Source: Klebsiella phage ZCKP1. From it: 64,000 nucleotides of DNA. Shown piece by piece: positions 1 through 64,000 of the stretch; positions within the stretch are counted from its first letter, which is position 1; each line of letters begins with the position of its first letter. Both the position numbers and the translations under genes were made by a program. A model generated the notes under the pieces. That model did not search any database. It was given only the letters and a program-made list of their open reading frames with translations, and had not been told where the DNA came from. The DNA is taken from the sequence record MH252123.1, one strand, 5' to 3'.

Positions 1-38
1 CAACCAACAACAACGATATCTTTTTTCATAATCCCTCC

Positions 39-365
39 TTAAGCGTTCAGTTCGTTGTTGAGTTCGTAAATCTCTTCTTGAAGAGCATCAATCTCTTCCT
101 CCAAACGGGAGATCTCTTCTTTTAGATATACCATTTCTGATTCTTTCTCTTCTAATTCATTTTCAAATTTTACTTTATTCGCCTCATTTTCATAATGCAG
201 TTCAGCGTAATCCTCACGCATTTGTTCAATAAGATGAATCAGAGATAAGATATAGTTATCCCCAGTTTCATCTCGCCACTCTTCCCCGTGGCGCAAGATT
301 GTGATTCGTCCAGTGTTTTCATCTAAAATTGTCTCATATTTACGATCATCTGTATAAATCTGCAT
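39..365 (-). CDS. hypothetical coiled-coil protein (early region)
   Basis: 108-aa ORF with E/L-rich heptad-like C-terminus; no recognisable catalytic motif. Confidence 0.4.
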   Translation of the reverse strand: MQIYTDDRKYETILDENTGRITILRHGEEWRDETGDNYILSLIHLIEQMREDYAELHYENEANKVKFENELEEKESEMVYLKEEISRLEEEIDALQEEIYELNNELNA

Positions 366-374
366 TATTACTCC

Positions 375-779
375 TTATTGAAGTTTAAGTGAACCACGAA
401 GACGTTTCTCTTGCTGATCACGAATATATTGTGGAACCTCGTGAATTGAATCATTACCGTGCCTATTTTCAACAACTAAAGAGATAACTTGATAACCAAA
501 CTCTTCAGCAAGAGTTAGATAAGGTTTAAGTTCTTTCTCTGTGGTTGAAGTGTTAGAAACAATAATCTTGTTAAGATTAGATGCCATAGCATCACGAACA
601 ATACTCTGACACCATGCGTGTGCTTTACCTACATTTTCTGGCTTCCAATCGTAAACACCACTTTCTGTGTAATGATATTGATCTGCCTCACAGATAGGCC
701 AATAACCTTCAGAAATAATTTCTGCTACCGTAGATTTACCAGCACCTGAAACGCCACGTAAAATGATAAGTTGTTTCAT
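375..779 (-). CDS. P-loop polynucleotide 5'-kinase-like protein (RNA repair)
   Basis: N-terminal Walker A ILRGVSGAGKST resembling the T4 Pnk kinase domain; ends 1 nt from the ligase gene. Confidence 0.6.
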   Translation of the reverse strand: MKQLIILRGVSGAGKSTVAEIISEGYWPICEADQYHYTESGVYDWKPENVGKAHAWCQSIVRDAMASNLNKIIVSNTSTTEKELKPYLTLAEEFGYQVISLVVENRHGNDSIHEVPQYIRDQQEKRLRGSLKLQ

Positions 780-1712
780 TTATCCTCCAAAGAAGTTTTC
801 GATTTTTTCACGTCGCTCCTGCTGATTTAAAGCAGCCCATTGAGTCTTCGTAAAATTATTTCGAATCCATTCTAACAAAGCGTAATATTCTTCGTCAACA
901 ATTTGTTTGGCATTTTTTGGATTATCCCAAATCAGATCCCACTTTTTATCTCCACCACGCATAAGAAACTTCTTAGTAAGATAGTGTGGTGATTTAATTT
1001 TTAAAAGTAAGTTGAACGGATAGTTTGTTTCACGAACTACAAACCCTTCGTGTTTACAATGTTTAGACATTTCAACAACATCTGAAAACTTAACCATTGG
1101 ATGAACTTCAGGACGCTTAAATTTGGTGACAGAAGCAATTCCATCAAGAGCACTTTCAGGTAACATAAAACTTGTCCCATCAGGATTTTGAATTCTGGCA
1201 CCAATTAAGTATGCACCTGGTTCTTCTTCGACAATATGCGGATCAGAAGGATCACAGATTTCAAACAGGAAAGTTGCTTTTGCACTCTCTGCCCATTTGA
1301 TGAAATGTTCTATGTCATCGCACTCTGAAACAATACGATTCTTTGCAATACTTGCAAAATCTGATTCAAGGCTTCCTGTTGTCGATACAATAAGTTGACC
1401 TTTATATACACCTACAGAGGCCATAAAACCATTTACTTTACGAACCACATCTACAAGTTCATCCGCTGGTAGATCTGTGTCATTCTCAAAACGATTAAAA
1501 ATCTTAGTGAAAGGCCAAATAACAACATTGTCATCAGCATCAACAACGATTCCGCGACATTCTAGAAGACGAGAATCAATGTTCCATAGGTTATCCCAGA
1601 AAACTTTGTTCTTATACTTAAGAACAGATAGACCAGAATACTCTCCTTCTTTATATGTTTTCTTATGAACTAAACCTTTTTCAACCAAATCGTCGCAATT
1701 AAATTTAGTCAC
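780..1712 (-). CDS. rnlA: RNA ligase, Rnl1 (T4 RnlA) family
   Basis: LECRGIVVD and KIFNRFEN match T4 RnlA ALECRGIMF and KFFNLNEN; VVRKVNGF fits nucleotidyltransferase motif I Kx(D/N)G. Confidence 0.6.
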   Translation of the reverse strand: MTKFNCDDLVEKGLVHKKTYKEGEYSGLSVLKYKNKVFWDNLWNIDSRLLECRGIVVDADDNVVIWPFTKIFNRFENDTDLPADELVDVVRKVNGFMASVGVYKGQLIVSTTGSLESDFASIAKNRIVSECDDIEHFIKWAESAKATFLFEICDPSDPHIVEEEPGAYLIGARIQNPDGTSFMLPESALDGIASVTKFKRPEVHPMVKFSDVVEMSKHCKHEGFVVRETNYPFNLLLKIKSPHYLTKKFLMRGGDKKWDLIWDNPKNAKQIVDEEYYALLEWIRNNFTKTQWAALNQQERREKIENFFGG

Positions 1713-1713
1713 A

Positions 1714-2265
1714 TTACTCTCCTTTGATTATTTTGTGATGGTCTACAGTTACGATATCTCGTTTACTCATCATAGAAATTATCTCATCAAAATGTAAGAT
1801 TTTTCCGTGTGCATCCCAACCCACATCTAACATTTTACCATAAGCTTCATCAGGGAAAGATCCGTGGGAATGCCCGTGTAGCATGATTGATCCACGACCT
1901 TGTTTATTCCAGGAGGCAATAGGGTAATGGCTTAAGACGAAGAACAGCTTCTGGTATTTCACTTCGTCATAATACACCACTTCGCCATACTCTGCAAGCA
2001 CTTCTCGGTGCTTGCTGTAATCATGGTTCCCAACAAGATAAGTGATATCTCCTTGCAGACGGGAAGCAATCTTACGGGTATCTTCTTCAGTCCCGAAACA
2101 GAAGTCGCCCAAATGCCACATCTTAACACCAGGAGTAGTAGCGCATTTATTCCATGCTTCGATCAGTGCTTCTGTCATGTGGTCCATATCTTCCCACGGT
2201 CGATATTCAGGAGCAAACTCTCGTATACGTTTGTGCATAAAATGCAAATCACTTGTAATAAACAT
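1714..2265 (-). CDS. calcineurin-like metallophosphoesterase (probable RNA-end 2',3'-cyclic phosphodiesterase/phosphatase)
   Basis: MPP motifs SDLHFMH, GDFCFG, GNHDY, HGHSH; tightly packed with the kinase and ligase genes. Confidence 0.65.
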   Translation of the reverse strand: MFITSDLHFMHKRIREFAPEYRPWEDMDHMTEALIEAWNKCATTPGVKMWHLGDFCFGTEEDTRKIASRLQGDITYLVGNHDYSKHREVLAEYGEVVYYDEVKYQKLFFVLSHYPIASWNKQGRGSIMLHGHSHGSFPDEAYGKMLDVGWDAHGKILHFDEIISMMSKRDIVTVDHHKIIKGE

Positions 2266-2621
2266 TAGTATAATCCCTCGCTAAATAGGTCACGATCATG
2301 ACCATTACGTTCGTAGTCAATCTGGTCTGCGTGTTTTGCAATAATGTATGCATCTTCACGACTCCACCAATTGTAGTATTGATCAATAAAACCTTGATTG
2401 TTTGGAAGACAATGCACTTTATCAAGCACACCTGCTTCTTTCAATACATTCAATTGTGCAGATAATACAGGATTTGCATGTCGAACACAAGGAATAATTA
2501 ACTCTTCACCATTATTCAAAATATACTTATTCGCAGCACAGACGATAACACGTTGCGCATAATGGCCCTCACCAATCCAGGTAAGAGGTTGGTAACAAAT
2601 GTTCTGATCAATACTACTCAT
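2265..2621 (-). CDS. hypothetical protein
   Basis: 118-aa ORF, start overlaps the upstream stop; conserved-looking Cys/His positions but no assignable family. Confidence 0.4.
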   Translation of the reverse strand: MSSIDQNICYQPLTWIGEGHYAQRVIVCAANKYILNNGEELIIPCVRHANPVLSAQLNVLKEAGVLDKVHCLPNNQGFIDQYYNWWSREDAYIIAKHADQIDYERNGHDRDLFSEGLY

Positions 2622-2632
2622 TAAGTTTCTCC

Positions 2633-2989
2633 TTAATAGTGCACACGAATCATTTTAATACCATAACGCAGCATGGATTCTTTTGCAAGCATGAATTTAT
2701 CCCCAGCGGCGGGATTAGAAGTATGCACGAAAATGGTAGGTGAACCAAAGCAAGGTTTACCAAACGCCAGAAGTTCTTCCAGGCACAGGAAAACATCATA
2801 CCCATCTTGGTCAGAATCTTCACCCAAATCGTTGTCAAAATGCCACTCATCTACAAAACGATAACCCTTCTGCACCTCATTCATGTAGCGAGAGGCAAGA
2901 AGTTCCTGTGATGTTTTAAACCAGATTGCATCTGGACAACCATAATCTTTTGGATCACGTAAATCGTCAAGCCAAATAATAGTACCCAT
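2633..2989 (-). CDS. receiver (Rec)-like domain protein
   Basis: IIWLDD near the N-terminus, acidic FDNDLGEDSDQDG about 50 aa later, HTSNP, then K: spacing resembles a phosphoacceptor receiver fold. Confidence 0.4.
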   Translation of the reverse strand: MGTIIWLDDLRDPKDYGCPDAIWFKTSQELLASRYMNEVQKGYRFVDEWHFDNDLGEDSDQDGYDVFLCLEELLAFGKPCFGSPTIFVHTSNPAAGDKFMLAKESMLRYGIKMIRVHY

Positions 2990-2999
2990 ATAACCTCCT

Positions 3000-3470
3000 C
3001 TAAGCTGGCATGATTAAAAAAGAACTCTCCACTTCAAAATGCCAATCATCTACAAGCCCTGATTCCCAATCCTTCTCTTCATGGAAAGAGCAAATCCAAC
3101 GGTACATACCTGGCGGTGTATTCTCAACATCTTCTGGCAACCCGTAATCCAAAGCTGTCAAACCGTTCTCTGTAAAACTAGGATGGAGATTAGGAGCTTT
3201 CAATACAGAAACCCTGCCTCCAACATCTACAGCCACAATCCACTCTGTCATGTATGGGCTGTCATATTGAGGTTCATCAGAACCTACCTCAACAGCCTCT
3301 GTGCGTAAGATGATAATAGCCTGCTCTGTGATTGGGGCTTTGACAATATACCCGTGATCCTCAAAAAGATCGATAACCTCAAACTCATCGCCGTTTTCGA
3401 CACCATAACTCTTATTCAAAGAGATAAACTTCGGGTTATCGTCGTAAGCTTTAGTTACTTTAATTCTCAT
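3000..3470 (-). CDS. hypothetical protein
   Basis: 156-aa ORF in the tightly packed minus-strand early operon. Confidence 0.4.
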   Translation of the reverse strand: MRIKVTKAYDDNPKFISLNKSYGVENGDEFEVIDLFEDHGYIVKAPITEQAIIILRTEAVEVGSDEPQYDSPYMTEWIVAVDVGGRVSVLKAPNLHPSFTENGLTALDYGLPEDVENTPPGMYRWICSFHEEKDWESGLVDDWHFEVESSFLIMPA

Positions 3471-3691
3471 TTTTCCTCCTTCACTTTAACCTCAAATTCT
3501 ACAGGCTTACCCTCAATGTAAAAACAATGATACTCTGCCTTATCATCCTCATAACGAGGCCAAGTTACCAAGGAGTTATAGCAATCTTCTGGTGCTTTGA
3601 AGATGGTTTTAGTCTCCACAGTAACATTCCCATTAAGTGTTGCCAATACCACCCACCCAGCTACAGTGATCATAGTGCCTCCACTTTCCAA
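3467..3691 (-). CDS. hypothetical small protein
   Basis: 74-aa ORF, start/stop overlap with neighbours. Confidence 0.3.
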   Translation of the reverse strand: MESGGTMITVAGWVVLATLNGNVTVETKTIFKAPEDCYNSLVTWPRYEDDKAEYHCFYIEGKPVEFEVKVKEEK

Positions 3692-3848
3692 GTTTTACCA
3701 TTATCAACCAAGGTCTTTGCTACAGCATACTCCTTCCCATTAACAAGGAAACAATAAACGATAAAAGATTTCCCTATTGTTACTGTCCTAGTAACCTCTA
3801 CGCGTTTAACACCTTGCATGTATTTTGCCTTACCGGAATAGAGTAAAA

Positions 3849-4130
3849 TCATTTTGCATTCCTCTTGTTGTTGATAACATCCATAGCAGTATATGGTTTA
3901 TTAGTGCCATGATACTCCAGAATCATTGGAGAGCCTTCTTGCACTACTTCAAAGATACCATAAACAGAACTTTCAGCAAATACCATTTGCTTCGTGCCTT
4001 CATCGTTTACAACGAGAGAAAACTTCTTGCCTGTCCCGTTGAGGATCTCGTATTTCTTGCCAGCAGTGAATAATCCAGAGTACCACTCATTATCTGTTGC
4101 TTTTACACACTTCAGGAAAGTCTTGATCAT
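3849..4130 (-). CDS. hypothetical protein
   Basis: 93-aa ORF, overlapping start/stop with neighbours. Confidence 0.35.
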   Translation of the reverse strand: MIKTFLKCVKATDNEWYSGLFTAGKKYEILNGTGKKFSLVVNDEGTKQMVFAESSVYGIFEVVQEGSPMILEYHGTNKPYTAMDVINNKRNAK

Positions 4131-4480
4131 TTCTTTTTGCTCCTCTTTTTAGATTTCTCATACAAACCTAACACAGCCGCTTCTTTTGCACAAGTAGGAA
4201 CTGAAGTCATTCCTCTTCTTTTTGCTTCTGGAAGATTGAGTGTCCACCATCCGAACCAATAAATTTGGTCTGCCGTGAGTGGTTCAGCCATTGGATCTGC
4301 CTCCTGCTCCTCAAGACGTTGCAACGCTTCTTCAATCTTCTCGATTGGTGTGTCAAAGACGAATGCCTCCGTATCAAATTTATCTTTCTTAGGAACTGAT
4401 TTGGCTACTTTGAGAACCTCGTTTTTCGGTTTCTTAGTAACGTTCTTTGGCTTTGATAACTTCTTCGGTGTTTTCGCCAC
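4127..4480 (-). CDS. lysine-rich basic protein (possible nucleic-acid binding)
   Basis: K-rich N- and C-termini (KKPKNEVLKVAKSVPKK ... KSKKRSKKK). Confidence 0.4.
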   Translation of the reverse strand: MAKTPKKLSKPKNVTKKPKNEVLKVAKSVPKKDKFDTEAFVFDTPIEKIEEALQRLEEQEADPMAEPLTADQIYWFGWWTLNLPEAKRRGMTSVPTCAKEAAVLGLYEKSKKRSKKK

Positions 4481-4673
4481 TTACTACCTCCATACGATCT
4501 AAAAAGTCATTCACAAATCTCCAGTAACGTTGACCTGTTCTAAGATCTTCATAGATAACTACAGGATCAAACACTTTAGATATTCCGGCAGGTTTTGGAA
4601 ATTCCACTACCGTATATAAACCACCTTTTGCTACACAAGAATAGGTTACGCCTGTAATTGGATAGTTGCTCAT
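4434..4673 (-). CDS. hypothetical protein
   Basis: 79-aa ORF. Confidence 0.35.
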   Translation of the reverse strand: MSNYPITGVTYSCVAKGGLYTVVEFPKPAGISKVFDPVVIYEDLRTGQRYWRFVNDFLDRMEVVSGENTEEVIKAKERY

Positions 4674-4864
4674 TTCTTTACGTACTCCATGATTGGGGTA
4701 TGGTCGCCAGTAAGCGTAACACGGCTGTAGGACACATCTTGTGTCTTCAGTGTATCAATCCACTCTAAGAAGTGTTCTTTCGCTTCTGTGTAGTTCTGTG
4801 TGCCTTTAACAACGTGTATACCATCTAGAGTTACACGGAATACCATTTGAATAACGTCTTTCAT
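4670..4864 (-). CDS. hypothetical protein
   Basis: 64-aa ORF. Confidence 0.35.
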   Translation of the reverse strand: MKDVIQMVFRVTLDGIHVVKGTQNYTEAKEHFLEWIDTLKTQDVSYSRVTLTGDHTPIMEYVKK

Positions 4865-4960
4865 TTCTTACCTCCTTTGTTGTCAAAATAACTTACCAGA
4901 ACATCATGAACCACACACATGGCAAAAATCAGAACAATTGTTGTCAGGACTGGATTCTCA

Positions 4961-5284
4961 CTAATTAGTGCTATCATCTTTAACCACCTCCAATTGCCTT
5001 TCGAGTTTGACTTTGTTTGAGAACTGATAATGACACAACTTACATTGCATGTCAACAATCTGATCGTGATTTAACCCTACAATTTTAACTTCCTTTGCAC
5101 CATCCCATTCCAAATACTCAAAGCCATCCAAATGATTACTCTTGTCCAACAAGAATGCTATCTGCTGCCATTCAATCTGAATGTCATTTAAATGATATGC
5201 TGCACAGAAGATATCCTCGTAGTAAAAGACGATCATTGTCATTGCTTCGTCCAGCACAACTACCTCTTGTCTTGTAAATCTCAT
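4961..5284 (-). CDS. hypothetical protein (first gene of the leftward early operon)
   Basis: 107-aa ORF immediately downstream (minus strand) of the divergent control region. Confidence 0.35.
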   Translation of the reverse strand: MRFTRQEVVVLDEAMTMIVFYYEDIFCAAYHLNDIQIEWQQIAFLLDKSNHLDGFEYLEWDGAKEVKIVGLNHDQIVDMQCKLCHYQFSNKVKLERQLEVVKDDSTN

Positions 5285-5499
5285 TCTAGCCTCCTAAACG
5301 CGTCTCTGACGCACTTTTTATATATAAGATGATAAATCACCTTACCTAGTAAGTGAACTTGCTCTACGAGCCTCTTATGAAGCTTATGTTATAGGCTATA
5401 CTATTGCTACCTGTTTAAGCAAGGTTTTTGCACACAGAAAATAATTTTAATAAAACTCTTGACTTTTGTGTTCGAAGTATGCTACCCTAGAAATCTATT

Positions 5500-5760
5500 A
5501 ACGAGCGCAGCGAGTTAAGGTTTTAGGTTGTTGATGTAGTACTCTGTACTCAAGTACTGTACTCCGTACTAGATTAATAATTATTAAATATTAATAATAA
5601 ATAATTATTAGATCTAACAAACAGGTACAGTGTATCAGAACTGGTACGTACAGATCAACTTCTATCAATCAAAAATAAAATAATAAATTATTATAAATAA
5701 TACTTGATCTATAGATCAGTATGAAGTACAGTACGGAACATCTTAACAAGAATGGAGGTG
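5500..5760. repeat. AT-rich divergent intergenic region with GTACT/GTACAG repeat array and AT palindromes
   Basis: gtagtactctgtactcaagtactgtactccgtactag (5 GTACT copies), then gtacagtg...ggtacgtacag...gaagtacagtacgg; aataattatt palindromes between. Confidence 0.6.
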
Positions 5761-5764
5761 TGCA

Positions 5765-5950
5765 ATGATTAGTGAGAATCCGTGCAAATGGCATCATGTG
5801 CCTATTAAAGATTGTATGTCTTGTAATCCACGTTCTATTTATAACATTGCATCTTATGATGATGACAATGTGTTAGACGATGATGAAGGATGGGAGGATT
5901 TAGATTGGACTGGTTATGAAACCAAAAAGGATAAAATTATTCCTAGTTGA
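5765..5950 (+). CDS. hypothetical Cys-containing small protein
   Basis: 61-aa ORF with GGAGGTG RBS 5 nt upstream of the ATG; first rightward gene. Confidence 0.4.
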   Translation: MISENPCKWHHVPIKDCMSCNPRSIYNIASYDDDNVLDDDEGWEDLDWTGYETKKDKIIPS

Positions 5951-5987
5951 CTTAAGATATCCTTCGTGCTAAACTAGAAGTGAGGAG

Positions 5988-6239
5988 ATGCCGATCACTC
6001 CCCATTTGGGGTTCGAAGGATATATGCAAAATAGCTTTTATTTTAGGTGCCGTGCTTGTAATAGGCATTTGACAAACCACTCCAGACGTGATAAAAATGG
6101 AGTCATCAAGGAATCAGACCTCTGTTCTATTTGCACAGGTTTGGCTTTTGATGATAGTCCCGAAAGGGTTTATCAGCATCAATGTATAACAGACGTTCTC
6201 GTGTCAAACTTGGTAGAGGACGAACAACTAACAGACTAG
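5988..6239 (+). CDS. hypothetical zinc-finger-like small protein
   Basis: 83-aa ORF with CRACNRH...CSIC Cys pairs; RBS GAGGAG upstream. Confidence 0.3.
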   Translation: MPITPHLGFEGYMQNSFYFRCRACNRHLTNHSRRDKNGVIKESDLCSICTGLAFDDSPERVYQHQCITDVLVSNLVEDEQLTD

Positions 6240-6247
6240 GAGGAACA

Positions 6248-6496
6248 ATGTCTCTATTAGAAAAACACGTGTTTGAAGATGGTAACGGCAATGCAGTTTT
6301 TCTTTTCCATCCAGAAAAATACACATCTGAAAACAATGGTACAACTTCTATTGTAATCACTAAAGATGTTAAAGTTATTGATTTCTTGGCTCTGATGCGA
6401 GAGATGGATCTTGAAATTAACACTTTTAACGCAGAAGCTTTGGTTGTTGCTCTTCTGGAAAAGAAAGATAGTGAAGAAGTAGCAGAATATGCTTAA
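6248..6496 (+). CDS. hypothetical protein
   Basis: ATG at 6248 preceded by AGGAGG (actaggaggaacaATG); the longer track ORF from 6182 lacks an RBS. Confidence 0.4.
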   Translation: MSLLEKHVFEDGNGNAVFLFHPEKYTSENNGTTSIVITKDVKVIDFLALMREMDLEINTFNAEALVVALLEKKDSEEVAEYA

Positions 6497-6504
6497 ATAA
6501 CTAT

Positions 6505-6534
6505 TGACAAACGTATCCTTCATATGTTAGGATA
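6505..6534 (+). promoter_or_regulatory. sigma70-type promoter (aactATTGACAA family)
   Basis: TTGACA 6505-6510, 18-nt spacer, TAGGAT; same upstream aactaTTGACAA context as at 7091 and 8771. Confidence 0.45.
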
Positions 6535-6742
6535 CGTTCATCAAGTGTGGTAACAGGGTCGTTGACTTTTGTTAAGAGGGGCTTGCACTGCGGTAGTGTT
6601 AGAGACTACTTCTTCAGAGGTTAGCTACCAAAGAGGAAAAGGAACAGTCTCGGCTCAAGAACTTTTACGCTGAAAGTTGGGCTTGGTCTTAGAGAATGTA
6701 GCGGTTCTCTACAATCGTCAGCGTCTCTGTTACCACATTTAT

Positions 6743-6817
6743 GGCCCTGTAGCTCAATGGGAGAGCTGTCGGCTCATAACCGATAGGTAGCTGGATCGAA
6801 ACCAGCCAGGGCCACCA
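6743..6817 (+). tRNA. tRNA-Met (CAT); loop CTCATAA, three G/C pairs at base of anticodon stem
   Basis: acceptor GGCCCTG/CAGGGCC, D-arm GCTC...GAGC, T-loop ATCGAAA, CCA encoded. Confidence 0.75.
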
Positions 6818-6819
6818 AC

Positions 6820-6894
6820 GTCTTTATGGTGTAATGGATAGCACAGGAGTCTTCTAAACTCTTAGTCAAGGTTCGATTCCTTGTAAAGACACCA
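6820..6894 (+). tRNA. tRNA-Arg (TCT)
   Basis: acceptor GTCTTTA/TAAAGAC, anticodon loop CTTCTAA, T-loop TTCGATT, CCA encoded. Confidence 0.7.
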
Positions 6895-7090
6895 GAACAT
6901 TTTAACATGAATTAGCTCAAGTGATTTGAACACACTACTGATCATGGTGGTAGAGAATGAGGCAAGTATGTCAGACATTATAAACAAAGGCCACGGTTAT
7001 ATTAGAAGACATAAATGCTCGAAGAGCACCGTTCGTGGAGAACGGGGGTTGGTGGAGTCACCATTCATGGTAAAATGTTTTAAAAAACTA

Positions 7091-7120
7091 TTGACAACTA
7101 ACATTATTTTATGTTAGATT
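7091..7120 (+). promoter_or_regulatory. sigma70-type promoter (aactATTGACAA family)
   Basis: TTGACA 7091-7096, 17-nt spacer, TTAGAT; tRNA-Ser begins 9 nt downstream. Confidence 0.45.
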
Positions 7121-7128
7121 ATAAGTAT

Positions 7129-7219
7129 GGAAGGGCAAATCGACGTGGCGACGAAAACGGTCTTGAAAACCGCCGAGCTTGAAAGAGCCTTGGGAGTTCG
7201 ACTCTCCCTCCTTCCGCCA
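7129..7219 (+). tRNA. tRNA-Ser (TGA), type II
   Basis: acceptor GGAAGGG/TCCTTCC, loop CTTGAAA, long variable arm, T-loop TTCGACT, CCA encoded. Confidence 0.65.
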
Positions 7220-7223
7220 GATT

Positions 7224-7309
7224 GGTAGATTGGTGAAATGGTAGCCACGACAGTTTGCTAAACTGTAGTCGGAAACGGCGTGTAGGTTCGAGTCCTACAT
7301 CTACCGCCA
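7224..7309 (+). tRNA. tRNA-Ser (GCT), type II
   Basis: acceptor GGTAGAT/ATCTACC, anticodon stem ACAGT/ACTGT with loop TTGCTAA, long variable arm, CCA encoded. Confidence 0.65.
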
Positions 7310-7439
7310 AGTTCTTTTTAATATAGCTTACTTTAGCAGAGTAAATCTTCGGCAAGTGGCGGTAACCACTTTACCGATAACTCATAGTTAGTGGTGTGAA
7401 CACTGGCTATTTTAAAAAGAATTTAAATATTAGTATTTA

Positions 7440-7527
7440 GGTGAGTTAATTCCGTAGGGGTAGCGGGGCAGACTGTAAATCTGTTATCATTGCGATTCGG
7501 GTGGTTCGACTCCATCACTCACCACCA
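7440..7527 (+). tRNA. tRNA-Tyr (GTA), type II
   Basis: acceptor GGTGAGT/ACTCACC, loop CTGTAAA, long variable arm, T-loop TTCGACT, CCA encoded. Confidence 0.6.
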
Positions 7528-7533
7528 AATTAA

Positions 7534-7619
7534 GATGAGTTGGCTGAATGGTTTAAGCGGCGGACTGTTAATCCGTGTTCGAAAGAACGATATAGGTTCA
7601 AATCCTATACTCATCGCCA
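7534..7619 (+). tRNA. type II (long variable arm) tRNA with apparent GTT anticodon (identity uncertain)
   Basis: acceptor GATGAGT/ACTCATC, 3-bp D-stem GCT/AGC with large D-loop, anticodon stem GCGGA/TCCGT loop CTGTTAA, variable hairpin GTTC-GAAA-GAAC, T-loop TTCAAAT, CCA. Confidence 0.5.
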
Positions 7620-7626
7620 GAATTAT

Positions 7627-7704
7627 GGACTTGTAGAGTTAAGGTAAACCCCCCAGTCGCCAAGAGGCTTCTGAAATTGCAGGTATCGAATCCTGCCGAG
7701 TCCC
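7627..7704 (+). tRNA. irregular tRNA-like element (possible pseudo-tRNA; anticodon unassigned)
   Basis: acceptor GGACTTG/CGAGTCC and T-arm GCAGG-TATCGAAT-CCTGC (8-nt loop, canonical GGTTCGAATCC plus an extra A); no clean D or anticodon arm; no CCA. Confidence 0.3.
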
Positions 7705-7710
7705 AGCTTT

Positions 7711-7785
7711 GCTCCTATAGTATAATGGCTATTACAACGGTTTTGTAATCCGTGGATCTCTGTTCGATTCAGAGTGGGAGCACCA
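7711..7785 (+). tRNA. tRNA-Thr (TGT)
   Basis: acceptor GCTCCTA/TGGGAGC, loop TTTGTAA, T-loop TTCGATT, CCA encoded. Confidence 0.6.
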
Positions 7786-8138
7786 ACACAACATTAAGGG
7801 CACTGTGATTGATCGTCGTATCCTGTGCACAAGGTCTGTTCGAAAGACAGTGTTCTTAGTATTGTGTTGATCACAAAAAGAGTCACCTGAAACTTGACCG
7901 GAGTAGGGTTGGATGGGGCAAAAGAAGAAGCGGCTCTCCCATCGACAGCAACGAAGAATAATATTTGACTTTGGTTTTGTATTATTTTAAGTTAGCTTAC
8001 CGAACGTAGGGCTAGTCACCCAACGGGATACTCGTCACTGTCCCACTCAAAGAAAAGAAGAACCAAACTGTTAACGTTAAGAAAAAATTACCCTTAACTA
8101 ATCCATTTTATCACAAATGGATTTCATATGTCAATATG

Positions 8139-8163
8139 TTTGCGCGTTGCACAGCGCGCAAAA
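8139..8163. promoter_or_regulatory. perfect inverted repeat upstream of the HigA-like gene (candidate operator)
   Basis: TTGCGCG-ttgcacag-CGCGCAA about 25 nt upstream of the RBS of the 8186 ORF. Confidence 0.45.
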
Positions 8164-8185
8164 TCAGAGTATTTAGGAGGTTACA

Positions 8186-8526
8186 TGGTCACATTGCACA
8201 AACCTATGCACCCCGGCGAGTTTATCCGCGAAGTATATTTAGAGCCGTTAGAGCTTCAAATAGGAACGTTTGCAGAAAAGCTTGGTGTTGATACATCAAC
8301 CGTTAGCCGGTTAGTAAACCAAAAAGCTGACCTTTCTTATGAAATGGCATTACGCCTATCAAAAGCCTTAGGGCGTTCTGCTGACTCTTGGATGAAAATG
8401 CAAATAGCATATGGTTTATATCGTGCTCAAGATAAAGTAAATCTTGAAGAAGTTGAGGTGGTTTACTGCCCACGGAACTTGGATGCTCCTGAAAAACAGG
8501 TCCATGAATTTTATGAAAATATCTAA
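8186..8526 (+). CDS. HigA-like antitoxin / XRE-family HTH protein
   Basis: ATG at 8186 after GGAGG; HPGEFIREVYLEPL...TFAEKLGVDTSTVSRLVNQK...MALRLSKALG matches HigA/VapI signature; no toxin partner adjacent. Confidence 0.6.
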
Positions 8527-8702
8527 AAACGATATTTCATTTAGGTAAAGAAAAGCTACTAACCATAGGGGCTTTTTGTCTCTACACCTGTGTATTTATG
8601 TGAAGACCTAAGGCAGCATCGTTATTCCTGAAGATGCTTAAACAGCGGTCTTGTACACCCTGTTACCACGGTTCAGAAGTTCCCCAACTTACTGAACATT
8701 CG

Positions 8703-8731
8703 AAAAACCACCCCCCAGGTGGTTTTTCGTT
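8703..8731 (+). terminator. rho-independent terminator
   Basis: ACCACCCCCCAGGTGGT hairpin followed by TTTTTCGTTT. Confidence 0.6.
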
Positions 8732-8770
8732 TCAGGATTAAAGATACTCTGCGTCCCACTCAATAAAACT

Positions 8771-8800
8771 ATTGACAACCAATAGTAAAATGTAGTATAG
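8771..8800 (+). promoter_or_regulatory. sigma70-type promoter (aactATTGACAA family)
   Basis: TTGACA 8771-8776, 18-nt spacer, TATAGT 8795-8800; tRNA-Gly starts at 8813. Confidence 0.55.
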
Positions 8801-8812
8801 TAAAGATATAGG

Positions 8813-8886
8813 GCGTTCTTGGTGTAGCGGTAGCATTCCGTCCTTCCAAGTCGGCGGCACGAGTTCGATCCTCGTAGAACGCTCCA
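8813..8886 (+). tRNA. tRNA-Gly (TCC)
   Basis: acceptor GCGTTCT/AGAACGC, discriminator T, loop CTTCCAA, T-arm ACGAG-TTCGATC-CTCGT, CCA encoded; one T.T mismatch in anticodon stem. Confidence 0.5.
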
Positions 8887-8964
8887 AATTATTTAATAAA
8901 GGGTTGCCAGAAAACTTTCTCTTTTACTCATGGTTTTCTCCTTCTCTCACACCTCTTCTGGTTG

Positions 8965-9040
8965 CCCTTCATTAAATGATTTATTGGTTTGTAGTGTAGT
9001 CAGGTAGCACACGACACTTTGACTGTCGTAGGTTTGGTTC
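8965..9040 (+). tRNA. tRNA-Gln (TTG), U1:A72
   Basis: acceptor TGGTTTG/CAGACCA, anticodon stem CGACA/TGTCG loop CTTTGAC, T-loop TTCAAAT, CCA encoded. Confidence 0.6.
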
Positions 9041-9154
9041 AAATCCAGACAGACCAGCCATATAACAAAGGTGAGTCACTACCTCAAGTGTGAAGTTAAA
9101 AAACGAGGAGCCGCCGAACACTTTCTTTTGCGGTGTACCTTTAGAATGTTATGA

Positions 9155-9231
9155 CGGAATTTAGCTCAGTTTGGTAGAGTGTACGCTTTGGGAGCGTATT
9201 GTCGCAGGTTCGAATCCTGCAATTCCGACCA
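9155..9231 (+). tRNA. tRNA-Pro (TGG)
   Basis: acceptor CGGAATT/AATTCCG, D-arm GCTC-AGTTTGGTA-GAGT, anticodon stem TACGC/GCGTA loop TTTGGGA, T-loop TTCGAAT, CCA. Confidence 0.7.
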
Positions 9232-9237
9232 ATTAAA

Positions 9238-9311
9238 TGTTTCGTAGTTCAATGGTAGAACCCACGACTGATAATCGTGAGATACAAGTTCGATTCTTGT
9301 CGAAACAACCA
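9238..9311 (+). tRNA. tRNA-Ile (GAT)
   Basis: acceptor TGTTTCG/CGAAACA, D-arm GTTC-AATGGTA-GAAC, anticodon stem CACGA/TCGTG loop CTGATAA, CCA encoded. Confidence 0.7.
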
Positions 9312-9312
9312 G

Positions 9313-9389
9313 TTTCCCGTTAGACTTACAGGATAAGAGTTCCACAGCTTATTGTGATGCTGGTTCGAATCCAGCACGGGATACCTAAT
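9313..9389 (+). tRNA. tRNA-like element with canonical T-arm but unresolved anticodon arm
   Basis: T-arm GCTGG-TTCGAAT-CCAGC and acceptor 3' ACGGGAT vs 5' TTCCCGT (1-72 mismatch); no clean 5/7/5 anticodon arm; no CCA. Confidence 0.3.
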
Positions 9390-9468
9390 AGCGGGATAGA
9401 GGAGTCTGGTCGTCCTCGCCAGTTTCATATGCTGGAGATCATCGGTTCAAATCCGATTCCCGCCTCCA
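9390..9468 (+). tRNA. tRNA-Met (CAT), second copy, A1.C72 mismatch
   Basis: acceptor AGCGGGA/TCCCGCC, D-arm GAGG...CCTC, anticodon stem CCAGT/GCTGG loop TTCATAT, T-loop TTCAAAT, disc T, CCA. Confidence 0.6.
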
Positions 9469-9584
9469 AATATCGCTTGCCAGCGGTATCTTTGAAGACC
9501 TTGCCTGGTTCCTTCTAAGATGGAGGGGTGCGACTCCTTAACGCACAATTATAATAAAGCATTTCAACTTAACAGTATTTATTA

Positions 9585-9607
9585 GCCTCCTTATTGGAGG
9601 CTTTTTG
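9585..9607 (+). terminator. rho-independent terminator ending the tRNA array
   Basis: GCCTCCttattGGAGGC hairpin followed by TTTTT. Confidence 0.65.
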
Positions 9608-9625
9608 CTATCTATTGAATAAAAC

Positions 9626-9654
9626 TTGACTTATTATTTTTTATATGTTAAGAT
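9626..9654 (+). promoter_or_regulatory. sigma70-type promoter
   Basis: TTGACT, 17-nt AT-rich spacer, TAAGAT; 22 nt upstream of the 9676 ORF. Confidence 0.4.
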
Positions 9655-9675
9655 AAAGTTTAGGAGGATTTTATT

Positions 9676-9972
9676 ATGCCTAAACTAAAACGTGGTCGTG
9701 GAAGACCAACAGCCGAAATGCAACAGATTTACGCAATGGATGCGGCGCAAGCAAGTGTAAAAGAATTATTTGCAGAGCATTATTTAGAAGCTATGCGGTA
9801 TATTGTTGAACTTGTTAATGATAAGGATGCAGCAAAACCTCTCCGCTTCCAAGCAGCTAAAGCTATTAAAGAGCAAGTAGAAGAATGGTTAGAAGAACAT
9901 TATGAAGCTATGGAAGAAGAAACCCCTGCCGTGCAGAATACAGATGACGTTCCTAAAAAGATCGTAATCTAA
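9676..9972 (+). CDS. AT-hook DNA-binding small protein (possible small terminase subunit)
   Basis: N-terminal PKLKRGRGRPT AT-hook; acidic helical C-terminus; RBS AGGAGG; about 1 kb upstream of the large terminase. Confidence 0.35.
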   Translation: MPKLKRGRGRPTAEMQQIYAMDAAQASVKELFAEHYLEAMRYIVELVNDKDAAKPLRFQAAKAIKEQVEEWLEEHYEAMEEETPAVQNTDDVPKKIVI

Positions 9973-10022
9973 TCCCTCTCCTCTCTTGGGGCTTTGCCCC
10001 TCCTCCTTGTTATTTTTAACAC

Positions 10023-10049
10023 CCCTCTCCGAAAGGTTAGGGGTTTTTT
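10023..10049 (+). terminator. rho-independent terminator
   Basis: CCCCTctccgaaaggttAGGGG followed by TTTTTTA. Confidence 0.55.
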
Positions 10050-10060
10050 ATTTTTAATAC

Positions 10061-10090
10061 TTGCAATTGTATATACTTTTGTGATAAGAT
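10061..10090 (+). promoter_or_regulatory. sigma70-type promoter
   Basis: TTGCAA, 18-nt spacer, TAAGAT, upstream of the lysis/terminase operon. Confidence 0.4.
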
Positions 10091-10111
10091 CAGATATGAG
10101 GAGGATAAAAT

Positions 10112-10283
10112 ATGCGCAATTTTGTAGTTAAAAATGATTTTAACCGTTCTTCTTATCATAAAGATAAAAAGAATGATTACACACGGGCTTGGAACTTGGA
10201 GGAAGAACTTTATGATGACAGAGAAGACGTGGGAAGAGATCCTAGCGGAGGCTCAACCGATGGAAGTGAAGAAGATAGTTAAT
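10112..10283 (+). CDS. small acidic ORF with strong RBS (not in the supplied track)
   Basis: GAGGAGGataaaatATG; 57 codons; overlaps the alternative-frame 10212..10349 ORF, so only one is likely real. Confidence 0.3.
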
Positions 10284-10332
10284 AATGCCCCTTCTCTTCC
10301 TAAAATAAAATTTTACGAGGAAGTAGAAGATA

Positions 10333-10725
10333 ATGAATCTAAAGACTAAAACTGTATTAGGTTTTGTTTTAATTGTTGTTCTTATTCTTGCCGGAATGTT
10401 TGCTTATAACAAGATACATGAGTCTGGCTACAAAGATGGTGTTGCCTATCAAACGCAATTATATCAAGCAGCCCAAGCAAAAGCAAAACAGGATTTTGAT
10501 GTTCTTCAAAAAAGAGCAGATGAAGAAAGAGCATTATTAAATACCCAAATAAACAACTTGTCTAAAAACAATGCACAATTAAAAGCAGATTTAGAGAAGA
10601 AGAAACAAACGATCAATGAGGATACAACGAATTATGCAAAAACTAATTCTGGCAGTATGTCTTGCTTTGCCCCTAATGATGACGGGTTGTTCATCATCAA
10701 CAAAAGCTTCCCCAGTTCTTATTGA
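10333..10725 (+). CDS. i-spanin (Rz-like)
   Basis: N-terminal TM segment VLGFVLIVVLILAGMFAY then long coiled-coil periplasmic domain; contains the o-spanin gene in another frame. Confidence 0.55.
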   Translation: MNLKTKTVLGFVLIVVLILAGMFAYNKIHESGYKDGVAYQTQLYQAAQAKAKQDFDVLQKRADEERALLNTQINNLSKNNAQLKADLEKKKQTINEDTTNYAKTNSGSMSCFAPNDDGLFIINKSFPSSY

Positions 10726-10960
10726 TGAGTGTAAGGTTGTAGCCATAGAAAAGGTTAAAGGTCCAGATTCGGATTTGATGGATAAAGTATCGACACCTGT
10801 GCCATACACTAAAAATCAAATTGCAAAAGGGGTTAGTAGATCTGAAGTTGTTAACAACCAAACTCAAAACAACGCTCTTTGGGAGCAAGATAGACGAAAG
10901 GTTTTAGGTTTACAAACATATATTAAAACACTGCAAGAAAAAGGTATTATTGCTGAATAA
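10616..10960 (+). CDS. o-spanin (Rz1-like lipoprotein), overlapping the i-spanin gene
   Basis: signal peptide plus lipobox LMMTGC followed by SSS; starts inside the 3' third of the i-spanin gene in the +1 frame. Confidence 0.55.
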   Translation: MRIQRIMQKLILAVCLALPLMMTGCSSSTKASPVLIDECKVVAIEKVKGPDSDLMDKVSTPVPYTKNQIAKGVSRSEVVNNQTQNNALWEQDRRKVLGLQTYIKTLQEKGIIAE

Positions 10961-10969
10961 GGAGGGAAT

Positions 10970-13045
10970 GTGGCAAAGAAAAAGGCAGCAGGTAGTTTAG
11001 CTGGAGTAGATATTGAAGTAAAGGCTCAACCAGGTAAACAGACTCTTGCAATGGATTTAATGCCAGAAGTTATGATTTATGGTGGTGCCGCTGGATGTGT
11101 TTCTGCTGAAACGGAATATCTTACAAAAGATGGTTGGAAACAGATTAGTGAATATTCGGGAGAGGATATTTACCAATACAACCCTAAGAATAAGCGTTTA
11201 GAATTGGTAACACCTTACTTTGTAGAATACGATTTAAATGGAGATAATCTATACAGAATAACAAATGGTGTAGGATTGTTCCAAGAACTTAGTATGGAAC
11301 ACCGTTTTGTATTCTATAAGAAAAAGAAATCAAAGAAACATTTCGAGATTCTTGTAGGAGATCTTATTGCATTACAGCAAATAGGAAAACCCCTGCAAGG
11401 TTATGTAGAAAATCCATTCGGTAAACGTGTTCCTTTTAACATACCTGGTAAAAAGAGCACTTACTTAAAAATACACGAGGTTATTTCAACAGATGATAAG
11501 AAATATTGTTTTGAGACTCCAAGCAGCTATATTGTCTTTAGACGTGGCGATCACTGCTTCGTTACTGGGAATAGCGGCAAGTCTCGTCTGCTATTGCTGA
11601 AAGCTTTAAAATACGCCTACAAAGACCCTTTGTTTGGTGGAATACTTTTCCGTAAGAACACCACTGCTCACCGTAAACCAGGTGGTCTGTTTACAGAAGC
11701 AAAACGTTTGTATCTTCCTTTACAACCGCACGTAAAAGAAAGTACAATGGATATCATTTTTGAAGCCACTGGTGGTGGAACCCTCAAATTTGACCATTTG
11801 GAAAATGATAACGTAACAGCAGAAACAAACCATCAGGGTACACAGTATTCAATGGTAGGTTTTGATGAGTTAACCCACTTCACGCAATATGAAATGCTCT
11901 ATCTTCTGGGACGTATGCGTTCAGAATCAGAAACAAGCTTCATGTTGTGCACATGTAACCCCGATGCAGATAGTTGGGTTTTGAATTGGGTATTACCTTA
12001 TCTCGATGAGGGCGGTTATCCTAGAGAAGATATGTGTGGTAAACAAAAATATTTCATCATTGTTAACGATGAACCTGTTTTTGCTGACACACCTGAAGAA
12101 CTGAAAGAAAAATATCCAGAAAACTGTTTCATGGAAAACCCTAATACAGGGGAGACAGTTGTTATTGAACCACAAACTTTCGTATTTATCGGTGGGACAA
12201 TATTTGATAACCCAGAATTGATTAGGCTTAACCCTAATTATTTAGCACAGCTTAAATCACAAACAGCAATCAAAAGAGCACAACTCTTGGACGGCTGTTG
12301 GTTTGCACGTATACAGAAAGAGTCTTTCTTCCAACGTGAATGGTTGCATAAGATATCTTATAAAGATGTTCCTAATAATCTTAAACTAATGCGAGCATGG
12401 GATAAAGCTGTTTCAGTTCCTACAGAAACTTATCGTTATCCAGACTATACAACATCTGTCAAAATGGGTAAAGACCAAGATGGTAATATCTACATCTTTG
12501 GTGACTATGATTATGATGCTGTGGATGAGAAAAGTAAAATTTTCGGAAGGTTTCGAAGATTACCTGGGGAAAGGGATAACCTGATTCTAAATCAATGTAA
12601 GATTGATGGACCAGAAGTTACAGTAGTGCTTCCTAAAGACCCATCTGGTGCTGGGACAATAGAATATACAGAATCTGCAAAGAAACTTATTCTAGAGGGT
12701 TTTGTTGTTAAACCAGATGCTATGCCAGGTAACAAGAAAAAGCTTCAGCGTTTTATGCCTTTTAGTAGTGCGTGTCAAAACGGTTTTGTTTATATTGTTG
12801 AAGATTCTTTCCCTAATGTGGAAACTCTAACCCACTTTTATAAAGAATTGGAATCTTTCAATGGTGAAAGATCTACAGCCACTATTAAAGATGACATTCC
12901 CGATGCTGCTGCTTCTTGTTTTAATACTCTGTCAAAAGAGAATACTTTCAAGGCAGTAGCTATCCCTACAACAACAAATGCTCCTACAGGATACAGTAGA
13001 ATGAACAGCGGATTTCACCAACCGTATAGTGTCCGTAAAAGATAA
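10970..13045 (+). CDS. terL: terminase large subunit (intein-containing precursor)
   Basis: extein sequence MIYGGAAG|SGKSRLLL reconstitutes Walker A; Walker B MVGFDELTHF; sits upstream of the portal gene. Confidence 0.85.
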   Translation: MAKKKAAGSLAGVDIEVKAQPGKQTLAMDLMPEVMIYGGAAGCVSAETEYLTKDGWKQISEYSGEDIYQYNPKNKRLELVTPYFVEYDLNGDNLYRITNGVGLFQELSMEHRFVFYKKKKSKKHFEILVGDLIALQQIGKPLQGYVENPFGKRVPFNIPGKKSTYLKIHEVISTDDKKYCFETPSSYIVFRRGDHCFVTGNSGKSRLLLLKALKYAYKDPLFGGILFRKNTTAHRKPGGLFTEAKRLYLPLQPHVKESTMDIIFEATGGGTLKFDHLENDNVTAETNHQGTQYSMVGFDELTHFTQYEMLYLLGRMRSESETSFMLCTCNPDADSWVLNWVLPYLDEGGYPREDMCGKQKYFIIVNDEPVFADTPEELKEKYPENCFMENPNTGETVVIEPQTFVFIGGTIFDNPELIRLNPNYLAQLKSQTAIKRAQLLDGCWFARIQKESFFQREWLHKISYKDVPNNLKLMRAWDKAVSVPTETYRYPDYTTSVKMGKDQDGNIYIFGDYDYDAVDEKSKIFGRFRRLPGERDNLILNQCKIDGPEVTVVLPKDPSGAGTIEYTESAKKLILEGFVVKPDAMPGNKKKLQRFMPFSSACQNGFVYIVEDSFPNVETLTHFYKELESFNGERSTATIKDDIPDAAASCFNTLSKENTFKAVAIPTTTNAPTGYSRMNSGFHQPYSVRKR
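11096..11572 (+). other. mini-intein (about 159 aa) inserted in the terminase Walker-A loop
   Basis: starts CVSAETEYLTKDGWKQI (Hint block A), ends DHCFVTGN with +1 Ser; no endonuclease domain. Confidence 0.6.
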
Positions 13046-13048
13046 TTG

Positions 13049-13077
13049 TTGACAAAAGTCACTTTAAAGTGTATTAT
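13049..13077 (+). promoter_or_regulatory. sigma70-type promoter
   Basis: TTGACA 13049-13054, 17-nt spacer, TATTAT 13072-13077. Confidence 0.5.
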
Positions 13078-13146
13078 AACTAGATAGGTGAGGTTGTATA
13101 TAATACAGCCTTGCCTTAACGATTTTATACCTGACTGGAGGAACAA

Positions 13147-14712
13147 GTGTCAACAGGAAAAAGAACGTACACTAAAAAGTCAGAATACTGGGACAAAGGT
13201 GCTGCAAATAAAGCTGCTCTCTCTCCAACAAAAGAGGCAGAGAAAGAGAAAACGTTACTCCTGTCACCTGAAATAGGAACGATCGGATTAAACTCAATCA
13301 AAGCATTTACGAATTTCATGCAACCTTATGAGACTCGTTTCCCAGAATGTATTCGCACTTTTAAAGAGATGGGTGAAGACCCTGATGTAGCTACTGCTCT
13401 TGACGCTACATATATCTTTGTAGATAGAGCATTCTTTGATTTCAAGATAAAATATAATGTAAACTCGGCAAAGTCAAGAAAAGCTGCTAAGTTTATTGAT
13501 TACATGTTACGCAATATGCAAGCCCCTCTACGTCAATATGTTAGATCACTTTTGACATATAAGCAATATGGTTTTGCATTTGCAGAGAAAGTTTATGAGT
13601 TGGATGAAGATCCTAAAAGTCCTTATTTTGGGTATTGGCGATTAACCAAACTGGCTTTTAGACCACAAGACACTCTTCACATGGCTCAACCTTTTACATA
13701 TTCGGCAGACGGACGTTCTATTCTATCTGTTAACCAGAATATCACCAATACAATGTTAGCTCCAGGCAATACAACTTTAGAAACTGGTATTAAAGAAATT
13801 CCTTTCAGTAAAGTTTTATTTGTTGGTAGCAACATTACAGAGAATAACCCACTAGGAGTTAGTCCGCTTTTAGCTGTATATCGTAGCTGGCGTGAAAAAT
13901 CTCTTATTCAGGAATTTGAGGTTATTGGGGTATCTAAAGATTTAGGTGGTATGCCAGTTCTTAAGGTTCCAAGTGACATTCTAAACAGGGCATCTTTAGA
14001 TCCTGCTGGGGATGAAGCACAATCTCTTCGAGTTCTCCAAGCCAACATCGCTAACCTGCACTCTGGTGAGCAAGCCTACATGGTATTGCCTTCAGACGTT
14101 TATGAAGGCACAGTGATGCGTCAATACGATCTTGTATTCCAAGGTGTTGATGGCACGGGTAAACAGTTTGACACTCAAGCACTAATCAAACAACGCAAGC
14201 TGGATATTTATAACCGCTTTGGTGCGGGTGTGTTGATTATGGGTGATGGTGATGCAGGAAGTTTTGCGCTTTCTGACAACAAACAAACACTATTGTCTCA
14301 TTTTATTGAGCGAGATGTAGATATTGTTGTAGAAGCTATAAACTCTCAACTGATCCCTCAAACACTACGACTAAACAATATCTTCCTTTCTGATGAAGAT
14401 ATGCCTAAGTTTGTCAGTGGTGAAATGGGTGATCCTGATATTGAAGTAAATGCTAAAGCTATTCAGCAGTTGGTAGCCTCTGGTGCAATACCTTTAACCC
14501 CAGAAGTTATTAACGAGTTCCTTGAAAAAATTGGTTTTGAATATCGCATCCCTGACGATATTGTTGCCAATAAAGAGAAATTCTTTGAATTCATGGATAA
14601 CTATATGCCTGACAAAACTTCACGATCAGGAGATGGTTTAGCTACAGCGGGAACTGGAACATCTGATACTGTTTCTGCTTTAGATCCTTCAGCACAAAAC
14701 CTGTCGAATTAA
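13147..14712 (+). CDS. portal protein (probable)
   Basis: 521-aa ORF immediately downstream of terL, GTG start after GGAGG; size and position typical of portals. Confidence 0.5.
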   Translation: MSTGKRTYTKKSEYWDKGAANKAALSPTKEAEKEKTLLLSPEIGTIGLNSIKAFTNFMQPYETRFPECIRTFKEMGEDPDVATALDATYIFVDRAFFDFKIKYNVNSAKSRKAAKFIDYMLRNMQAPLRQYVRSLLTYKQYGFAFAEKVYELDEDPKSPYFGYWRLTKLAFRPQDTLHMAQPFTYSADGRSILSVNQNITNTMLAPGNTTLETGIKEIPFSKVLFVGSNITENNPLGVSPLLAVYRSWREKSLIQEFEVIGVSKDLGGMPVLKVPSDILNRASLDPAGDEAQSLRVLQANIANLHSGEQAYMVLPSDVYEGTVMRQYDLVFQGVDGTGKQFDTQALIKQRKLDIYNRFGAGVLIMGDGDAGSFALSDNKQTLLSHFIERDVDIVVEAINSQLIPQTLRLNNIFLSDEDMPKFVSGEMGDPDIEVNAKAIQQLVASGAIPLTPEVINEFLEKIGFEYRIPDDIVANKEKFFEFMDNYMPDKTSRSGDGLATAGTGTSDTVSALDPSAQNLSN

Positions 14713-14740
14713 AAATATTTAATATTTTTTAATTTTTCTA

Positions 14741-14769
14741 TTGACAAAACAACAAATATCCTGTAGACT
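14741..14769 (+). promoter_or_regulatory. sigma70-type promoter
   Basis: TTGACA 14741-14746, 17-nt spacer, TAGACT. Confidence 0.45.
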
Positions 14770-14805
14770 AAGATTTATGGGATATCTGTTTTTAAGAGGT
14801 TTCAA

Positions 14806-15285
14806 ATGGAACTCAATAAAGATACACTGTGGGAACTCTTCAAAACCTTCGCTGGTTTTAAAGAGAATTCTGAATCCCAACAAGATTCTATACCATCTCA
14901 AAAACCTGAAACTCTAGTCAAACAAAATAAATTTGATGAAGAAAAGATGCAGGTTATTGAGGTCTTGTATTGTCCACCTGAAGAAGACGATCTCCACGGA
15001 GAGCGCATGTCTGATTTGGAAATCAGGAAGATGGTTGACAACTTCAATGAGAATATTACCAATATTAGTGGTAATCTTGGTCACATGAAGAACACCGATA
15101 AGTTTTCTCCAATTAAAGCTTGGGTAAATGAAGTCGATTGTTACATTGGTGACGAACTCGTTGTGGAAGGAACTCCCCTCGTTAAAATCCAATTCAACGA
15201 CCCTGAATTATATCAAGCTCGTAAAGACGGCGTTCTTAAAGGTTTGAGTATAGGCGCAATGGGCGTTAAAGTCAAGAAGGACTAA
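14806..15285 (+). CDS. head morphogenesis protein (possible prohead protease or minor head protein)
   Basis: 159-aa ORF between portal and scaffold genes. Confidence 0.3.
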   Translation: MELNKDTLWELFKTFAGFKENSESQQDSIPSQKPETLVKQNKFDEEKMQVIEVLYCPPEEDDLHGERMSDLEIRKMVDNFNENITNISGNLGHMKNTDKFSPIKAWVNEVDCYIGDELVVEGTPLVKIQFNDPELYQARKDGVLKGLSIGAMGVKVKKD

Positions 15286-15287
15286 TC

Positions 15288-16403
15288 GTGGCAAATACAT
15301 ATTTAACTAACGTAGACTTTTCTGGAAAAGCTACGGAAGAGTCACTAGGTGCTCATATTGCTTACACTTTTGATTTTCAAGGTGGAGCGGCATCTGGTTA
15401 TAATACCCCCCTTTTATTTAAGTCAGACGGATCTCCAGACATAACTTTTGAAAAGTTAGAAGCTCTCACTAAGATGGGAGAAGATGTTACAGAGTTACGT
15501 AAAAGCTATATTCAACAAGTAATGGATCGCATTTCTGAAAAAGTGCGTGAAAAATTTGAAGCTGGTTGGGATTGGGTTTACGTTATTGATGCTGACTTCG
15601 ATGCGAACGTTGCAATTTTCTGTTCAGATAACGGTATGTTCTCTGTTGGCTTTAAAGTTGACGGACTGAATGTTGAAGTTGAAGAGGTTGCTAAACCTGT
15701 TGTTCGTGTTACTGATTATCAAGTTGTTGATGGTGATGTAATGATCTCCATTGATTTCTTTGAGGACGTTTTAGACGATGCTTTGAGTAATCTCGTTAAG
15801 AGTTCCTTGAAACAAAGTCAAGTTAAAGATTATTTAGTGAAAGCTCACGCTAAAGCTAATACAAACTCTGTGGATGCAGAGGCTAACCCCGCAGGTGATA
15901 AATCTGCAAACACAACTGGAATCAATAAAGGAGAAACCCCTTTGGAAAATATCAACAAAGAAGAATTCCTGAAATCTGCTGAATTCCAAGAACTGATGAA
16001 AGCACAGATCGCTGAAGCTGTAGAAAAAGCAGCCGCAGATGCACGTGCAGCCGCAGAACTTGAAGCACAGGAAAAAATCGCTAAGGCAGAACAGGAAGCA
16101 GAAGAACTTCGTAAAGCTGAACAAGCTCGTATCGAAGAAGAATATACAACTGTTGTTAAATCCTATTCTTTCGTAGAAGAAGACAAAGTTGAAGCTCTCG
16201 TTAAATATCTGGTAGACAATAAAGATATCGCTGAAACTATCGTCAAAGCATTCGAAAAAGCACGTGCAGAAGTGGACGCAGTTAAGAAAGAATTTGGAAC
16301 AGAACGTGGTGTTGATGTGATCAATACTCAACCTGTAGCTAAATCTTCTTCTGAACTGATTAGTCAGAAAGCTGCTGAACTTAAAAAAGCCCAGAAACAA
16401 TAA
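15288..16403 (+). CDS. scaffolding-like protein
   Basis: C-terminal A/E/K-rich coiled coil (AEAVEKAAADARAAAELEAQEKIAKAEQEAEELRKAEQ); sits before decoration/capsid genes. Confidence 0.4.
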   Translation: MANTYLTNVDFSGKATEESLGAHIAYTFDFQGGAASGYNTPLLFKSDGSPDITFEKLEALTKMGEDVTELRKSYIQQVMDRISEKVREKFEAGWDWVYVIDADFDANVAIFCSDNGMFSVGFKVDGLNVEVEEVAKPVVRVTDYQVVDGDVMISIDFFEDVLDDALSNLVKSSLKQSQVKDYLVKAHAKANTNSVDAEANPAGDKSANTTGINKGETPLENINKEEFLKSAEFQELMKAQIAEAVEKAAADARAAAELEAQEKIAKAEQEAEELRKAEQARIEEEYTTVVKSYSFVEEDKVEALVKYLVDNKDIAETIVKAFEKARAEVDAVKKEFGTERGVDVINTQPVAKSSSELISQKAAELKKAQKQ

Positions 16404-16422
16404 TCTTAGGAGATTAAATTAA

Positions 16423-16821
16423 ATGGCTAAAGGAATTACTTTATCTAACTCTCGCCAGGAATTCGGACACCTGGTTCTGGGTGGAGTGTTTAGCTCTGAC
16501 CTTGGACACTGTGTACGTGAAGTTAACCTGGTTAAAACAGCAACCATGAAAATTGGTTCTATCCTGAAAGCTGACAACACTGAAGCTGCTAAAGCTGAAG
16601 CTGCCGATGCTGCTAAAGTTCTGATTTGGACTGATGCTCTGTTCGGTATTGACGATGTAGCAGTAGGTGACACTTTCACCGCAGTTGTTGGCGTACGTGA
16701 TCTTACTCTGAACCGCTTTGCAGTATACTACAAAGATGGCTCCCTGGTAGATGACGCTGGCGTAGCAGCACTGGAAACACATGATCTGAAACTGACCGAA
16801 AAAGTCGTTTTCACTTCTTAA
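16423..16821 (+). CDS. head decoration protein (lambda gpD-like)
   Basis: 132 aa, strong RBS AGGAGAttaaattaaATG, highly expressed codon usage; directly precedes an E-like capsid gene. Confidence 0.5.
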   Translation: MAKGITLSNSRQEFGHLVLGGVFSSDLGHCVREVNLVKTATMKIGSILKADNTEAAKAEAADAAKVLIWTDALFGIDDVAVGDTFTAVVGVRDLTLNRFAVYYKDGSLVDDAGVAALETHDLKLTEKVVFTS

Positions 16822-16842
16822 TTTTAATAGGAGATTAATATA

Positions 16843-17844
16843 ATGCCAGCAGTAATTTTAGATCAGGTTGTAGATTTCAGCCCTATGATCGAACTTCAGG
16901 ATTCCCCTGATACACTGATTGCCAGCCTGAATCTGTTCAGTGTTGACTATCATTCAACTACCGCTATTGAAATCGGTAAAGAAAAAGCTGAAGATGCTCT
17001 GATCTCCGCTCGTGAGCGTGGTGGTGAGCGTAACTTCCTGACCATGAAAAATCCAGAACTGAAAGCGTTCCGCATTCCGTTCTTCCCTCTGGATAAAAAC
17101 ATCAAAGCTCAAGATATTCAATCTTTCCGTAGCTTTGCAATGGCAGGAATCAATGACTCTCTGCGCACAGACGCTGAAGTTGTTAACCGCTATATGTCCC
17201 AGATTCTGCGTGACGTAGCAAAAACCAAAGAGAAAATCTTTGCAGAAGCAGTTATGGGTCGTGCCTATAACGGCGTAGGTGGTGCAGCTAACTCTGCATA
17301 TAACTGGTATACCGAATGGGGTGCTACCCAGAAATCTGTTGCTGTAGACTTTGCTTCTACCACTGTTTCTCCAGCAGCCACTATCGAACAAGAAGCTCGT
17401 GCTTACATCATCGATACTAAACAAGATGGCTCTACCGCTACCCGTATCGTAGCTCTGTGTTCTCGTGAATTTTTCGCATCTCTGGTTAACTCTCCATTTG
17501 TTCGCCAGGCGTATCAGTATTTCCAGGGAACTCCTAACCTTCTGCGTGACCGCCTTAGCGGTAACATGGATGTTCAGGTGTTCGAATGGAACGGTGTAAC
17601 TTACATTGAAGATATCCACGGTAACATCCCTGCTGGTGAAGCATATGTTCTGCCTATGGGTATCGAAGGTATGTTCCAGGCGCACTATGCTCCTGCGGAT
17701 ACTCCAGAACTGGCTAACACCCAGGCTCGTGAACTGTATACCTTCATGATCAGCCAGCACCGCACTATTCAGCTTCAATCTGAATTCTCGCTGCTCGCAG
17801 TTAACACCCGTCCAGAACTGGTAGTTAAACTGACTACGGCTTAA
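16843..17844 (+). CDS. major capsid protein (lambda gpE-like family)
   Basis: 333 aa; strong RBS; C-terminal ...NTQAR... as in lambda E; D-then-E gene order. Confidence 0.7.
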   Translation: MPAVILDQVVDFSPMIELQDSPDTLIASLNLFSVDYHSTTAIEIGKEKAEDALISARERGGERNFLTMKNPELKAFRIPFFPLDKNIKAQDIQSFRSFAMAGINDSLRTDAEVVNRYMSQILRDVAKTKEKIFAEAVMGRAYNGVGGAANSAYNWYTEWGATQKSVAVDFASTTVSPAATIEQEARAYIIDTKQDGSTATRIVALCSREFFASLVNSPFVRQAYQYFQGTPNLLRDRLSGNMDVQVFEWNGVTYIEDIHGNIPAGEAYVLPMGIEGMFQAHYAPADTPELANTQARELYTFMISQHRTIQLQSEFSLLAVNTRPELVVKLTTA

Positions 17845-17928
17845 TAGAACTCTGTTAAGATTAGAGGCTCGTCCGTGATGGGCGAGCCTTTTCTGTTTAC
17901 AATAAGAGTTTACAACGAGGAGATTGAT

Positions 17929-18273
17929 ATGTCAAACCCAGAATTGAAACGTTACTTTAGTTATCACGAAATGATTCGTGATTTCGAATCGCTTTCACCA
18001 CTGATCGATGCTGATAAAACATTAGTATCTGCGCCACCAATGTCTTTCTATCTGAAAGATGGTCGTATTGCATTAGGTGGAAACTTCATTCACTTCCTCA
18101 CGCGTTTGAGAGAAGAAACAGGTATTCTTGTGCATCCTTTTGCAAGTGAAGAACACATGGGTTACTATCTTGTAAGTTATGAAGACTATGCACCTGTAAA
18201 AATCAAAGAAGAAGTTTTAAAAGTAGAAGCGGTAGACACTCCAGCTAAAAAACGTTCCCTTCGTAAAAAATAA
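17929..18273 (+). CDS. hypothetical head/neck protein
   Basis: ATG at 17929 after GAGGAG; K-rich C-terminus. Confidence 0.4.
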   Translation: MSNPELKRYFSYHEMIRDFESLSPLIDADKTLVSAPPMSFYLKDGRIALGGNFIHFLTRLREETGILVHPFASEEHMGYYLVSYEDYAPVKIKEEVLKVEAVDTPAKKRSLRKK

Positions 18274-18282
18274 GGTGGGCTT

Positions 18283-18831
18283 ATGCTGAATGCGGTAGAG
18301 TTGGCACCACTGATCCGAATTCTTGTTTATAACCCTTCTCAAGAAGTATTGCCAGATGCAATGCTGATTCAGATCATCCAAACTTGGATTGATATTATAG
18401 GGAATGAAGATAAGGATAAGTGTGCAGTATTGTGGAACAGCTTGATTTCTGTTTTAGAGTATCTATGGAACAACGATGTTCTTAACAACAGTACTCAAAC
18501 AGGAGGAGCTATGTCCCGCAGAGAAAAGATGGGTGAAGTCGAAGTTGAAGTTAAATTTAACAACGGTCAAGTAACTTATAAGTCTCCGTGGGAAGATATC
18601 TATCATAACTATTTAAATGGTCTTATGGTCATTCCTGGATGCACGGCAGGACGAGGAGCAACCAGTAAAGTTCTTATTGGCGGTGTGGATGCTCGTGAAA
18701 TTGATCGAGTAAACAGCGATCCTAACTCTGTGAATGGTCTTGGTAATGTTGCAAGTGTTGATCGTAATACCCGCAACGTTAATTATTTGCGAAATTACGG
18801 ACCTGTTTCTTTTTATCGTAGGGACAAATAA
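18283..18831 (+). CDS. hypothetical head-tail joining protein
   Basis: 182-aa ORF, overlapping stop/start with next gene. Confidence 0.4.
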   Translation: MLNAVELAPLIRILVYNPSQEVLPDAMLIQIIQTWIDIIGNEDKDKCAVLWNSLISVLEYLWNNDVLNNSTQTGGAMSRREKMGEVEVEVKFNNGQVTYKSPWEDIYHNYLNGLMVIPGCTAGRGATSKVLIGGVDAREIDRVNSDPNSVNGLGNVASVDRNTRNVNYLRNYGPVSFYRRDK

Positions 18832-19319
18832 TGGAAAGTGAGATCTTACCAGGTGACGATACAGATTGGGAAACCATTATCAAAAAGATGATGGACCTTG
18901 AACAAGTTCAAATCGAAGCTGGTTTTTTAACAAACAAAAGGCATCCTGAATCAGATCTCACTATTCCTGCAATAGCAGCTATTCAACAATATGGTAATGA
19001 AACAAACAACATACCTGCTCGCCCTTTTATAACAGATGGTGCTGTTATCTCACAGAACAATATCGCTAAAAAGATGAAGCAGGTTTTTGCAAATTACCTA
19101 ATGAACAATGTTGGGTTGGCTGTTTTTGAGCCTATAGCGAGAGCCTCTAGAGAAGGAATAGCTCAAGCGATTGCAATGCAACGTTATCGTCCTTTATCTC
19201 CTGTGACAATTAAGATACGACAAGATAAAGGCAACTATTCTAATCATATCTTAATAGATACGGCATATATGATAAATGCAATCGAAACAAAAATCACAAA
19301 AAGCAAGTCTAAAAAATAA
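18831..19319 (+). CDS. hypothetical neck/head completion protein
   Basis: 162-aa ORF in the structural operon. Confidence 0.4.
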   Translation: MESEILPGDDTDWETIIKKMMDLEQVQIEAGFLTNKRHPESDLTIPAIAAIQQYGNETNNIPARPFITDGAVISQNNIAKKMKQVFANYLMNNVGLAVFEPIARASREGIAQAIAMQRYRPLSPVTIKIRQDKGNYSNHILIDTAYMINAIETKITKSKSKK

Positions 19320-19320
19320 C

Positions 19321-19349
19321 TTGCATAAACTTTGTTTTTGATGTATACT
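19321..19349 (+). promoter_or_regulatory. sigma70 promoter (near consensus)
   Basis: TTGCAT, 17 nt, TATACT, then AAAGGAG RBS. Confidence 0.55.
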
Positions 19350-19363
19350 AAAAAGGAGATACA

Positions 19364-19781
19364 AGTGTTACTAGATCAATTTACTCTCCTTGATCTAACT
19401 GAATACCAAGGTCGTAGACGAGTCTACAAAGAGGCAGTTGGTTCAGTTATTGCTAACTTAGAAAGTAGTGTAGAATATGAACCATTTACTATTGAAGCGG
19501 CAAGCTTACAACCGATATCTGGTAAAACACTGAATGCACTACCTGAAGGTTACAGATCTAAGGCTCAATATAGTTTCTGGACTAAAACAGAAATGAAGGG
19601 GTTACAACAAGGAACAGAACAGTTATCAGATCAGATATTGATAGATGGTAAATGGTATTCTGTTTATTCCCTTAAAGATTGGACCAGAACATCTTTCTTA
19701 GTCCATCATCACTGTGTTGCAATATTAGACGATCAAAACAACTCCTGGTCTTATGGAACAGAAGGAGGAAATTTTGGCTAA
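19364..19781 (+). CDS. hypothetical structural protein
   Basis: GTG start 19364 after AAAGGAG; the track ORF from 19332 lacks an RBS. Confidence 0.4.
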
Positions 19782-20412
19782 TATTTACCAACAAATAGAA
19801 GCATACGAAAATGCCATCTACTTAAATATAGGTGGCTTCCTTCAAGAATTAGTGGGGTTGCCAGTCTATGTTATGGATAAGCCATTCATTAAACCGGATA
19901 CTCCTTACCTAGCACTACGTATTATCACTTCCAGCGATTCTGGAGGTTGGTCTTACCGAAGCTCTATTCAAAATGATATGTATTCCTACGAGATGGATAA
20001 TACCTACGAGATTGAACTTGTAGCCTATCGTGGAAGACCTACCACTTTGATGAGCTATGTTCTGGCTGCTCTCCGTGGTGCAGAGGAATTAAAATACAAA
20101 CATCTCTATTCTAAAGGTCTTGGTTTTTTAGGAGCCTCCAATATAGCTCAAGCCAATACAATTGTAGACGGAGATAAGACTGAATTAAGAGCGCGTATGG
20201 TTATGACGTTCAACACTCGTATGAGTATTGAAGATATTGCTACTACACCAATAGAAGCAATCAACATGCACATCCGTTCATTCAGAGATAGTTACAATGA
20301 TCCTATCCCTTTAGATTTAATTCTAAACAGGGTTTATGCAATTACTTTGGTTCCAGGCGAATACTCGTCAGTCAATCAAAATGGATCATTATTTAACAAC
20401 CCTACCGAATAA
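19753..20412 (+). CDS. hypothetical tail completion protein
   Basis: 219-aa ORF directly upstream of sheath gene. Confidence 0.4.
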   Translation: MEQKEEILANIYQQIEAYENAIYLNIGGFLQELVGLPVYVMDKPFIKPDTPYLALRIITSSDSGGWSYRSSIQNDMYSYEMDNTYEIELVAYRGRPTTLMSYVLAALRGAEELKYKHLYSKGLGFLGASNIAQANTIVDGDKTELRARMVMTFNTRMSIEDIATTPIEAINMHIRSFRDSYNDPIPLDLILNRVYAITLVPGEYSSVNQNGSLFNNPTE

Positions 20413-20446
20413 ACTCATTGGAATTAAGTTTCTAACAGGAGCATAA

Positions 20447-21820
20447 ATGGCAACTTTTCGTGAAAAGGTAGCAACCGTAACTTTACTGTATGGTGCTACA
20501 TCAATTCGTGAAACCCAGTTCGATATTCCCCTGATCCTTACAGGTCAGAACGTAACTGGCGAAGCGATTCAATATTACTCTTCTTCCGATGCACTTTTGG
20601 AAGCAGGTTATGGATTAAATGATCCAGCGTATATTATGGCAGTCAAACTGTTTAACGGTTTGTTCCCACCAGATCAAGTCATGGTTGGTAAGCGTGAAGT
20701 TACAAACTTTACTCTAACTCCAATCGTAGAAGATAGTGCAACTTACACAATTACCATCAAAAATGGTACCAAGAAAAAAGAATTTAAATTCATTGCTGAT
20801 GACACTGCAACTGCACAAGAGATTGTAGTTGGTCTGACTGAAATGATCAATGCAGATCTTGTTTATGGCCCACTGTTTACAGTAGCTAACAACGGCGCTG
20901 CAATGACTTTCACTCCAGTAGAAGGTAAGTTTGGTTCTATTGACAGCACAGGTTTCACTCAAGAAACTGTCTATGCTAATGCTATTACGGAAGATATTGC
21001 TGCTCTGCATGATATTGATAGTAGCTGGTTCTGGACCCTTTCAGATTCCCATGAAACAGAAGATGTTCTAGCTTTGGCTGCATGGGTAGAAGAGAACGAT
21101 AAAGTTTACTTCTTCTCTAGCTCTGAACCTGGAATTAAAACGAAAGCAGAAGACAACGTTCTGGAACGACTGAATGACCTCGGTTATAATAACACTTGCT
21201 TTGCTTTGTGGATGACCGATGCAGATTCTGTATTCCCAGAAGCAGCAGTTGTTGGTGCAATCTGTTCTCGTCAACCTGGTTTAACTACCCTTCACGGTAA
21301 AACACTGGTAGGAGTAGAGATCGAGAAACTGGATCAGACTTCGGAAAACAATATTGTTCAACAGAACGGTAACATCTATCGTAAAGAGCATGGAACTCTG
21401 TTCTATCGTGATGGATTGATGGTTAGCGGTTTCTTTGTTGACTATGTTGTTCATGCTTTGTGGTTTAAAGCTCGCACAGAAGAATCACTGTTTACACTGT
21501 TTAAACAACAGTCTATGTTGGGTGGTGGTGTTCGTGCTACTTCAAACGGTCTGGCTTTGATTCGACAAGCTGTTCTGGCTAACCCGATCCAAGTAGGTAT
21601 CCTCAACGGTTCCATCGCTAATGAAGTTGTTACTTCTGAAGAGACTGGTTTGCGTGTCGATCTGAAACCTATTGTTTATATTCCTTCTCGTGCCGATATG
21701 ACCGATGCGCAAATCAATGCTCGTCTGGTTGATGGGATGAAGATTGAATATGTTTACGCTGGCTTCTTCCATTACGTTAAAGTTCAGGTCAACGTCCTGA
21801 CTAACCGTACTGCAAACTAA
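20447..21820 (+). CDS. tail sheath protein
   Basis: 457 aa, followed by a tube-sized gene, chaperone and tape measure: canonical myovirus order. Confidence 0.6.
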   Translation: MATFREKVATVTLLYGATSIRETQFDIPLILTGQNVTGEAIQYYSSSDALLEAGYGLNDPAYIMAVKLFNGLFPPDQVMVGKREVTNFTLTPIVEDSATYTITIKNGTKKKEFKFIADDTATAQEIVVGLTEMINADLVYGPLFTVANNGAAMTFTPVEGKFGSIDSTGFTQETVYANAITEDIAALHDIDSSWFWTLSDSHETEDVLALAAWVEENDKVYFFSSSEPGIKTKAEDNVLERLNDLGYNNTCFALWMTDADSVFPEAAVVGAICSRQPGLTTLHGKTLVGVEIEKLDQTSENNIVQQNGNIYRKEHGTLFYRDGLMVSGFFVDYVVHALWFKARTEESLFTLFKQQSMLGGGVRATSNGLALIRQAVLANPIQVGILNGSIANEVVTSEETGLRVDLKPIVYIPSRADMTDAQINARLVDGMKIEYVYAGFFHYVKVQVNVLTNRTAN

Positions 21821-21823
21821 TAC

Positions 21824-21846
21824 GGCGGGGGTTAAGCCCCCGTTAT
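21824..21846 (+). terminator. hairpin terminator/attenuator after sheath gene
   Basis: CGGGGGttaaGCCCCCG followed by TTAT. Confidence 0.45.
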
Positions 21847-21866
21847 CAAAATAAAGAGGATCTATA

Positions 21867-22346
21867 ATGGATAAAATGCTTACTGGCGTAATGGCCTACG
21901 ACCCATCTCAAGTTATCCTTTCATTAGGTGGTTGGGAACCGTGGGGTTTTGCGGCTGATACTAAAATCGTTATTGCTAAATCTAACGATATTATCAACCC
22001 TTATTCAGGGACTGATGGGGATGTTTCATTAGCTTTGAGTCGTAACCGTTTGGGAACACTCACAATGTCTTTGCAACGCACATCTCCAGCTAACGAAGTA
22101 CTTGCAACATATGCACAAACAATGTATTCTACTCGTCAAGTAGCATTCAGTGTTTACTTGGAAGACCCACGTGGCTATTACATTAGCACGATTGGATGGA
22201 TTCAAAGTCAGCCTGAAGATACTATTGGCGAAATGATTACAGAGAACCAATGGGTTATTGGTCTTAAAGATGCAAGCCTTCTGCGTAATGAAGTTGGTGT
22301 AGGTTTGAGCACCCTTAACTCAATCTCTGCTCTGACAATTCAATAA
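21867..22346 (+). CDS. tail tube protein
   Basis: 159 aa immediately after sheath. Confidence 0.55.
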   Translation: MDKMLTGVMAYDPSQVILSLGGWEPWGFAADTKIVIAKSNDIINPYSGTDGDVSLALSRNRLGTLTMSLQRTSPANEVLATYAQTMYSTRQVAFSVYLEDPRGYYISTIGWIQSQPEDTIGEMITENQWVIGLKDASLLRNEVGVGLSTLNSISALTIQ

Positions 22347-22351
22347 TAAAT

Positions 22352-22375
22352 AAAGGGCAGAAATGCCCTTTTTAT
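22352..22375 (+). terminator. rho-independent terminator
   Basis: AGGGCAgaaaTGCCCT followed by TTTTAT. Confidence 0.55.
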
Positions 22376-22391
22376 CATTAGAGAGGAAAAT

Positions 22392-22874
22392 ATGTCACAA
22401 GAACAAGATAACACAATTCAAAAATATGCTCGACCAGAAGAAGTAGTTGAGATTCCGTTAGATGGAAACAGATCTGTTACTTTCCGTATTATGAAGTGGA
22501 GTCCATCTAAAGTGTTTGACAGGATTCCAGAATTGGGTAGTGTTCTGGTTGTTCCTATGACTATGTACAGCACAGCAACAATGTCCGCAGACGAAGACCT
22601 TGAGTCACGTATTGCTATGGCACTGATCCAACTTTTTGCAGGTTTGGAAGAAAAGAATTTAACTGTCTTTTTGCGTAAAATTTTAGATGAGGTTTATACT
22701 CAAGACGGTTATAACGTTGCAGAAAATTTTGATGAATTATTTATGGCTCACCCAGAACTAGTGTTAGATCTTACTGCTAAAGTTCTGGAGGTAAACTACG
22801 GCCCTTTTTTCAAACGAGGTTTCGGAAAACTGTTCACACAGCTTCAGGCGATGACGAGTTTAGCAGCAAATTAA
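22392..22874 (+). CDS. tail assembly chaperone (probable)
   Basis: 160-aa acidic protein between tube and tape-measure genes. Confidence 0.4.
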   Translation: MSQEQDNTIQKYARPEEVVEIPLDGNRSVTFRIMKWSPSKVFDRIPELGSVLVVPMTMYSTATMSADEDLESRIAMALIQLFAGLEEKNLTVFLRKILDEVYTQDGYNVAENFDELFMAHPELVLDLTAKVLEVNYGPFFKRGFGKLFTQLQAMTSLAAN

Positions 22875-22921
22875 CACCTGCGATTGAACATGCTATCGAC
22901 ACAGCAACGAAAACCCTTACT

Positions 22922-23140
22922 TTGAAGTGGTATGAGGTTATTCTTTGCAAAGTCGTTAAAGATACCTCGGAAACACTGAAAACATTGGATAACTACGGTG
23001 TAGATTATCTTTTAAAACTATATGAGTATTTAACATACGAAGAGTATGTTGAAGCCATGTATGTTAAAGACACTTCAATAAAGAGAAAACATCAAAACCA
23101 GACAAATAAAATGTCAGATTTGTTTAAGAAACTTGTTTAA
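22922..23140 (+). CDS. small protein upstream of tape measure (possible chaperone partner)
   Basis: 72-aa ORF. Confidence 0.3.
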   Translation: MKWYEVILCKVVKDTSETLKTLDNYGVDYLLKLYEYLTYEEYVEAMYVKDTSIKRKHQNQTNKMSDLFKKLV

Positions 23141-23160
23141 TCCAACACGAGGAACATACT

Positions 23161-25149
23161 TTGTTAGAAATTAACGCCTCCAAAATTAGTAACGTGGTTA
23201 CGTTTAAGGTGGACAAGAACAGTCTCAAGGAAGCAAAAGATGCCGTGTTGAGTGTTCAGAAGTTTGCAAATAAAATGCAACCCACTATGAACATGACCAA
23301 GTTTAGACAACAAATGAAAGAGATTGAGCGTGAACTTAAGAAAGCTCAAACTCAAAGTCAAAAACCTATGCGAGCACCTACTCCCGCTGGAGCGGGTGCT
23401 CCTGTAGGTGGATCTGGCAGACCTAGAACTCCTAAAACCCCGCAAGGAAGAGAAGAAGAAAAAGCTCGTAAAGCGGCTGAACGCGAAGCTAAAGCAGCAG
23501 CACGTAGGGAAGATTTAGGTAATCTTCGTTTGCAGAACTTTAACTACAGAGCAAAAGCATTTAGTAAAGCCAGTCCTGGTGCTATGCAAGAAGCTAGAGA
23601 CGTTATGGGTAAAGCTGTAGAGCAATACAAAAAGGGTGAAATAACTCTTCAACGTATGAACCAAGCTCTTGCTCACCAGTTGGATGCTTTACGCAGATCT
23701 CATCGTGAAAAGAATGCTGAAATAGAAGACGAGGTTCGCGGTCGTCGCCGTATTCGTAGAGAGCTAGAAGCAGAAGCTAAAATGCGTATACGTATGCGAA
23801 ATCGTGAACTTAGAGATATAGAACGCAATCGTAAGCGTGAATTAGCTCAACAAAGACGTGACCGTGATCGTCGATATGGACAATTAAAAGAAGGTGCGGC
23901 AGGTCTTAATCCACGCATGATTGCATCCTCTCTGATTGGTGCTGGGCTGTTTGCAGGTGGTTCTGTAGTTGGTAACACGTTGATGAATACTAACGAAAGA
24001 ATTAAAATGGTTAGTCGCGGTGCTGAAAACGTCCAAACGAATGCTAACTCTATTTTAACAATGACCGCATGGGGTGAACAAAACGGTGTAGACTCGGCAA
24101 ATATTATTAAAGCAATAGATAACATTAAAGACGTTCGTGAACGTCTAGGTAATACCATGATGAACACCAAGTGGAACGCAAAAGAAGGGAAATGGAAAGG
24201 TGGTGATAACGGTATTACTGATATTATGAATGCTTTTGGTTGGAACCCCGATCAAATAAAACATTTGCAAAATGACCCGTTAGCTTTTATCCAAGCCACT
24301 GTTAATGAAGGTGAACGTCGAGGTATGAACTCTGCTCAAATCGGGCGACTTCTTGAAAACCTTGGTGATGACCTTATGCACTACCAACGCATGTTTAGTA
24401 AAAATGGCGAAGGCTACAATGAAACATTGAAAATGCTTCAAAGAACAGGTGCAACATTAACTCAAGAACAAATAGATGCTTCTAAGGAGTTTACTCGTTT
24501 TGCTGCAACAGTTCAGCTTGTAGGTCAAGGTATGCAGAACCATTTCTTAGAGGGTTTTGTGAAAGCCTTACCTAAAGATGATTCTTGGTTGGATAACGTT
24601 AAAGTGCTAGATCAGTTTGCCAAAGATTTAGGTGAAGAACTTGGTAAAACAACAGTTCAACTTGGTGGTTTTGCTAAAGAATTGGGGGATGGTTTCGGAT
24701 CTTTTACCAATTGGCTTAAAGAAACATTCCCAGATACCTTCGGAGACAACACAGATCCTAATAAATCTATGGCACAAAAAGCATACGAGGCAACGCAAAG
24801 TGGAGACAGCAATCCTGTAGCAGATTGGTTGTACAATTTAACAGGTATTGATACACAAGATATTGGTCGTATGTGGAGAGGAGAGCAAACAAGGACACGT
24901 GCTTTTGGATTTGGTAATCCTCTTGAAGATTTACGTGAATCAGCCTATACACCTAACGTAAGTTTGGCTCGTAATCAACCTGTTGTTGAGAATACGGTAG
25001 CAATACCAAGTGATCTTATCAAAGTTACGATCAGCCCTTCTTCCGAGTTTGGAAATATTCTTGATGCAAGAATTCAAAATAGCGGAAATAGCATTTTCCA
25101 ACGTTTATCTCTTTCAACTCTAAGTGGACAATCTAACACTGGTGGTTAA
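23161..25149 (+). CDS. tail tape measure protein
   Basis: 662 aa, R/E-rich coiled-coil centre (REAKAAARRED...RRRIRRELEAEAKMRIRMRNRELRDIERNRKRE), Gly-rich segment; TTG start. Confidence 0.65.
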   Translation: MLEINASKISNVVTFKVDKNSLKEAKDAVLSVQKFANKMQPTMNMTKFRQQMKEIERELKKAQTQSQKPMRAPTPAGAGAPVGGSGRPRTPKTPQGREEEKARKAAEREAKAAARREDLGNLRLQNFNYRAKAFSKASPGAMQEARDVMGKAVEQYKKGEITLQRMNQALAHQLDALRRSHREKNAEIEDEVRGRRRIRRELEAEAKMRIRMRNRELRDIERNRKRELAQQRRDRDRRYGQLKEGAAGLNPRMIASSLIGAGLFAGGSVVGNTLMNTNERIKMVSRGAENVQTNANSILTMTAWGEQNGVDSANIIKAIDNIKDVRERLGNTMMNTKWNAKEGKWKGGDNGITDIMNAFGWNPDQIKHLQNDPLAFIQATVNEGERRGMNSAQIGRLLENLGDDLMHYQRMFSKNGEGYNETLKMLQRTGATLTQEQIDASKEFTRFAATVQLVGQGMQNHFLEGFVKALPKDDSWLDNVKVLDQFAKDLGEELGKTTVQLGGFAKELGDGFGSFTNWLKETFPDTFGDNTDPNKSMAQKAYEATQSGDSNPVADWLYNLTGIDTQDIGRMWRGEQTRTRAFGFGNPLEDLRESAYTPNVSLARNQPVVENTVAIPSDLIKVTISPSSEFGNILDARIQNSGNSIFQRLSLSTLSGQSNTGG

Positions 25150-25159
25150 TAAAATACCT

Positions 25160-25187
25160 CGCTTCGGCGGGGTTTTTTCGTTTCCCT
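25160..25187 (+). terminator. rho-independent terminator
   Basis: CCTCGCttcgGCGGGG followed by TTTTTTCG. Confidence 0.6.
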
Positions 25188-25216
25188 TGACACGAAGTTT
25201 CTATATGTGTTACAAT
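25187..25216 (+). promoter_or_regulatory. sigma70-type promoter
   Basis: TTGACA 25187-25192, 18-nt spacer, TACAAT. Confidence 0.45.
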
Positions 25217-25275
25217 AATCAATATGGGAAGATCTTGCATCTTCCTTTTGGCATTATCATTACTACGAGGTTATC

Positions 25276-25983
25276 ATGGCAGCAATGACTCCACAACAGT
25301 CGGTGAGAGCCGTCTATAAGGCAGAACAGGAAATCAACTCTACCGAGAATAAAAATACCTCGGCATCTACCGTAAAGGGTGATAATGGTTTCTGTATTTT
25401 AGCAAGTGTTTATAATAGTTCAAGCGATCAATACATTCAAAACTTTAAAGCAATTACTTTCGATTCAGTCCCTGAAATAGGTGTAACTCGTGAAGCAGAT
25501 GTTACAAGTTTTCCTGTGGAATCAGGATCGGATGTAAGTGACCACGTTCAAATAAAAAACAACAGATTTAAACTTTCAGGTATAATTACCGAAACACCAA
25601 TTCGGCTTATGCGAGATCAATTATACAGTGCAGGTGTAAATGGGGCAAGGATTTCTCAAGCAATAGAATATCTAGATCAAATATTTGAGTCAAGACAACC
25701 AATAGTTCTTTTGACAGAACACAGAACTTTTGAAAATGTTATTCTCAAAGGTTATTCGTATGATTATAAATCTGAATTTGCTATGCAATTTGATTTAGAG
25801 TTTGAACAAATCCGTCTCGTTTCTAAGGCCACTACTAACGCTATTGCTGTAAAAACAGCACCAAATAAGTCAACTGGTGGTGATGTGAAAGGTCAAGTTC
25901 CATCTGGCGGTCCTAAAGTGGATAACCCAATTACAAAAAACACTGCTTCATCCACTGGAACACCAACTAATACGGGGAATTAA
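25276..25983 (+). CDS. tail/baseplate protein (position equivalent to Mu gp43)
   Basis: 235-aa ORF after TMP. Confidence 0.4.
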   Translation: MAAMTPQQSVRAVYKAEQEINSTENKNTSASTVKGDNGFCILASVYNSSSDQYIQNFKAITFDSVPEIGVTREADVTSFPVESGSDVSDHVQIKNNRFKLSGIITETPIRLMRDQLYSAGVNGARISQAIEYLDQIFESRQPIVLLTEHRTFENVILKGYSYDYKSEFAMQFDLEFEQIRLVSKATTNAIAVKTAPNKSTGGDVKGQVPSGGPKVDNPITKNTASSTGTPTNTGN

Positions 25984-25985
25984 TA

Positions 25986-26399
25986 ATGGCGACATATTCT
26001 AAGACAACCCGATCTACAAGCAATTCTGGTTATAGTGCAGTATATTTAGAAGATCATTCAACATACTTTGCGTGGTATTTGAAAACAGATGAATATCCAG
26101 ATCAAACTTATACGGTAACTTTAGATGGAGTTGATTATGACATTCGTTTAAGGTGGAACACTAGGGACGAGTCTTGGCAATGTCAAATAGGGCTATCTGG
26201 AGACGATCCAAGTATTACTTTTAAAGTTACAAATGGTTTAGATCTTCTTAAACCTTATAAATATCTTGAAAGTGTGCCAGATGGTCAATTGTATATAGTA
26301 GACACAGTTAAGATTAATGGTCGTCCTGGGTATACAACTACAGGTCGAGATAAACGTTTTGTATTGGTTTATATTGATAATAAACCTAATCAGGCGTAA
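25986..26399 (+). CDS. hypothetical tail protein
   Basis: 137-aa ORF. Confidence 0.4.
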   Translation: MATYSKTTRSTSNSGYSAVYLEDHSTYFAWYLKTDEYPDQTYTVTLDGVDYDIRLRWNTRDESWQCQIGLSGDDPSITFKVTNGLDLLKPYKYLESVPDGQLYIVDTVKINGRPGYTTTGRDKRFVLVYIDNKPNQA

Positions 26400-26408
26400 G
26401 GAGATAAT

Positions 26409-27419
26409 ATGGCAGAAAGAGAGTATACAAAAGCTCCTGCCCCTAATTTAAACAGGGCATACAAATTATTAATTGGTTCTGCCACAAATACAATACAGAA
26501 GAGAACTAAGAACTCGGCATTTAAATCTACAGTAGATTTGGATACCAAGTTAGGGACAACAGAAAAATCCTCTTCTAATTTGTATTTGTTGCAAGACCAT
26601 CAAATAACCTTCAGTATTAAGAAAGATAATAACAAAGATCCTAACCAAGCAGAGATTGTAGTTTATAACCTTTCGGATGATACTGTTAACTATATAAACC
26701 GTGGTATCCGAAATAACTTGGCTGTTGCTTTAGCGGTAGGATACGAAGGTGAAGAGTTGGTTATGATCTTCAAAGGAACTATCCAGTGGGTTAGTGATAC
26801 CTTTGACTCTGTAGACAGGAAAACTACTTTACACTGTTTGGATGGTGGTATTAACATTGCAGAAGCAAGAACAAGCCGCAGTTATCCAAAAGGAACTAAA
26901 ATCAAACGTGTTGTGACAGATTTGGTAAAGGATTTAGGGACTACAGAAGGTAATATACATGTAGACAATGACCAAACCCTGTCTTCAGCAACAGCTATGT
27001 GTGGGAACACTTCACATTACCTAGAACATATTTGTAAGAGTATTGATCACAATGTGTCAATACAAGACGGATCTGTTTATGTTACTCCACGTTCCCAAAT
27101 GTCTAGTGCACGTAGCGCCTACATTAGTCCTGAAACTGGTTTAATAGGAAGCCCAGAACCATTCCACAATGATATTAAACCTACTACAAAAGTTACCAAA
27201 TCCTCTAAGAAGGCAAAGAAACCTACAGATGGTGTTAAATTCAAATGCCAAATGAATGGTGCAATATTACCAGAAAAAACAATCTGGTTAAAAAGCCGAG
27301 ATTATGATGGTCCATTTAAAGTTGTTTCTGTTTCTCACAATGGTGATAAAGAGGGTAAAGAGTGGGTTACTGAAGTGGAGTGTGTATCCGTGTCTGAAAT
27401 AATGACTAAGGAGAAATAA
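26409..27419 (+). CDS. baseplate hub protein (P2 gpD / Mu gp44 position)
   Basis: 336 aa directly before V-like spike gene. Confidence 0.45.
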   Translation: MAEREYTKAPAPNLNRAYKLLIGSATNTIQKRTKNSAFKSTVDLDTKLGTTEKSSSNLYLLQDHQITFSIKKDNNKDPNQAEIVVYNLSDDTVNYINRGIRNNLAVALAVGYEGEELVMIFKGTIQWVSDTFDSVDRKTTLHCLDGGINIAEARTSRSYPKGTKIKRVVTDLVKDLGTTEGNIHVDNDQTLSSATAMCGNTSHYLEHICKSIDHNVSIQDGSVYVTPRSQMSSARSAYISPETGLIGSPEPFHNDIKPTTKVTKSSKKAKKPTDGVKFKCQMNGAILPEKTIWLKSRDYDGPFKVVSVSHNGDKEGKEWVTEVECVSVSEIMTKEK

Positions 27420-28153
27420 TGGATGCATTAAATTTTGTCACAGCAATGCGTGGCTTAATGACAGAACAATTAGCAGAAGTCCATACAGCCCTGCCAGTCC
27501 GTGTGACTGGCGTTAATTATGGTGCTAAAACTGTCACTTTAGAATCTATTGTTAAAAACACACGATCTAGTGAAGATGAAATAGATTACCCTACTTTTGA
27601 AGATGTTCCTTTTATGGTTAATGGGGGTGGGACAGGAAGAATCTCATTCCCTATTAAAGCTGGCGATTTAGGAACTGTTATATTTTCTGAAAGAGATCCT
27701 TCTAATGCACTGCAAACTAGTGGAGAAACCTCTTCATCATCCACTTTTATGCAGCCTTGTGGATTATACCCTATTTGTTTTATTCCCAAAATAGCTACAG
27801 GAACAGATTCAACAGAAGCTGTAGATTCTGAAAAGGTAGTTATTTCTAATAACAAAAACACGTACGCTTCTTTCGACCCTACAGGTAATATCTCAATATG
27901 GAATAGTCAAGGGATGAAAATAGATATTACTACCTCCGGTATTACTATTACAGATGGCACAGGGACTTTGGATCTAAAAGGTGGTAATTTAACTTTCAAA
28001 GGCGGCGTGGCAGATATCAATGGTCTTAAAATAGATCAGAACGGTTTGATGACAGATGGTAATGGCATCGGATTCCATACTCACACGCACACGGTTCGTA
28101 ACATTCAGAGCGGTAGCTCAAGTGCCGAGTCCTTAAAACCAACAGGAGCCTAA
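27419..28153 (+). CDS. baseplate spike (gpV-like)
   Basis: N-terminal ...VHTALPVRVTGVNYGAKTVTLE... OB-like gpV signature; C-terminal GIGFHTHTHTV. Confidence 0.55.
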   Translation: MDALNFVTAMRGLMTEQLAEVHTALPVRVTGVNYGAKTVTLESIVKNTRSSEDEIDYPTFEDVPFMVNGGGTGRISFPIKAGDLGTVIFSERDPSNALQTSGETSSSSTFMQPCGLYPICFIPKIATGTDSTEAVDSEKVVISNNKNTYASFDPTGNISIWNSQGMKIDITTSGITITDGTGTLDLKGGNLTFKGGVADINGLKIDQNGLMTDGNGIGFHTHTHTVRNIQSGSSSAESLKPTGA

Positions 28154-28154
28154 C

Positions 28155-28781
28155 ATGGGAATCCCTTTTGACTTAAAACTTGGGCCAAACAACGACCTCA
28201 TCATGGATGATGGGGATTTGGTCCTCACTACAACCAGAACAGAAATTGCAGCACAAACTCTTGGGATAACTCTGAACACGTATCGTGGGGAGTGGTTTTT
28301 AAATACTAACTTCGGTGTTCCTTACTTACAAGAGATTATTGGTGTTGCTAGAAAGAAAGATATTGTAGACAGAATATTTTTAGCAGAGATTGCCAAAAAC
28401 GTTTACATAGATACAATAAACAGTTATAAATCTGCTTATGACATGGACCAACGTTATTACTCAATGACAATTATGGTGACAGTTGGAGCAGATACAGTAA
28501 CATCTATATTCAATACTCAACCTTCTGAAGAGTTTATTTACCCTGAAGCTGGTGAAGACAATGCAGCGATCATTTGTGAAGCTTACAGTATTGTTGAGAA
28601 TTCGAATAGACTTTATCGCTTTATCAACTTTGTTGGTTTGCCACGTGATACCTACTCTACTTGGTGGAATGAATGGTCTACAGAGTCAGCAGTGGAAAGA
28701 ATCATGGTTAACGAAAAAGGTGATGCATTAGCTACAAACAATGACTTCGGTATAACAGCTATGACAGGAGTAGAAGAGTAA
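28155..28781 (+). CDS. baseplate wedge protein (gpW/gp25-like)
   Basis: DLKLGPNNDLIMDDGDLVLTT...AAQTLGITLNTYRGEWFLNTNFGVPY resembles GPW_gp25 signature. Confidence 0.5.
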   Translation: MGIPFDLKLGPNNDLIMDDGDLVLTTTRTEIAAQTLGITLNTYRGEWFLNTNFGVPYLQEIIGVARKKDIVDRIFLAEIAKNVYIDTINSYKSAYDMDQRYYSMTIMVTVGADTVTSIFNTQPSEEFIYPEAGEDNAAIICEAYSIVENSNRLYRFINFVGLPRDTYSTWWNEWSTESAVERIMVNEKGDALATNNDFGITAMTGVEE

Positions 28782-29254
28782 TGGCAGATTTAACTACGAT
28801 CAAAATTTCTGATCTTACACAAACAACCTCTGTATCTGATACAGATTTCTTTGTAACAGATCAGGCTGGAATAACAAAGAAAACTTCTTTGAAAGTACTG
28901 TTGAGTGGTGCAGGGGTAACTAGAAACCGTCTGAATGCACGGGGAACAGTAACTAGCACATTGGCATTAGACATTAGTTCAGCAGAATATTTTTCAGCAA
29001 CTTTATCTTCTGCAACGTGCACAATTAGTTTTACTAATATTCCAGTAGCAACAAATGCAGTTTTAAACTTTACTTTAGCTTTGCGTCAAGGAAGTGGTGC
29101 AAATAAAGTCGTATGGCCTTCTTCTGTAAAATGGAGTTTTGGTCGTTCCCCAGTTTTGAGTTATCGTCAAGGTGCAACAGACACTTTTGAGTTTATCAGT
29201 TATGATAATGGTGCAACTTGGACAGGTAGCTTAGTTTTAGCAGGAGTTATTTAA
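28781..29254 (+). CDS. hypothetical tail protein
   Basis: 157-aa ORF, start overlaps upstream stop. Confidence 0.4.
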   Translation: MADLTTIKISDLTQTTSVSDTDFFVTDQAGITKKTSLKVLLSGAGVTRNRLNARGTVTSTLALDISSAEYFSATLSSATCTISFTNIPVATNAVLNFTLALRQGSGANKVVWPSSVKWSFGRSPVLSYRQGATDTFEFISYDNGATWTGSLVLAGVI

Positions 29255-32130
29255 TGTCAAGAGTTAAGCACAATATTGACAACACGTTTCAGTTGATTGA
29301 AGGGTTGGTTCAGTTTTTGGAAAGAAATACTGGGCTTACCATAGATCCTACGGTTCAGCATTACATTATCAACCCACAAAACGTATTGGCGAACAACAGA
29401 CACTTTATTAACTGGACAGCGCAGGAAGGGCAACCAAACGGTGACGCTACTACCGAAGGTCAATCTGTGCTTATCACTGGTTTTGCTTATGCATATTTGG
29501 CTACAGGGGATAAAAAATATCTTGAATCTGCCGAGAAGTATTGGCAAGCCTATATAGATCACTTCTTCGGGGGCCAACCTATTCCTGATCCTCCGGCTAA
29601 ATATCGTCCCAACTGGATCATCAATGGTAAAGAACCACGTTTAGCACATTACCCTCTCACAGATGATGGGTATCCTACGCACGGTGGGTTCAAAGGTAGC
29701 ATGATGACTTGGATTAACGGAAGGACTGTTATTCCTAAAGGTGCACCACATTGGGGGGAATACTTAGATAAAGCTTGGTTTGCTTTCAATGGTAATCTTG
29801 GTTGGAACTCCGTTAACGCAACAGTTTATGCAATTAACCCAGACGGTTCAACCAACTGGAAAGAATATGGAGATCAGTGGGACGTTGAATGGATTATAGA
29901 TCGTCTAGGACGTAAAGTTGATTGGGATGGTAACATTTTATCTACAGGTCACAGCTTTGCAGAATATGGAACAGTGCAACTTAAAAATGCTTCTGTGAAC
30001 GGGGATTATAAATTCAACTATGCTACATGCAACCCTGTAGAACACGGTGGGTATCTACTTAAGCGTAATGAGATGTGGCATAACCGTCCTGTAAACGTTC
30101 CGGTAGAGTTAGGTTATCAAGATAATGCTTCCGATGCTGAAACGTGGTGGTGTGATGCAAACTACTTGATGTATCAGATTACAGGAGAGAGAAAATACTG
30201 GCTTTGCTGGCAATCTTCTTTATTGTTGTGTCAAGACTACTCAAACATCGATATGTTTGATAAATTCTTCCGTAGATCTACGTCAGCAATAATTCCTTTT
30301 ACAGATGGTATCTCTTATGATTACTCATACCCATCTACAGCAATACCTAAATATTCTCGTGACGAATTAGGATACACAGTAATTCGCCAAGATGTTTCAG
30401 CACAAACAACTCTAGAACAACAGGCAGTTTGGTTCAGAGTGGATCAGAATTCAAAACTGCGTATCGAGTTTCAAGGTGTAGATGATGCAGGGGAAGGTGT
30501 TCTTTTCCGTCCAGAGTTAGAATTAAGCAAGACTAAGAGTGAAACAGACACAGTGACATATCGTTGTGGCTTACCTCTTGGTGCAGCTAATATGACTAAG
30601 ATGGATATACCTTTATCTAGTTTTATGCGCACCGAACCTCCTGGAGGTGGTGTATATATTATTGCTGAACCTAGAATTATTGTTGACTGGGGAAGCAATA
30701 CTGTGATACAATATAAATATGCAACTGGTATTGCTGGGACAAATAGTGATCAGATAGTTTCTGCTAATATGGATTCAGATGGTGGTTTTACTGTTGGGTT
30801 TTGGTTAACACCGACTAAAACAGCCAATTTAAAATCTATTACGTATCGTTCATACGCAGATGATTTTAACATCACTATTACGGATTCCGCAGGTTGGAGA
30901 TGGTGGGCCATGTTAGAAAAAACAAATTCTGCATGGGTTACTAAAGCTTTAAGTCCTGCCGATTTCAAATTAAGCACTTGGCAACCTAATCACAATGACA
31001 CAGAGGCAAAACCTTCGTCAATAAACCTGACTGCTATTGATCAGATCAATATTGCATTGGATTCTGAACCTGCAAATGGCTTGACAGGGGCAATCGACTT
31101 TTATTGCGTTAACGATATCCCATCTTTGTATTCTTCAGCCACTGGTGATGATTACACAATGTATTTCAGGGTTACAGTTTCATCTGAAAATCCTTATACA
31201 GCAAAACTTGGAGATTGTACAATACTGGACTACAAACTTAACAGTTTGAATTATACTCCAGGAATCATTCCATTTTCCAATATCAGTGATCCTAACACAG
31301 CCTTATATGACGGTTGGCGTGGTATTCCTTACCCAGGTTATCAATACCCATCCTTATATTGTTTTAAAGGGAGAGATATTGATTGGGTTCGTATGAACAA
31401 CAGTATAGACTTTTTATATGATTCACAAATGTGGTTTTATAATAAGTTTGCCCCTGTAATGCCTGGGCCAATGGCACAAGCTTATGTTTGGGATCGTTGG
31501 GATGCTCATAAATATGGAAACAAAAATGAGTTCACAATGTATCATTGGAACGATAAAGCTTGGGATGGTTATGAAGCACGAGCATTCTTCTGTGCGTGTC
31601 ATACGGTATACGAACTAAAGCGACGAGGAGCCGAAGTTCCTGAAAAACTTTTAACAGTTTGTAAAAACTGGATCAACTACCTGAAGTGGTTCCAAGATAA
31701 CAACGAAGGAAGAACACCAACAATATTTTATCCCAACGGAGAAGTGGCTGCGCCTGTAGATGACTTTACAAGTCACATGTCTGCGCTCTTTATGGCGGGA
31801 TGTGCTATAATGGGGATGGCTGGATATGATTCAGAAATTCCTAACATTAAAATAGTAGCAGACCGCTGTTTTGAACTTATTCAGGAAAACTATATTGTTC
31901 TTGGTCCTAATCACGTTATGAATGGTTGTTGGAGTGCTGCCCCTAGACCAGACAGTGATAACGGAGTCTTCTTTGGCTTCCACGCCGGAGAGTTGTTACG
32001 TGGTTTTGGGTTGTATGCCTTATACAAAAAACTTAATCCCCAAAATGCATTACCTGTTTTGGATTCGAGCAATATTCCTGCACTTACTGTTTTGACAATG
32101 GCAAACATTAGTGTGGACGTTACCGAGTAA
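29254..32130 (+). CDS. large Trp-rich tail-associated protein (possible carbohydrate-active/depolymerase)
   Basis: 958 aa, many W/Y/N; placed between baseplate W-like and J-like genes. Confidence 0.4.
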   Translation: MSRVKHNIDNTFQLIEGLVQFLERNTGLTIDPTVQHYIINPQNVLANNRHFINWTAQEGQPNGDATTEGQSVLITGFAYAYLATGDKKYLESAEKYWQAYIDHFFGGQPIPDPPAKYRPNWIINGKEPRLAHYPLTDDGYPTHGGFKGSMMTWINGRTVIPKGAPHWGEYLDKAWFAFNGNLGWNSVNATVYAINPDGSTNWKEYGDQWDVEWIIDRLGRKVDWDGNILSTGHSFAEYGTVQLKNASVNGDYKFNYATCNPVEHGGYLLKRNEMWHNRPVNVPVELGYQDNASDAETWWCDANYLMYQITGERKYWLCWQSSLLLCQDYSNIDMFDKFFRRSTSAIIPFTDGISYDYSYPSTAIPKYSRDELGYTVIRQDVSAQTTLEQQAVWFRVDQNSKLRIEFQGVDDAGEGVLFRPELELSKTKSETDTVTYRCGLPLGAANMTKMDIPLSSFMRTEPPGGGVYIIAEPRIIVDWGSNTVIQYKYATGIAGTNSDQIVSANMDSDGGFTVGFWLTPTKTANLKSITYRSYADDFNITITDSAGWRWWAMLEKTNSAWVTKALSPADFKLSTWQPNHNDTEAKPSSINLTAIDQINIALDSEPANGLTGAIDFYCVNDIPSLYSSATGDDYTMYFRVTVSSENPYTAKLGDCTILDYKLNSLNYTPGIIPFSNISDPNTALYDGWRGIPYPGYQYPSLYCFKGRDIDWVRMNNSIDFLYDSQMWFYNKFAPVMPGPMAQAYVWDRWDAHKYGNKNEFTMYHWNDKAWDGYEARAFFCACHTVYELKRRGAEVPEKLLTVCKNWINYLKWFQDNNEGRTPTIFYPNGEVAAPVDDFTSHMSALFMAGCAIMGMAGYDSEIPNIKIVADRCFELIQENYIVLGPNHVMNGCWSAAPRPDSDNGVFFGFHAGELLRGFGLYALYKKLNPQNALPVLDSSNIPALTVLTMANISVDVTE

Positions 32131-32138
32131 GGGGTAAA

Positions 32139-34292
32139 ATGAAACAAGCTATATTTACTGTCACGCGAGACAAGAGAGTAAATGCGAGTTCATTTAACTA
32201 CACGACTGTTGATGGAACAGCAGTCGCTGGTAGAGATTATATTGCAAAATCGGGAACACTTGTGTTCCCTGATGATGCTGATTCTGCTACTATTGTGGTT
32301 GAAGTATTTGAACGACCAAAGAACTCAATAGATCTTAACTTCTCCCTCCAAGTTTCAGGGATTAGTCAAAATAACATGATGGTTGAAACAACCATCAATT
32401 GTATTATAACTACTATCCAAGAAAATACTACTCCAATAACTTGGACTACAAAAGACGTTAAAATGTTCTCTCCTATGTATTGGACAATAGATTCTCAAGC
32501 AACGGAAAGTTGTTCTATTGTATCTCATGGAGACTCTTTTACTGCAAGATTTGTAAACAGAACAACAGCAGGTTTGGCAGGGGTTATCTGGAGCACAGTT
32601 GACAAATATGACCATAAAGGTGTTGGGTATTTGCCTCACACAGATTTAAGTTCAGAGAAACTTTGGTTTAAAATGGAAATTAGTCAAAACATGCCAGGTT
32701 TTAAAGAAGAACCTTTGGTGCCGACTTTGACTGTAACTCTCCTGGATAAAAGTGTTCATTATGTCAGTTTAGGATTCTACGCTTCAGATATTTCAGAAGA
32801 TGGTAAAACAGCTACAATCAAGTTAGATTTTGGTAATATCTTTTCTGGCCCTAATAATGATATTCCTTTGGATATGAGTGCTGTAGATAATATTTTCTTC
32901 TCTTTGATTACAGCAAGGTATGAAGAAATAGAAGAGGTTGTACCTATTGACAGTCAAGAGGCTTGGTTTACTTTCACTCTTCTTGAACCTACCTCTGGTT
33001 ACAGTATGATGAAAGTCAGCAACCTTGTCCAGCCTGAACATGATATTCGCATGTGCACATCTTATGATGATATGTATAACCTGACTCCAGAGAGAGTTAT
33101 TTATAATACATATGCACTAGGTTATCGTGGGATGATTAACCATTACAATGGAATGTCTCACTATTATGAGTTCTCATGGAACGGAACATCTTGGGCTTTA
33201 AATAGATCTGTCTTCCTGAATCCAGCTACAGAAGCTTGGCTTAACAGTTTCCATTCTATAGCTAATGAAAATGGCTACACAATAATGAACTCTTTGAGTT
33301 TTGAGTTGATGAGCACAGTTTGTCCTGTAGAATGGGTCCAGCATGATTGGAACGATGCTCTTGCAGCAACAGGGTATGAACCTCCTAGTTATGTGTTGTC
33401 TCCAACTATTGACGAAGGTATGGAATATTTGCAAAATGTTATTAATAAAATAGCATCTATTTCGCAAGCTAATAATATTCCAGTTGTCATTCAAATTGGT
33501 GAGCCTTGGTGGTGGTATAATACAGCAAGTAAAATGCCTTGCATATATGATTACACTACCAAACTGGCATTCAACACAGAAACAGGTTTATTTGCACAAG
33601 ATGCAGGAACAATAGATAATTATAAAACAGGAACGCCGTTTGACGAATACTATGCATTTTTGTCTCGTAAACTAGGATTAAGAGTTACAAAGTTTGCAAC
33701 AGATACTAGAGCAACTTACCCAGGAGCCAAGGTAACATTGCTTCCGTTCTTACCGTCAATTATTGGCAACGGTTTGATGGAGAAAGTTAACTTTCCGTCT
33801 GATTACTACATTCCTGAAACTTTTGATTTTTACTGTTCAGAGTGTTACGACTGGCTTCTGGAAGGTAAAATGATGAAAGCATTCGATGCAATTACCATAC
33901 CACATGAAAAATTAGGTTTTGAATATTCTAATATTCACTATCTTTCGGGTTTTGTTCCAGATGCTACTCTTGCACCTTTGTATGGCTTCAGTCCTGAATC
34001 AAACTACCGCACGTATCTTTGGAAAATGATTATAGGTAATATAGTGTTGAACGCCAATAAGTTCAATGGGCTTACACAATATATATGGGCCTATCCTCAA
34101 ATAATGCATGATTCCATCACGGTAGTTAATTCTCAATCCCAAGTTTTCTATATGGGTAATGTGCCTTTGAATTGTTATTTACAGGATATCACTCTTAAAC
34201 AGGTAAATGTTGAGATTGCCACCATAAGTGGAATTACATTAGCCACTAAATCTGGAGAAGATTTAGTAACAACACAAAAATTTTATATATAG
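32139..34292 (+). CDS. large tail protein
   Basis: 717 aa ORF. Confidence 0.4.
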   Translation: MKQAIFTVTRDKRVNASSFNYTTVDGTAVAGRDYIAKSGTLVFPDDADSATIVVEVFERPKNSIDLNFSLQVSGISQNNMMVETTINCIITTIQENTTPITWTTKDVKMFSPMYWTIDSQATESCSIVSHGDSFTARFVNRTTAGLAGVIWSTVDKYDHKGVGYLPHTDLSSEKLWFKMEISQNMPGFKEEPLVPTLTVTLLDKSVHYVSLGFYASDISEDGKTATIKLDFGNIFSGPNNDIPLDMSAVDNIFFSLITARYEEIEEVVPIDSQEAWFTFTLLEPTSGYSMMKVSNLVQPEHDIRMCTSYDDMYNLTPERVIYNTYALGYRGMINHYNGMSHYYEFSWNGTSWALNRSVFLNPATEAWLNSFHSIANENGYTIMNSLSFELMSTVCPVEWVQHDWNDALAATGYEPPSYVLSPTIDEGMEYLQNVINKIASISQANNIPVVIQIGEPWWWYNTASKMPCIYDYTTKLAFNTETGLFAQDAGTIDNYKTGTPFDEYYAFLSRKLGLRVTKFATDTRATYPGAKVTLLPFLPSIIGNGLMEKVNFPSDYYIPETFDFYCSECYDWLLEGKMMKAFDAITIPHEKLGFEYSNIHYLSGFVPDATLAPLYGFSPESNYRTYLWKMIIGNIVLNANKFNGLTQYIWAYPQIMHDSITVVNSQSQVFYMGNVPLNCYLQDITLKQVNVEIATISGITLATKSGEDLVTTQKFYI

Positions 34293-34300
34293 GAGTAAAA

Positions 34301-36538
34301 ATGTCAACTACAATTACTAATTTACCCGAAACATCAAAAGTTAATGGTTCAGATTACCTGGTTTTAGATCAACCTGATAAAACTGTTAAAAGCACAGTTT
34401 CCAACTTTCTTACTGACACTGGGGTGGTTTTAGCCACCCAGTTGAAAGATACAGATGGAGCAGATTTAATACAATCCTCAAATGGTAATACTGTTCAGGA
34501 AGAGTTGAATAACAATCTTCTTAATGATCGTGAACAGTGGCGTCGTAGTCTTGCTGAAGCGGGGTTAACACTTGTTGATGGTAGCTTTGAGGATGGTGCT
34601 ACATTAAATAATAATACTGATGCTGTTTGGTATATTGCAGGTGGACAGTGCTATACATGGGGTGGTGCTTTCCCTAAAGCTGTTCCCGCTGACTCAACCC
34701 CTACATCAACCGGTGGTATTGGTCTGGGTGCGTGGGTTAGCGTTGGAGATGCAACGCTTAGGCGGGAGTTAGCGTCAATTACTGGTCAGTTACTCGTAGG
34801 TTCTGCACGCCATCTGGACGACCTGCGCGGTATATTTCCTGGGGTCAGCAGCAGAATAAAAACGCTGGGGGCACTGGCTGCATATGATGGCGGAGGAGAC
34901 ACTTGGGTATTTGACCCGTCAGATATGAGCAGTCTGGTATCCCTCTACCCTAAAATATTTATCGCACCAACAACAGACCCATCAGGGGCTTCTGGGGCAT
35001 GGAAACTAGCATGGAATATGAAAGGCATTAATGCCTCTGCATACGGGATAGGGTTGAGCAAATCTTACTCACATGACACTGAAGCCCTACAGCAACTTGG
35101 TGACTGGAATAAAGCGATTCAGTGGATAAACCTTCCATCAGAGATGTATATCACTGAACTTAACTATACAGAAAACCCAAAATTTTATGGAATTGCTGGC
35201 GCAAATAGCGACCTGTCAGATACGCGCGGGATGGGATCCCGTGAGCATGGTTCTATTATTTATGCCAGAGATGCTGATTCTTCTAATCCAGTTATACACA
35301 TACATGGCAACCCTGGAACTGATAGACTTGGTGGTGTAGATATTTGCTATGTTTCTGTAGTAAGTGTCGATTTGATAGAAAACAGAAATTTAACCATTAA
35401 ACCGGAATTAAACCAAAGAAGCACAAGAACAGCTGTATTCCTGGAATATATAGCCTCAAAAACAAACATACAAGGTCTTGGAATTTTCGGCTTTAAAAAG
35501 TGCCTGTATGGGAATGAGGTTTGGGATGGTTCAATCCGCGATTTGGCTATAAGCATCGGGTCTGATGAAAATGGAACCGAACCAGCCGTGTTTTTTGGTT
35601 CATATGGTTCAGACAATTCTAACAACTTGACTATAGACACATTCCGTATTGAGCACTGCCCATACTCCCTTGAGGTTGATTTTGTAGACCACGTAAGATT
35701 TGTTAATGGCAAGATTGAAACGTATAGAAAACCGGATGCTACACATCATGTTGTTAAAGTTGGCAGCAAGGCAGAGAGGTATCTATTCTCAGGTGTGATG
35801 TTTGTAACCAACCCAACTACAGAAACCCCTTATCTGTATGAGCAAGGCAAGCAGGGTACTTATTCATCTTGCTGGATGACAGTAGGGGGAATCGCTGGCA
35901 ATTATCCAGGTGTTCGTTGGATTTACAGGGACCCAACCGGAACATCAGTAGTCAAGTTTATGGGCATGACAATAAACGGCCCAATGCAAGCTGATGGTAC
36001 GGATCCTACTGCATATCCTATCTACCTTGCCAGTTATGACGAGTTTGGTGGAACCATTAACTGCTACGATTCTTTTACCGTTAATGGCTCGGTAGTTAAC
36101 CCATCATATCAGGGGTTGATTTGCATGAACACCGGGACAAAGATGGGTAAACTGCACATAAACACCAACAACATAACAAAAACAGCGGGGACTGTATTTT
36201 ATGCAAGAGGGGGTGATTATGACATTGGCAAGCCAACACTAGCCGGTGCACCACATAGTCTGCTTGCTGGCGTTAAGAATGATATCAGAAAAATGATAAC
36301 CTCTGCGTCTGATATAGAAATATACCGACGCGAGACTATTTTATTAAGTCCAGGGACAACATTGAACTCAATGACGGGATTTGAGGGGCAGGTTATCCGC
36401 GTTATGACATTTGGCACCGGATGCATAATAAAACATTCAGGTCGGATAAATAACTCATCAGGCACTGATATTTCAATGACAGCAAATACGGTTTACACAT
36501 ATATGATGCTGACCGGCACAACTGCAAAACAAATTTAA
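34301..36538 (+). CDS. tailspike protein (beta-helix type)
   Basis: N-terminal MSTTITNLPETSKVNGSDYLVLDQ; Gly/Asn-rich beta-helix-like body; C-terminal two thirds on higher-GC DNA. Confidence 0.5.
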   Translation: MSTTITNLPETSKVNGSDYLVLDQPDKTVKSTVSNFLTDTGVVLATQLKDTDGADLIQSSNGNTVQEELNNNLLNDREQWRRSLAEAGLTLVDGSFEDGATLNNNTDAVWYIAGGQCYTWGGAFPKAVPADSTPTSTGGIGLGAWVSVGDATLRRELASITGQLLVGSARHLDDLRGIFPGVSSRIKTLGALAAYDGGGDTWVFDPSDMSSLVSLYPKIFIAPTTDPSGASGAWKLAWNMKGINASAYGIGLSKSYSHDTEALQQLGDWNKAIQWINLPSEMYITELNYTENPKFYGIAGANSDLSDTRGMGSREHGSIIYARDADSSNPVIHIHGNPGTDRLGGVDICYVSVVSVDLIENRNLTIKPELNQRSTRTAVFLEYIASKTNIQGLGIFGFKKCLYGNEVWDGSIRDLAISIGSDENGTEPAVFFGSYGSDNSNNLTIDTFRIEHCPYSLEVDFVDHVRFVNGKIETYRKPDATHHVVKVGSKAERYLFSGVMFVTNPTTETPYLYEQGKQGTYSSCWMTVGGIAGNYPGVRWIYRDPTGTSVVKFMGMTINGPMQADGTDPTAYPIYLASYDEFGGTINCYDSFTVNGSVVNPSYQGLICMNTGTKMGKLHINTNNITKTAGTVFYARGGDYDIGKPTLAGAPHSLLAGVKNDIRKMITSASDIEIYRRETILLSPGTTLNSMTGFEGQVIRVMTFGTGCIIKHSGRINNSSGTDISMTANTVYTYMMLTGTTAKQI

Positions 36539-36549
36539 TGAGGTGAACT

Positions 36550-36840
36550 ATGTCATTTAAATTAGCAAAAACATTCACGGCCAATCTGACAACAGATACG
36601 GGTATGAATCTTGGACAAGAGCAGGTTACGGTAGATGTAACCTGTACCATCGCCATGATTACCATTACCCCTGACGGTACAGCCAGGGCTACTATTACGT
36701 CATCGGTAGGTGACGGCACGCCTGTCCAGACAGATATTTTTGAGTTCAGCTACTCAATGTCATCTGGTGTCGGTATATATGAACAAGCATTGGCAGAGAT
36801 ACTGGCGAGTGAGAAGTATACAGGGGCTGTTGCTGGATAA
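36550..36840 (+). CDS. hypothetical protein
   Basis: 96-aa ORF with RBS GAGGTG. Confidence 0.35.
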   Translation: MSFKLAKTFTANLTTDTGMNLGQEQVTVDVTCTIAMITITPDGTARATITSSVGDGTPVQTDIFEFSYSMSSGVGIYEQALAEILASEKYTGAVAG

Positions 36841-36857
36841 AAAAGGTGAGCGAGTCT

Positions 36858-37016
36858 ATGGGCGACCTTAGTACCCGACTTAAACGGGTAGAGGAGAGCA
36901 TCACTAAGTCTGAACCTACCATCGAAGAGTTCATTACCATTAAACATAAAGTTGCTGGTGCTGGAATTTTTGGCAAGTGGGCATGGGCTGTAGCAGGTGC
37001 AAATGGGCTTCATTAA
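36858..37016 (+). CDS. small hydrophobic-tailed ORF (not in the supplied track)
   Basis: AAGGTGA RBS 8 nt before ATG; 52 codons ending GAGIFGKWAWAVAGANGLH. Confidence 0.2.
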   Translation: MGDLSTRLKRVEESITKSEPTIEEFITIKHKVAGAGIFGKWAWAVAGANGLH

Positions 37017-37193
37017 GGTTCACACAAGCTATGTCCTGCAAGCGCATGTCATCGCCATGTGATAAAATGATGAAAACATATCGTAGCAGGGTTAATCTTG
37101 TCTTTAGTTACTATCGTACTAACTCAAAGTGTTGTCACTACCACTGCAAGCCCCTCCAAAGAGGGGCTTACTTAGAAAAACAAAGAGGTTGTT

Positions 37194-37502
37194 ATGAACG
37201 AAATGTTCTCCCAAGGTGGTAAAGGTTCAACCGGAATCTTAACCAATAAACAAGCAGTAGCCCGTCACTTTGGAGTTAAACAATCTGAGGTTGTTTACTT
37301 CTCAGTTGGTGTGGATTTGGGTGGGTATAAGGTTATCTATGACAAGGAGACGCAAAGGGCGTATTCCCTACCTGCTGATATTGCCCCAGGTACTACTGCC
37401 ATTAGTCTTAGTGCTGCTGTACTTGTGCATTCAGCGGGTTCTGTAGACCTTGGGGAATTAGCTGTATATCGTGATTTAAAAAGTAATGAGAACGCACCAT
37501 GA
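37194..37502 (+). CDS. hypothetical protein
   Basis: 102-aa ORF, RBS AGAGG. Confidence 0.4.
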   Translation: MNEMFSQGGKGSTGILTNKQAVARHFGVKQSEVVYFSVGVDLGGYKVIYDKETQRAYSLPADIAPGTTAISLSAAVLVHSAGSVDLGELAVYRDLKSNENAP

Positions 37503-37741
37503 GAAAGTTTTTAATCGGAATGTTTTGTACTTATCCAAACAACAAAATCAGTTCTACTAAAGTGTGGAACGCACTGGGAATGCTAACCATGACAGGCATG
37601 TTTATCTTTTTAGGAATAGAAAAAGAAATTCCTGAATGGATGGGTTGGGCTTTTGTTTTCATGATAACTCCTTCTCGCCTCATGAAAAATCTTATTGATT
37701 TACGCTGGGGCAGATCACAATCTACCAAAGAGGATGACTAA
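37499..37741 (+). CDS. small two-TM membrane protein
   Basis: hydrophobic segments LTMTGMFIFLGI and WMGWAFVFMITP; overlapping start/stop with neighbours. Confidence 0.4.
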   Translation: MRKFLIGMFCTYPNNKISSTKVWNALGMLTMTGMFIFLGIEKEIPEWMGWAFVFMITPSRLMKNLIDLRWGRSQSTKEDD

Positions 37742-39228
37742 TGGACGAATATGGTTTGACAGATGCGGGATTTGTAATCCCGACTTTTGATGATGTTTTA
37801 AACAACTACATGACAGCAGTAAAAAACACATTTGGTGCAGATGCAGCCACTTCGGAAGATACTGTGATCGGACAACTGTTTAGAATAATTGCATACACAG
37901 ATTACACATTGTGGGAAGGTATGCAAGGGGTTTATAATACTCAAACACTGGATGGTGCAGAAGGTATTTATCTTGATGAAATCTTTTCTAAACGTGGTTT
38001 CTATCGAGCAGGGGCGGCAGCAAGTACAGGTTATGCATATGTTAAAAGTAATAACAAAGCAGCTTGGACTTACGAGTTAGGCACAGATATTTACTTCAAC
38101 TCTGATAGCGATATGAACTACTATGTTAGCACACCAACTATGTTGAATGCTAAGATTGCAGCTTATCAAATTTCTCGTGCTAATGCAACTGCTACAGGTG
38201 TTCCAAATATTACCTTTTATGCACAAAGTGCGATAGATGGAGGACTAAACAGTAAAACACTTGCACCTGGTTCTTCTACATTTATAGCCGATCTTGAAAC
38301 TTTTATCAAGGCAAACTTAACAGAGGCTGATCGTAGTCTTGTATTTTCTGATTCTGGTAACTTGTCAATTGGTTTTACTTCTTTAACCAGTGATACTCCA
38401 GTGGGACTAGTAACTCCTATCAAATTTTATGCTAGTGTTCCAGTTGGAACCAAATGGAGTGAAATTCCGGTAGTTGCAGCAGAGAAAGGATACAATCCGG
38501 TGGGTGTGGAGTCTATTACAGGGATATCTTCTACCTTTACAGGTTATCTTGATAGTGGTAACTTCTATTCGTTTTCTCCTGGTCGAGATGTTGAGACAGA
38601 TGCAGAATTCCGCTCTCGTTTCAATGACAACGTTGATGAAGCTAACGCAGGGACACGAGCAGCTATTGTGAAAGCACTGTTGCTTACCGATGGTGTTACC
38701 AAGGTGAAGATTTATGATAACCCTACGTTACATGATCAAGAACACGCTCCAGCTATGACTTTCCAGACTATAGTTTATGGAGGGAGTGCTGAAGAAGTTG
38801 CTGAAGTTATTTACAAAACTAAACCAATCAACAGTTTGACACATGGAACAACCAACATAACTGTTACAACAGAAGACGGAGGACAAGAAATTATTCGTTT
38901 TTCTCCTGGTGCTTCTGCTACGTATTCCGTAAAACTTGTTTATCAAACTGTCAACGGAACAACTTTAAGTGGAACAGAAAAACAAAACATTGTAGAAGCT
39001 TTACAAAACCTGCAAGCTTACTTTGAATTAGGTTCTTCAGTAACGAACGATCAAATCAAAGGTGTTATTTATGCAGCACTTGCTTTTGGACGCTTGACTT
39101 CTCTTCGTGTTTATGTTAAACTTAATACTGAGGATGACAGTAAATATACAGAGAATAATATAGTTCCTGCTTATAATGTTGTCCCTTCTTTTGACCTTGA
39201 TAATATTTCTTACGAGTATGGAGTGTAA
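37741..39228 (+). CDS. baseplate protein J-like
   Basis: 495 aa; followed directly by I-like gene and fiber. Confidence 0.5.
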   Translation: MDEYGLTDAGFVIPTFDDVLNNYMTAVKNTFGADAATSEDTVIGQLFRIIAYTDYTLWEGMQGVYNTQTLDGAEGIYLDEIFSKRGFYRAGAAASTGYAYVKSNNKAAWTYELGTDIYFNSDSDMNYYVSTPTMLNAKIAAYQISRANATATGVPNITFYAQSAIDGGLNSKTLAPGSSTFIADLETFIKANLTEADRSLVFSDSGNLSIGFTSLTSDTPVGLVTPIKFYASVPVGTKWSEIPVVAAEKGYNPVGVESITGISSTFTGYLDSGNFYSFSPGRDVETDAEFRSRFNDNVDEANAGTRAAIVKALLLTDGVTKVKIYDNPTLHDQEHAPAMTFQTIVYGGSAEEVAEVIYKTKPINSLTHGTTNITVTTEDGGQEIIRFSPGASATYSVKLVYQTVNGTTLSGTEKQNIVEALQNLQAYFELGSSVTNDQIKGVIYAALAFGRLTSLRVYVKLNTEDDSKYTENNIVPAYNVVPSFDLDNISYEYGV

Positions 39229-39230
39229 AA

Positions 39231-39860
39231 ATGGCAGTGAGTGTTGACCATGTAACAACTTGGGCCAGTATCAATGAAGATGTTAAAAACCTTCTGATTG
39301 AAGATTTTAAATCTTCTCCTAACATTGTCAAGCTCCTCTACATCGTATCCAGTGAAAAGCAAAAGATAGATCAGGCAATGATCTATCTTGCTAAACACCG
39401 CTTGATCTCTACAGCCACAGGCAAATACCTAGATATTCTAGGGGAAGAAATGGGGATCGAACGTAATGGCTCTGATGATGAAGAGTATAGAACAATATTA
39501 AAAATCAGGGCTTACCGCGTAGCCTCCTCTGGGACTCGTGGTGACATAATTGATATCTTCGCCCGTTTCACAGGAACAGAGCGTGAAACGCTTAATACTT
39601 ACGTAGGTTTGAATAAAACCTTTGATGTGTTTTTCTACAACCTGTGTCTTCAATCTGATCAAGCTTTAGAGCAGTTGCTAAGTGTTTTCCCTATTATTAG
39701 TAGCTACCGTCTTGGAGCAAAAGCAGGATCAGCTTTTGGTTTTAGTTCTTATTATGCTACCAAACCGCCTCATGGTATTGGTGGTTTAGGTTCCCTGTAC
39801 ATGGAATCTACTGGGGATGAAACAGGACGCATGTGTACGCTTCTCAAGCAAATAGATTAA
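39231..39860 (+). CDS. tail protein I-like (DUF2313 type)
   Basis: 209 aa; position after J-like gene. Confidence 0.5.
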   Translation: MAVSVDHVTTWASINEDVKNLLIEDFKSSPNIVKLLYIVSSEKQKIDQAMIYLAKHRLISTATGKYLDILGEEMGIERNGSDDEEYRTILKIRAYRVASSGTRGDIIDIFARFTGTERETLNTYVGLNKTFDVFFYNLCLQSDQALEQLLSVFPIISSYRLGAKAGSAFGFSSYYATKPPHGIGGLGSLYMESTGDETGRMCTLLKQID

Positions 39861-39869
39861 GGAGTTTAA

Positions 39870-40931
39870 ATGGCGAAGCCAATATATTATCCTGACTGGG
39901 CTACACAAACTGTAACGCTCCCAGGAACTTTAAACACAAACAAAATTAGACCTAAAGAAACCATCCGCACAGTTGGTATGGATTATGGTCAAATCATGAC
40001 TTGCGAAGAAATGAACTGGATTCTTAATAATATCGGTTTATGGATTCGCTATTTGGTGGATGACTTTCTTCCAACTTTACCTGATACTTACTTGCCTTTA
40101 GTTGGAACTAAGATTACAATGGCAGGTGATGCTACTGGTGAGGCTACTTGGAACGGTGATAAAGAAGTTATTTTATCTATCCAAGTTCAAGATAATAGTC
40201 ATAATCACTTGTCGGCAAACATTACAGATGCTACTAGTTCAATAGTAACACCAAATGTGTTGGTAAAACGTGATGCAGGTGGTGCTATTTATGGTGGTGA
40301 TGTTTATGTTAATGGTACTTCCACAACAGATCCTGCAACCCTGTTTTTCAAGAACTTTGCAGGACAGACTAATGGTGAGATTTCTGCCGAATACCAAAGT
40401 GGAGGTCAGCTTTATATTTATCGTAGAAATCCTAGCACAGGTAGTGTAGCCGCAGGTGTTCGTTTATATGATGCAGGTTATGTTCTAATAGACAATCCAA
40501 GATCAAACAATGGACAAGACACTTCTAACGGAAATGCCTTGGTTCGCTTAGATTATCTGAATTCTCGTTTGACTTCTCTTCAGAACACATTGCAAACGAA
40601 TATTAATACTGTTCAAAACAACCTGAATAGTGTTAACAGCAACCTCTCTTCCCGTATAAACAATGTAGAAAGTAATCATCAAAGTCAGATTACAAATAAC
40701 TACAACTATGCTAATGGAACCTTTGTAAGAGATATTCGTTACACTAGCCAAGGTGTGTATTATCCACCAGGGAACGAAGTTTCTTGGACTTATATCTGTT
40801 CTTCTGGTTATGTTCTTTCTGGTATTATTGTTCAGGAAACAGGTCGTAGTTCTGCGGATAACATTGGTGGGGTTTACTTCAAACGCCTCCAGCGCAACGT
40901 TAACGGAAACTGGTACGATATTGGAGGCTAA
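39870..40931 (+). CDS. tail fiber protein
   Basis: 353 aa, Asn/Ser/Gln-rich repeats LNSVNSNLSSRINNVESN; follows J/I genes. Confidence 0.5.
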   Translation: MAKPIYYPDWATQTVTLPGTLNTNKIRPKETIRTVGMDYGQIMTCEEMNWILNNIGLWIRYLVDDFLPTLPDTYLPLVGTKITMAGDATGEATWNGDKEVILSIQVQDNSHNHLSANITDATSSIVTPNVLVKRDAGGAIYGGDVYVNGTSTTDPATLFFKNFAGQTNGEISAEYQSGGQLYIYRRNPSTGSVAAGVRLYDAGYVLIDNPRSNNGQDTSNGNALVRLDYLNSRLTSLQNTLQTNINTVQNNLNSVNSNLSSRINNVESNHQSQITNNYNYANGTFVRDIRYTSQGVYYPPGNEVSWTYICSSGYVLSGIIVQETGRSSADNIGGVYFKRLQRNVNGNWYDIGG

Positions 40932-41477
40932 ATGATATTTACAAATTTTAAAAAGTATATTCCTGAAGACCCTGAACTAAAAGAATTGGTAGAAGTAGAG
41001 AACATTCTTTTCCTTCGTTGTGATCAAGGTTACGATTGGTATGATTTACGTAGCACAGAATTCAATAACGATAAAATGAAAGTCGTTTTTGATGATCAAA
41101 ATCGTATTGTGTTTTGGAATACTGATCCTACACTACTTTGCCCTGAAGATCTTTCTATAGCACAAGTAGACTTTAATATAGATACTTTTGAGGATATTAG
41201 GAACAAGGTTTTGGATTTAGAAACCTTAACTCTTAAGGATAAAGAGTATTCCCGTGAAGAGTTGATGACACAAGCTAGTGCAAAGATTCGCTCTTTACAA
41301 GAGACAGCGGTAGCACTTATAACACCTTTACAATATGCTAAAGATTTAGAAATGGCTACTGAAGATGAATTAGCTTATCTTAAAAATCTTCAAGTTTATG
41401 TGGTTAAACTAAACCGTGTTCCGCTTCAAAAAAACTATCCTTACACTATAGATTGGCCTACATTACCGACGGAATAA
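40932..41477 (+). CDS. tail fiber assembly protein (Tfa-like)
   Basis: 181 aa directly after fiber gene. Confidence 0.45.
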   Translation: MIFTNFKKYIPEDPELKELVEVENILFLRCDQGYDWYDLRSTEFNNDKMKVVFDDQNRIVFWNTDPTLLCPEDLSIAQVDFNIDTFEDIRNKVLDLETLTLKDKEYSREELMTQASAKIRSLQETAVALITPLQYAKDLEMATEDELAYLKNLQVYVVKLNRVPLQKNYPYTIDWPTLPTE

Positions 41478-41486
41478 GGGATCACT

Positions 41487-41822
41487 ATGGAATTTCAAGA
41501 AGCATGGGGACTTGCAAAGGATGCAATCATCCCTTTAATCGGAGTCATCTGGTTCTTTTTCAAACAAAAAATGGATAAATTCGGCTCTGATCTTGAGGAA
41601 ATGGAGGAGAAAAGTCGAGAGCTAGAGAAGAAGTTGGTCTTTGTTGAATCAACTTATGCAACTAAAGCCGAACTTACCCAGATGCTAAATCAAATTAACT
41701 CTACATTAATGGCAAATAATAACACTCTTGAGCAAAAGATTGAAAAGATTATGGACCTCAAGAATGCTACTATTCAAATGATGCTAGATGACATAGTTAA
41801 ACGTACACAGAATAAGGGGTAA
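41487..41822 (+). CDS. single-TM coiled-coil membrane protein (possible T4 t-like holin)
   Basis: N-terminal TM AIIPLIGVIWFFF followed by coiled coil; located after tail fiber/Tfa genes as T4 t is. Confidence 0.35.
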   Translation: MEFQEAWGLAKDAIIPLIGVIWFFFKQKMDKFGSDLEEMEEKSRELEKKLVFVESTYATKAELTQMLNQINSTLMANNNTLEQKIEKIMDLKNATIQMMLDDIVKRTQNKG

Positions 41823-41825
41823 TTA

Positions 41826-44800
41826 ATGGCAACATTCCCAACGTATCCAGCAACGTCTCTTGAACAGGGCGTAGATCTGGTTATTTTCTCGTCCAATCAA
41901 CTTCATGATGTTATTAATGGAAGTGCGACAGAAAGTATTGAGACAGAATCAGGGTTGATACCAACCCTGAGAAAAGCCCTTGTTGATAACTTTTTCTTTA
42001 AAAGCCCATTGGATTGGGCGCAAGGCACAAATGAAACGGTTTTTAACCAACTACGTTATTTTCAGAATGGGGTATTGAGCGGTTATTATTATGCTCCTAA
42101 TGCTACATTGGTAAACCCAATCCCTATGCAAGGTACTCCAGTAGGAGATAACAACTGGGTATTGTGGGGACTGAAGACAGAACAATTGGCAACAGAAGTC
42201 ACACCTTGGGTATATTCTGGTGCAACTGGTTATGAAACAGTAATCAGTCCTCCTTACATCTTTGATAGTGCTATTGTTACAATCAATGGTGTTATTCAGG
42301 TTCTGGGAGAAGCTTTCCGCATAGAAGATAGTAAAATCATTTTATCTGAACCTTTGGGACATGATCCTGCAACAGGACTGCCAAACAAGCTTTTTGCCTA
42401 TATTGGTAAAATCGTAGCTTCCGCAGATACAGATCCTAACTTAGAAAACCGTCTTGTCAGTTTAGAAACAAAAACTGAAGAACTGACAGAAAGCATGGAT
42501 AAAGTACCTTTACAAACTATTGCTCGTAAATACGGTTTGTTGGATGATGAAGTAGCTTACGCAACAGCGGGTCAATCATTAACAGGGATTAAAGCTCTGT
42601 ATGATCCGGTAGCACAATCTTCCTACACATTGCCTCCTAACATCACAGGGACTTTAACATCTTTGTCTGTTTCTGGAGTAATGACTTATTCTGGCGGATC
42701 TGTAGACCTTTCTGCATTAGCTGTTGAACGTGGACAGTTTGTTCATTTGCCTACAAGCTTTGGTAATAACGTAACTCTGACAGCTAAAAATCAGACGATT
42801 GGGCGTGGTGCTGGTCGCTATCGTTGGGCGGGGAGTTTACCAAAAAGTATTTTAGCTTCTGATACATTGGAAACAAGTGGTGGATTAGGTCCAAATGCAT
42901 GGGTTCTAACTAATACAGAAGGACTGTTAACCCCTCGTGGTGGAACATACAACGATTTATTCGATGTTGTCTACTTGTCAGAATTTGCTAACAATACAAC
43001 TACCTATGCCACACCAGAAGCAGCTTTCCAGGCGGCACTGTTAGCAGCAAAAGCTTCGAAAAGTAAGATTCTCGACGCTTACGGTTGTGATATGACTTTC
43101 ACGACAAGCTCTTTTGATATTCAAGATATCACTTTGCGTGGGGGTGTGTTCCGTGGTCAACGCGACTATCGTGTGCAAAATGCTACAGTAGAAGGCACAA
43201 CTTTCCGTAACTCTCGTGTTATGTATTGGGGTGGTGCTGTGCGCATGTTCGATTGTTTGTGGGACGGTGCTCCTCGCGCAGGTCAAGTTGGTAGCTTGGT
43301 ATTCCAAGGCAACCCAATATCAGGTACTTTTGAAATTGATAATTGTACTTTTAAAAATGGGTTATATGGCATCCTTCAACAAGGAACAGGGGAACCAGTA
43401 ACACGCGGTGTCTTCCGTAACCTTACCTTCATGGACATGCAAGGTGATGCAATAGAACTGAACGTCATCAATAAACATTACGATGATGGTTGTGTGATTG
43501 AGAATATTTACCTGTCTAATATCGATGGGACTAACGCTCCTATTCCTCTGTCCAACTGGGGTATCGGTATCGGTGTAGCTGGTAAAGGACCGTATGGTTA
43601 CGGAATCCCTGATGATCAATATTGCAAGAATATTACAATTCGTAACGTTTTTGCAAAACGTTGTCGTCAGATTGTCCACGTAGAAGTTGGTCGTAATATT
43701 TCTATCGAAAACATTCATGGCGATCCAGATCAAACTGTATCTGTTGGGACAGGTTTGGCAACTGGCGCAGTTGTAATGTATGGAAGTAAAGATTTTACGA
43801 TTGATGGTGTTTACGGAGAGCCTAAAACAGACGGTAGCACACTTGCAAGTAATATCCGTATGATTTATTTGGAGTGGGGAACTAACGCAGTTCTGGACGA
43901 AGAGGGCAATCCGGTAGTTCCGGCACAGGGCAGACCTTCAAACCCATGCTTTAACTATTCTGTTCGTAACATTCACACCAAAACTGGGCGTGTTTTTGCA
44001 GGAGTTTCCGCTGGGCCAGGTTATGAAAACAGAGTCAGCTTTGAGAATATCCGTTGTGCTGCGTTGCAGTTGTTCGGTGTAGCTTCTTGGCTTTCAATGT
44101 CTAACATCACCTGTAATATCTTTGATTGTGTTGGTCAACCTGAATCTGGTCCAGGGACATTTTATGATGGATTCTTCCGTAGAGAAAAATCTGTTCTTGA
44201 GATGGTTAACGTAAACTGTTACCCAGATGGCAAGACTATGGTTACTGGTCGCCCACAGTGGAGCCGTTGCCGTTACTCTGATATTCATCGTGTCAACTGT
44301 AATGTTGAAGCTAATATGTATACCAATATCGCAGGTGGTATTGGAGCTATTGTAGGGACAACTGGCAAAGTTTATTACTTAGAGCCTAACCCTAGCCGAA
44401 ACATTGATGGGATGCATTTCCCAACAGGGAAGGAGTTTGACAAAGGGGATATGATAGTCAAAGCGGATAATACGTTCTTCCTTGTAACAACAAGTGGGGC
44501 ATACATTCCAGATATCCCAGCTTTCGGTATTCGAGCTACACAAGCAGGAGATACCTTCCTGACACAGAACTTGACTCCTAATGGGACAGCAACAAACGCT
44601 TCTTGGTTGTATCACTATCCTCTGTCAGCAGGAACACGTATTCGTATTCCTGGTGCTGGTGTAGGTGGAGCAGATTTGGACACAGTTATTACTCGTGCAC
44701 CTTATCAAGATAATGATACGTGGACTAACCCAGTTAAAATAGACATTGCAGATCCAATTGTAACGCCTACGAGTGCTGGAGTTAGAATCAAAACCATACC

Positions 44801-44879
44801 TAACGATTCTAGTAATGTTTCTGTAGGTAATACTGCGGTTATTCGCCCAACACCAGTGGTAGATGTGCCAACAACCTAA
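41826..44879 (+). CDS. large tail fiber/tailspike with parallel beta-helix
   Basis: 1017 aa; repetitive N(I/V)x(I/F) rungs (NITIRNVFAKRCRQIVHVEVGRNISIENIHG) typical of pectate-lyase-like beta-helix. Confidence 0.55.
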   Translation: MATFPTYPATSLEQGVDLVIFSSNQLHDVINGSATESIETESGLIPTLRKALVDNFFFKSPLDWAQGTNETVFNQLRYFQNGVLSGYYYAPNATLVNPIPMQGTPVGDNNWVLWGLKTEQLATEVTPWVYSGATGYETVISPPYIFDSAIVTINGVIQVLGEAFRIEDSKIILSEPLGHDPATGLPNKLFAYIGKIVASADTDPNLENRLVSLETKTEELTESMDKVPLQTIARKYGLLDDEVAYATAGQSLTGIKALYDPVAQSSYTLPPNITGTLTSLSVSGVMTYSGGSVDLSALAVERGQFVHLPTSFGNNVTLTAKNQTIGRGAGRYRWAGSLPKSILASDTLETSGGLGPNAWVLTNTEGLLTPRGGTYNDLFDVVYLSEFANNTTTYATPEAAFQAALLAAKASKSKILDAYGCDMTFTTSSFDIQDITLRGGVFRGQRDYRVQNATVEGTTFRNSRVMYWGGAVRMFDCLWDGAPRAGQVGSLVFQGNPISGTFEIDNCTFKNGLYGILQQGTGEPVTRGVFRNLTFMDMQGDAIELNVINKHYDDGCVIENIYLSNIDGTNAPIPLSNWGIGIGVAGKGPYGYGIPDDQYCKNITIRNVFAKRCRQIVHVEVGRNISIENIHGDPDQTVSVGTGLATGAVVMYGSKDFTIDGVYGEPKTDGSTLASNIRMIYLEWGTNAVLDEEGNPVVPAQGRPSNPCFNYSVRNIHTKTGRVFAGVSAGPGYENRVSFENIRCAALQLFGVASWLSMSNITCNIFDCVGQPESGPGTFYDGFFRREKSVLEMVNVNCYPDGKTMVTGRPQWSRCRYSDIHRVNCNVEANMYTNIAGGIGAIVGTTGKVYYLEPNPSRNIDGMHFPTGKEFDKGDMIVKADNTFFLVTTSGAYIPDIPAFGIRATQAGDTFLTQNLTPNGTATNASWLYHYPLSAGTRIRIPGAGVGGADLDTVITRAPYQDNDTWTNPVKIDIADPIVTPTSAGVRIKTIPNDSSNVSVGNTAVIRPTPVVDVPTT

Positions 44880-44887
44880 TGGAAATA

Positions 44888-44915
44888 GAGAGGGGGAATC
44901 CCCCTCTTTTTCCAA
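44888..44915 (+). terminator. rho-independent terminator
   Basis: AGAGGGGGaatCCCCCTCT followed by TTTTTCC. Confidence 0.65.
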
Positions 44916-44943
44916 TAGAATGGTCTAATAATAGGAGAGATAA

Positions 44944-46968
44944 ATGAATTTAACAAGACCTAATAGTGCGATAGCCGATCTAGTAGAAGCTACTTATCGA
45001 AAACGTCGCAGTTTTGAGGCAGGTTTTACATTACGTAATTCCCGTGAAGTTTTGCTGTTAGCGGCAGAAGGGAATTATTACCAATGGAAAGGAACTTTTC
45101 CTAAAGTAGTTCCAGCAAACTCTACGCCAGCCACCACAGGTGGTATTTCTTCCCTTGCATGGCAAAGTGTTGGGACCGCTGATGATATAGCAATTATCAA
45201 TGCCAAGTTTACGGCAATGCAGCAACAGATTGATGATCTGTCGGAAACAATACCTGAAGCTGGTAAATCGGCTTATCAGATCGCACTTGATAATGGTTTT
45301 GTTGGAACAGAAGCACAATGGCTTGCTTCTTTGAAAGGGGATACTGGTGCTCAACTTAATATTAAAGGATCATTAGCAAGCACTAGTGAACTACCATCCA
45401 CAGGTAACGTTGCAGGGGATGGTTATATCGTAGGTGATGTAATCTACGCTTGGGATGGTTCTGTTTGGAAACTTATTTCTTCTCTTGGACCAGAAGGGAA
45501 ATCAGCTTATGAGTTATGGTTGGCAGATGGTAATACAGGATCTGTTTATGATTTTCTTACCTCTATAAAAGGTGATAAAGGTGATGTTGGTCCTACAGGG
45601 CCACAGGGAGCACCTGGTGTTAACGCCAACGGTTTTGATTATCGTGGGGATTTGCCTTCTACAAGTAACTTACCACAACCTAACTCTGAAAACGTAAGCC
45701 AAGCTTATTCTATCAATGGTAATCTTTATGTCTCTAACGGGACAGCTTGGGTCAACATGGGTAATATTGTTGGTCCTCAAGGTCCACAAGGTGAGGCAGG
45801 TAAAGACGGTCTTGATGGAACAGATGGAGATGAAGGGAAATCTGCATATCAAAGTTGGCTGGATGCTGGTAATGAAGGGACAGAAGTAGATTTTATTGCC
45901 TCACTTAAAGGTCCAAAAGGAGACAAGGGTGATCAAGGAGAGCGAGGTCCACAAGGTGAACTAGGTCCACAAGGACCAGTGGGTGCAACAGGATCAGGCT
46001 TAGAGGTTATCGGGGTTCTGAACAGTGAAGCTGAACTTCCTCCTACTGGAGAAGTAGGCGATGCATATAAAATTAATAATGATTTGTATGTTTGGGTTCA
46101 AGATGCTACAGAATGGATGAATGTTGGCAGTCTTGGAGGAACATCAATTACAGCCAAAGGTCATGTTCCGAACAGCGAGGCTCTCCCTGTTTATAATAAC
46201 TATGGTGATGCCTACTTAACTGAGGACACTAGTAATCTTTACATCTATACCTACGATCAAGACACCAACTCCGCATCTTTTGTTGACATGGGAAGTATTA
46301 AAGGTGACAAAGGTGAAAAAGGGGATAAAGGAGATAAGGGCGATCCTGGAACAAACGGAACCAACGGTACTGATGGAACCAACGGCAAGGACGGCGCACA
46401 GTGGTTTGTAGCAACAACTAATCCAGTCACAGGGGATGGTGTTATCAATGATTACGCCTTCAATACTACCACTGGGGCAGTGTTTAAGAAAACAGATTCT
46501 TCTACGTGGACACTTATAGGAACTCTTCCTAGTATACCAGAAGCCCCTCAAGACGGCTTGACGTATGGTCGTTCTGATGGAAACTGGATCGAAATATCAG
46601 GATCAGATCCTACGGAAGCTATAACACCAACTAGAGTTACAGCAGGTTTCATGGAACTTGAAACAACCACTGCCAACTCTGGAGCATCTTGGACTCCTTC
46701 TGGAACTTCCAATATGTATGTTGTTACAGTAACTGATGCTTTGACAGTTGGAGCATGGCCTGGTGTTACTGGCTCTACAAAACCTAAAGCGTTTTCAGCA
46801 ATGATTTATTTGATTCAAGATACAACGGGACACACGGTTACACTAGATGCGTCTTATGGAGCACTAAATGATACAGAAATAGCAACTACTGCTAACGCAG
46901 TAACAATTTTGCAATTAACGTATCCTGGTGTGGGTGATATCGTGGACATGGTTGTTGTAACACGATAA
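44944..46968 (+). CDS. tail fiber with collagen-like G-X-Y repeats and repeated fiber modules
   Basis: GPQGAPG, GPQGPQGEAGKDGLDGTDGDEG, GPKGDKGDQGERGPQGELGPQGPVGATG, KGDKGEKGDKGDKGDPGTNGTNGTDGTNGKDG; four copies of GKSAY(Q/E)xxLxxG...(D/E)(F/W)xxSLKG. Confidence 0.6.
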   Translation: MNLTRPNSAIADLVEATYRKRRSFEAGFTLRNSREVLLLAAEGNYYQWKGTFPKVVPANSTPATTGGISSLAWQSVGTADDIAIINAKFTAMQQQIDDLSETIPEAGKSAYQIALDNGFVGTEAQWLASLKGDTGAQLNIKGSLASTSELPSTGNVAGDGYIVGDVIYAWDGSVWKLISSLGPEGKSAYELWLADGNTGSVYDFLTSIKGDKGDVGPTGPQGAPGVNANGFDYRGDLPSTSNLPQPNSENVSQAYSINGNLYVSNGTAWVNMGNIVGPQGPQGEAGKDGLDGTDGDEGKSAYQSWLDAGNEGTEVDFIASLKGPKGDKGDQGERGPQGELGPQGPVGATGSGLEVIGVLNSEAELPPTGEVGDAYKINNDLYVWVQDATEWMNVGSLGGTSITAKGHVPNSEALPVYNNYGDAYLTEDTSNLYIYTYDQDTNSASFVDMGSIKGDKGEKGDKGDKGDPGTNGTNGTDGTNGKDGAQWFVATTNPVTGDGVINDYAFNTTTGAVFKKTDSSTWTLIGTLPSIPEAPQDGLTYGRSDGNWIEISGSDPTEAITPTRVTAGFMELETTTANSGASWTPSGTSNMYVVTVTDALTVGAWPGVTGSTKPKAFSAMIYLIQDTTGHTVTLDASYGALNDTEIATTANAVTILQLTYPGVGDIVDMVVVTR

Positions 46969-46969
46969 C

Positions 46970-46996
46970 AGAAGCCCCGAAAGGGGCTTTCTTTTT
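46970..46996 (+). terminator. rho-independent terminator
   Basis: AGCCCCgaaaGGGGCT followed by TTCTTTTTAT. Confidence 0.65.
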
Positions 46997-47009
46997 ATGG
47001 AGGGTTTAA

Positions 47010-49676
47010 ATGTTTCCAATTCCAATATTTACTATTATGACCAGCACTGGTGTCGTTCCTCTGCCAGCAGGTATTGTTAAAAAAGTAATCACTTTAGATT
47101 ACCCAGATAATGCTGGTAATTCTAACAGCAGTTTAGCAATTTTGCTTAATGATGGTAGATTGTTTACTCAAGGCACAAACCTTTTTGGTGAGATTGCAGA
47201 TGGAACTCGTAGTGCACGATTCAATAATTTCTACTTAGCTTCTACTGTAGTAGCGGATGTGTTTACCGCAGATCGTTGTTTTGTTATTAAAACTAACAGT
47301 GGAGGATGGCAATATTCAGGATTGACAGCAGGGTTGGTAGGATCTATAGCAGCAGGTGGTACGGATGCATGTGTAACTACTTGGACCAGCTTTCCATCTG
47401 TAATAACGGGGACTATCTCTTTAGCTAATCTTAAAGAGGTTAAGGGAGGATATAACAACACTCTCTGGTTAATGAATAGTGGTGTTCTTTATGGATCGGG
47501 TCAAAACACAGTAGGCAGTTTAGGTGCAAGTACTACTAACGAAGTTTCTACTCCTCGTCAAATAACGAGTGCAGCAGTTGCTTTTGATGCAGGTTACAAC
47601 CAATGCTCTTATGTCAACAATGTGGGAACCTTGCGTGTTTGTGGAGCCAGCAAAGGTTTAGCAGGTAATAATAACACAACAAAAGCTTTTATAAATGCTA
47701 CGATATCCACTACTGAAACAGTGTATGTCAAAGATTACATCAATACCGTTTCCCAGACAATAGTTGTAGGGGATACCTCCGGTGGAACTGGTACAACAAA
47801 CTACCTTTATGTTAGATCTAATACAGAAACAACCTACACTAAACTGGATACCTTTGCAGCAGGTTTCTCAACATGGAAGTTTCCACCGAGCCGCCACTCT
47901 TTTTTCGTTGGGATTAATAATTCCTTGTGGGCTATTGGTAAGAACTATACGGCAAACTTAGGTCTGGGGTATGATTCTGCGAGCGGAGATCCGCTCCAAG
48001 TGGGAAAACCAGTTAAACCTGAAGGAGTGGGTTCCTGGGATATAAACAAGCTCACAAGCGTTCATACGCTGAATATGGATGTTACTAACCAATTAGGTTA
48101 TCAAGGAACATTTTTCGTTTATAATGGAAATATGTATTATTCCGGTATTTGGAAAGACGGGAAAGCGTCATATCTGTTCAATAGTGGTCTAAACTATAAT
48201 AAATTCACACCGATAGCAAGCTCCGTGATTACGGGTGATATTCTGGCAACTGGCTTAACTACAGATTCTTTAGGAATTTGTATTGTAGGCGGAACTAAAC
48301 AGTTGACACATTCTGTTAGCCCAGAAGGAGGTAAACTTTTCAATATTAAATACACTTCTTCTGCCCCTGCAAACATGACAATATCATCTGCTGGTTTAAT
48401 GACTTTCCATGCAGAAGGTGGTTTTGATGCAGGTATGACAGCCTTAAACGCTGAAGGAACAACTTTATCAGATACCTCTGGAGGATATGCTTCAACATTG
48501 AGCGTTTACACCCCTAGCTTATCTGCGATGGATGTAGGAACAACACAAACAATGGTAGCAGAAATAACGCCAACAGGAGCAGCAAGCTTACCTGGTATGG
48601 TTGTTGAGTATTTCTCTAATGACCCTACGGTAGCAACAGTTGACCCCGTTACAGGCGTTATTACAGCGATTGCTGATGGGGATTGTCGTATCGGTTGTAG
48701 AGCAACTTATCAAGGTGTGGTAACTGCCGAAGATAGTTCTTATCTCGCAGTGAATGCTGTGGTGATTGTGATGGATTATGATTTGACGCAAGAAACTCTT
48801 CCATCGGGTGTTCAGGCTAATGGTGGGAACTCTTTTGCTCGTGCTTCTGGAGATATACTTGTAGCCACTAACACCTTGGTTGCTCCGTTGGAGTATGTTG
48901 GTACTACCCCTGCAGGTAGACGTGTAACAGCTAACACAGCTTCACAAATTTTTGTCAACAATGCCTTAACAAGTGCAAGCCCGTGGGTAAAGACCAACTT
49001 AACTGTTGCAGCTTCATCTGATAACTCTCCGGCTGGAACTACTGCCAATGTATTCAAATTAACTCCGACTACAACCTCTGGTAGTCATATCTTAACTGCA
49101 ACATATACTAACGCGTACAACATATATGCCGGACGTAACTGGTCTGCCTCTGTTTTCTTGAAAGCGAACGGGATTACTAAGGCCAAACTTAGACTAACAG
49201 CAGGAACAGAAATTAATGAGGGTACTTTTGATTTAGCAGCAGGCACATTCACAGGAAGTGAAGCTAATATTATATCTATGGGCAACGGTTGGTATCGTGC
49301 TATTCTGCATAAAACAGGGATAGCCAAACAGTCCTTCATAAGTTTTGAAATAATTGCCTTGGATGCAACTGGTGCGGAGATTTTCGCTGGAGATGGTACT
49401 AGTAACCTTGCAGTTTGGTTGCCACAGCTTGAAGGTGCTCCTACAGGAGAAACATCAAAAGCTGGATCGCCTTATGTCTGCACATATCCTGGAAATTTAG
49501 GAGCAGTATCCTTCACTATACCAAGGAACGGACATACTGGTGTAGATGTTTACTATTCCAACGGGGATGTTGTTCGTGATGTATTCTCTGGCACAGCATC
49601 TACTTGGACAATAGACTACTCCAGCTTGTACGATTGGGGATCAGTCTTTATTACAGGTTTGAAATATTACGACTAA
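47010..49676 (+). CDS. RCC1-like repeat / Big_2 domain structural protein (side fiber or receptor-binding)
   Basis: repeated G(S/T)(N/G)xxGxLGxG motifs (GTNLFGEIADGT, GSGQNTVGSLGAST, GKNYTANLGLGYDS); Ig-like segment MVVEYFSNDPTVATVDPVTGVITAIADGDCRI. Confidence 0.5.
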   Translation: MFPIPIFTIMTSTGVVPLPAGIVKKVITLDYPDNAGNSNSSLAILLNDGRLFTQGTNLFGEIADGTRSARFNNFYLASTVVADVFTADRCFVIKTNSGGWQYSGLTAGLVGSIAAGGTDACVTTWTSFPSVITGTISLANLKEVKGGYNNTLWLMNSGVLYGSGQNTVGSLGASTTNEVSTPRQITSAAVAFDAGYNQCSYVNNVGTLRVCGASKGLAGNNNTTKAFINATISTTETVYVKDYINTVSQTIVVGDTSGGTGTTNYLYVRSNTETTYTKLDTFAAGFSTWKFPPSRHSFFVGINNSLWAIGKNYTANLGLGYDSASGDPLQVGKPVKPEGVGSWDINKLTSVHTLNMDVTNQLGYQGTFFVYNGNMYYSGIWKDGKASYLFNSGLNYNKFTPIASSVITGDILATGLTTDSLGICIVGGTKQLTHSVSPEGGKLFNIKYTSSAPANMTISSAGLMTFHAEGGFDAGMTALNAEGTTLSDTSGGYASTLSVYTPSLSAMDVGTTQTMVAEITPTGAASLPGMVVEYFSNDPTVATVDPVTGVITAIADGDCRIGCRATYQGVVTAEDSSYLAVNAVVIVMDYDLTQETLPSGVQANGGNSFARASGDILVATNTLVAPLEYVGTTPAGRRVTANTASQIFVNNALTSASPWVKTNLTVAASSDNSPAGTTANVFKLTPTTTSGSHILTATYTNAYNIYAGRNWSASVFLKANGITKAKLRLTAGTEINEGTFDLAAGTFTGSEANIISMGNGWYRAILHKTGIAKQSFISFEIIALDATGAEIFAGDGTSNLAVWLPQLEGAPTGETSKAGSPYVCTYPGNLGAVSFTIPRNGHTGVDVYYSNGDVVRDVFSGTASTWTIDYSSLYDWGSVFITGLKYYD

Positions 49677-49679
49677 TAA

Positions 49680-49712
49680 AAAAGGAGCCATTAGGCTCCT
49701 TTTCTTTTATTC
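49680..49712. terminator. bidirectional terminator between convergent operons
   Basis: AAAAAAGGAGCCattaGGCTCCTTTTCTTTT, T/A runs on both sides. Confidence 0.65.
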
Positions 49713-50201
49713 AGCGTTCAATCCTTCACCATGTTCTTGATGCCAAGCCTCATGGTGTAGAGGACACAGCCATAGAACATCTAACGGTTTATCATAATCA
49801 CAATGATGAGCATGAACATCAACAGACCCACACACTTGGCAAGGTTGTTTTATTAACTTTCCATCTCGTAGTGCGTTACCTACAGCTATATGAGCAGAAC
49901 GTTTTTTCGGATTCTTTTCGATGTAACGTTTCTTAGCTTCATTAGCCTTATCTTTACCTTTCCCTTTTGCGTAAGCCTCTTTCAAAGCTTTGCGCTCTGG
50001 GGTCTGATCTCTGTTTTTATCATACTCTTTGTAATATTCAGATTTATCTTTACGATTCTGTTTAACATCTTTCTTATTACATTCTTTGCATTTATTGACG
50101 TGACCGTCAGCCATAGCTTTATGTTTGTAAAATTCAGTGAGGGGCTTTAACACCCCACACTTGAAACAAACCTTAGAAGCAATGCAGGAAGTTTCGACCA
50201 T
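49707..50201 (-). CDS. HNH homing endonuclease
   Basis: zinc finger CFKCG...CKECNKK and HNH core CQVCG...HAHHCDYDKPLDVLWLCPLHHEAWH; probable start at internal M (MVETSC); longer ORF would overlap ssb. Confidence 0.6.
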   Translation of the reverse strand: MVETSCIASKVCFKCGVLKPLTEFYKHKAMADGHVNKCKECNKKDVKQNRKDKSEYYKEYDKNRDQTPERKALKEAYAKGKGKDKANEAKKRYIEKNPKKRSAHIAVGNALRDGKLIKQPCQVCGSVDVHAHHCDYDKPLDVLWLCPLHHEAWHQEHGEGLNAE

Positions 50202-51105
50202 ATTGCAGTCCAATAGGGGCAAATGGAATATCATCGTCGAAGTCCATTGGAGGTTCTTCTTGATTACTTGGGGTTGGTTCTGGTTGTGGTTCAGGTTTCT
50301 TAACTTCTTTCTTCTCTTCTTTCTTAGGTTGTTCTGCGGAACCACGAATGGCAGCAGCAACTTTATCAGACAGAGCCAGAACTTTACGAGCAGAATCAAT
50401 CAGATCTTCTACAGAGACAGTCTTAATGGTATGGTCTTTACAAGCATTGAGAATAGCGTGACCAACAGATGCCCCAAGATCATAATCATTAATATCAACA
50501 CCACGAGATTCAGCAATTTCCGATTTCAGCGTGACAGTTGCAGATTGAACAACCCCAGCGATATCGAAAGCATCGCCTTTAACACCATTACGAATCAGTT
50601 CCAGTGCACCATTTACTGCGTGACCAGTTTCCAGACCTACAGTATCACGTTTTTTATAGGACTGCTTAGGAGCAGCATCGTTGGAACCCTTATTGCCAGA
50701 AGATTTGTTAGACTTCTGAACACCATCGGTAGACAATACTGTAATACGAGATTTTTTAGTATTGTAGTAAGTTTTACCGCCTTTATTGTCAACGCGATCA
50801 ATATCAATACTTACTTCTACACCTTTTTCAATAGTGATCCAGTTATCACCTTCTTTGACTTGCAGGTTTTCATAACCTTCTTTCAGTTCAATGTCACCAA
50901 GAGAAATCCAAACACCTTTCTCCTCTGGTTTAGCACCTTTCTCTTTCAGAACAAGAGAAGCTCGGTGAGTTGAAACAATCGTTTTTCCTTCCCAATGAAA
51001 AGTTTTAGGTTCAGCGAATTTATCCAGTTTAACGTAGTCTACGATACCAGTTGCATAAGTTACGGTTTTGCCTTTACGATCAGTTTCAGTATTAATTACG
51101 GACAT
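50173..51105 (-). CDS. ssb: single-stranded DNA-binding protein
   Basis: Gly/Pro/Glu-rich linker and C-terminal acidic tail EEPPMDFDDDIPF (as in E. coli SSB DDDIPF). Confidence 0.6.
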   Translation of the reverse strand: MSVINTETDRKGKTVTYATGIVDYVKLDKFAEPKTFHWEGKTIVSTHRASLVLKEKGAKPEEKGVWISLGDIELKEGYENLQVKEGDNWITIEKGVEVSIDIDRVDNKGGKTYYNTKKSRITVLSTDGVQKSNKSSGNKGSNDAAPKQSYKKRDTVGLETGHAVNGALELIRNGVKGDAFDIAGVVQSATVTLKSEIAESRGVDINDYDLGASVGHAILNACKDHTIKTVSVEDLIDSARKVLALSDKVAAAIRGSAEQPKKEEKKEVKKPEPQPEPTPSNQEEPPMDFDDDIPFAPIGLQYGRNFLHCF

Positions 51106-51121
51106 TATTATCTCCTCTATA

Positions 51122-51514
51122 TTACATTAATTTTGCACAGAAAAAGCGGAGTCTTTCCATATCATCTTGCTCTAACAGGTATTTACCTTTACCTATTCCA
51201 ACTCCAATTTCACCGTTAGGGAAATGAACTATTTGCACTGGAAAACCTCCGAGTTTAATTGTGGCAGCTTTGCCTTCTTCGTCTATAACGTTTCGGATTG
51301 TATCTTGCAGTGAAATGAATTCTTTGTTTGTAACAGTGGTTTCAATTATTTCAGATGTTTCAACACGAGCAGTTAGCTTCTTGTTTCCACCTTGAATAAC
51401 CAAAATTTGAAAATAAAAAGAGTTGTCAAGACCTACAACATTTTTCTCAACTAGTGTTAAACTGGTATAATTTCCATAAACAGTTTCAACAGCTATCTTA
51501 GAACGTTCAGTCAT
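51122..51514 (-). CDS. hypothetical protein
   Basis: 130-aa ORF. Confidence 0.4.
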   Translation of the reverse strand: MTERSKIAVETVYGNYTSLTLVEKNVVGLDNSFYFQILVIQGGNKKLTARVETSEIIETTVTNKEFISLQDTIRNVIDEEGKAATIKLGGFPVQIVHFPNGEIGVGIGKGKYLLEQDDMERLRFFCAKLM

Positions 51515-51559
51515 TGAATGCTATCCTATCATAAAATGTTTAATATTGTCAAGCTTTAA

Positions 51560-52153
51560 TTACCAAGGAATATCATCTTCTTCCAATCTGGTATCTACTT
51601 GAGGAGGACGTGGAACCTTAACCTCTTTCACAAAACGAAGATATGGGAAACGTGTAGCAATTTTAATAACATGTTTGGCATCTTCTCTAACATCTTTGTG
51701 CAAGAAGCAGATCCCTGTTTCCAAGGTTGTTTCAAAATCTTTAGAATAATAACAGTCCTTCCCATCAAATGCAGCCTGGCAGATGGACAGATCGAACTCA
51801 TTTAGAAAGGTTGTCATTACGCTTGGTTCCATAATCATAAGGTTGCAAAGCTGACCATCACGTTCAAACTCAAAAACGTGTTTAAGACCAGTAACACCCT
51901 CGTAGTTATCCGAAGCTTCTTTGTTTCCTAATTTACGAACATTAGTTCCCATCAAAGCAGATGCAATCAATTCTTGTATTTGCTCTTCTGATCGATGTGC
52001 AGGAAGAGACGTGTAAAAATCCAGATCACGTCCAGCAATATCAAGAATACGCCAATCACGAACAGCGCCGCCAGCCAAGACAGAATTAGGATCAGCAATC
52101 TTTAATACGGTAAGAATTTCTTTGGCAATATTGATTTGTTTTGATTTAGTCAT
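51560..52153 (-). CDS. minimal Pol-beta-superfamily nucleotidyltransferase (CCA-adding/poly(A) polymerase head-like)
   Basis: LAGGAVRDWRILDIAGRDLDFY matches class-II CCA-enzyme head motif GGxVRD...DxD; C-terminus RLEEDDIPW resembles SSB tail. Confidence 0.5.
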   Translation of the reverse strand: MTKSKQINIAKEILTVLKIADPNSVLAGGAVRDWRILDIAGRDLDFYTSLPAHRSEEQIQELIASALMGTNVRKLGNKEASDNYEGVTGLKHVFEFERDGQLCNLMIMEPSVMTTFLNEFDLSICQAAFDGKDCYYSKDFETTLETGICFLHKDVREDAKHVIKIATRFPYLRFVKEVKVPRPPQVDTRLEEDDIPW

Positions 52154-52364
52154 GGATACGCTCCACAGTTACTTTTACAACATCGTCCATATTAATCTCA
52201 TCCCCCAAGACCTCAATAACACCTTCCTCATAAAGTCGAGCACATTCTTCCCACACTTCAGCTTCCGTCATTCCACCTGCAATCTTATTTGCAAGACCTT
52301 TAATAACATCTTCATTTTGTTCATCAACAAGAATTGAAACATTAAAGCTCACTAATTTACGCAT
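52146..52364 (-). CDS. hypothetical small acidic protein
   Basis: 72-aa ORF overlapping stop/start with neighbours. Confidence 0.35.
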   Translation of the reverse strand: MRKLVSFNVSILVDEQNEDVIKGLANKIAGGMTEAEVWEECARLYEEGVIEVLGDEINMDDVVKVTVERIHD

Positions 52365-52541
52365 TGTTTTCTCCTTATACTTCTAAACGGAAAGTTTCTT
52401 TAGATACAAAATCGTATCCACCTTTTTCAAGCCAGTCATTGTAAACCTCATCGGCTTGAGACTCTATCATAAAATACCGAGTGATAACTTCGTCTCAGAC
52501 AATACGCACAATTTTATAGCAAATCATGATACCATTTCCCA

Positions 52542-52733
52542 TTAATCTTCCTCCAGATCAATTTCATTATAACAATGTATGCAGAAACCATCATTGTGCA
52601 TATGTTGTTCATAGGACATATCTTTACCACAAGACCAACAACGGATATCCCCATCGTCCCATTCACGTTCTTCTTCACCTTCAAATTCATCTGGTAGGTA
52701 AGGCATACCAAGACAATCTAAATCGTAATGCAT
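52542..52733 (-). CDS. zinc-ribbon small protein
   Basis: CWSCG...CIHC pairs, acidic flanks. Confidence 0.35.
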   Translation of the reverse strand: MHYDLDCLGMPYLPDEFEGEEEREWDDGDIRCWSCGKDMSYEQHMHNDGFCIHCYNEIDLEED

Positions 52734-52781
52734 ATCTCCTCCTATAAAGGGGCAGAAGCCCCTTATAAAACAATGAGTTAA

Positions 52782-55700
52782 CTAGTGACAGGACGCCCAG
52801 GAGTTACCCACATCATATCCGGCAGTAAGCTGAACATTAAGATTGTAAAATTCTCCAGCCTTAGTAACAGCTAAAGCAGCAAGTTCACCTGCCCGACTAT
52901 AGGCTGTAAACCATCCACCTTTGGGAGATTCATGAATGTTAGCCCAAATTTGCCCTGTCTCTTTTTCCTTATTATGCTTCCATTCTTCAACTTTAGCAAG
53001 GCATTCTTTATCAATTTTCTTTTGTTCTTCAGGATCGTCTACTTTCTTCCAACCTAATGATTCAGGTGAAAACCATTTAAATTCTACAAGGTTACGAGAA
53101 ACTTCAAGCTGGGCTTCATCGTGATATGCAATCATTTGTTGCACGAAGTCTTTATTCTTCCAGTCATCTTTAAAGAAGTCAACACTTAGCCCTTCTTCTT
53201 CGATCATGTCATCATAAATAACCATTGCACGTTTGGCACAGATAACCCCACCACTTTGGAACAGAGAGTTAAGAATCGCGTGAGCAGAACGAGTAGGAAC
53301 CTTACGACCGTCAATACCCAAAACATACTGTTTACCAGTCTTAACCCAGAAATCGTTTAAACGTTCTTTAAGACGCGCCAGTGGGAATGCAGCTTCCCAG
53401 AAAGCATCGAACACCAGTTGCCCTGTGTATTTATCGCTACCAATTGTTTTAGCAACCTTGTCTGCTTGTGCACCATAAGTGATCCCGTATTTAACAGATT
53501 TCGCCGGACTACGTTCAAATTTACGTCCAATAGTTTCAGTGATACGTTTTGCCATCATTGTGTGAACATCATTAGGTTTCTCTAACAACAGAGCGTTACA
53601 ATATTCGTGTGGCTCCGGCTCGTACCGCCAACAGTTTCCTGTGATGGTAATGCAGTCTTTCTGACGCATGACCCACGTACCAAGTTCTGTTTGTGGACAC
53701 CAAACATCCTCTACACCCCACTCTTCAATAGTCAAACTTTGAACAGGAATGTGAGAGCGGTTAGTCAATGTTGCCACTTTTACTTTCTGCTCTTTTGTAT
53801 TGAAAGCTACAGAGATATTGCCTCCATGCACCAGGTACGAGGCAGTTAAAGCTGCTTCAAAAAGTTCACCTGGGTTCTGCGCCCAACGCCAAACAGGTTT
53901 TTGTTTATGTTCATGCCAGTAACCATCTGCAATCAAGAAACCTTCCAAGAAAGCTACACGCTCGGCATGAGACATATTAACTACACGCTCTACCCACGGA
54001 ACATCCCATTTACCTTGTTGAACATAAGTTAAACTATTTACCTGATCTTGTTCCATGTTAAATGGAGCATTACAAATAATATTATCTCCTGTGCAAAGCT
54101 CGGCAGTTGTTCTGACTTTAGGCACATAAGTATTCCCTTTACTACGGGTATTAACATACCAACGGTGATCTGCTGTTGCACGGTAAGTGTGTGATTTCCC
54201 TTTAATCTCAAACGTCTTACTATTTTTATAGAAGACCTTACCTTTTACTTTAGTCCATTCTTTCAGACCTGTTTCAGCATTGTACCCTAAAATCTCATCC
54301 CCTTCCTTCAGGTCGTGATATCCTACCCAACCTTTACGAGTCAAAGCTTGAGCATCCATCGGCACACAGTAATGTGACTCAATCTTTGCTTCCAAAGAGT
54401 CGAAGTCATAACCAATCTGGAAGTATTTAGGAACTTCTACACCAAACAAGTTACGCATCTCCCATCCAAACAAAGATGTGACACGAGGGATATTGGCTAC
54501 AGATCTATGCTTCATACGAGAGGTGGCAGCATCACATGTAGCGGCTGGGGTAGGAATACGCCCATCCGCCCTTACTGCGGCTAAGAAACCTTTATCGTAT
54601 TCTTGATCTTCTTCATCTTCTTCCCAATCAGCACCGCCACCTAAAATAGAGTTCCTACGATGCTTATACGTTAAGTATTCTACAATCTGTGTAGCATACG
54701 GGAATTTCTCACCCAAAGCTTGCAGGTTAGGACAGATTTCTTTTTCCTGACCTTTGGTAAAGCATGGGTTAGTCAATACTTTAAGACCGCGACCTTTACC
54801 TTTTGCTATACGCTCTTGAATCTTCCTTTCCAAAGTTTCCGGTGTGCACTCCAGATGATCACAACGATCCTGACAAAAATTAGAAGATAGAGTTTGCTCA
54901 ACGTAAGCTCGAATACCTTTCTGAAGTTCTTCCTCGCTCTTTTTAATCTTGGTGCCAGATTTAAGAGTCAAATCTTTATCTTTATATTCAGATGGTACCC
55001 AACCTAATCCTACAAGCCAGTTTTTAATATGGGTAGTATCGTTCAATGTTGCAGGGATATTAGGATCACACAAAGGCTCATCTGCTGCAACTGGCAGTTT
55101 CCACTCTTTCCCCAACATCACTAACCACCAATCTCCATCCCTCTCTTCCAAATGACCATCATGTTTCTTAGCAAAATTGATCATATGGTTAGTTGGCTCT
55201 AAGTTCTTTTTAATTTGCAACTTAGGTGGAATAAAAGCCTTAAGATAACCTTTTGTTGCTGGTTTAGGTGGCAAAATAGGCTCAACGAGTAAACGAAGAC
55301 GCTCCATTTCTGCATCCAAAAAAGCAAGGTTCTCTTCTGCTTGCTTCATGTTAAAAGCAAACCCACGGTGTTCCTGGCGTGTAATAATGTCTGCTACACG
55401 TTGTTCAAGTTCAAATGGACCTTCCCATTTATCATAATCACCCCATTCTTCCATAAGGTAATTATATACACTTGTGTTGGCTTTGTTATCATAGATACAG
55501 TAATAAAGCATATCCGCAGCAAAAGTCTTAAATCGATCTTCTTCTGGAATCTCTTTACGGAAATCTATTTTTACATCACCGCCTGCTTTTCGAGAAAGTG
55601 CTGCCAAGCTATGTCCTGATTTGCCCTCAATCTTTCGATCTGGGTTTAACACTTTACTCAAAATCAAAGAGTCAATAAGTTTTACCTTATTTTTGCCCCA

Positions 55701-56114
55701 CGTGTTATATTTAACACTGTAATCTAATCCATAAAACAGTTTTGTAGCCAACCAGTCATAGTTGATACCGTTGTGTGCCACAGCCATTTCAACCAAATAT
55801 TCAGGCTTGTCTTTAAAATAACCTTCATGATTAATAAAGTCTGGGAAATCTTTTAGTTGAAAATGTGTGTAATCTTGCGCCACATATTCTTTAAGAACAT
55901 ACGTGTATTTACCATCTGATTCTTCATAAGGACGCCCGTCAAAAATATACTTAGGGCCATCGTGGAAAGCTACTATTTCTCCTGTTTCATGGTTCTCTAA
56001 GACAATACAGTGCATTTGAAATGTGTCTTTGAGACGATAAGGACTAGCTAAATAATCGATAGTGTCATTATTCAACAATCCGTTTGCTTCAATATCCCAT
56101 GTAAACTTACTCAC
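52782..56114 (-). CDS. family A DNA polymerase with 3'-5' exonuclease domain (intein-containing precursor)
   Basis: Exo I DIEANGL; motif A IGYDFDSLEAKIESHY; motif B RSPAKSVKYGITYG; motif C MIAYHDEAQLEV; GTG start after AAGGAGG. Confidence 0.85.
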   Translation of the reverse strand: MSKFTWDIEANGLLNNDTIDYLASPYRLKDTFQMHCIVLENHETGEIVAFHDGPKYIFDGRPYEESDGKYTYVLKEYVAQDYTHFQLKDFPDFINHEGYFKDKPEYLVEMAVAHNGINYDWLATKLFYGLDYSVKYNTWGKNKVKLIDSLILSKVLNPDRKIEGKSGHSLAALSRKAGGDVKIDFRKEIPEEDRFKTFAADMLYYCIYDNKANTSVYNYLMEEWGDYDKWEGPFELEQRVADIITRQEHRGFAFNMKQAEENLAFLDAEMERLRLLVEPILPPKPATKGYLKAFIPPKLQIKKNLEPTNHMINFAKKHDGHLEERDGDWWLVMLGKEWKLPVAADEPLCDPNIPATLNDTTHIKNWLVGLGWVPSEYKDKDLTLKSGTKIKKSEEELQKGIRAYVEQTLSSNFCQDRCDHLECTPETLERKIQERIAKGKGRGLKVLTNPCFTKGQEKEICPNLQALGEKFPYATQIVEYLTYKHRRNSILGGGADWEEDEEDQEYDKGFLAAVRADGRIPTPAATCDAATSRMKHRSVANIPRVTSLFGWEMRNLFGVEVPKYFQIGYDFDSLEAKIESHYCVPMDAQALTRKGWVGYHDLKEGDEILGYNAETGLKEWTKVKGKVFYKNSKTFEIKGKSHTYRATADHRWYVNTRSKGNTYVPKVRTTAELCTGDNIICNAPFNMEQDQVNSLTYVQQGKWDVPWVERVVNMSHAERVAFLEGFLIADGYWHEHKQKPVWRWAQNPGELFEAALTASYLVHGGNISVAFNTKEQKVKVATLTNRSHIPVQSLTIEEWGVEDVWCPQTELGTWVMRQKDCITITGNCWRYEPEPHEYCNALLLEKPNDVHTMMAKRITETIGRKFERSPAKSVKYGITYGAQADKVAKTIGSDKYTGQLVFDAFWEAAFPLARLKERLNDFWVKTGKQYVLGIDGRKVPTRSAHAILNSLFQSGGVICAKRAMVIYDDMIEEEGLSVDFFKDDWKNKDFVQQMIAYHDEAQLEVSRNLVEFKWFSPESLGWKKVDDPEEQKKIDKECLAKVEEWKHNKEKETGQIWANIHESPKGGWFTAYSRAGELAALAVTKAGEFYNLNVQLTAGYDVGNSWASCH
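53634..54368 (-). other. intein (about 245 aa) with LAGLIDADG homing-endonuclease motif, inserted after Pol motif A
   Basis: begins CVPMDAQALTRKGWVGYHDLKEGDEILGY (Hint block A), contains ERVAFLEGFLIADGYW, ends DCITITGN with +1 Cys; extein junction ...ESHY|CWRY. Confidence 0.65.
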
Positions 56115-56908
56115 TATTCCTCCTTTCTAATGTTCTCCAGAACCCACTGAAGCTCTTTTAAACTTAAACTTCTTACTCCCGCAGTTTTACTAGCTTCGGC
56201 TTTAAGTAACGGGTAAGCCTCAATGATACGCGTTTTAAGATCAGAAGTCAAGGCTTTTAAAAAATAGGTAGATGCTTCAGATAAAGAATCTTCTTCTGAT
56301 AACACTTTACCTGCACTTGCTCCCGCTCTCCTAACGGCTATGTCGTAGTCTTTACTGTTGCCTAATACGAATAGTCGATTTTCTCCTAAAACAACGGGAG
56401 AACGCTTCTCGTTGCGTTTAATCCATACCTGGAATACACAAGGAACATCCCAAGGTTCTCCATGAAGAATAAAAGATCCTTTTGGACATTCTTCTTCGTA
56501 AAGAAGATGCATGTGGGGATTTAGTTTGTGTGCAAAAAAGATTTTTTGAAATGTGCGAGGCAAGATAAAACAAATACCACCTTCGTTATCCAGCATTTCA
56601 GCACAATGGTTAAAGAACTTAATGGCAAGACTAGCATTTTTTCCAAATGGAGGATTACCGACAAAAGCAGTTACACTACCAACAGATTCAACAGATTGAG
56701 CTAAAAAATCTGCCTCAATACAATCTTCAAACTTAGGGTCAATATCAAAAGAAGTTATGTTTTTAAAACAAGAAGAGAAAGCTCCTTCTCCCGCAGATGG
56801 TTCTACGTAGTTAGCTTCCTCTCCAAAAATTTCTTTGATCTTATCACATAAGAACCCCGCATAAGCGGGGTTAGTGTAATATTGATCAAGTGTGTTCAAC
56901 TTGCTCAA
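56114..56908 (-). CDS. N6-adenine DNA methyltransferase (orphan)
   Basis: motif I YVEPSAGEGAF and motif IV VGNPPFGKN (gamma-class order); stop TAG overlaps polymerase GTG start (TAGTG). Confidence 0.7.
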   Translation of the reverse strand: MSKLNTLDQYYTNPAYAGFLCDKIKEIFGEEANYVEPSAGEGAFSSCFKNITSFDIDPKFEDCIEADFLAQSVESVGSVTAFVGNPPFGKNASLAIKFFNHCAEMLDNEGGICFILPRTFQKIFFAHKLNPHMHLLYEEECPKGSFILHGEPWDVPCVFQVWIKRNEKRSPVVLGENRLFVLGNSKDYDIAVRRAGASAGKVLSEEDSLSEASTYFLKALTSDLKTRIIEAYPLLKAEASKTAGVRSLSLKELQWVLENIRKEE

Positions 56909-56917
56909 TAGTCCTCC

Positions 56918-57349
56918 TTAGTTGTTAGCGAACTCAATAGTGAGGTCAACTTTACCATCATCAGAAATAACCATGTTTTTGGTATTTTTAAAGATGATAT
57001 CTACTTTACCTTCACTTACACGACAGAATGCAACACCATCTGCAACTTTATCAATATAATATTTGTAAGAAAGAATACCTACTTTACTACGACCAGCACC
57101 TTTTGTGAAAGAAGGGCTTACATCGAAACGGAAACCTTTAGAAGAAACAACACGGTAAGAACGTCCAGTTGGAAGATGTTCAATAACAGAGACATTGTTC
57201 TCAACAACTTTTACAGCAAACTCTTCAGGATGATCCTCAACAATCATGTGTGGGATGGCAAATGCCAACGCTTGTTTGTGTTTAATAACACCAGCACCCA
57301 GAGCACCAGCAGCTTTAACTTTTGCATTCAGATCGATTGTCATACGCAT
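56918..57349 (-). CDS. hypothetical protein
   Basis: 143-aa ORF between primase-helicase and methyltransferase. Confidence 0.4.
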   Translation of the reverse strand: MRMTIDLNAKVKAAGALGAGVIKHKQALAFAIPHMIVEDHPEEFAVKVVENNVSVIEHLPTGRSYRVVSSKGFRFDVSPSFTKGAGRSKVGILSYKYYIDKVADGVAFCRVSEGKVDIIFKNTKNMVISDDGKVDLTIEFANN

Positions 57350-57427
57350 TTTTACTTCTCCTCTTGTTTGGTTGATGAGACAAGTATAAGTCCCTTCCGC
57401 AAAGTTGTCAACAGGTATTTTTAATAA

Positions 57428-57448
57428 AAGGGCCGAAGCCCTTAGTAG
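57428..57448 (-). terminator. hairpin terminator after primase-helicase gene
   Basis: minus strand reads GGGCTTCGGCCC followed by TTTTATTAAAAAT. Confidence 0.5.
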
Positions 57449-59220
57449 TTGCTATCCGTAGGCAAATTAGCAGGATTGTTGAAATACTGCTCTTTGTCAT
57501 GCAGAGTTGCAGTTCTAATATCATAGTAAAACTGCCCTGCCGGACCCGTTTCCGAGAACTCACGGTTTTTTAGGATAAAGCAATGAGTCGTATTGCGTTC
57601 TACAGGGTCTTCAGCGGCTTTATCTCGTTCCAAAGCCAAGGTAATACCAGCACCTTTAGCCAAGAAACTACTACCCATTGCATCGTCCTCTGTTAAGTGT
57701 TCATTGCCACCATTAGCCGACTTCTTAACGTGTGAGATGACGATAATGGTTATAGCATACTCTTTCATGATGCGCTTCAACCATGTTGCTAACTCTTCCT
57801 GGGCTTGAACATCCATACCAGAAAGCAAATCAGAATAAGGGTCGATAACAAGAATTGTTACTCCAAAATAGATGATCATCTCCAAAACTTTTTCTTTGAT
57901 AGACTCCACATCTGCTCCACGATCATCACACACATAAAAACGTGGTGATCCATCTTCTCTTTCGTAAAAATCTAGGATTTTTTCTTTATTCTCTTCCAAG
58001 ATTTGAAATTTCTCTTCCGGTGTTTTCCTGTGTAGAGGAATATGCAAGAAAGAGGACAACAGGTTACGAGAATATTTCTTATAAGTTGCTTCCAAGGACA
58101 GAATACCTAGGGTATGTTCTGGGTGTGCAACGATAATATGTTTGGTGATCTCGTTCACCATCAAAGTTTTACCGATACTGGTCTTTGCCAGGATGACTGT
58201 AATCTCTTCCTCTACTAAACCACCACCCAGCATATTTGCAGCAACACGCATAAAAGGAGGCAAGGTAATCATCTTGGATTCCAAGCATTCTAGTGCAGCT
58301 TCATACAAGACATTAGAAGCATAAACACCTGCGGGAGTGTATAGACGAGCACTCCAAAAAGCTTTTACGAAATCCTTTGCACGACCTTCTTCCAGATACT
58401 GATTGGCATCCTTGAGATCCATCTGCATACGGTAGACTTTGTTACGAGGCAGCACCTTAACAATATTTTCAAATGCCTCATTACCTGCTTTGTCGTTATC
58501 CATGCAAACAATAATCTTCTTAAATTTTTCAAAGAAAGGATATTGTGCCTGGACTTGTTTATACATACTGGTTTCACCAGTTGTGCCACTTACTACAGCT
58601 GGAAGCTCATATTTACTGTCCAAGTTTTCAGATAGCATTTGATAAGCTGCCAGAGCATCGTGTTCACCACCTGTAATCACAACAGTATGAGAACGGTCTG
58701 CAAAACGAATTTGTCCAAAAAGATCTACATCTTTACCTACTTGACCAATAGGTTTACTGAAATCTTTAGGATGAATACGACGCTTAAAACCAACCAATTC
58801 TTTACCGATGGTAGTCGGATATAAACAACTTTCTACTACCATCTGATCCCCTTCCTGACGGTATTCATAACGAACACCATAGAAAGATGAAACTTTTTCT
58901 TTAATGCCTCGATAACCACGTGGGTTGGTTGATGTTTCTTGAACAATTTTACGATGAATCTGTTTATTAAATTCCGAACCCACAATCTCCTCCTCTTCTT
59001 CTAAAACTTCACCATTTTCTCGTAACCATTCTACGCTAGGAATAGTGTATTCACACGCAAAGCACTTAGCACCTTTATGCTCTCCATTAGAATCTAATCC
59101 ATAAACCATCAGGTTATTACGAGAGCGATCCTTGCCATTTTTCATGCAGCGCGGACAACCTGTATGTCCTTCCTTGCTAAGATCAACATCAAATCCATAT
59201 TTAGTTATAATGTGCGACAC
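57442..59220 (-). CDS. bifunctional DNA primase-helicase (T7 gp4-like)
   Basis: N-terminal zinc finger CPRC...CFAC, TOPRIM VVITGGEHDALAAY, helicase Walker A ILAKTSIGKT and Walker B ILVIDPYSDL. Confidence 0.8.
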   Translation of the reverse strand: MSHIITKYGFDVDLSKEGHTGCPRCMKNGKDRSRNNLMVYGLDSNGEHKGAKCFACEYTIPSVEWLRENGEVLEEEEEIVGSEFNKQIHRKIVQETSTNPRGYRGIKEKVSSFYGVRYEYRQEGDQMVVESCLYPTTIGKELVGFKRRIHPKDFSKPIGQVGKDVDLFGQIRFADRSHTVVITGGEHDALAAYQMLSENLDSKYELPAVVSGTTGETSMYKQVQAQYPFFEKFKKIIVCMDNDKAGNEAFENIVKVLPRNKVYRMQMDLKDANQYLEEGRAKDFVKAFWSARLYTPAGVYASNVLYEAALECLESKMITLPPFMRVAANMLGGGLVEEEITVILAKTSIGKTLMVNEITKHIIVAHPEHTLGILSLEATYKKYSRNLLSSFLHIPLHRKTPEEKFQILEENKEKILDFYEREDGSPRFYVCDDRGADVESIKEKVLEMIIYFGVTILVIDPYSDLLSGMDVQAQEELATWLKRIMKEYAITIIVISHVKKSANGGNEHLTEDDAMGSSFLAKGAGITLALERDKAAEDPVERNTTHCFILKNREFSETGPAGQFYYDIRTATLHDKEQYFNNPANLPTDSNY

Positions 59221-59232
59221 TTTGTTCTCCTG

Positions 59233-59511
59233 TTAAAATGGTTCGTTAGTCTCCATCATATATTCTGCTTCTAGTTCTTCCATGTGCTTTCTAAATTGGA
59301 AAGCAATTTCTGCTACAGTTACATTTAAATCTTTTTCAAAAACTTCTGTAGATCCTTCATAAAAACGAATACCGTCAATTAAAAGCCCTCCGTGGTAATC
59401 CCAATCGCTTTCACGAGAAAGTGGATTAGGTTCTTCATAATAGTAATCCACCTCCACGACCAAGGCTTTCCCGTTACGAGTGGTGTATTCAAAATCAAAA
59501 GTGTTAATCAT
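59233..59511 (-). CDS. hypothetical protein
   Basis: 92-aa ORF. Confidence 0.4.
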   Translation of the reverse strand: MINTFDFEYTTRNGKALVVEVDYYYEEPNPLSRESDWDYHGGLLIDGIRFYEGSTEVFEKDLNVTVAEIAFQFRKHMEELEAEYMMETNEPF

Positions 59512-60455
59512 TATAGCTCCTCAAATAAAAGTCTACGACGCTCATTCAACACATCAATGTGATAATGAGTCCTGACATACTTAGCTAATGCTAATCCTTT
59601 CTCCATGCAAACATCGGGAGCACTTAATAAGTATTCCGTAATATCTTTCCACTCGGAAGGTGTTTCAGCAAAGAATAACAAATCTTTAAACTCTTGTGTA
59701 TGATAATTCTCACGAGGAGAGCAGATTAAAGGTAAACCCTTAGCACCTGCCTCAAGAATTTTAAGATTGCTTTTTGCATTATTAAACACGTTATCGATCA
59801 ATGGTGCAAGACTGATTTGATGACCATCGTAAGATTCCATGTAGTTGGCATATGGTCTTACACCTTCATAAACACAAGTTGGTGCTACATTTTCTCTGAT
59901 TACAGACCATTCACGACTACTTAAAACTTCGGAATCCCTACGAAAACCACATATTGTAAGATCTTTACCAAAATCGGGCAAGATAGCCAAATCTTGTTTA
60001 TGTGTTTCACTTCCAGCCCAGACTAATGGAGTTTTGGAGTAGCGATCACGGGTCAACACAAATTGACCTTCATCGTAAGGAAGTCCATTAGGGATTATGT
60101 GCACATTATCATTGTATTGTGAAAGTTCAACTTGCAAGGCAGGTGTCGTAGTTGTAACAAGATCACTGTGCTCTAAAAACCATTTTAAATGTTCACGAAT
60201 ACCTGATTCAAAAATACCTTCTAACATGTGTCCTTTTGGAATAACTAAAGAGTCATCCAAATCCATAACCATTTTAAAGCCCAGGTTTTTAAGGGCTAAA
60301 AAGCCCTCTTTACCTTTTGTTGGCACTCCGTTAAAAACGAAAACGTTGTGTTTAGGTTGTGAAGAGAACTGCCTTGAGTAAGGCAGCACTACCCTATGGA
60401 AATCGCAGACACTATAATTGATTCCGTTACGATTGTCAAGAATTATTTGTCCCAT
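59511..60455 (-). CDS. glycosyltransferase (GT-B fold, GT1/GT4-like), paralog A
   Basis: C-terminal KSNLKILEAGAKGLPLICSP (E-x7-E-like sugar-donor motif); RBS AGGTGA; paralogous to next gene. Confidence 0.6.
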   Translation of the reverse strand: MGQIILDNRNGINYSVCDFHRVVLPYSRQFSSQPKHNVFVFNGVPTKGKEGFLALKNLGFKMVMDLDDSLVIPKGHMLEGIFESGIREHLKWFLEHSDLVTTTTPALQVELSQYNDNVHIIPNGLPYDEGQFVLTRDRYSKTPLVWAGSETHKQDLAILPDFGKDLTICGFRRDSEVLSSREWSVIRENVAPTCVYEGVRPYANYMESYDGHQISLAPLIDNVFNNAKSNLKILEAGAKGLPLICSPRENYHTQEFKDLLFFAETPSEWKDITEYLLSAPDVCMEKGLALAKYVRTHYHIDVLNERRRLLFEEL

Positions 60456-60462
60456 ACTTCAC

Positions 60463-61410
60463 CTACAAACTTTCAATGACCTGGCGTCGCAATTCGTTTG
60501 CATCTGCCAGATTATAATGTGTTCGAACATGTTCCGCTAAGAACAAGCCGCGATCTTCCCGATAGTTCGGATTGCGAAGAAGCTTAACAATTTCGTAATG
60601 CCATTCTGCTTTATTCTCTGCATAAGCAACAGCGCGAGCATCTACAGGGTTAAAATAAGGTAATACCTTAGAACAAACAATCGGAATACCTTTTGCCCCA
60701 GCTTCAAGGATTTTGAGATTACTTTTACAATTATTAAAATCATTATCTACCAAAGGAGCTATAGCAATAGCATGACTTTCGTAAACACTCATGTAATTAT
60801 CTAAATCTTTTACAGCAGCTTTATATTTGGCATTTGGTAAATTTCTGCGAATCTTAATCCACTCTTGTCCTGTGATGCTTTGTGATGCTTCATATCCCGC
60901 AATAGTAAGAAGTTCATCATCGAAAGTATTAGAGACTAGTCGTAAGTCGGGTTCGTGACTAGCACCGCCAGCCCATACAACAGGGGTACCGGATGAACGA
61001 TCATTTGACAAAGTGAATTGTCCACTATCAAAAGGAAGTGCATTTCGGATCACAACAACATTCCTATTTAAGTGACGGATCTTATATGCCAAATATTCCG
61101 TAGTCACAATGACCACATCAGCAAGCTTAATCATAGCCACAATAGCGTGAGTGTTTGACTCATATAAACTTGCTAAATAATGTTCTGGATTAAGTTGGTA
61201 GAAATCATCTAAATCTACAACAATTTTAACACCTTGACGTTTCAGGGACAGAACATATTCTGCACCTTTAGAATGAATACGGTTAAACACGACAACATCT
61301 TTCTTAGGCTGAAAATTATTGTTGTTAAATGGTATAACAATACGATGATAATCACAACCGCTGTGAGGTTTTGCATCAATTTTCAGTTTAGTCCATTTTT
61401 TATTTGACAT
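60463..61410 (-). CDS. glycosyltransferase (GT-B fold), paralog B
   Basis: KSNLKILEAGAKGIPIVCSK and CDYHRIVIPF vs paralog A CDFHRVVLPY; start at internal ATG (MSNKKW) after GGAGG; track ORF extends to 61449. Confidence 0.55.
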   Translation of the reverse strand: MSNKKWTKLKIDAKPHSGCDYHRIVIPFNNNNFQPKKDVVVFNRIHSKGAEYVLSLKRQGVKIVVDLDDFYQLNPEHYLASLYESNTHAIVAMIKLADVVIVTTEYLAYKIRHLNRNVVVIRNALPFDSGQFTLSNDRSSGTPVVWAGGASHEPDLRLVSNTFDDELLTIAGYEASQSITGQEWIKIRRNLPNAKYKAAVKDLDNYMSVYESHAIAIAPLVDNDFNNCKSNLKILEAGAKGIPIVCSKVLPYFNPVDARAVAYAENKAEWHYEIVKLLRNPNYREDRGLFLAEHVRTHYNLADANELRRQVIESL

Positions 61411-62083
61411 GTGCCAGTGCCTCCTCATAAGAAATTCGGATTTTCCCATTTTTAATATCTTCTAAAGACGCTTTATATTCTTCCCAGTTAATGCCAATAG
61501 CAGCTTCTTTCTCTTCTTTTGTCAGGTTAGCAAAAGGCATAGGATTGTTTCCAAAAACATCGTCTGGGTGGATATAAGCCATGATACGAAGTGGACAAGG
61601 TATTGCCTGAATACCCTGATTCAAACCAGCAGCTTTCAAACGGTGTACCCATTCAGCATCTTCAAAACCATAGCCGTGAGTGTAAGGGCGGAAATAACCC
61701 ATCTTCTCAACAACGGCACGAGAATACATTGCAAATTGACACATTGCAAGCTCCCAGAGAATAACTTCTCCTTTACTCCCAACAACTTTATCTTTGAAAT
61801 ACTCCGGCATACCAAAGAAATCCCATCCTCCAGAGACAGCTTGATCTACAAAATATGTTTCCCATCCCTCTATGATTGGGTAGCAATCGTCGTCAAAAAT
61901 AAACCAATAATCATAACCTTCTTCATAAAACTGGTGCATAAGTTCATTCCTGGCATAAGCTACACCTTTACGATCTGGATCGTTGAATACTCGAAAATCT
62001 GCACGTGGATCTGTTACAAGGTAGTCTTTAAGTGGACGGACACCGACAGTGATAACACCCACTCCGATTTTAATATTTTCCAT
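61400..62083 (-). CDS. glycosyltransferase-like protein (DxD type)
   Basis: WFIFDDDCYP acidic DxD-like motif, N-terminal Rossmann-like beta strand. Confidence 0.45.
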   Translation of the reverse strand: MENIKIGVGVITVGVRPLKDYLVTDPRADFRVFNDPDRKGVAYARNELMHQFYEEGYDYWFIFDDDCYPIIEGWETYFVDQAVSGGWDFFGMPEYFKDKVVGSKGEVILWELAMCQFAMYSRAVVEKMGYFRPYTHGYGFEDAEWVHRLKAAGLNQGIQAIPCPLRIMAYIHPDDVFGNNPMPFANLTKEEKEAAIGINWEEYKASLEDIKNGKIRISYEEALAHVK

Positions 62084-62091
62084 TTTCTCTC

Positions 62092-62655
62092 CTAAATAGT
62101 TTTACTGTGATCGTGACAGTGTAATAAATGATGTATAGACCGTTGAGGATTTGTTTGACCTAACCTGTAAATGTGAAACAGATACATTCCCCGCATCAAT
62201 CCTAACCTCTTTCCTTTTTCATGTAAAGTGCGAGAGAAAATTAAGTCGAATTGGATAGATTTTTCTTCGAAAGGAATTTCATTCCACAATGATTTTCTAA
62301 AAAGCAAAAAGAAACCTGCCAGAGGTGTTCCGAAAGGAACTTCTTCAACACTCACTTTATGATATTCTCTTGCAATCTTAGCATATTCTATATGGTTTAG
62401 AATATCTGGATCATCGTTAATTTGGTTAGAGAAAAGCTGATAACCACTGCCTAACCTGTTACAAGTTGCACCTATTACATCAAAAGGCGGGTTTGACATA
62501 ACAAGCTCTTCAAGCATAGATGGTTGATCAGGTAGGAGGAACATTGTATCGGTATCTCTTAAACACACCCAACTATCATCTGGAAGAACGGCAATGGCTT
62601 CATTGATAGCCTTGCCGATATTTCCTGTCAGATAGGGAGTAATATAATAAATCAT
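62092..62655 (-). CDS. GT-A-like glycosyltransferase
   Basis: LRDTDTMFL DxD-like motif; RBS GGAGGGGAGA before ATG. Confidence 0.45.
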   Translation of the reverse strand: MIYYITPYLTGNIGKAINEAIAVLPDDSWVCLRDTDTMFLLPDQPSMLEELVMSNPPFDVIGATCNRLGSGYQLFSNQINDDPDILNHIEYAKIAREYHKVSVEEVPFGTPLAGFFLLFRKSLWNEIPFEEKSIQFDLIFSRTLHEKGKRLGLMRGMYLFHIYRLGQTNPQRSIHHLLHCHDHSKTI

Positions 62656-62671
62656 TCTCCCCTCCGTTATA

Positions 62672-62863
62672 TTAACTGTCGGCTACAATCCCACGTTTAA
62701 TCATTTCTTGTTGAATCTGGATGACACGATCTCGTGCTTCCATATATTCTTTAAAAGATTCTTGGAGATGGTCACGGGCTACGTCCCGTAGTTTAATAAG
62801 TTTGTCGTTTGTCACTTCTTGAAGAGAGATCTCGCCAGTTTCATTGGTCCCAAGCGTTTTCAT
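62672..62863 (-). CDS. hypothetical small protein
   Basis: 63-aa ORF. Confidence 0.3.
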   Translation of the reverse strand: MKTLGTNETGEISLQEVTNDKLIKLRDVARDHLQESFKEYMEARDRVIQIQQEMIKRGIVADS

Positions 62864-63119
62864 TTACAACCTCCTTAATAGCTACTGCACAGTTCTTACA
62901 AATACATTGACCTTTGTTTTTAGAAATTTCAATGTAAGGTTCATTTTCGTTTTCTCCGCGTCGTGAATCGTATATTACTGTATTGAAGCAGACAACGCAA
63001 ATGTTTTTAATAACGACATATTTTTGCACTTTCTGTTTAGTGCGAAAATTGACTTCAATGACTTCTCCCATCAGTGAATCTCCCCTAAAATGTTGTTTTG
63101 AGACATTACTGCGGAGCAT
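62841..63119 (-). CDS. zinc-ribbon small protein
   Basis: CVVCF...CICKNC. Confidence 0.3.
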   Translation of the reverse strand: MLRSNVSKQHFRGDSLMGEVIEVNFRTKQKVQKYVVIKNICVVCFNTVIYDSRRGENENEPYIEISKNKGQCICKNCAVAIKEVVNENAWDQ

Positions 63120-63418
63120 TCTACAGCATCATGAGTCCTTGCAAAACGCTCCCACAACACAGCATCTACTTTAAGAACCATACAAGGATAAATACTGTCG
63201 TTGATCATGTCAATGCTATATTTATCTACATCCTTTTCATCTTCCATAAACAAAGTAGCGTATGCTTCCAAATGTTTACGGGTGTAGTATACGTCTTCTT
63301 CGGTAAGACCGACAACCAGGTAACTTGCTACAACAACAGTATTATCTTCTTGCATTTTAACTCCCCTTTGGTAGATAGAAACCATGCACTTTATCTCGAT
63401 AAACAAGACGCATATCAC
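63071..63418 (-). CDS. hypothetical protein
   Basis: 115-aa ORF. Confidence 0.35.
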   Translation of the reverse strand: MICVLFIEIKCMVSIYQRGVKMQEDNTVVVASYLVVGLTEEDVYYTRKHLEAYATLFMEDEKDVDKYSIDMINDSIYPCMVLKVDAVLWERFARTHDAVECSAVMSQNNILGEIH

Positions 63419-63878
63419 GTTCCCAGTGTGTCCTTATATTCCGTTTCTTGAAGTATAGAGCACCTTTAGTAACATCTAAAACAGACCGCAATTCAGGAAA
63501 ATGTTTCTCTAAATAAAGTAAACGCTCCGCTATTGCTTTTGCTTCCTGCCACTTATCTTTCTCTGTTACGTTAAAAGTTTTCGCATATGAGAATTGCCCT
63601 TTCTGGAACAAGACTTCTCTGACTGTGTTAGGGAAGTAGGTATCATTTCTTCTGTTGATTACCACATTCCCAACGGCATTCATTCCTTTTTTACCCAGAC
63701 CGCGACCTTCTGCGTAAATTGCACAAGCTAATAGAATTTTATCATTATATTGCTTTGTACATTTGTGAACTACTTTAGCGGTTTTTACGTTTGCAGCTTC
63801 GGCTTTCGCCACAACAGGTGTAAATGTAAAAGCAGTTAAGGATAGTAACGCAACTGTTACAAAGTTTTTTATCAGCAA
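63357..63878 (-). CDS. secreted SleB/CwlJ-family cell-wall hydrolase (candidate endolysin)
   Basis: signal peptide MLIKNFVTVALLSLTAFTFTPVVAKA; hydrolase_2 signature LACAIYAEGRGLG...NVVINR; TTG start after AGGAGG. Confidence 0.6.
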   Translation of the reverse strand: MLIKNFVTVALLSLTAFTFTPVVAKAEAANVKTAKVVHKCTKQYNDKILLACAIYAEGRGLGKKGMNAVGNVVINRRNDTYFPNTVREVLFQKGQFSYAKTFNVTEKDKWQEAKAIAERLLYLEKHFPELRSVLDVTKGALYFKKRNIRTHWERDMRLVYRDKVHGFYLPKGS

Positions 63879-63917
63879 ATTTTGCCTCCTTTTTAAGTTA
63901 ACGAATTTCTAGTATAA

Positions 63918-63946
63918 CACGATAGAGGCTTTATTGCAAGAGGGGG
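63918..63946 (-). promoter_or_regulatory. sigma70 promoter for the leftward DNA-metabolism operon
   Basis: minus strand reads TTGCAA, 17 nt, TATACT about 35 nt upstream of the hydrolase start. Confidence 0.5.
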
Positions 63947-64000
63947 ATTTCTCCCCCTCAAAATCATTTGTTAATTATTATGGACATTCATACCATTCTT

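What the first reader, a model, noticed from the sequence alone, without database searches (positions are those of the whole stretch)
53634..54368. LAGLIDADG-containing intein immediately after DNA polymerase motif A; both inteins end in TGN
The polymerase is interrupted between ...SLEAKIESHY and CWRYEPEP by a 245-aa element. The element begins with Cys and Hint block A. It carries a single LAGLIDADG-type motif, FLEGFLIADGYW, and ends ...ITITGN followed by +1 Cys. Like the terminase intein it lacks the penultimate His (TGN end). That shared ending suggests the two inteins are related.
Basis: seen in the sequence. Interest (0 to 1): 0.6.

Follow-up and report, generated by a model that had tools for sequence, protein, structure and literature searches.

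The report
Mobile intein in phage DNA polymerase
The 245-residue insert in this coliphage DNA polymerase is a real, recently mobile self-splicing intein; GenBank already annotates it in a sister phage, but it belongs to a very large phage intein group with an unusual catalytic make-up and only half of the usual homing nuclease.

Summary
Window 53634-54368 (- strand) encodes a 245-aa in-frame insert, CVPMDAQ...ITITGN, followed by Cys+1. It lies 11 residues after the motif A aspartate of a T7-like family A polymerase.

It is an intein:
- Closely related Phapecoctavirus phages carry an allele exactly 735 nt shorter, with the seamless junction ...ESHY|CWRY.
- AlphaFold gives a confident HINT fold (pLDDT 92.6) with one LAGLIDADG core inserted.
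- Structure search finds PI-SceI and VMA inteins.

It is or recently was mobile. Between phage genera the intein is 92-97% identical but the flanking polymerase only 77-79%.

It is not new as an object: GenBank MZ501100 (phage PaulScherrer) annotates this intein.

- It combines Cys1 with the class 3 Trp/Cys/Thr triplet (W70, C224, T243).
- Its closest solved relative, the class 3 AceL NrdHF intein, also ends in TGN; there, Arg B:11 is thought to stand in for the missing penultimate His.
- The same make-up marks a clade of more than 3,600 sequence clusters. All 220 N-termini examined start with Cys, and ~245 aa with one LAGLIDADG motif is the commonest form.
- Pfam, NCBIfam and PHROGs do not recognise it.

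The terminase mini-intein is only a distant relative and is present throughout the group. Splicing route and nuclease activity remain untested.

The parts
52782..56114 (-). Intein-containing family A (T7-like) DNA polymerase precursor gene, 1110 codons plus stop
   Evidence: ORF list. Pfam DNA_pol_A on the C-extein. The intein-free allele aligns to T7 DNA polymerase, E 2.5e-23.
54369..56114 (-). N-extein (aa 1-582), ending ...YDFDSLEAKIESHY (polymerase motif A)
53634..54368 (-). The intein, 245 aa
   Evidence: The same 735-nt element is annotated as mat_peptide 'intein' in MZ501100.
54057..54368 (-). HINT N-terminal lobe (intein aa 1-104). Contains block A (Cys1, 54327-54368) and block B T65-A-D-H68-R69-W70 (54159-54176).
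   Evidence: All-beta in the model; motif coordinates; family conservation.
53997..54056 (-). Linker, intein aa 105-124; lowest-confidence part of the model
   Evidence: Per-block pLDDT falls to 63 for aa 111-120.
53754..53996 (-). Single LAGLIDADG core (intein aa 125-205). The motif FLEGFLIADGYW is aa 140-151 (53916-53951). D148-G149 and Q164 are conserved across the family.
   Evidence: [quoted passage not shown] Foldseek matches to I-CeuI, the PI-SceI nuclease domain, I-DmoI and I-OnuI. Family invariants. dN/dS about 0.05.
53634..53753 (-). HINT C-terminal lobe (aa 206-245). Contains block F VWC224PQTELGTWVMRQ (53661-53705) and block G ITIT243-G244-N245 (53634-53651).
53631..53633 (-). +1 Cys, the first C-extein residue
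52782..53633 (-). C-extein (CWRYEPEP... to the stop codon), carrying polymerase motifs B and C
11096..11572 (+). Terminase large-subunit mini-intein, 159 aa, no nuclease domain. It splits the Walker A motif (GAAG|C...FVTGN|SGKS). Block B is SMEHRF, block F is KYCFET. It is a distant relative of the polymerase intein.
   Evidence: Present in 69 of 71 related phage records.

Best explanation
This is a genuine protein-splicing intein that is, or very recently was, mobile. It interrupts the phage's replicative T7-like DNA polymerase just after motif A. The precursor folds into a HINT domain with one LAGLIDADG core inserted. The intein cuts itself out and joins ...ESHY to CWRY..., giving the 865-aa polymerase that intein-free sister phages encode directly.

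It belongs to a very large phage and metagenome clade. That clade has an invariant Cys1, a TxxH-[K/R]-W block B, a VWCPxT block F and an ITITGN end followed by S, T or C at +1. [quoted passage not shown] It lacks both histidines that normally help Asn cyclisation.

My inferred mechanism has four steps:
1. Splicing starts with an N-S acyl shift at Cys1, helped by T65 and H68. I put this at about 55%. The alternative, an obligate class 3 attack by Cys224, I put at about 30%.
2. Cys224 takes the place of the usual Asp F:4, either as a helper or as a relay thiol.
3. The acyl group passes to Cys+1.
4. Asn245 cyclises with help from Arg69 (B:11) rather than a penultimate His, as proposed for the AceL NrdHF intein.

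The single LAGLIDADG core keeps its catalytic Asp148. I think it is the homing nuclease and would have to pair with a second copy to form an active site (about 50-55%).

Shown here: the exact insert and empty site, the fold, the motifs, clade membership, purifying selection and horizontal transfer. Inferred: that splicing occurs, the order of nucleophiles, the role of Arg69, and nuclease activity and dimerisation.

The confidence value given applies to the core claim (a real, splicing-competent, recently mobile intein of this clade). The mechanistic sub-claims carry the lower probabilities stated above.
For: Empty allele and site:
- The empty allele is exact, 735 nt shorter, in five sequenced relatives.
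- T7 polymerase has no insert at this position.

Fold:
- Foldseek versus PDB: TliVMA intein E 6e-9, then PI-SceI and PI-PfuI. Mini-inteins also match, including the class 3 AceL NrdHF, MchDnaB1 and Msm DnaB inteins.
- The middle domain alone matches I-CeuI, the PI-SceI nuclease domain (rmsd about 2.2 A over 75 residues), I-DmoI and I-OnuI.

Catalytic motifs:
- H68/W70, C224 and T243-x-N245 have the same relative positions as H65/W67, C124 and T143-x-N145 in MchDnaB1 (PMC7664689). The triplet is defined in PMC2807308.
- The family profile's best PDB match is the AceL NrdHF class 3 intein (E 2e-6 to 4.5e-7). That intein has H68-R69 and ends T144-G145-N146|S. In it, G145H abolishes activity and R69A slows splicing (PMC7891396).

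Clade:
- 8682, 3607 and 753 cluster representatives at E <= 1e-3, 1e-10 and 1e-30.
- 220 of 220 N-termini are Cys, and 198 have H[KR]W.
- VWCPxT and ITITGN|S/T/C are near-universal.
- The commonest length is 240-259 aa with one LAGLIDADG-like motif.

Selection:
- dN/dS is about 0.03-0.05 for the intein and about 0.05 for the nuclease core.
- D148, G149 and Q164 are conserved across hosts.

Mobility:
- 33 phage records carry the intein, against 125 with the polymerase.
- Alleles with and without the intein share the same flank haplotypes.
- Within Phapecoctavirus the intein is 99.2-99.7% identical and the exteins 94-99%.
- Between Phapecoctavirus and Justusliebigvirus the intein is 92-97% identical and the exteins 77-79%.
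- Inteins at the identical HY|[CT][WY][RK]Y site in far more distant polymerases are 39-47% identical to this one, while their exteins are 26-34% identical.

Viability: all carriers are plaque-isolated phages, and this is the only polymerase gene seen in the locus, so splicing must work (inference).
Against: - No biochemical data exist for this element or for any Cys1+WCT+TGN member I could find.
- Both histidines that usually assist Asn cyclisation are absent: G244 at G:6, and no His in block F, C224-Q236.
- Pfam, NCBIfam and PHROGs give no significant intein or LAGLIDADG hit. A profile of the middle domain finds no LAGLIDADG protein in PDB by sequence.
- One LAGLIDADG core cannot form the canonical two-Asp active site alone. 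The empty site shows no palindromic symmetry beyond chance: at most 5-6 of 11 pairs, where the median of the best value in shuffles is 6.
- The excess identity of the intein could come from ordinary phage recombination plus constraint rather than nuclease-driven homing.
- Foldseek E-values for the isolated core are weak (7e-3 and above), although the matches are consistently LAGLIDADG proteins.
Confidence: 0.85

Rival explanations
1. It splices by the class 3 route. Cys224 (block F:4), not Cys1, attacks the N-terminal scissile bond and forms a block F branched thioester. The acyl group is then passed to Cys+1. On this reading Cys1 is dispensable for chemistry and is kept for another reason, such as redox control through a disulfide.
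For: - The full WCT triplet is present at the canonical positions.
- The closest solved relative by profile is the experimentally class 3 AceL NrdHF intein, which has the same H-R block B and TGN end.
- Cys F:4 is invariant in the clade.
- Tori et al. 2010 already listed 3 of 37 WCT inteins with an N-terminal Ser or Cys.
- From memory only, because the paper is not held: Tori and Perler 2011 reported that such inteins still use the class 3 route.
Against: - Cys1 is kept in 220 of 220 N-termini across dozens of host proteins. Position 1 is non-nucleophilic and varied in accepted class 3 inteins.
- Thr B:7 of the class 1 TxxH motif is conserved here. Class 3 inteins generally do not conserve that position (PMC7891396).
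- The +1 residue is Cys, which had been seen in only one class 3 intein, Bvi IcmO (PMC5222942).
Confidence: 0.3
2. The LAGLIDADG core is a decaying or non-catalytic remnant, half of a former two-core nuclease. The intein no longer homes by itself. It persists by vertical descent and spreads only through general recombination between co-infecting phages, or through a nuclease supplied in trans.
For: - There is only one core.
- The target site has no pseudo-palindromic symmetry.
- No sequence-level match to LAGLIDADG families.
- Relatives exist in which the core has been deleted (P0006 versus P0002, also P0056 and P0058), showing that loss does happen.
- The UAB_1 intein is a recombinant mosaic.
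Against: - The core is under purifying selection (dN/dS about 0.05).
- The catalytic Asp, the following Gly and a Gln are invariant or nearly so across hosts.
- The one-core form of about 245 aa is the commonest architecture of a clade that has colonised many different proteins and sites. That is hard to achieve without a working targeting module.
- The intein is much less diverged than its flanks between genera.
Confidence: 0.35
3. The insert is not an intein. It is a lineage-specific polymerase subdomain, or an in-frame insertion that stays in the mature enzyme.
For: Most GenBank records simply call the 1110-aa ORF 'DNA polymerase I'. The standard HMM libraries see no intein.
Against: - Sister phages about 97% identical lack exactly these 245 codons.
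- T7 polymerase is colinear across the site.
- The insert has a HINT fold with Cys1, TxxH, a C-terminal Asn and Cys+1.
- The same element occurs in unrelated host proteins.
- An insert of about 27 kDa next to the motif A helix would be expected to disrupt the active site (inference).
Confidence: 0.02

Closest known systems
Intein annotated in the DNA polymerase of Escherichia phage PaulScherrer (Bas60, GenBank MZ501100; BASEL collection, PMC8594841); also phage SD2 (PQ821640)
   Same: It is the same element at the same site and the same length (735-nt mat_peptide 'intein'). It is 91.6% identical in DNA and has the same catalytic residues.
   Different: That record is an annotation only. No class assignment, nuclease description or experiment was found. 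The host polymerase is only 77-79% identical. Most Phapecoctavirus records do not annotate the intein.
AceL NrdHF split intein (PDB 6zgq; Hoffmann et al. 2020, PMC7891396), class 3
   Same: It is the best PDB match to the family profile (E 2e-6 to 4.5e-7) and a structural match. It comes from a phage-like contig. It has His68-Arg69 in block B, Cys at F:4, a Thr-Gly-Asn C-terminus, and neither the F:13 nor the G:6 histidine.
   Different: AceL has Ala1 and Met at B:12, is naturally split around a GIY-YIG gene, and has Ser+1. This intein has Cys1, Trp at B:12 and Cys+1, is contiguous, and carries a LAGLIDADG core. The sequence match covers only the N-terminal lobe.
Canonical class 3 inteins (MP-Be DnaB, MchDnaB1, Msm DnaBi1)
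   Same: The Trp B:12 / Cys F:4 / Thr G:5 triplet is present with the same spacing (H-x-W; Cys 21 residues before Asn). The fold is HINT and the proposed origin is phage.
   Different: Those inteins lack an N-terminal nucleophile, keep the penultimate His, and usually have Ser or Thr at +1. Their nucleases, where present, have two LAGLIDADG motifs (blocks C and E).
Nuclease-bearing class 1 inteins PI-SceI, TliVMA, PhoVMA and PI-PfuI
   Same: These are the best whole-model structural matches (TM-score 0.6-0.72 normalised to the query). The LAGLIDADG domain is inserted at the same point in the HINT fold.
   Different: Those have two LAGLIDADG cores, often plus a DNA-recognition region, in 360-540 aa. 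They have Asp at F:4 and a penultimate His. This intein has one core in 245 aa.
Homodimeric single-motif LAGLIDADG nucleases (I-CreI, I-CeuI, I-MsoI)
   Same: [quoted passage not shown] I-CeuI is the second-best structural match to the isolated core. The rule that single-motif enzymes act as homodimers is stated in PMC2655683.
   Different: Those are free-standing or intron-encoded and cut pseudo-palindromic sites. This core is embedded in an intein and its presumed target shows no symmetry.
Mycobacteriophage Bethlehem gp51 RDF intein (penultimate Gly)
   Same: It is a phage intein with Gly at the penultimate position. Replacing Gly with His impairs splicing (PMC5050341). This shows that a GN ending can be functional.
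   Different: It is described as a class 1 intein in a different host protein. Relatedness to this intein was not tested here.

Membership tests
Intein (HINT-domain protein-splicing element) | In-frame insert whose removal restores a contiguous, conserved host protein | tested here: met
   Five relatives carry an allele exactly 735 nt shorter, reading ...ESHY|CWRY.... T7 polymerase is colinear across the site.
Intein (HINT-domain protein-splicing element) | Splice-junction residues: Cys/Ser/Thr at position 1, block B TxxH, C-terminal Asn, Cys/Ser/Thr at +1 | tested here: met
   C1, T65 and H68, N245, C+1.
Intein (HINT-domain protein-splicing element) | HINT fold | tested here: met
   Model pLDDT 92.6. 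The best PDB matches are inteins, with E down to 6e-9.
Intein (HINT-domain protein-splicing element) | Penultimate His (block G:6); common but not obligatory | tested here: not met
   The residue is Gly244. Active inteins with Gly here are known.
Intein (HINT-domain protein-splicing element) | Demonstrated splicing | not testable with these tools
   Splicing is inferred only from the viability of isolated phages that carry the intein in their polymerase gene.
Class 3 inteins | WCT triplet: Trp B:12, Cys F:4, Thr G:5 | tested here: met
   W70, C224 and T243, with the same spacing as MchDnaB1. Conserved clade-wide.
Class 3 inteins | No N-terminal Cys/Ser/Thr | tested here: not met
   Cys1 is present here and in 220 of 220 clade N-termini.
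Class 3 inteins | Ser or Thr at +1 (one known exception) | tested here: not met
   Cys+1 here. Most clade members have Ser or Thr.
Class 3 inteins | Obligate Cys F:4 nucleophile and a block F branched intermediate | not testable with these tools
   Requires C1A and C224A mutants and trapping of the intermediate.
Class 1 inteins | N-terminal nucleophile plus Thr B:7 and His B:10 | tested here: met
   C1, T65, H68.
Class 1 inteins | Asp (typically) at F:4, and His at F:13 and G:6 to assist the junction reactions | tested here: not met
   C224 at F:4. There is no His in C224-Q236, and G:6 is G244.
Intein-borne LAGLIDADG homing endonuclease (PI-SceI type) | LAGLIDADG core fold with an acidic residue at the end of the motif | tested here: met
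   D148 and G149 are conserved.
Intein-borne LAGLIDADG homing endonuclease (PI-SceI type) | Two cores or motifs (blocks C and E) in one chain | tested here: not met
Intein-borne LAGLIDADG homing endonuclease (PI-SceI type) | Site-specific cleavage of the empty allele | not testable with these tools
   Only indirect evidence is available: horizontal transfer and a presence/absence polymorphism.
Homodimeric single-motif LAGLIDADG nucleases (I-CreI type) | One motif per chain | tested here: met
Homodimeric single-motif LAGLIDADG nucleases (I-CreI type) | Pseudo-palindromic target | tested here: inconclusive
   At most 5-6 of 11 symmetric pairs within 14 bp either side of the insertion point. This is no better than shuffled sequence, and the test has little power.
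Homodimeric single-motif LAGLIDADG nucleases (I-CreI type) | Dimerisation through the LAGLIDADG helices | not testable with these tools
   Only single-chain prediction was available.

The most novel reading that the evidence does not exclude
This intein represents a very large phage clade that has not been classified. The clade needs both the class 1 nucleophile (Cys1, 220 of 220) and the complete class 3 triad (Trp B:12, Cys F:4, Thr G:5), and lacks both Asn-cyclisation histidines. [quoted passage not shown] Published work has argued that such an intermediate is evolutionarily improbable (PMC7664689). In addition, its one-core LAGLIDADG domain would be the first intein-borne homing nuclease that has to act as a dimer.
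Probability: 0.25. Interest if true: 0.7.

Novelty: new variant of a known kind. Interest (0 to 1): 0.45.

Why it matters
As an object it is ordinary: an intein in a phage polymerase, already annotated in one GenBank record. Three wider points could matter.

1. Origin of class 3 splicing. A clade of thousands of sequence clusters keeps Cys1 together with the class 3 Trp/Cys/Thr triplet. [quoted passage not shown] The other is that it arose by convergence, because intermediates would not survive (Beyer et al. 2020). This clade looks like that intermediate state, and a handful of point mutants would test it.

2. A compact nuclease. A 245-aa intein with a single LAGLIDADG core is the commonest form of a clade that has invaded many genes. 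If it is active, it is a compact, dimer-dependent homing module inside an intein.

3. Annotation. Pfam, NCBIfam and PHROGs all miss the family, so these inteins are systematically unannotated in phage genomes. A 2024 paper still states that no inteins are reported in coliphages (PMC11162368).

Tried and rejected
- Pfam, NCBIfam and PHROGs scans of the intein and of its middle domain gave nothing significant; the only hit was LAGLIDADG_3 at E 0.14.
- A single-sequence PDB search gave only marginal hits. A profile of the middle domain against PDB found no LAGLIDADG protein, so fold comparison was needed.
- I tested whether alleles with and without the intein differ consistently at the target, which would indicate an immunity or co-conversion haplotype. 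They do not: both flank haplotypes occur with and without the intein. The apparent cluster of synonymous differences seen against Schickermooser alone is therefore not a signature.
- I tested the empty site for palindromic symmetry and found none above chance.
- My first, position-wise N-extein identities against Justusliebigvirus (about 42%) were an artefact of indels. I redid them with an alignment and got 77%.
- Pairwise BLASTP of the two window inteins was nearly uninformative. Profile methods were needed.
- I tried to read Tori and Perler 2011 (J Bacteriol 193:2035) and the supplement of Tori 2010 to learn how WCT inteins with Cys1 or Ser1 splice. Neither is held. Anything I say about that result is from memory.
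- Model coordinates are not exposed, so Cys1-Cys224-Cys+1 distances could not be measured.
- A scan of all window ORFs with the family HMMs found no third intein.
- The 'polymerase subdomain' reading was rejected.
Full report
**1. The observation**

Window 53634-54368, read on the - strand, translates to the 245-aa sequence CVPMDAQALT...FLEGFLIADGYW...ITITGN. It lies in frame inside a 1110-codon ORF, 52782-56114 (-), between ...SLEAKIESHY and CWRYEPEP.... The terminase ORF (10970-13045, +) contains a second, 159-aa element at 11096-11572. It splits the Walker A motif (GAAG|CVSAETEY...FVTGN|SGKS) and also ends in TGN.

**2. It is an intein, not a polymerase subdomain**

The window is about 98% identical to Phapecoctavirus coliphages. 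Of the megablast hits, 32 records cover the whole gene. The next-best hits cover exactly 78% of it in two pieces.

I fetched five of these shorter alleles: Schickermooser, ESCO13, phAPEC8_ev052, tuntematon and DE16. Each encodes an 865-aa polymerase that is exactly 735 nt shorter and reads ...SLEAKIESHY|CWRYEPEP... without interruption.

The intein-free protein aligns to T7 DNA polymerase (E 2.5e-23) with no gap across the junction: 'ydfdsleakieshy|cwry' against 'idasglelrclahf|marf'. This places the insertion 11 residues after the motif A aspartate.

An AlphaFold model built on 53 relatives is confident (pLDDT 92.6, pTM 0.89). [quoted passage not shown] Foldseek against PDB returns the TliVMA intein (E 6e-9), PI-SceI, PhoVMA and PI-PfuI. 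Behind them come mini-inteins, including the class 3 AceL NrdHF, MchDnaB1 and Msm DnaB inteins.

Modelled alone, the middle domain best matches WhiA (a LAGLIDADG-derived factor), I-CeuI, the PI-SceI nuclease domain (rmsd about 2.2 A over 75 residues), I-DmoI, I-AniI and I-OnuI. There is only one such core.

**3. It is already annotated**

The 735-nt element occurs in 33 phage records. Two of them, PaulScherrer (MZ501100, BASEL collection) and SD2, annotate an 'intein-containing DNA polymerase precursor'. In PaulScherrer the annotation includes a 735-nt 'intein' mat_peptide. The BASEL paper mentions only that inteins were identified during annotation.

I found no paper describing this intein. 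A 2024 paper states that no inteins have been reported in coliphages. Pfam, NCBIfam and PHROGs do not recognise it, which explains why most records call the ORF simply 'DNA polymerase I'.

**4. Evidence for mobility**

- *Polymorphism.* Roughly a third of the close (95-99% identical) relatives carry the intein.
- *Flank haplotypes.* Presence is independent of the flanking haplotype. ECO340P2 (with the intein) shares its flanks with tuntematon and DE16 (without). ESCO5 and Ro121c4YLVW share theirs with ESCO13 and phAPEC8 (without). Susceptible-looking empty sites therefore exist, and gain or loss has happened more than once.
- *Within the genus.* The intein is 99.2-99.7% identical among Phapecoctavirus phages, while the exteins are 94-99% identical.
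- *Between genera.* Between Phapecoctavirus and Justusliebigvirus the intein is 92-97% identical and the flanking polymerase only 77-79%.
- *A mosaic.* In Salmonella phage UAB_1, intein nucleotides 106-735 are 99-100% identical to the window but the first 105 nt only 79%. This marks a recombination breakpoint inside the intein.
- *Same site in distant polymerases.* Metagenomic Pol A proteins carry 253-256-aa inteins at the same site (...LE.R...HY|C...ITITGN|T[WY][RK]YD). These inteins are 39-47% identical to this one, while the exteins are 26-34% identical.
- *Selection.* dN/dS is about 0.03-0.05 over the intein and about 0.05 over the LAGLIDADG core.

**5. The catalytic make-up**

| Block | Residues in this intein |
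|---|---|
| A | Cys1 |
| B | T65-A-D-H68-R69-W70 |
| F | V-W-C224-P-Q-T... |
| G | T243-G244-N245 |
| +1 | Cys |

The class 3 signature is the triplet Trp B:12, Cys F:4, Thr G:5. G:6 is the penultimate residue and G:7 the Asn (PMC2807308; PMC3196547). In MchDnaB1 the corresponding residues are H65/W67, C124 and T143-H144-N145. Here they are H68/W70, C224 and T243-G244-N245, with the same 21-residue spacing from Cys to Asn.

So the intein carries the complete class 3 triplet. It also carries the class 1 Cys1 and Thr B:7.

It lacks the penultimate His, and block F (C224-Q236) contains no His either.

A family profile finds the AceL NrdHF intein (6zgq) as its best PDB match, at E 2e-6 and 4.5e-7. 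That intein was shown experimentally to be class 3. It has H68-R69-M70 and C124, and it ends T144-G145-N146|S. It too lacks both histidines. In it, G145H abolishes activity. Arg69 (B:11) lies within hydrogen-bonding distance of the C-scissile carbonyl, and R69A slows splicing (PMC7891396). The TGN ending therefore has a characterised precedent, and Arg69 here is the obvious counterpart. A penultimate Gly is also functional in the Bethlehem RDF intein.

**6. The clade**

A word-indexed profile search returned 75 proteins. An exhaustive HMM search of 1.84 billion cluster representatives returned 8682 at E <= 1e-3, 3607 at <= 1e-10 and 753 at <= 1e-30.

In the best 218 proteins:
- all 220 detected intein N-termini are Cys;
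- block B is H[KR]W in 198 (HRF in 7, H-x-M in 3);
- blocks F and G are almost uniformly VWCPxT...ITITGN followed by S, T or C.

Host sites include:
- a small phage protein invaded at two positions four residues apart (FDVYP|SAYANGW and WPSAYA|SGALVKCRK);
- Pol A at the motif A and motif B sites;
- metallophosphoesterase-like proteins;
- terminase P-loops.

The commonest length is 240-259 aa (109 of 213), with one LAGLIDADG-like motif. Across hosts the core keeps an Asp-Gly (D148-G149 here) and a Gln (Q164). Relatives with the core deleted also exist (P0006 versus P0002).

**7. The terminase intein**

It aligns colinearly with the polymerase-type inteins. The shared residues are Cys1-Val2, L9, G13-W14, His B:10 followed by Arg, Cys F:4, Thr F:7 and T-G-N. 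It has Phe rather than Trp at B:12.

A polymerase-type HMM built without it scores it at E 7e-6, against 0.23 for the best of 5000 shuffles. hhalign gives 96.5% probability over the N-terminal 76 columns. The reverse HMM search was not significant. Identity is about 19% and BLASTP is marginal.

It has no nuclease domain, and 69 of 71 related phage records carry it. The two inteins are therefore distant members of one broad group. They are not recent copies of each other.

**8. How it most likely works**

*Shown:* the exact insert and empty site, the HINT plus one-core LAGLIDADG fold, the motif complement, clade membership, purifying selection and horizontal transfer.

*Inferred:* the intein splices, because its carriers are viable isolated phages and the insert sits next to the catalytic motif A.

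*Splicing route.* I favour a start at Cys1 (about 55%). Cys1 is kept in 220 of 220 members and Thr B:7 is conserved, whereas accepted class 3 inteins have varied non-nucleophilic residues at position 1. The equally invariant Cys F:4, Trp and Thr, together with kinship to a proven class 3 intein, keep an obligate class 3 route (about 30%) or a Cys1 to Cys224 to +1 relay open. Arg69 probably assists Asn245 cyclisation.

*Homing.* A single LAGLIDADG motif normally means a homodimeric enzyme that cuts a pseudo-palindromic site (PMC2655683). The empty site shows no symmetry above chance, but the test is weak. I put an active, dimer-dependent nuclease at about 50-55% and a non-catalytic remnant at about 35%.

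**9. Novelty and score**

The element itself is known at the annotation level. Penultimate Gly, WCT inteins with an N-terminal nucleophile (3 of 37 in 2009) and the TGN/Arg B:11 arrangement all have precedents.

I could not find a description of three things:
- the size and uniformity of the Cys1+WCT+TGN clade;
- its one-core LAGLIDADG architecture;
- its invisibility to the standard HMM libraries.

The clade bears on the argument that class 3 inteins cannot have diverged from class 1 because intermediates would be non-functional (PMC7664689).

I rate it a new variant of a known kind, with interest 0.45.

Noticed in passing
window 11096-11572 (+): The terminase large subunit carries a 159-aa mini-intein with no nuclease domain, inside the Walker A P-loop (GAAG|C...FVTGN|SGKS). 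Unlike the polymerase intein, it is present in 69 of 71 related phage records. PHROGs absorbs it into phrog_979 'terminase large subunit'. It also matches a PhoH-like family (phrog_32482), which suggests a related P-loop intein there.
   Followed up: partly
L010 (Salmonella phage UAB_1, OL656106), intein region: The UAB_1 intein is a mosaic. Its first 105 nt are 79% identical to the window, like the flanks. Nucleotides 106-735 are 99-100% identical. This points to a very recent exchange between Justusliebigvirus and Phapecoctavirus, with a breakpoint inside the intein.
   Followed up: partly
proteins P0002-P0058 (metagenomic relatives): One small phage protein family (motif ...[FW]P-SAYA-[NS]G...) is invaded by inteins of this clade at two sites only four residues apart: FDVYP|SAYANGW and WPSAYA|SGALVKCRK. 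The inteins at the two sites differ in size class (about 243 aa and about 280 aa).
   Followed up: no
proteins P0076 and P0078: Two inteins of this clade sit in one metallophosphoesterase-like host protein (...ITITGN|SFQGGE and ...ITITGN|CYPR..).
   Followed up: no
hit H74, Escherichia phage nepoznato (MN850571), terminase gene: In this relative the terminase match is split into two pieces about 1 kb apart, and an 'HNH homing endonuclease' is annotated between them. This is a separate mobile element in the same gene.
   Followed up: no
window 53634-54368 and 11096-11572: Pfam-A, NCBIfam and PHROGs give no significant intein or Hint hit for the polymerase intein, and Pfam/NCBIfam give none for the terminase intein, although the clade has thousands of cluster representatives. 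This is a gap in the standard annotation libraries.
   Followed up: yes
L002 (Ro121c4YLVW, MH051333), positions 4234-4815: This near-identical phage annotates the polymerase CDS as 33 codons shorter at the N-terminus. The next annotated CDS past the polymerase start is a 483-nt hypothetical gene, whereas the window has a 795-nt methyltransferase-like ORF there (56114-56908). This is either a difference in annotation or a local gene replacement.
   Followed up: no
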